Below, one piece after another: positions 1 to 19,179 of a stretch of DNA of 19,179 bases (positions within the stretch are counted from its first letter, which is position 1; every line of letters starts with the position of its first letter). Made by a program: the position numbers and the translations under genes. Source of the stretch: Candidatus Thorarchaeota archaeon (lineage in GTDB: Archaea; Asgardarchaeota; Thorarchaeia; Thorarchaeales; Thorarchaeaceae); the NCBI GenBank assembly GCA_016839445.1, contig JAEOUG010000071.1:1-19179 (forward strand), given 5' to 3'. The notes under the pieces are model-generated. The model did no database searches. It had not been told where the DNA came from and saw only the letters and a program-made list of their open reading frames with translations.

Positions 1-989
1 CCCATAATGTAGGCCATACTCGCCGAGATATCTCCCGCCAGCTCCCGGCCTATCCCGTAGTTGTAACCAGGGGCTCCGTAGACGTCGCCAGGTGTCTGAT
101 AGGTGTAGTCACCCGCGAATCCAGACTCAAAGGCGCACAGAACACCCTCGTAGCCACGTGCGACGAACTGGTAGTGATCCGAGTTCTCCCAGTAGAAGAA
201 CTCAGAAGACGGCACGGGATTGATCATATCTATGCCGTAGACATTGGCCATCATCTTGGCTAGGTCTACCCAGTACTTGCTCTTGTGATAAGGCACTGAA
301 TCCAGATAGGATACGATGACTCTCTGATTTACAGGTAGGCGCCGATCCTGGCGAAGAAGAGTATCAAGGTTGTACAGAGCAAGGAGCTCAATCTCATCAT
401 TCAGGAATGCATTGGAGACCTCACGGCTGCCCTGAAATGACCCCAGTGCATGGTGCCCGTTGAACACGATGAAGTAGATGTCGAGAGGCCATTCGTAATC
501 AGACATGACCCTCGCGATTTCAAGAATCGCTGCAACCCCGCTTGCGTCATCGTTTGCTCCGGGGCATCCCGCCACTGTGTCGTAGTGTGCTGTGACGGCG
601 AATCCCGGAAGGTCACCAGGAAGGTAGCCGGGCAACTTGGCCACGATGCTCTGGTAGTTCCCAAGAACGTCTATCTCCAAGCGTCCGCCTGAAACGTTCA
701 GAAGCTTGTCGACTATCCAGTCCCGAGCTGCTGCGTTATTCCCTCCGATGGATGTGTCGTCCATGATGTACCGAGGACCGTTCGCCGTCATCTCAATGAT
801 CCAGTTCTGATACTGCGTGTTCGATACCTTCCCATATACGTTAGAGGCGAGGTTGACTCCGTAGACTCTCTCGCTGTATCCCTCAATCACCGAGGGCTCG
901 AACTCCGTCCCGGTCGGATCTGCAATGGCCGCTGGAGAGGGTACTGCAAGAAGAATAACAAGCAGACTCAGTACCCACATGCGACTCAT
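1..989 (-). CDS. Secreted M28-family (Zn aminopeptidase-fold) protein with altered active site; runs off the left edge (C-terminus missing)
   Basis: Not in the ORF track; translated by hand from ATG at 989: MSRMWVLSLLVILLAVPSPAAIA (signal peptide)...TAHYDTVAGCPGANDDASGVAAILEIARV...YFIVFNGHHALG...LYNLDT...NSDHYQF...YQTPGD. Frame open for 329 codons to the edge; GGGGGT upstream of the start. Confidence 0.9.
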   Translation of the reverse strand, partial: MSRMWVLSLLVILLAVPSPAAIADPTGTEFEPSVIEGYSERVYGVNLASNVYGKVSNTQYQNWIIEMTANGPRYIMDDTSIGGNNAAARDWIVDKLLNVSGGRLEIDVLGNYQSIVAKLPGYLPGDLPGFAVTAHYDTVAGCPGANDDASGVAAILEIARVMSDYEWPLDIYFIVFNGHHALGSFQGSREVSNAFLNDEIELLALYNLDTLLRQDRRLPVNQRVIVSYLDSVPYHKSKYWVDLAKMMANVYGIDMINPVPSSEFFYWENSDHYQFVARGYEGVLCAFESGFAGDYTYQTPGDVYGAPGYNYGIGRELAGDISASMAYIM

Positions 990-1072
990 GCGCCTACCCC
1001 CTGCAACCCCATAGATGAAGCTTCTCCTTAATGCAAGCGCTTGTGTTACTCGGTTATTTGTAAGGTTCCTGC

Positions 1073-2863
1073 TTGAGTCAACCGATGAACGTTCACATCA
1101 GGGTCGAGAAGAAGAGGATAGGCTCATTCTATACTCCACTAGACCTTGCTGGTCTTATCACAAAGGAAACGCTCTGTTCATGGCTCTCGAACACAACTGG
1201 GGAGGAGATTCGCGATGCTGACGAGCTGGCGACTCTATCACCTCGCAACAAAGAAGATTTCCTCTCTGACGTGCGGTCAGTGAAGATTCTGGACCCTGCA
1301 GCAGGAGACGGGGCCTTCCTGCTTGAAGCAGCCAAGTGGCTAGATGATGTCCGTTCAGCATTGGGAGATCCTCTGGAGGCTCCAGAGAGGAGGGCAGAGA
1401 TAGTTGAGCACTGTCTCTATGGAGTAGATGTTGTGCCTGAAGCGGTATCAGACTGCCGAGAAACGCTATGCTCATGGGCCACAGACGTAGGCCCCACACA
1501 TGCCTTGCCCGCGCCTAACGTCCTTTGCGGCAACTCCCTGGTGGGCCGAATCGGGCTGGGGAAGCCTGGGCCACATGAGGAGAGAGTCGCTGATGCCTTC
1601 CACTGGGCACGAGAGTTTCCTGAAATCATCGTGGAAAACGGCGGGTTTGACATCATCCTCGGAAATCCACCGTACGGGAACATACTCAGCCAGGACGAGA
1701 GGGATTACATAGCACAAACCTATACCACAAATGTCGGGGGCAACAGGGAGGGCACATGGAATGCCGCCGCACACTTCATCGTGAGAGCGAGTGCGCTCCT
1801 AACACCTAGCGGGACCTTCGGACTACTTGTGCCAAACAGCATTCTTAGGGTGACGCAATTCCAGAAGACCCGAAGATTCCTCATGAGCAAAGTCAACCTC
1901 TGGAAGATTATTGATGAGGCTAGTCCCTTCGATGATGTGACCCTAGAAATGGTCAGTCTCTTCGCGAGAAAGGACTTCACAAACTCAGACGAATCTGTCC
2001 AGGTCGAGTCCAGAAGGCCGGGCCAGCAGAGAAGTAATGCTGTTCCTCGGAGAGTGTTGAGTTCTTCCAGAATATTCCCGATATACCATGACGCGATCCA
2101 CGCAGAATTGATCTCGGTCGGCAAGAGAGAGCTGCTTACTGCGAAGAGAGGGAGAGACATTCCGAAGGGGCACGTTTCCAAGCAGAGGACATCAGTCTTC
2201 AGGATACCATACCTGACAAGTGGTCGCAGTGTGAAGAGGTACCGAGTAGATGAACACCACCTCCAATTCGCGGACGATTGGTTCCTTCAAGATGCAGCTC
2301 TTCGCTTCTCTTTTGAGAACGAGCTTCTGATCTCCACGAAGAACTACCCCTACCCCCGATGTGTTGTGAAGCCCCGAGGAGTAATCCACGGAGGCGGGAT
2401 AGTGAGAATCAGTGGACCTCCCGAGATGGACATCAGAGCACTGGGAATGATACTCAATTCGGAACTTGTGCGGTTTGTGTCTGTTAGATACCTTACCAAC
2501 TACTCGGAACTCACGACCTGTCTAAACACAGGTATAATGAATGACCTGCCGCTAGTCTTGCCTGAAGAGCAGCCAGTCTTCCACTGTGTCTTCGACGCGC
2601 TATCCTCACTTCACTCAACTCCAGATGTCGACACCCGTGTGGTCCAGTTCTTTGAGAGGCTGGGGAATGCGTTAACATACGATCTATTCTTTGGCGAGCA
2701 GGAGCTGCAGGCCGCAGTGAAGGATTGCCTTGATGGCATAAATCCCGCATCTGACACTCCGAGCGCCATCTATGATCAGCTAGGAACCCAAGAGATTGCG
2801 CAGCGAATCGGCGTGGTAATGAGGTCGGACTTGGTTAGAACCATCAGGAAGCATCTCAATTGA
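1073..2863 (+). CDS. N6-adenine DNA methyltransferase, gamma class (Eco57I/TaqI-like) with C-terminal target-recognition region
   Basis: Motif X GSFYTP, SAM-binding motif I ILDPAAGDGAFL, LYGVD, GNSL, FHWxxEFPEI, catalytic motif IV GGFDIILGNPPYG; TTG start; 596 aa. Confidence 0.92.
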   Translation: MSQPMNVHIRVEKKRIGSFYTPLDLAGLITKETLCSWLSNTTGEEIRDADELATLSPRNKEDFLSDVRSVKILDPAAGDGAFLLEAAKWLDDVRSALGDPLEAPERRAEIVEHCLYGVDVVPEAVSDCRETLCSWATDVGPTHALPAPNVLCGNSLVGRIGLGKPGPHEERVADAFHWAREFPEIIVENGGFDIILGNPPYGNILSQDERDYIAQTYTTNVGGNREGTWNAAAHFIVRASALLTPSGTFGLLVPNSILRVTQFQKTRRFLMSKVNLWKIIDEASPFDDVTLEMVSLFARKDFTNSDESVQVESRRPGQQRSNAVPRRVLSSSRIFPIYHDAIHAELISVGKRELLTAKRGRDIPKGHVSKQRTSVFRIPYLTSGRSVKRYRVDEHHLQFADDWFLQDAALRFSFENELLISTKNYPYPRCVVKPRGVIHGGGIVRISGPPEMDIRALGMILNSELVRFVSVRYLTNYSELTTCLNTGIMNDLPLVLPEEQPVFHCVFDALSSLHSTPDVDTRVVQFFERLGNALTYDLFFGEQELQAAVKDCLDGINPASDTPSAIYDQLGTQEIAQRIGVVMRSDLVRTIRKHLN

Positions 2864-2884
2864 TCATTTCTCAGATACTGATGC

Positions 2885-2890
2885 TTATAT
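2885..2890 (+). promoter_or_regulatory. Putative TATA box for the 2921 gene
   Basis: TTATAT about 30 bp upstream of the ATG in a 57-bp intergenic gap. Confidence 0.5.
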
Positions 2891-2920
2891 GCGTCAAAGG
2901 TCCGTTCACCACGACTCATA

Positions 2921-3532
2921 ATGAGCGATGAGAACGACTCGCCAGAGGAGATGGCCGAAGAGCTCATCGATGCTATCGATGACGAAGCCGAAGGTGAAGA
3001 GATAGACGACGGTCTCACGAAGAGGGAACGTGAGATTCAGAAAGGCAGGGAGAGCGAGCGGATCAAGAAGGCGCAGGAGCTGAGGAAACAGCTCAGAAAG
3101 CGTCAGTTAGGCATTCTGAAATACAAGTGGCCTGCGGCCATGCTCATTCTTGGAGGACTGCTTTCCATCTCCAGCGAGTTCCTTCAAGTCATGACGCGAA
3201 ACGAAGATGTGCCGCCGGAGGTCGGTTTCGTGAACTTCGTAGAGGCCTTCCAGAGGACAGGTGGTGTAATCTTCCTCTTCCCTCTGATTGCGGGAGCGTT
3301 CATGATAGTACTGAGCTACTTCGCATACAGCAGGCCGAAATGGACATGGCTTGCACTCATTCCAGCGCTCATGATAGCTATGTCCGGTGGGACTGTCTAC
3401 TTCCTGATCACCTTTGCAGTCACCGCAGACCCTGAACTCACTGGAGACATCTACGCCACAGGCGTCCCGATTTCCATGTTCATAGTCGCTATTGTAGGAC
3501 TGATATCAATCTGGATGAGAGAGAAGGAGTAG
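2921..3532 (+). CDS. Hypothetical membrane protein: acidic N-terminus, basic helical segment, four predicted TM helices
   Basis: 203-aa ORF filling the gap; residues 1-30 D/E-rich, about 33-63 K/R-rich, then four hydrophobic stretches. No family recognised. Confidence 0.8.
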   Translation: MSDENDSPEEMAEELIDAIDDEAEGEEIDDGLTKREREIQKGRESERIKKAQELRKQLRKRQLGILKYKWPAAMLILGGLLSISSEFLQVMTRNEDVPPEVGFVNFVEAFQRTGGVIFLFPLIAGAFMIVLSYFAYSRPKWTWLALIPALMIAMSGGTVYFLITFAVTADPELTGDIYATGVPISMFIVAIVGLISIWMREKE

Positions 3533-3533
3533 A

Positions 3534-4103
3534 TTACTCGCTAAGGAAGTCGCCCAGGCGTCCCTCAGATTCTAGTTGCTCCATCCAGTCGATCCTGGTT
3601 GGTTCAGGTGCGTCCTTCATCAGACTCTCGATTAGCTCCACAGACTGACTTGTATTGATGTCTGTGGTGTCAATCTCGTAGACTCTCTTCTCTCCGAACG
3701 ACTCAAGCGCATCTAGCTGACACACGCCAAGAACTTCGGCCTCGATGTTTTCAGCAACCTTTGCCTGCTTGTAGCCTCGTTCCTCTAGACGTCTCTGGAG
3801 CTCCTCAGGATGAGTTCTCAGAACGAAGACCCACTGAACTGACCCACTTGGAACGAGATCGACATAGTGACCCTCGATTATCATCCTCTTGCCCTTGTCA
3901 TCCACTAGGTCGAGGAGAGCCTCCACAAGGCAGTCCTCATCTATCACACCGGTCTGGCGGGCCTTGTCCTCTGCAGAAATGCAGCCATGACTGTCGGCCA
4001 GCTCACCAATAGAAACGACTTCCACGCCCAGACGGCTGCCTAGTGCGCCTGCTACCTTGGTCTTGCCTGTTCCAGGAGTGCCGCCAATTAGGATGACTGA
4101 CAT
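3534..4103 (-). CDS. Adenylate kinase 6 / Fap7-like P-loop kinase (archaeal AK6)
   Basis: ILIGGTPGTGKT P-loop, IIEGH Walker-B/His motif, VLRTHP..L..RL..RGY...KV.EN..AE, C-terminal IDW. Start placed at ATG 4103 (GGGTGG upstream). Confidence 0.9.
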   Translation of the reverse strand: MSVILIGGTPGTGKTKVAGALGSRLGVEVVSIGELADSHGCISAEDKARQTGVIDEDCLVEALLDLVDDKGKRMIIEGHYVDLVPSGSVQWVFVLRTHPEELQRRLEERGYKQAKVAENIEAEVLGVCQLDALESFGEKRVYEIDTTDINTSQSVELIESLMKDAPEPTRIDWMEQLESEGRLGDFLSE

Positions 4104-4227
4104 GGAACCACCCATCTTCAATCGGCTGATAAGCTTTCAGGAATCGCCCAGTCGACGTCGAAGCTAGTCGCTTGCATAACTGATAAAAGACGTTCAGACT
4201 CGCAGGTCTACAGTAGTGAGCGAGGCT

Positions 4228-4734
4228 ATGAGCGAGGCCTTCGAGATACGCCTGTTCCATCCCGATGATATCAAACAGGTCGTATTGATCAACCAGCAGT
4301 CTCTTCCCGAGAACTACCCAGAGCAGTTCTTCCTAGGTCTCCATTATCACGCCCCACAAGCCTTCTTCGTGGCATCTGTCGACGACAGAGTAGTGGGGTA
4401 CATCATGTGCAGAATAGAACGTGGGATATCGGGCTTCGGACGACTGCCCACAAAGAAGGGGCACATTGTCTCAGTGGCGGTTCTGAATGACAGGCGGAAT
4501 CACGGGATAGGTACAGCATTGATTGCCGCGGCGATGGAGGGAATGATTGACTATGGTGCGTCAGAATTCTTCCTAGAGGTCAGAAAGACCAACGAGGCTG
4601 CAATTGCAATCTACGAGAAGCTTGGCTTCAGAGTTAAGCGAGTTCTGCGAGGCTACTATAGGGACGGGGAAGATGCGTACCTGATGGCGAAGAAGCTCTA
4701 CGAGTCTCAAGAGGATGATGAGCCCGATGCCTGA
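4228..4734 (+). CDS. ard1: Protein N-terminal acetyltransferase, Ard1/Naa10 (RimI-family GNAT)
   Basis: LPENY, KGHIVSVAV, RNHGIG acetyl-CoA loop, LEVRKTNEAAIAIYEKLGF, YYRDGEDAYLM. ATG 4228 preferred; GTG 4216 is an alternative. Confidence 0.9.
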   Translation: MSEAFEIRLFHPDDIKQVVLINQQSLPENYPEQFFLGLHYHAPQAFFVASVDDRVVGYIMCRIERGISGFGRLPTKKGHIVSVAVLNDRRNHGIGTALIAAAMEGMIDYGASEFFLEVRKTNEAAIAIYEKLGFRVKRVLRGYYRDGEDAYLMAKKLYESQEDDEPDA

Positions 4735-5638
4735 ACTTGAGGTCCCGCTCATTCCCGATTGCTCTGCATGCATCGTTAACGCTCTGAAGACCGCTGTTCC
4801 TCTCCTGACTGACGACCCTGATGCTCAGTATGATCTCTTCAGACTGGCCTACAGGAGAATCTCAGAAGGATATGAGAAGAACCTCACTCCGCTGATTCTT
4901 TCAGTCCAGCTGTACCAGGAGCTCTACACACGGACAGGAGTAGAAGACCCCTTCAGGAAGATCAAGCAACAGAGTACGGAGGCTGCGCAACATGCATTGC
5001 CGGCAATTGCCAAGAAGCTCGAGCGGCTCGAAGGAAGAGAGAAACTCATTGGAGCGCTCTCAGCCAGCATAGCTGGCACCGTCATCGACTTCAACACAGG
5101 TGGCCACAAGCCTGACCTTGAGAGGCTAGTGGAGACCTTCGATGACATTCAGAAGCAAGGATTTGCTGTGGACCACTCAGCCCTCCTCTGGAAGGCCATG
5201 ACAGAGAAGAAGGGGCAGCTCATCTTTCTTGCCGACAACGCAGGAGAGGTCATACTTGACGTCCCTCTGCTGGAGCTCATCCACAGCCTCGGCTGGAATA
5301 CACTTCTTGTTGTGAAGGGCAGGGCAATGAGCAACGATGTCACTCGGGAGGACGTCGCTGGCACTGCGGTCGAGGAAGTAGCGACAATCATAGACAGTGG
5401 AGCATGGGCACACGGTGTACCGAAGGAGTGGGTCAGCGATGAGTTTCTTGAGGCGGTTAGAACCTCGGATCTCGCAATCTCTAAGGGACAGGCGAACATT
5501 GAGTCATTCCCGCAGATACAGAGGGAATTCGGCCTCGAGACCTATTACGTGACCCGCGCGAAGTGCCACCACATCTCAAGTGTCTTGGGTGTCAGACCAG
5601 GAACGAACGTTGTGATGAGAAAGCCAGATCCGGACTGA
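4727..5638 (+). CDS. DUF89/ARMT1-family damage-control phosphatase
   Basis: N-terminal CxxC (DCSAC), DPF..IK, GTVIDF (GNxxD in consensus), DNAGE, NDVT, KGQANIES, AKC. Start overlaps the ard1 stop; in-frame ATGs at 4715, 4718 and 4727. Confidence 0.88.
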   Translation: MPELEVPLIPDCSACIVNALKTAVPLLTDDPDAQYDLFRLAYRRISEGYEKNLTPLILSVQLYQELYTRTGVEDPFRKIKQQSTEAAQHALPAIAKKLERLEGREKLIGALSASIAGTVIDFNTGGHKPDLERLVETFDDIQKQGFAVDHSALLWKAMTEKKGQLIFLADNAGEVILDVPLLELIHSLGWNTLLVVKGRAMSNDVTREDVAGTAVEEVATIIDSGAWAHGVPKEWVSDEFLEAVRTSDLAISKGQANIESFPQIQREFGLETYYVTRAKCHHISSVLGVRPGTNVVMRKPDPD

Positions 5639-5657
5639 GTCCTCCACGACGACCTTT

Positions 5658-5672
5658 GAAAACGTTTAAAAA
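5658..5672 (+). promoter_or_regulatory. BRE + TATA promoter of the thermosome gene
   Basis: gaaaacg-TTTAAAAA, a close match to the archaeal BRE/TATA consensus, about 110 bp upstream of the start. Confidence 0.7.
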
Positions 5673-5673
5673 T

Positions 5674-5708
5674 CAACAAAACCCGAAAGCCCATGTACAG
5701 TTTTGTTG
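5674..5708. repeat. Perfect 9-bp inverted repeat CAACAAAAC-N17-GTTTTGTTG immediately downstream of the TATA box
   Basis: 5674-5682 is the exact reverse complement of 5700-5708. Confidence 0.75.
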
Positions 5709-5770
5709 GCCGACCCGTTGGTTATGGGAATGACCGCACGGAAGGCCCAAGACCAATCTCAACAACCTAA

Positions 5771-5776
5771 GGAGGA
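5771..5776 (+). promoter_or_regulatory. Shine-Dalgarno site of the thermosome gene
   Basis: GGAGGA 6 nt before the TTG start at 5783. Confidence 0.75.
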
Positions 5777-5782
5777 ACCAAT

Positions 5783-7414
5783 TTGAGTAACGTACCGGTG
5801 ATTGTTCTAAAGGAAGACACCGAGAGAACACGCGGCCGCGATGCACAACGCAACAACATCATGGCCGGAATCGTCATTGCCGAGGCAGTGAAGTCAGCAC
5901 TTGGGCCTAAGGGCATGGATAAGATGCTAGTGGATGGCTTCGGTGACATAACAGTGAGCAACGATGGAGCCACCATTCTGAAAGAGATGGATGTAGCCCA
6001 TCCCGCAGCGAAGATGGTCATCGAGGTCTCAAAGACTGTAGATGATGAGGTCGGAGACGGTACCACTACTGCTGCAGTCCTGACCGGAGACCTGCTTAAG
6101 CAGGCAGAGACACTTCTGGACCAGCACATACATCCTACGACCATCATCAGTGGCTACAGAAAGGCCACAGAGAAGGCTCTGGATGTCATTGAGAAGGTGG
6201 CTGAGAAGGTCGATCCAGCTTCAAGCGATTACAAGAAGATACTCATCGATGTGGCGAAGACATCCATGTCGAGCAAGTTCGTATCTGGGTCTCGCGACTC
6301 GCTGGCAAAGACAGTGGTCGAGGCAGTGCTAGCGATCAACAAGGATTTGGCTGCTGACGAGGAGCTCTCCATAGAGAACATCCCACGCCAGAAGCAGGTC
6401 GGAATGTCAGTTGACAGGACAGAGCTCGTCAAGGGTCTCGTTCTAGACAAAGAGGTCGTTCACGCAGGAATGCCGAAGAAGGTCCAGGGCGCGAAGATTG
6501 CCCTCCTTGAGGCTGCACTGGAAGTGACAAAGACAGAATTCGATGCTAAGATCTCCATCAGTGACCCGAGCTCAATGCAGAGCTTCCTCGATGAGGAAGA
6601 GCGCATGCTCAAGAACATGGTTGACAAGATCGTCGAGGCCGGAGCGAACGTTGTCATAGCCCAGAAGGGCATAGACGATGTCGTTCAGCACTACCTTGCG
6701 AAGCATGGAATACTCGCGGTCAGAAGGATCAAGAAGTCAGATGTGGAGAGAGTCCACAAGACCACAGGCGCCGCTATTGTTTCCAAGATTCAGAACCTGT
6801 CAGCAGATGACCTTGGAAAGGCCAAGCTCGTAGAGCAGCGCCAAGTTGGGGATGACAAGATGCTCTTCATAGAGGGCACACCGAAGTCAAGCGTTGTCAC
6901 ACTCCTAGTGAGGGGCGGTACGGACCACATTGTAGACGAAGTAGACAGAGCTCTCAATGATGCTCTTCACGTCGTCAAGGACGTCGTAGTGCACCCCTAC
7001 GTCACATACGGTGGCGGAGCACTCGCATCAGAGATCTCATACCGTCTGCGGGAGTACGCCTCCAAGTTGGAGGGACGCGAGCAGTATGCCGTGAATGCCT
7101 TTGCGGATGCAGTTGAGTCCCTACCGACAACTTTAGCAGAGAATGCAGGTCTCGACCCAATCGACGTAATCGTCGGTCTCAGGAAGGCCCATTCTGACGG
7201 TCTCGTCACCCACGGTCTTAACATCGACTCGGGCAAGCCCGATGATATGAAGAAGGCCAAGGTAGTCGAGTCCGCTCTTGTGAACCGCCAGATTGTCATG
7301 TCAGCGGCTGAGGCTGCTCAGATGATTCTCAAGATTGATGACGTCATCAGCGTTAAGGGCGGTCCAGGTATGGGCGGCGGACCTGAAGGCGACTTCGGCG
7401 GAGACGACGAGTAA
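5783..7414 (+). CDS. ths: Thermosome subunit (group II chaperonin)
   Basis: [58 protein letters not shown] tail; 543 aa. Confidence 0.98.
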
Positions 7415-7454
7415 ACAGAAAGAGTCAAACGTGAAACGGGTCGTGGAAATCAAC

Positions 7455-8117
7455 ATGTCAGAAGGCTCCAAAGACAAAGACAATGAGAAGGCCGACCTCT
7501 CCGAGGAGGAGAAGGTGGCACGGCTGGGCAACATCCCAGGAGTCGGTCCAAAGACAGGCGAGAAACTGGTGGCTGCAGGGTTTGATACTCTGGACAAGAT
7601 CGCTGAGGCGGACAACGAGATGCTCGCTGAGGCTGTGCCGGGGCTCAGCCCATCCAAGGCCGAGACTGTGATTGAAGAAACGGAGAAGGTCTTGGAGGCA
7701 GTCAAGGCAGGAGAGATAGACCTGGATGGGAAGTCCAAGTCGAAGAGGAAGAAACCACCCGAACCGGAGCCTGACATCCATAAGATGCCCTCAATCGAGG
7801 CCGTAGAGAGAGCAGAAGAGAGGACCAGACTCGTCACTGGCTACGAGGAAGAGAACCTCAAGATGGGAGTGCCTGTCGGCCCAAGGTGGTTGACCAAGTT
7901 CGAGAAAGCGCGCATCATCGGGGCTAGAGCTCTGCAGATTTCGATGGGAGCACCAGTACTTGTCGACACAAAGAAGGCTCCAGAGGGGCGCTTCGGTTTT
8001 GCCGAGGCAGAACTGAAGGCGGACGTCTTGCCTATGACCGTTCGGCGCACTCTCCCTTCGGGAGAGAGCTTTGACATCGCGTTGACCAATCTTCTCAAGC
8101 ATACGAGGCTGGACTAA
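7455..8117 (+). CDS. rpoK: DNA-directed RNA polymerase subunit Rpo6 (K/omega/Rpb6) with an N-terminal tandem helix-hairpin-helix domain
   Basis: C-terminal [22 protein letters not shown]...AEAEL...[12 protein letters not shown] is the Rpo6 signature; N-terminal [12 protein letters not shown]...[10 protein letters not shown] is a tandem HhH. ATG 7455 gives 220 aa and avoids overlap with the thermosome gene. Confidence 0.93.
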
Positions 8118-8128
8118 ACCCAGCCTCG

Positions 8129-8151
8129 CTCTTCGTTTTTCCTTGCCTTTC
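8129..8151 (+). terminator. Putative archaeal pyrimidine/oligo-T terminator after rpoK
   Basis: ctcttcgtttttccttgcctttc beginning about 12 bp after the stop. Confidence 0.5.
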
Positions 8152-8195
8152 ACCTGAGGTCATCATACCAGTCCTTAAAAGACAGCGGGAGAGCT

Positions 8196-9539
8196 ATGTC
8201 GTCTCCGGTGGTCCAAGTCATGCAAGCCCTTCTTCCAGATGCCGAACTGATTGTGAGGATAATTCTAGGATTCACAGTGGGTGCCCTGATAGGGCTTGAG
8301 AGACAGAAGAAGATGACCACCGACACAGTTCTGGGTGTAAGATCATTCGGACTTCACAGCCTCTTCGGAGCACTTGCTGCCTACTCCACCGTAGTGACTG
8401 GGAATGAAATCATTCTGATCTACGCTGCCATCATTTCTGGAGCAATTGTCACCGCTCAGATGTACTACAAGCTTTTCCGAGCAATGGGAAGAGGTCTGAC
8501 TACTACCATTGCCTTCGCATTGTCTTTTGTCTTGGGCACACTAGTTGGGTTCGCGAATCCTCCGCCAGGGCAGCTTCTTGGGCCTCTGGAGGTTCTTGCA
8601 GTGACGATCTCGTTTGTAGTGTTTCTAGTGCTCGGCTTCAAGGAGGAATTGGCACATGCTGTCGAGGTGATCACACGTGAGGAGATGGTCAGTGCAGTTG
8701 AACTCGCTGTCATAATCCTACTATTCTGGCCTCTGATACCAGCGACAATCACCGTTGGTCCAATCGAGTTCCCGTTGTTCCAGACCTACCTTCTGATTGT
8801 CATCCTCTTGTCAGTGAGTTTCGTGAACTACCTGCTTGTGAAGAAGTACCGGGATAAAGGAGTGCTCTTCTTCGGCTTCTTCGGAGGTCTCGCAAACAGT
8901 GAGGCGACTGTCTCAAGTGTGACAGACTTCTACGTGAATGCAGACAGGAAGGGAGTCAGCAGGATTTCACTGTCCGTGCTCCTGGCGAATCTTGCCATGG
9001 TTCTTCGGAATGGAATCCTCTTGGTGCTGGTAGACACTACGTTCCAGCTCTTCCAGCTCTATTTGGTGCCAATCGTGATCCTAGTCATTGCTAGCGTCAT
9101 GAGGATGGTCTACGAGGCTCAGAAGGAGCACGTCCCAGGGAATCTCTACGACGCGAAGTTCTCTTCACCCTTCGAGTTTGGGGCAGCTCTGCGATTCGGT
9201 GCAATCTTTGGTTTGGTATACTTCATCCAGCTGTTTCTCACTCAGACCTTCAGCGAGGCCGGCGTGCTGGTTGCTGCGCTGATAGGCGGCTTTGTCTCGG
9301 CAGGGGCAGTAGTAGCAGGGTCCGCGGCGCTGTTCTACGGAGGGTCTCTGACACTTGGAGCAGCCCTTGGCTCTGTCCTGCTGGCAACTGCCATGTCCAT
9401 CCTCAACAAGACGGTCTACGTGTACCTTGCAGATAGAGAATCCGGCCTCCTGAAACGCGTGGCGAGGGATTCCATCTTTGTGGCCGTAGTCCTCCTAGCA
9501 TACTTCGCCCTCATTGCCATGGGACTGATTGCACTCTAA
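8196..9539 (+). CDS. MgtC/SapB N-terminal + DUF4010 multi-pass membrane protein
   Basis: GALIGLERQ, GVRSF, GLTT (MgtC-like), GFFGGLANSEA, SPFEF..AL.FG, GGFVS; highly hydrophobic, 447 aa. TTAAAA at 8175-8180 upstream. Confidence 0.88.
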   Translation: MSSPVVQVMQALLPDAELIVRIILGFTVGALIGLERQKKMTTDTVLGVRSFGLHSLFGALAAYSTVVTGNEIILIYAAIISGAIVTAQMYYKLFRAMGRGLTTTIAFALSFVLGTLVGFANPPPGQLLGPLEVLAVTISFVVFLVLGFKEELAHAVEVITREEMVSAVELAVIILLFWPLIPATITVGPIEFPLFQTYLLIVILLSVSFVNYLLVKKYRDKGVLFFGFFGGLANSEATVSSVTDFYVNADRKGVSRISLSVLLANLAMVLRNGILLVLVDTTFQLFQLYLVPIVILVIASVMRMVYEAQKEHVPGNLYDAKFSSPFEFGAALRFGAIFGLVYFIQLFLTQTFSEAGVLVAALIGGFVSAGAVVAGSAALFYGGSLTLGAALGSVLLATAMSILNKTVYVYLADRESGLLKRVARDSIFVAVVLLAYFALIAMGLIAL

Positions 9540-9690
9540 TGGGAACGCAAGACTTAAAGTTGAAGTAGGAACAGCAACCGCTGGTGACAACAGTGACAGT
9601 CGGTGGCTCTGTTCATCAATAGGAACAGCTTATCTAGTGCAACCTCCGACTCTCCATTCTGTCGCCGAAGCGAATTCTGGAGGAATCCAA

Positions 9691-11001
9691 TTGAGTGAGA
9701 TGAGAACAGTCAGAGGAATGAGAGACCTGATGGGCGAGGAGATGAGGGTAAGAAACTACCTTGTGGCCAAAGCCGTTGAGGTCTTCGAGCTGTTCGGATA
9801 TGAACCTCTGGACTCACCAGTCATGGAACTCTGGGAGACCCTTTCGGCGAAGGGCGGAGACGAAGTTGAGGCAGAAACCTTCAAGTTTACTGACAAGGGT
9901 GAGCGAGAAGTAGGGCTGAGGTTTGACTTGACGGTCCCCTTGGCCAGAATCGCAGCAACCAATCTGCATTTGCAGAAGCCATTCAAGCGATATGCCATCG
10001 GGAAGGCGTGGCGATACGACAGACCTCAGGCGGGGAGATATCGCGAGTTTGAGCAAGCTGATGTGGACATTGTTGGCTCTGACAACCCTGCAGCCGATGC
10101 TGAGGTCGTGCTTGTGGCGTTGGAGTTCCTGAGAAGGCTGTTCGGCAAGGACTACCTGATCAGGATAAACAACAGGAAGGTTCTGAAGGGGCTCACAGAG
10201 AGCGCCGGTGTCAAGGACAAACTGGCCTATGAGTGCTTCAGAGCCATCGACAAGCTTGACAAGATTGGCAGAAACGGCGTCCGTGATGAGCTTGCTCAGC
10301 GAGGCATATCAGAAGAATCGAGTGGGTTCCTTATCGACGCAATCGGCGTCAGCGGATCGGGAGAAGAAACCCTTCAGGAATTCAAACGCCTCATGACATC
10401 ATCCAGACTTGGACTTGAAGGAGTCTCTGAGCTAGAAGCAATGTCGAACATATTCGACGCCTCGGGAGTGCAGGACTATATCAGGTTCGACATGTCGCTC
10501 GCGAGAGGCCTAGATTACTACACAGGCCCTGTCTTCGAAGGAATGTATCTTGGTGAGCCTAATGTGGGAGCCATTCTAGGAGGCGGCAGATACGACCATC
10601 TCATTGCGCGGTTCGGCGGCCCTCCCACTCCTGCTACGGGTATCTCATTGGGTATTGGGAGAATCATCGATATCGTTCTTGCACAGACTGATGCCGAGCG
10701 ACTGATACCCAGGCTCGACGTGTTCATTGCTCCAGTCAAGATACAGATGGTGCCTCCTGCAATGGCAATCATGAATCAACTCGTAAGAAGCGGGATATCC
10801 TGCGAAGTAGATGTCATGGACCGATCACTCGGGAAGCTCTTCGAACTAGCTGAGAGCAGAAAGGCGAGATACATTCTCATCGTTGGGAAGCGCGACTATG
10901 ACAAGAGGGAAGTCAGCTTGCGCGACATGGTTTCGAAGGAGACCACTCAGATCCCTCTAGACAATCTTGCAGAATCTGTCAAGGGCATGCTGCAGAGATA
11001 G
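9691..11001 (+). CDS. hisS: Histidyl-tRNA synthetase
   Basis: RGMRDL, LRFDLTVPLAR, motif 2 WRYDRPQAGRYREF, LARGLDYYTG, GGGRYD, C-terminal anticodon-binding domain. Start moved to TTG 9691 behind GGAGGA (9679-9684); ATG 9700 is an alternative. Confidence 0.97.
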   Translation: MSEMRTVRGMRDLMGEEMRVRNYLVAKAVEVFELFGYEPLDSPVMELWETLSAKGGDEVEAETFKFTDKGEREVGLRFDLTVPLARIAATNLHLQKPFKRYAIGKAWRYDRPQAGRYREFEQADVDIVGSDNPAADAEVVLVALEFLRRLFGKDYLIRINNRKVLKGLTESAGVKDKLAYECFRAIDKLDKIGRNGVRDELAQRGISEESSGFLIDAIGVSGSGEETLQEFKRLMTSSRLGLEGVSELEAMSNIFDASGVQDYIRFDMSLARGLDYYTGPVFEGMYLGEPNVGAILGGGRYDHLIARFGGPPTPATGISLGIGRIIDIVLAQTDAERLIPRLDVFIAPVKIQMVPPAMAIMNQLVRSGISCEVDVMDRSLGKLFELAESRKARYILIVGKRDYDKREVSLRDMVSKETTQIPLDNLAESVKGMLQR

Positions 11002-11056
11002 AACAGGACCGGAGAAGATTTGTGTGCAGGCACGTATCTAGAGAACGGGTCTGAAT

Positions 11057-11896
11057 ATGACAAGGATGGCAGTATTCGCCGGAAGTTGGTACCAAGGAAC
11101 AGAGCCCAAGCTCCGCGAGAGTCTGGAACGGTGCTTCATGGGGAAATTGGGCCCGGGAAGGGTACCAGAAGGAGACCCAGGGACAGGCAGGAGTCTCAAG
11201 GCAATGATTGCACCTCACGCCGGACACATCTATTCGGGTCAGGCAGCTGCTCACACGTACCTGAGCCTGTTTGAGGATGGCAAACCAGAACACATCGTAG
11301 TATTGGGCCCTAACCACACCGGAATGGGAGCTCGTCTGGCAGTGTGCAACGAAGACTGGGAAACGCCCCTCGGCAAGATGAGGTTTGACGGACTACTCGG
11401 AGCAGCCATCGTAGAGGAGAACGAATACGCAACGAACGACTGCATTGCGCATGGAAGAGAACACTCAATCGAGATTCAGCTTCCCTTTCTCCAGTATGTC
11501 TTCGGGCCACAGACCTCCTTTGTGCCAATCTGTGTGACCGACCAGTCCTGGAGGGTCTGCGAGTCGCTCGGAAAGACCTTGGCCAGTCTCGCGGAAGAGA
11601 TGGACATCATGGTCATCGCCAGCTCAGACTTCACGCACTTCGAGTCAGCTGAAAGCGCACTGAAGAAGGACAATCAGGCAATGGAGTATTTGGAATTCTT
11701 GGACGCAAGAGGTTTCCTGGAGTTCGTCCAAGGGCACCGCATTAGCATCTGTGGTGCTGGACCCATCGCGGCTGCAGCACTCTTCGCCAAAGAGAGAGGT
11801 GCGGCCCAGTTTGAAGTCCTGAAGTACACGAACTCTGGGGACATCACTGGCGACCACAACAGCATCGTCGCGTATGTTTCCGCCAAATTCGTCTAG
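11057..11896 (+). CDS. MEMO1-family protein (AmmeMemoRadiSam protein B)
   Basis: AGSWY, PHAGHIYSG, GPNHTG, WETPLG, EHSIEIQLPFLQ, ASSDFTHF, ICG, YTNSGD, VAY. Confidence 0.95.
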   Translation: MTRMAVFAGSWYQGTEPKLRESLERCFMGKLGPGRVPEGDPGTGRSLKAMIAPHAGHIYSGQAAAHTYLSLFEDGKPEHIVVLGPNHTGMGARLAVCNEDWETPLGKMRFDGLLGAAIVEENEYATNDCIAHGREHSIEIQLPFLQYVFGPQTSFVPICVTDQSWRVCESLGKTLASLAEEMDIMVIASSDFTHFESAESALKKDNQAMEYLEFLDARGFLEFVQGHRISICGAGPIAAAALFAKERGAAQFEVLKYTNSGDITGDHNSIVAYVSAKFV

Positions 11897-11916
11897 CAGG
11901 GGCTGAGGCAAGTAGA

Positions 11917-13182
11917 CTACAGAGGCGGAACCTGATTGCACTCGTCCTCGCTCTTGACCGCTGTTGGTAGAAACAGCACTGCCACGGCGGCCCCTGCAAG
12001 CGAGACCTCGTAGGCAATCAGAAGCCCAATGTCTCCGCTCGCAGTCCGATCGAATAGCGTACCTCCCAAGAGGGAACTCGTGGCATACGCGCTGTTACTG
12101 ACTGCCCCGAAGACTCCCATGACGACACCGTATGATCTGGGATCAGTTGCATCACCAATCAACGCCTGAATGGTTGGACCACGCATGGCCATTCCCAATG
12201 CAAGGAAGGCTCCAGCAACTAGGAAGCCAGTGACATCAGATGCCAATATGAACATCAGCAGTGAGGCGGCACTGACCATGGCGCCACCTACAATCAGCCA
12301 CTTGCGTCCCCTTACGTCTGAGAGCTTGCCAAATCCTACATTGCCCACAATCATCACAATGCCGATGACACCAAAGAATACGCCAATCTCAATGGGCTGA
12401 ATTCCGAGATTCACTACAGCATCGAGCATGAAGGCGACCTCGAGGATGCCCATAGCAAACATGTTCGCAAACATAGCTACGCCCAGGGCCCCATAGATAC
12501 TCTTTGCCCGAGAGAGCGCCTCCCTGATTGGGATTCTATCACGAGTGTCACCATCGGTGCGTGCAGTCTTCTTCATGGGCTCCTTGACGAGAATATGAAC
12601 AAGCCCCATCGTGACGAGAGTAGCCACCGCAGCTATGACAAAGGGCATTCTGTACCCAGTGAACTGAGCAAGGGTTCCTCCCAAAGCCGGGCCTACAATG
12701 AACCCAACCATGTTGCCTGTGCTTAGGTAGCCCATGGCGGTTCCTCTGTTGTCGACTGATGTGACATCAGACACGTAGGCATTTGCTGCAGGGAAGAATC
12801 CTGCAGACACTGCTCCCTCTAAGGAACGTGCGGCAATCATGACAATGATGCTGGAGGCCGCAGCGTAGATGAGATTCGCTACGGCAAACCCGAAAAGGGC
12901 AGCCAGGAGAACAGGACGCCGCCCAACACGATCTGAGAGTCCTCCCATCGGACCAGCCAGCACTATTCTGGTAATGGCGAAAGATGCTGCTAGCACACCA
13001 AGCTCGATACCTCCAACACCGAGGGAGGTTATGTAGAATGGGAAGATGGGTGTGACAATCCCGAAGCCTATCTGAAGAATACTCAGCGAGATGGCCAGAA
13101 GCCAGACCTGACGCATACCGTCATGCCGGATGCTCTCATCTGATAGTTGCTCTTCATTGAATGCAATGACCTCGGGGTCCAT
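11917..13182 (-). CDS. Major facilitator superfamily transporter (DHA1/TetA-like)
   Basis: Motif A in both halves (GGLSDRVGRR, GKLSDVRGRK), G..VGPALGG motif C, about 12 TM segments. Start moved to ATG 13182 (GAGGAG upstream), removing the overlap with the ACT gene. Confidence 0.92.
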   Translation of the reverse strand: MDPEVIAFNEEQLSDESIRHDGMRQVWLLAISLSILQIGFGIVTPIFPFYITSLGVGGIELGVLAASFAITRIVLAGPMGGLSDRVGRRPVLLAALFGFAVANLIYAAASSIIVMIAARSLEGAVSAGFFPAANAYVSDVTSVDNRGTAMGYLSTGNMVGFIVGPALGGTLAQFTGYRMPFVIAAVATLVTMGLVHILVKEPMKKTARTDGDTRDRIPIREALSRAKSIYGALGVAMFANMFAMGILEVAFMLDAVVNLGIQPIEIGVFFGVIGIVMIVGNVGFGKLSDVRGRKWLIVGGAMVSAASLLMFILASDVTGFLVAGAFLALGMAMRGPTIQALIGDATDPRSYGVVMGVFGAVSNSAYATSSLLGGTLFDRTASGDIGLLIAYEVSLAGAAVAVLFLPTAVKSEDECNQVPPL

Positions 13183-13244
13183 TACCGGAACGCTCCTCAG
13201 GAGGGTCAAGTCACTCCTTTTGAACGTTCTTGCATGGTACAAGG

Positions 13245-13754
13245 CTATTTGTCGATGATTACCTTGCGGACACCCTTGATTCCAGCGAGAGTCTCGATCA
13301 CGCGACCGGGCAGGGGTTCCTGAGTGATCACCTTCAGACAAGGCTCCTGATATATCGCCACATCTTCTGCCAAGACCTGCCGAATCGGGATACCGTAGCC
13401 AGCTATCATGGAAGTGACCTCAGAGAGAATGCCCGGATTCTCAGGAGACTCCACGAAGATCGTGACAACTCCGTAACCAAGAACACCCCTCACATTCTCG
13501 AGAGAAGGACCCGCAGGCCTCAGCATTCGAAAGAACTCGCAGAGTTCCCTATTCTGGCAGATGTCCTCAGTAGTGGCCCTGACAGTCCTACGGTCTATCC
13601 CCAGAGCGGCTCCTAAAGACTTCAGAGGAATACGGATGTCGCCGCACTTGATGTCCCCAACAGATTCAATGTGGAACCCGTGCCGTACAATGGCCTGGGC
13701 CACCTTCAATCGTTGTGGTGAGTCTTTGAAGTAGTCTACAATTGTGCGCCACAT
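13245..13754 (-). CDS. ACT-domain predicted regulator of amino-acid metabolism (COG2150-like)
   Basis: N-terminal HTH-like LGIDRRTV, C-terminal ACT fold PGILSEVT..IA..GIPIRQV. Confidence 0.85.
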   Translation of the reverse strand: MWRTIVDYFKDSPQRLKVAQAIVRHGFHIESVGDIKCGDIRIPLKSLGAALGIDRRTVRATTEDICQNRELCEFFRMLRPAGPSLENVRGVLGYGVVTIFVESPENPGILSEVTSMIAGYGIPIRQVLAEDVAIYQEPCLKVITQEPLPGRVIETLAGIKGVRKVIIDK

Positions 13755-14309
13755 TTAGAGCACCTTGCTCTGCGGTTCTTCTAATTCCTTCTCCATTAGC
13801 ACCTCATCTATAAAGCCCTTCGGCATATCAAAGTGATTCCTTCTGACCCCCACCTGACGGAATCCCAGAGAAGAGTAAAGATGTAGAGCAGACAAGTTGT
13901 CGTGGAAAGTGCTCAGTATGATCTTAGAGAATCCGTTCTCCAAGGCCGCTTCTTGAGCTGCCACCATCAGAAGGCGGCCAATCCCACGATTCCTGAATTC
14001 CTTTCTTACAATGATTCCAAGCTTTGCGACGTGCCTTGAGGCCTCCCACTCCTCAGGTTGAAGTGTGAGATGTCCCGCATACTCGCTGTTGTGAAACGCG
14101 ACTAGGAGCACTTCGCTGGTATGCTCCGTCTTCTCAATCCAGTGCATCCAGTCCCCGCTGGTAGAGTTCGCACTGAATGTAGGAAGCCATTGCCCTTCTT
14201 CAACAATGCTCCTGAAGCCTTCGTGCAACAGGCTGGCATCATCTCTTTGCGCATGACGAACAAGGAGGGGAGTGCCGTCTCTCGAAGTGGAATCCCAGCT
14301 CTTCATCAT
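13755..14309 (-). CDS. GNAT-family N-acetyltransferase (YhhY/AaaT-like)
   Basis: RHVAKLGIIVRKEFRNRGIGRLLM, N..ALHLY..LGF, DEVLME; stop abuts the ACT gene start. Confidence 0.9.
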   Translation of the reverse strand: MMKSWDSTSRDGTPLLVRHAQRDDASLLHEGFRSIVEEGQWLPTFSANSTSGDWMHWIEKTEHTSEVLLVAFHNSEYAGHLTLQPEEWEASRHVAKLGIIVRKEFRNRGIGRLLMVAAQEAALENGFSKIILSTFHDNLSALHLYSSLGFRQVGVRRNHFDMPKGFIDEVLMEKELEEPQSKVL

Positions 14310-14398
14310 GCGTAATCGAGCTGGCGGACGTTATGACGATACAAAAAGGATTACGGTGTGGCGAAAATGCCAACATCTAGACCAACGATCTGCTGGAA

Positions 14399-15226
14399 TC
14401 AAGCAGCTTTCGATGCAAGAGGGATGTCGACACGTTGGCCAGGCCGTGGCAATGAGCAGGCATAGACTCTGTCGAGTTGGATATACCCTGTCTTTGCATC
14501 AATCTCGTGGAATGTGCCTTTGACTTGGAAAGCCGCAGGCTCAAGCGTGACGAGAGAAACGGCCACTCTGGTCCCGGTGCTGAGACCCAGCGCTCTTCTC
14601 CTCTCTTGACCTCTAAGAACAACGAGAGAATTGCTCGAGGATGGCAGGATGCCGAATTCAGGGAAAGCCACTGGGTACCCGTCATCGCCCACAAAGCCAA
14701 TTGCCTTCACTGCAGCCATCTGAGAGAACCGCTGATACACGTTGTGTGGCATGTTGCCCTCCTCTGTCTTGAGATCTGGAACCTTCTTTCTTGCAGACTT
14801 GGCCTTCAGGAAGGAGGATAGAACTCCAAGCTTCGAAATGCCGTACTTCTGGCTGGACCAAACAGCCTGAGCAACTCCAGCACTCCTCGCGTTTGTGTAC
14901 TGATTATACCTGAAGAGAGGAGTCTGAGCAATGAACTCGTACACATCGTCGCCTCGATGGAAGCTCTCGAAATCCGCTCGAATCAGCCAGCTATCAAGGT
15001 CTGTTGTCAGGACGAGAAGGCCCATCTTGGAGTTGCCTTCCTCCAGGTTCTTTCTGGTCTTGTAGGTCATGAAGTCACCATATACCAGTGTATTGCCATC
15101 GTACACCGTCCAAGTCATCACAGGCACAATATTCGGCTCGTCGTTAGAATCCTTGGTCACCATGAACTTGGGGACCTCGAAGACTCTCATCACATCTGTC
15201 AGCTCTTTGCTTAGAATGCTATCCAC
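14399..15226 (-). CDS. Tandem pyridoxamine-5'-phosphate-oxidase-like (FMN-binding split-barrel) protein
   Basis: Domain 1 FMVT...DEPNIVPV...YKTRKNLEE.N; domain 2 GFVGDDGYPVAFP...VAVSL...FQVKGTF. GTG start overlaps the activase stop by 8 nt. Confidence 0.75.
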   Translation of the reverse strand: MDSILSKELTDVMRVFEVPKFMVTKDSNDEPNIVPVMTWTVYDGNTLVYGDFMTYKTRKNLEEGNSKMGLLVLTTDLDSWLIRADFESFHRGDDVYEFIAQTPLFRYNQYTNARSAGVAQAVWSSQKYGISKLGVLSSFLKAKSARKKVPDLKTEEGNMPHNVYQRFSQMAAVKAIGFVGDDGYPVAFPEFGILPSSSNSLVVLRGQERRRALGLSTGTRVAVSLVTLEPAAFQVKGTFHEIDAKTGYIQLDRVYACSLPRPGQRVDIPLASKAA

Positions 15227-16193
15227 AGTTTACCACTCTCTCCGTGCTGTCTACCGGTCCAGACCCATCTCTCTTCGTCATTCCAGACCATACTACATTC
15301 TGGACTCCAACATCCCGAGCCACCTGCGCTAGGTGCTCCATTGCTTCAGATTCCATCAGGTCCTCATCCTCTAGGGGATACTCCAGGCCAAAGAGATGAT
15401 ACTTGTCTACGCACATCTTGTTGAAGGCCAAGAGATCGTACCGCTCTACATTGGGCATGTTGTCCAGAATGAATCTTGAGATGCTCCGCACATTCTTCTC
15501 ATCATCAGTGTGCTTGGGAATGATTGGAGTCCGAATCCATGTTGGCAGTCCTGATTCAGCCACAACTCTGGCGTTCTCCAGCACCCTATCCAAGGGAACA
15601 CCTGTGTATTCCTGGTGCATCTTGGGATCCATCGTCTTCAGATCATAGAGCACGAGATCAACATGCCTCAGAAGACTCCTCATTACGCTCTCACTGCAGT
15701 ATCCACAGGTGTCGAGTGCGACATGGACTCCGTTTTCCTGAAGCCCCTTCGCTACCTTGATAGCGAAGTCAGCTTGGAACGTGGCTTCTCCGCCCGAGAG
15801 AGTGACGCCGCCTCCGGATGTGTTGAAGAAGATCTTGTCCTTGAGCAACTCATTGACCATATCATCCGAAGCCCACACTTGTCCCATCATCTTGATGGCC
15901 CCGGTCGGGCAGGCATCCTCACAGTCACCGCAGAGCGTGCATCGCTCGTGGTCAATCCTGACACCGTTAGGAGTCATCTCGATTGCGCTCTCGGGGCATG
16001 CACGAACACACGCCTGGTCCCCAATGCATTTGACAGCGTACCACACAACAATCCGCTTGGGGTCAATGGTCTCTATGTTGTGGCACCACAGGCACTTCAT
16101 AGGACATCCCTTGAAGAACAGAGTCGTCCTGATGCCAGGTCCGTCCTCCGTAGAACACCGTTGGATGTTCGTGATGATTCCCGAAGTCGCCAT
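15219..16193 (-). CDS. Glycyl-radical enzyme activating protein (radical SAM, with ferredoxin-like insertion)
   Basis: DGPGIRTTLFFKGCPMKCLWCHN (CX3CX2C), two ferredoxin-type motifs, GGGVTLSGGE, DTCG, DLK. Confidence 0.96.
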   Translation of the reverse strand: MATSGIITNIQRCSTEDGPGIRTTLFFKGCPMKCLWCHNIETIDPKRIVVWYAVKCIGDQACVRACPESAIEMTPNGVRIDHERCTLCGDCEDACPTGAIKMMGQVWASDDMVNELLKDKIFFNTSGGGVTLSGGEATFQADFAIKVAKGLQENGVHVALDTCGYCSESVMRSLLRHVDLVLYDLKTMDPKMHQEYTGVPLDRVLENARVVAESGLPTWIRTPIIPKHTDDEKNVRSISRFILDNMPNVERYDLLAFNKMCVDKYHLFGLEYPLEDEDLMESEAMEHLAQVARDVGVQNVVWSGMTKRDGSGPVDSTERVVNCG

Positions 16194-18592
16194 TATAGAG
16201 AGTGCTCCGTTCGTCTGATGATCTCTTCCTGTAATTCACGTCCCACTTGAGTGAAGAATGCATTGTAACCAGTGACGCGTACCATAAGGTTGGAGTAGGA
16301 ATCAGGATTCTTTTGCGCGTCACGCAGAGTCTTCGAGTCAATGATGTTAATCTGGAGCGCAGTTCCACCCACTTCGTTGTATGCCCGTAGCATGGCCGCT
16401 AGCTTCTCGATGTGTTCCGGTGTGCTCACCATGGAAGGACTGAGTGTGATTGTGTGAGATGCTCCGTTCGGCACGGTTTCCAGACCCAGCTTTCCAACCG
16501 ACCTAATGGAGGCAGTAGGCCCATTGGCATCCATGCCTTGGACTGCGCCGACCCCACCCGATAGAAACTCGCCTCGCTTCCTGCCATCAGGTGTTGCGGC
16601 AGTGAGTGGAGCCAACGGGATGTAGTAGTTCCATGAGAGATAGCCAGCACGGTATTTCCTGCCCGTGTATTCATTCTTCAACTTGAAGACCAACGTAGAC
16701 CAGAATATCGACAGCTCGCGGGCAATGGAGTCAACGTAGTCGTCGTCATTGCCGAACTTCGGGGCCTTGTTCCGTAGAAGCTGCCTGAGTTCCTCATAGC
16801 CCTCATAGTTGGATTCTATGGCCGCGACCAGATCCTTCATGGAGACCCTCTTTTCCTCATAGACCAACTTCTTCACGGCGGCAACTGAATCGGCCAATGT
16901 GGCAATCCCCATAGCCTCCATGGTGTTGAAGTTGTAGTCGGTCCCACCTTGGTTGATGTCCTTGCCTCGCCGAGCGCACCCATCCATAAGAGCGCTCAGA
17001 TAGGGGGTAAGCTGGTACTTGGCTCGCAACGTGTCCGCCATGTTACCTGCTTTTGTGAGGGTATGAATGAGTGATGAGATCTGTCGCTTCACTGCAACAA
17101 GGAATTGACCGTAGTCTGAGAAGTCCAAGGGTCTCCCGGTCCTGGGACCAATCTGCTCGCCAGTAGCTTGATCCTTGCCATCATTAAGTGCCAGCTCGAC
17201 TGCCTTAGCTAGATTGATGTTGACATCCACTGTGTCGGATCTATCATTGCCCTGCATTGTGTTCTCAAGACACCCGACAACTCCGTAATCCCAAGCCTCC
17301 TCTCTTGGCACACCTTGCCAGACAAGGCCATCGATGCTATGTTCGTCGAAGTTGAGCAGAAATGGCGAACCTTGAGCCTTTGCCACGAGCTCTGCCACAC
17401 GCATGAGGAAATCCTGTGGAGTATTCCTGTGCAGTCTGATGTTTGGCTTCGGCTCAAGGAGGTTCATCTCCTCAATTATCTCTAGAGCAACCCACGTCAA
17501 TTCATTTGTGAGGTCTTCTCCATTGGGTCCACATCCGCTCAGAGTTATGAGCTGCCCGAAGCTGGAGTTGATGCCTTGATTGATTCCTAGTCGCCCTTGG
17601 TAATCATAGACGTAGTTGTGCTTGATCCAGTAGCAGCGCAGCAACTCCTTGGCCTCTTCTCTAGTGAGAATACCCGAAGTAACATCATTCTCGTAGAAGG
17701 GATACATGTACTGGTCCCATCGTCCATGGGAGAGGCCGGCCCCAGGATATGATTCAGCTGCCATCACGAGCATATGGGTCAGCCAAAGCGACTGGAGCGC
17801 CTCCCAGAAGGAACTGGGCGGCTTCCAAGGAACTCTGCTGCAGATTTCAGCTATCTTCAGGAGCTCTTCTCGGCGTCGTGGTTCTTGCTCCTTACGTGCC
17901 AACTCCTCGGCCTTCCACGAGTAGCGCTGCGCGAACTCGCGAGCAGTCTCGCAGCTCAACACGACTGATTCTACAAACTCCCTGTGAGAGGGCGTCAAGT
18001 CCTGTTCAAGAAGCTCGCGATACTCCTTTGCCAGACCCTCGAATCCGACACGCATCACCTTGGCATAGTTGGGAATCAAGTGACCAGGAACAGACGAGGC
18101 AGTGCCAACACCCAGATCAGTGAGCCTGGTTGCTTCAGCAAACCACTTGTTGGTTTCCTTCTTTCTGGCTTTTGCCTCAGACTTGTTCAAGCATTTGGAG
18201 AGAGCCGTGTTGAAGTTGAAGCCAACGATAAGCTCACCATCGATAATCTCCACAGGCATGTACTTCGTCATAGCCTCATGGAAGAACACAGCTCGACGAA
18301 GGGGCAATGACATGTCAAAGAAATCAGAAGGGAGGTCTACACGCACGGCCAGAGCCTTCAAGGTTTCATTGATAGAGGGGAAGAATCGATAGATTGCTGG
18401 CTCGTTTGCCAGGTCGTGGAACGAGTAGACCTCATCCCATTCGGTGCCCGTGGTGAAGGGCAGAGGCTCATTGGTGAGTGCCCTTTCATGGAATGAATAG
18501 AAATGAGAACGTAGGTATTTCACGCGGTCTGAGAGATTCTCTGAGGGAGACCAGATCTTGATGGACGCAGGAGCTGATTCTTCGGAGGTCAT
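16193..18592 (-). CDS. Glycyl radical enzyme (PFL2/dehydratase-type, substrate unknown)
   Basis: Cys loop VVGCLEN, Gly loop MVRVTGYNAFF, GRWDQYMYPFY, PKFGNDD, ATPDGR, LQIN. ATG 18592 gives 799 aa; stop overlaps the activase start (TAATG). Confidence 0.95.
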   Translation of the reverse strand: MTSEESAPASIKIWSPSENLSDRVKYLRSHFYSFHERALTNEPLPFTTGTEWDEVYSFHDLANEPAIYRFFPSINETLKALAVRVDLPSDFFDMSLPLRRAVFFHEAMTKYMPVEIIDGELIVGFNFNTALSKCLNKSEAKARKKETNKWFAEATRLTDLGVGTASSVPGHLIPNYAKVMRVGFEGLAKEYRELLEQDLTPSHREFVESVVLSCETAREFAQRYSWKAEELARKEQEPRRREELLKIAEICSRVPWKPPSSFWEALQSLWLTHMLVMAAESYPGAGLSHGRWDQYMYPFYENDVTSGILTREEAKELLRCYWIKHNYVYDYQGRLGINQGINSSFGQLITLSGCGPNGEDLTNELTWVALEIIEEMNLLEPKPNIRLHRNTPQDFLMRVAELVAKAQGSPFLLNFDEHSIDGLVWQGVPREEAWDYGVVGCLENTMQGNDRSDTVDVNINLAKAVELALNDGKDQATGEQIGPRTGRPLDFSDYGQFLVAVKRQISSLIHTLTKAGNMADTLRAKYQLTPYLSALMDGCARRGKDINQGGTDYNFNTMEAMGIATLADSVAAVKKLVYEEKRVSMKDLVAAIESNYEGYEELRQLLRNKAPKFGNDDDYVDSIARELSIFWSTLVFKLKNEYTGRKYRAGYLSWNYYIPLAPLTAATPDGRKRGEFLSGGVGAVQGMDANGPTASIRSVGKLGLETVPNGASHTITLSPSMVSTPEHIEKLAAMLRAYNEVGGTALQINIIDSKTLRDAQKNPDSYSNLMVRVTGYNAFFTQVGRELQEEIIRRTEHSL

Positions 18593-18639
18593 GGCAATCG
18601 CACATCCGGCTGTTCGCAATCCAACTGGCAACGATGCAT

Positions 18640-18771
18640 CTAATAAGAATACATATTCTGATAGAATCTGCCCGATTTGGCATCAGTACGATGGTGCGAC
18701 TGGCGCTAGCCTTAAAAGTGGTACACTTTCTCTGGGCGGCATTCGCCCCGAATCAGAATACAGTCTATTAG
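18640..18771. promoter_or_regulatory. Divergent control region with nested inverted repeats and a central TATA-like box
   Basis: TATTCTGAT(18654-62)/ATCAGAATA(18752-60), CTAATA(18640-45)/TATTAG(18766-71), AAAGTG-gta-CACTTT(18715-29) overlapping TTAAAA(18712-17). Confidence 0.55.
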
Positions 18772-18783
18772 GAAGGCCATAGA

Positions 18784-19179
18784 ATGAGACAAGCAAGCAG
18801 ACTGCTGGCAGTACTACTCCTCACGTTCATGATTGCAGGATCATCGCAAGTTCAGATGACAGTCCCCCTTGAGGATGCTGGCCAGACCCTAGAGCTTTCC
18901 GAGTCGCACATCAAAGTACCTGCGGGCTACGACTCTCCTAACATCACAGCCATACTCGTGAGCCCGAATAACGGAACCACAGTTTCAGGTACTTTCGATA
19001 TCACCCTCAACATAACCTCTGACTTCGGGCCTGTGAACCTCACCCTTTTCATTGAAGATCAGATCTACGCCGCGTACAACCACACAACCGTAGGTGCTGG
19101 CAACAACTGGACTCAGGTCTGCACTGTTGATACGACGTCACTTGCTGAAGGTATGCTGAACTTCACTGTGCTTCTAGAG
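18784..19179 (+). CDS. Secreted/surface glycoprotein with Ig-like beta-sandwich domain; runs off the right edge
   Basis: Not in the ORF track; translated by hand: MRQASRLLAVLLLTFMIAGSS (signal peptide)...SPNNGTTVSGTFDITLNITSD...VDTTSLAEGMLNFTV; frame open for 132 codons to the edge. Confidence 0.85.
   Translation, partial: MRQASRLLAVLLLTFMIAGSSQVQMTVPLEDAGQTLELSESHIKVPAGYDSPNITAILVSPNNGTTVSGTFDITLNITSDFGPVNLTLFIEDQIYAAYNHTTVGAGNNWTQVCTVDTTSLAEGMLNFTVLLE

What the first reader, a model, noticed from the sequence alone, without database searches (positions are those of the whole stretch)
7455..8117. RNA polymerase subunit Rpo6 fused to a tethered tandem HhH domain
Seen: one uninterrupted 220-aa ORF with an acidic start, a tandem HhH ([44 protein letters not shown], about 7524-7700), a Lys/Arg- then Pro-rich linker, and an intact Rpo6 core only in the last ~75 aa. 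Established: characterised archaeal Rpo6 proteins are small single-domain subunits; eukaryotic Rpb6 has a disordered N-terminal tail; HhH-type folds form the bacterial RNAP alpha-CTD, the NusA acidic repeats and the RadA/Rad51 N-terminal domain. Inference: this polymerase carries a flexibly tethered DNA- or factor-binding module, functionally analogous to alpha-CTD (upstream DNA contact, activator target, or repair/ribosome coupling). I do not know of a description of this architecture, but I cannot search for one.
Basis: partly seen in the sequence, partly recalled or inferred. Interest (0 to 1): 0.8.

Follow-up and report, generated by a model that had tools for sequence, protein, structure and literature searches.

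The report
RNA polymerase subunit with HhH domain
In one family of Asgard (Thor) archaea the small RNA-polymerase subunit Rpo6 carries an extra, strongly conserved helix-hairpin-helix module that probably gives the enzyme an additional grip on nucleic acid; the fusion is real, but it has already been mentioned briefly in print and has never been tested.

Summary
Window 7455-8117 (+) is one 220-aa gene. It has an acidic tail, an HHH_5-type (HhH)2 domain (residues 17-85), a conserved basic and Pro/Glu linker (86-128) and an Rpb6-like core (129-220). It is the only Rpo6 found in this 89.8%-complete genome.

The fusion is not an artefact:
- 80 of 86 genomes of the window's own family carry it, against 0 of 314 other Asgard genomes.
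- The HhH part is under purifying selection (dN/dS 0.01-0.18).
- Relatives have an AGGTG ribosome-binding site before the first ATG.
- A contig from another study's sequencing run bridges HhH, linker and core.

The sister family has only an acidic tail at the same locus.

The cassette most resembles HhH modules attached to ribosomal proteins L32e and S25e and to topoisomerase VI-A. A second Asgard group carries HhH modules, or Lys/Ala tails, on the C-terminus of Rpo6. This convergence favours a tethered, sequence-independent nucleic-acid contact, which is inferred and untested. The linker's fixed length and conservation argue against a purely floppy tether.

A 2026 paper already notes the Thorarchaeota fusion in one sentence, calling it a "helix-loop-helix" fragment. 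My verdict is a real, moderately interesting new variant of a known kind that is not unpublished.

The parts
7455..8117 (+). Whole rpoK/rpo6 gene (220 codons plus stop), encoding the HhH-Rpo6 fusion protein P0001
   Evidence: ORF and translation. Domain hits. Full-length orthologues in 80 of 86 family genomes.
7455..7502 (+). Acidic, poorly conserved N-terminal tail (residues 1-16)
   Evidence: pLDDT below 50 for residues 1-14. Mean charge -4.6 and variable length of 16-47 aa across 73 sequences. dN/dS 0.16-0.54.
7503..7709 (+). (HhH)2 domain of HHH_5 type: five helices, residues 17-85
   Evidence: Pfam HHH_5 over residues 24-76. AF2 helices at 17-24, 32-41, 46-51, 54-60 and 66-84. Foldseek match to the RadA N-terminal domain, 56-57 columns at rmsd 1.0. 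Always 69 aa; invariant G31 P32 K33 K37 G63 S65 K68. dN/dS 0.01-0.18.
7710..7757 (+). Basic patch of the linker (residues 86-101, includes KSKSKRKK)
   Evidence: Mean charge +4.7 and length 14-17 aa. K97 R98 K100 invariant. pLDDT below 50 at 92-96. The same acidic-HhH-then-KKKRK arrangement occurs in L32e-linked modules.
7758..7838 (+). Pro/Glu-rich segment and pre-core segment (residues 102-128)
   Evidence: Always 27 aa in 73 sequences. E103 P104 P106 R123 L126 invariant. The script's linker window (residues 86-116) has dN/dS 0.03-0.28. Mostly coil with a short helix at 114-118.
7839..8114 (+). Rpo6/Rpb6 core (residues 129-220)
   Evidence: NF002207 over residues 132-219 at 88.2 bits. PDB Rpo6/Rpb6 matches. 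pLDDT about 90. Foldseek TM (target) 0.8-0.9 at rmsd 1.5-1.9 to Rpb6 chains.
7415..7454 (+). 40-nt spacer between the thermosome gene and rpoK. It holds a conserved 13-mer at 7419-7431. No AT-rich box is evident to my eye, and no promoter scan was run.
   Evidence: Upstream sequences aligned at the ATG. The 13-mer is exact in 21 of 47 loci and unique in the genome. An RNA-library contig spans 7238-7494.
5783..7414 (+). Upstream thermosome (Cpn60/TCP-1) gene, a conserved neighbour on the same strand
   Evidence: Pfam PF00118. Synteny thermosome-rpoK-MgtC/DUF4010 holds in the family and in the sister family.
8196..9539 (+). Downstream MgtC/DUF4010 membrane protein gene, a conserved neighbour
   Evidence: Pfam. 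Synteny.

Best explanation
This is the single Rpo6 (RpoK) gene of a Thorarchaeota-type Asgard archaeon. It is translated from ATG 7455 as one 220-aa protein.

In the ancestor of one family, a cassette was inserted between an older acidic N-terminal tail and the Rpb6-like core. The cassette is an acidic HHH_5-type (HhH)2 domain followed by a Lys-rich patch and a fixed-length Pro/Glu segment.

The core assembles into RNA polymerase as in other archaea and eukaryotes (inferred from homology). The cassette most likely gives the polymerase an extra, sequence-independent contact with nucleic acid outside the main channel. The hairpin lysines and the adjacent KSKRKK patch would contact the phosphate backbone, most plausibly of duplex DNA up- or downstream of the enzyme. 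It would act as a built-in tether that raises DNA affinity or processivity (inferred, not shown).

The conserved linker probably runs along the enzyme surface and places the domain, rather than acting as a free string (inferred).
For: SHOWN
- Gene reality. The architecture is confirmed. It is the only Rpo6 found in the genome.
- Distribution. Full-length orthologues occur in 80 of 86 family genomes and 0 of 314 other Asgard genomes. In the sample of family genomes at least 85% complete, 45 of 46 match.
- Selection. dN/dS of the HhH part is 0.01-0.18, as low as the core at 0.02-0.28.
- Start. All 27 full-length genes found start at a conserved ATG. (A)GGTG precedes that ATG in 31 of 33 distinct genes.
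- Assembly. A DNA contig from another study bridges HhH, linker and core.
- Conserved positions. The invariant residues are the hairpin Gly and the Lys just after each hairpin (G31 P32 K33 K37 G63 S65 K68), plus K97 R98 K100 in the linker.

FOR A NUCLEIC-ACID ROLE
- The nearest relatives of the module are HhH modules on L32e (41-48% identity), S25e and topoisomerase VI-A, all nucleic-acid machines. The genome's own RadA N-domain is more distant.
- The L32e modules show the same acidic-HhH-plus-KKKRK unit.
- There is an independent, reversed fusion: an Rpo6 core with 1-2 C-terminal HHH_5 modules in six 90%-identity clusters and in genome G049 of another Asgard family. Their closest core relatives carry a (PAKKAAKK)n tail instead.
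- Other Rpo6 proteins have Lys-rich N-tails.
- Topoisomerase V (HhH)2 domains contact only the DNA backbone (PMC9489208, passages).
Against: - No binding assay exists.
- The HhH domain itself is acidic: mean net charge -5.6 across 73 sequences and -7 in this protein. That also fits a protein-binding HhH.
- The invariant length and sequence of the linker suggest specific protein contacts.
- The published AlphaFold3 model reports extra Rpo6-Rpo5 and Rpo6-RID contacts (PMC13257274).
- The model gives no fixed position for the domain relative to the core (pTM 0.42).
- Where the Rpo6 N-terminus lies relative to DNA could not be measured here.
- This genome itself lacks the canonical AGGTG before the ATG.
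Confidence: 0.55

Rival explanations
1. Factor-docking hub. The acidic HhH domain and tail bind a protein partner, such as an initiation, elongation, repair or chromatin factor. This would work as the acidic N-terminal tail of eukaryotic RPB6 binds the PH domain of TFIIH p62, or as acidic HhH repeats of NusA bind proteins (the NusA comparison is recalled).
For: The domain has net charge -5.6 and the N-tail -4.6. The sister family has only an acidic, presumably disordered tail at the same locus, so an acidic interaction tail looks ancestral. RPB6 NTT binding to p62 is shown in PMC8754651 (abstract and passages).
Against: The invariant positions are the phosphate-facing hairpin Gly and Lys, and a Lys/Arg patch follows the domain. 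Convergent lineages attach plainly basic tails or further HhH modules to Rpo6. No candidate partner was identified.
Confidence: 0.22
2. Structural strap. [quoted passage not shown] They would stabilise or remodel that region rather than reach for DNA. This is the reading of the 2026 paper.
For: Linker length is invariant (27 aa for residues 102-128; 14-17 aa for 86-101) and its sequence is highly conserved. AlphaFold3 contacts are reported in PMC13257274 section 2.2.2 and the Figure 8 legend.
Against: Relatives exist in which the whole HhH-plus-linker cassette is duplicated in tandem (P0006 and P0007, 320-325 aa). That is hard to fit on one fixed docking site. The same kind of module is attached at the opposite terminus of Rpo6 in another lineage. 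pLDDT of the linker is 50-70 with no predicted packing.
Confidence: 0.15
3. Autoinhibitory DNA mimic. The acidic HhH domain occupies a DNA-binding surface of the free enzyme and is displaced on promoter binding.
For: Only the acidic net charge of the domain and tail.
Against: There is no positive evidence. The conserved hairpin lysines and basic patch and the convergent basic tails point the other way.
Confidence: 0.05
4. Artefact. The long ORF would be a gene-call or assembly fusion, or only a short Rpo6 is made from an internal Met.
For: This genome lacks a canonical SD before ATG 7455. The position of M136 is a start codon in 25 of 33 genes. Expression evidence is limited to one 258-nt contig in an RNA library covering 7238-7494.
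Against: 80 of 86 family genomes have the same open frame. dN/dS of the HhH part is 0.01-0.18. In many relatives a stop codon lies 1-5 codons upstream of the conserved ATG. AGGTG precedes the first ATG in 31 of 33 genes, against an SD-like motif before the internal position in 6 of 25. A contig from another study's run bridges the junction.
Confidence: 0.03

Closest known systems
Archaeal Rpo6 (RpoK) / eukaryotic Rpb6 (RPABC2) / bacterial omega
   Same: The C-terminal 92 residues are a bona fide member. They score above the NCBIfam equivalog cut-off. The predicted fold superposes on Rpb6 chains at rmsd 1.5-1.9 over 74-78 residues. It is the only copy found in the genome.
   Different: Solved archaeal Rpo6 chains are 57-95 aa with a single domain. 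This protein has 128 extra N-terminal residues that include a folded domain.
Eukaryotic Rpb6 N-terminal tail (binds the TFIIH p62 PH domain; PMC8754651)
   Same: It is an N-terminal extension on the same subunit, and it is acidic. The sister Thor family has a purely acidic tail of about 75 aa at the orthologous locus.
   Different: The eukaryotic tail is disordered. Here a folded (HhH)2 domain and a basic patch are inserted. No sequence similarity between the tails was shown.
Bacterial RNA polymerase alpha C-terminal domain (PF03118)
   Same: Functional analogy only: a small helical HhH-like domain joined by a linker to an assembly subunit of a multisubunit RNA polymerase. The fold relation is recalled knowledge, not tested here.
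   Different: PF03118 does not appear among the Pfam hits of this protein at E up to 1. It sits on a different subunit and a different terminus. The linker here is conserved and of fixed length. Binding to DNA or to activators is untested.
RadA/Rad51 N-terminal (HhH)2 domain
   Same: It is the best solved structural match of the HhH part: 1xu4 and 2f1h, 56-57 columns, rmsd 1.0, 37-38% identity. 1pzn matches by sequence at E 7e-6.
   Different: There is no recombinase ATPase core. TIGR02236 scores 31.5 bits against a cut-off of 361 and matches only model positions 2-58. The genome's own RadA N-domain is a weaker match (34.7 bits) than the L32e, S25e and Top6A modules.
HHH_5 modules decorating ribosomal proteins L32e and S25e and topoisomerase VI-A; Topo V (HhH)2 repeats
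   Same: These are the closest sequence relatives of the cassette. Some L32e-linked modules have the same acidic-HhH-plus-KKKRK unit. Haloarcula L32e with an N-terminal HhH is in the PDB. Topo V (HhH)2 domains contact only the DNA backbone (PMC9489208).
   Different: The host protein is RNA polymerase, and Thor Rpo6 usually carries a single module.
Engineered polymerases with tethered non-specific DNA-binding domains (Sso7d-T7 RNAP, PMC12630135; HhH-Phi29 polymerase, PMC8313265)
   Same: The design principle matches: an N-terminal dsDNA-binding domain plus a linker of about 30-50 aa on a polymerase. The reported outcomes were salt tolerance and processivity (passages; listing only for the Phi29 paper).
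   Different: Those are artificial, single-subunit enzymes. The single Topo V HhH motif tried on T7 RNAP did not give the salt tolerance seen with Sso7d.

Membership tests
Rpo6/RpoK/Rpb6 (PF01192; NCBIfam NF002207) | Match to the curated family model above its cut-off | tested here: met
   NF002207 scores 88.2 bits against 71 and NF002208 scores 76.1 against 57. PF01192 scores 24.7 bits against 26 in hmmscan and 26.6 bits in the genome search.
Rpo6/RpoK/Rpb6 (PF01192; NCBIfam NF002207) | Rpb6 fold of the core | tested here: met
   The AF2 core has pLDDT about 90. Foldseek against Rpb6 chains gives TM (target) 0.8-0.9 at rmsd 1.5-1.9, and against Sulfolobus Rpo6 rmsd 3.3-4.5.
Rpo6/RpoK/Rpb6 (PF01192; NCBIfam NF002207) | It is the organism's Rpo6: sole copy at the orthologous locus | tested here: met
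   One match in the 89.8%-complete genome with both the protein and the family model. Synteny is shared with the family and with the sister family.
Rpo6/RpoK/Rpb6 (PF01192; NCBIfam NF002207) | Assembles into RNA polymerase at the clamp base | not testable with these tools
   Inferred from homology only.
(HhH)2 domain, Pfam HHH_5 (PF14520) | Two HhH motifs with Gly-hydrophobic-Gly/Ser hairpins; family model above cut-off | tested here: met
   HHH_5 scores 53.5 bits against 27 over residues 24-76. G31 P32 K33 and G63 S65 K68 are invariant in 73 sequences.
(HhH)2 domain, Pfam HHH_5 (PF14520) | Five-helix fold | tested here: met
   Five helices between residues 17 and 84, pLDDT 72-80. Rmsd 1.0 to the RadA N-domain over 56-57 columns.
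(HhH)2 domain, Pfam HHH_5 (PF14520) | Sequence-independent binding to the nucleic-acid backbone | not testable with these tools
   The lysines after each hairpin are conserved, but the domain is acidic. No assay is available.
Bacterial RNAP alpha-CTD (PF03118) | Sequence membership in the family | tested here: not met
   PF03118 is absent from the Pfam list of P0001 at E up to 1.
Bacterial RNAP alpha-CTD (PF03118) | Flexible linker to an RNAP assembly subunit; binds upstream DNA and activators | tested here: inconclusive
   The linker is predicted as coil but has fixed length and is conserved. DNA or activator binding is not testable here.
RadA/Rad51 recombinase (TIGR02236) | RecA-type ATPase core | tested here: not met
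   Only model positions 2-58 match, at 31.5 bits against a cut-off of 361.
Eukaryote-type Rpb6 with N-terminal tail | Acidic, disordered N-terminal extension | tested here: met
   pLDDT is below 50 for residues 1-14. The residue 1-16 region has mean charge -4.6. A folded domain follows it, which eukaryotic tails lack.
Eukaryote-type Rpb6 with N-terminal tail | Binds the TFIIH p62 PH domain | not tested
   No search for a p62-like partner was made.

The most novel reading that the evidence does not exclude
Rpo6 may be a recurrent attachment point for sequence-independent nucleic-acid-binding appendages in Asgard archaea. At least two independent HhH fusions exist: N-terminal in the Thor family, and C-terminal in a second family, where Lys/Ala tails are the alternative. 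The same acidic-HhH-plus-KKRK cassette sits on topoisomerase VI-A and on ribosomal proteins S25e and L32e. In this reading these lineages equip their polymerase, and other nucleic-acid machines, with a natural built-in tether. It would be the counterpart of engineered Sso7d/HhH polymerase chimeras, and it would increase DNA retention, processivity or salt tolerance, or anchor transcription, topology control and ribosomes to the same nucleic-acid scaffold.
Probability: 0.35. Interest if true: 0.65.

Novelty: new variant of a known kind. Interest (0 to 1): 0.5.

Why it matters
Archaeal RNA polymerase is usually described as reaching promoter DNA through TBP, TFB and TFE, with small subunits as passive scaffolding. 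A family-wide, strongly selected nucleic-acid-type domain on Rpo6 suggests something different. So does a convergent fusion at the other end of the same subunit in a second Asgard lineage. Together they suggest that polymerases close to the eukaryotic stem experiment with built-in accessory contacts on the subunit whose eukaryotic homologue uses its N-terminal tail to recruit TFIIH.

The question is directly testable with recombinant protein: EMSA, reconstitution and cryo-EM. It would also give a natural precedent for the engineering trick of tethering DNA-binding domains to polymerases.

The value is tempered in three ways. The Thor fusion has already been noted in print. The organisms are uncultured. 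The function is inferred only.

Tried and rejected
1. Complex prediction of Rpo5 (alignment A2, 22 rows) with Rpo6 residues 1-116 (alignment A1). The result was no verdict: score 0.30 against a mark of 0.32, and controls were not run. It counts neither for nor against docking.

As a result, source names for the L32e/Top6A HhH proteins, for P0006/P0007 and for the one 'Hodarchaeota'-labelled hit (P0114) could not be obtained. The genome survey found no fused form in 314 non-family Asgard genomes. I therefore treat that label as unresolved, possibly a binning or naming issue.

3. RNA evidence. Two RNA-library runs gave one contig each, at 7238-7494 and 7204-7360. These touch only the first 40 nt of the gene, and DNA carry-over cannot be excluded. 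The uncovered parts say nothing.

4. A possible second, unfused copy in G327 (a 90-aa frame). The matching record ends at a contig edge (L051), so this is truncation and not an unfused gene.

5. The six family genomes without a strong match.
- G323 has only a fragment at a contig edge. Its 40 C-terminal residues equal those of the fused 290-aa P0123.
- G340, G363 and G365 show no Rpo6 at all with NF002207.
- G354 and G380 (71% and 62% complete) were not followed up.

6. Origin from RadA. The genome's own RadA N-domain scores below the L32e, S25e and Top6A modules, so I rejected RadA as the direct donor.

7. Internal translation start and misassembly were both rejected (see the rival explanations).

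8. The first metagenome scan with P0135 alone found nothing. The permitted second scan, with alignment A3, found 5 loci.

9. My ORF-finding regex missed L014 and L016. They were therefore left out of the start-codon and dN/dS tables, though tblastn shows the gene in both. L024 is cut by its contig end and was counted as truncated.

10. Supplementary files of papers were not consulted because they are closed. Table S-type lists in PMC13257274 might hold further Rpo6 forms.
Full report
OBSERVATION

The window holds an uninterrupted ORF from ATG 7455 to the stop at 8115-8117, encoding 220 aa. The upstream thermosome gene ends at 7414. The only longer in-frame start (TTG 7335) would overlap it.

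- Pfam finds HHH_5 at residues 24-76 (E 3.4e-14, 53.5 bits, cut-off 27).
- NCBIfam finds the RpoK equivalog NF002207 at residues 132-219 (88.2 bits, cut-off 71).
- Pfam RNA_pol_Rpb6 is borderline: 24.7 bits in hmmscan and 26.6 bits in the genome search, against a cut-off of 26.
- Against solved structures, the core matches archaeal Rpo6 chains of 57-95 aa and eukaryotic Rpb6. The N-terminal part matches the HhH domains of Rad51/RadA, topoisomerase V and Haloarcula L32e.

IS IT A REAL, TRANSLATED FUSION?

Yes.

- Copy number. The protein and the Rpb6 family model each find only this one Rpo6 in the window's genome, which is 2.9 Mb, 190 contigs and 89.8% complete.
- Start codon. All 27 full-length genes my script found in related loci begin at an ATG with a conserved Met-Ser/Pro start. 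In many of them a stop codon lies 1-5 codons upstream. L014 and L016 were missed by my regex, and L024 is cut by its contig end.
- Ribosome-binding site. An (A)GGTG motif lies 5-9 nt before that ATG in 31 of 33 distinct genes. The two exceptions are this window itself and L033. The position aligned to internal M136 is a start codon in 25 of 33 genes, with an SD-like motif in only 6. M110 is Leu in the family consensus.
- Selection. Nei-Gojobori dN/dS was computed over 14 pairs. It is 0.01-0.18 for the HhH part (12 pairs with defined dS), 0.03-0.28 for the linker, 0.02-0.28 for the core and 0.16-0.54 for the extreme N-tail.
- Assembly. A DNA contig from a different study covers 7584-8013 with one difference and bridges HhH, linker and core.
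- Transcription. A 258-nt contig in an RNA library spans 7238-7494, from the thermosome 3' end into rpoK. This is compatible with co-transcription but does not prove it.

DISTRIBUTION

A six-frame search covered 400 genomes of the window's phylum.

- In the window's own family (f1), 80 of 86 genomes gave strong matches (E at most 4.8e-60). Nearly all cover the query from within its first 24 residues to residue 219 or 220.
- The other 314 genomes (32 families) gave none. Their best E-value is 5.4e-27, and every listed row from them covers residues 96-220 or less, in open frames of about 86-160 aa.
- Of the six f1 genomes without a strong match, one has a contig-edge fragment, three have no detectable Rpo6 at all, and two incomplete ones were not followed up.
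- An apparent core-only copy in G327 is a contig-end truncation.

Named records with the fusion are titled Candidatus Thorarchaeota, or generically Promethearchaeota or uncultured archaeon. Bathyarchaeia, Heimdall-, Hel-, Hermod- and Baldrarchaeota records match only the core. In a library of 1.84 billion representatives at 50% identity, only three other clusters match in one stretch across both domains.

The single genome of the sister family in the same order (G311) has a 151-153-aa Rpo6 with a strongly acidic N-tail and no HhH. It sits in the same thermosome-rpoK-MgtC/DUF4010 synteny. The simplest reading is insertion of the cassette into a pre-existing acidic tail in the f1 ancestor. Gain in the order followed by loss in f2 cannot be excluded from one genome.

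ANATOMY

The analysis used 73 fused sequences, which I selected from the 120 proteins listed. P0006, P0007 and P0011 were left out because of their insertions.

- The HhH domain is always 69 aa, and segment 102-128 is always 27 aa.
- Mean net charges are -4.6 (N-tail), -5.6 (HhH), +4.7 (residues 86-101) and -3.4 (residues 102-128).
- Invariant residues are the hairpin G31 P32 K33 and K37, then G63 S65 K68, the linker K97 R98 K100 E103 P104 P106, and the pre-core R123 L126 G129.

The AlphaFold2 model has mean pLDDT 76 and pTM 0.42. It gives five helices between residues 17 and 84 (pLDDT 72-80), mostly coil between 85 and 128 (pLDDT 50-70, below 50 at 92-96), and a confident core (about 90). Foldseek places the core on Rpb6 chains of Pol I/II/III (rmsd 1.5-1.9 over 74-78 residues). 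It places the HhH part on the M. voltae RadA N-domain (56-57 columns, rmsd 1.0).

The module is therefore tethered. The tether is conserved in length and sequence, which a purely flexible string would not need.

RELATIVES OF THE CASSETTE

In the same genome, HHH_5 modules also occur in three other proteins:
- at the C-terminus of an S25e ribosomal protein;
- twice at the N-terminus of topoisomerase VI subunit A;
- at the C-terminus of a membrane protein.

The database holds L32e with up to four modules and Top6A with four to seven. In pairwise BLASTP the Rpo6 module is closest to the L32e-linked modules (41-48% identity). The own S25e module follows at 35% and own Top6A at 30%. The own RadA N-domain gives 32% identity but only 34.7 bits. 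Some L32e modules are acidic (-5 to -10) and are followed by KKKRK patches (+5 to +7), which is the same unit as in Rpo6. Two fused Rpo6 relatives (P0006 and P0007, 320-325 aa) carry the whole HhH-plus-linker cassette twice.

A SECOND, REVERSED FUSION

Among weaker hits I found Rpo6 proteins with the core at the N-terminus and one or two HHH_5 modules at the C-terminus. They form six clusters: P0135, P0272-P0275 and P0142.

- Their closest core relatives (P0276 and P0277, 78% identity over the core) carry a (PAKKAAKK)n tail instead.
- Other Rpo6 proteins have very Lys-rich N-tails (P0154, P0156).
- One such gene lies on a 9.4-kb metagenome contig (L153). The neighbouring RNase R is 55-61% identical to proteins named Heimdallarchaeota or Kariarchaeaceae.
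- In the genome collection the nearest cores are in Asgard family f10. There, 1 of 12 genomes (G049) has core and HhH in one 191-aa frame, and the others are core-only.

The same subunit has thus acquired the same type of module independently at opposite ends, with plainly basic tails as alternatives.

MECHANISM

Shown: a real, selected, family-wide fusion of an HHH_5 (HhH)2 domain and a basic patch to the organism's only detected Rpo6.

Inferred: the core assembles at the clamp base as in solved enzymes. The cassette provides an additional sequence-independent contact to a nucleic-acid backbone. This rests on the conserved hairpin Gly/Lys, the adjacent Lys/Arg patch, the nucleic-acid machines that carry sister modules, and the convergent HhH and Lys-tail fusions. 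It also rests on two precedents. Topoisomerase V (HhH)2 domains touch only the phosphate backbone (PMC9489208, passages). N-terminal tethering of a non-specific dsDNA-binding domain through a linker of about 30 aa made T7 RNA polymerase more salt-tolerant and processive (PMC12630135, passages).

Against this reading, the domain is acidic and the linker looks like a specific strap. The published AlphaFold3 model proposes Rpo5 and RID contacts (PMC13257274).

My estimates are about 0.55 for the tether reading, 0.22 for a protein-docking hub, 0.15 for a docked structural strap, 0.05 for a DNA mimic and 0.03 for an artefact.

COMPARISON WITH THE LITERATURE

Full-text searches used three term sets: Asgard/Rpo6/helix-hairpin-helix, Asgard/RNA polymerase/Rpb6/fusion, and Thorarchaeota/RNA polymerase subunit/helix-hairpin-helix. 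They found one relevant paper, Shematorova and Shpakovski, Int J Mol Sci 2026;27:4679 (PMC13257274). I read the abstract, all of section 2.2 and the figure legends that the term search returned.

- It proposes that this fragment stimulates transcription.
- It gives no distribution, selection or binding data.
- In the parts I read, it does not mention a C-terminal HhH form.

Okuda et al. (PMC8754651, passages) show that the RPB6 N-tail binds TFIIH p62. They remark that most archaeal RpoK proteins lack such a tail.

I made no separate search for the C-terminal variant beyond the searches above.

VERDICT

It is a new variant of a known kind: a small RNA-polymerase subunit with an accessory tethered domain. 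The fusion is confined to one Thorarchaeota family, already flagged in one sentence of a 2026 paper, and functionally untested.

- the family-level distribution and the sister-group state;
- evidence of selection and of the translation start;
- the conserved fixed-length linker;
- the shared cassette with L32e, S25e and Top6A;
- a convergent reversed fusion in a second Asgard lineage.

Interest is moderate, at 0.5.

Noticed in passing
window 7419-7431 (spacer between the thermosome gene and rpoK): A 13-nt motif directly after the thermosome stop codon is conserved. It is exact in 21 of 47 related loci (some loci are duplicates from two collections) and occurs only once in this genome. No AT-rich promoter-like box is evident in the spacer by eye, so it may be an RNA processing or regulatory element of a thermosome-rpoK co-transcript.
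   Followed up: partly
L003:1495-2484 (-), L004:1246-3246 (+), L002:49-1761 (+) (own genome, contigs C25, C43, C114): The same genome attaches HHH_5 modules to three other proteins. They are ribosomal protein S25e (C-terminal, after a long Lys-rich spacer), topoisomerase VI subunit A (two N-terminal modules) and a multi-pass membrane protein (C-terminal).
   Followed up: partly
L117:1171-1731 (+) = G000:C18:9511-10068; relatives L119, L121, L131, L140 and others: Rpo5 of this family is a 186-aa two-domain protein. It has an N-terminal restriction-endonuclease-like (Mrr_cat) domain plus Rpb5_C, reminiscent of full-length eukaryotic Rpb5. Eleven of the 29 sampled family genomes with a match carry two tandem copies.
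   Followed up: partly
P0006, P0007 (relatives; 325 and 320 aa): These are fused Rpo6 proteins in which the entire HhH-plus-basic/Pro linker cassette is duplicated in tandem before the core.
   Followed up: no
P0276, P0277, P0154, P0156; L155, L157: These are Rpo6 proteins with low-complexity basic appendages: C-terminal (PAKKAAKK)n tails, or N-terminal tails of about 45 mostly Lys residues.
   Followed up: partly
G052:C157:4677-4937 (536-aa open frame); P0239 (553 aa): An Rpo6 core lies at the end of a much longer open frame or protein. This may be another fusion or a read-through gene call. The N-terminal part was not examined.
   Followed up: no
window 7435-7454: This genome lacks the (A)GGTG ribosome-binding motif that 31 of 33 relatives have 5-9 nt before the rpoK start. 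The corresponding stretch is degenerate here.
   Followed up: no
window 1073-2863 (+): A 596-aa Eco57I-type N6 DNA methylase gene lies near the left end of the window. The other genes found are AAA_18, GNAT, ARMT1-like, HisRS, Memo and an MFS transporter, all ordinary.
   Followed up: no
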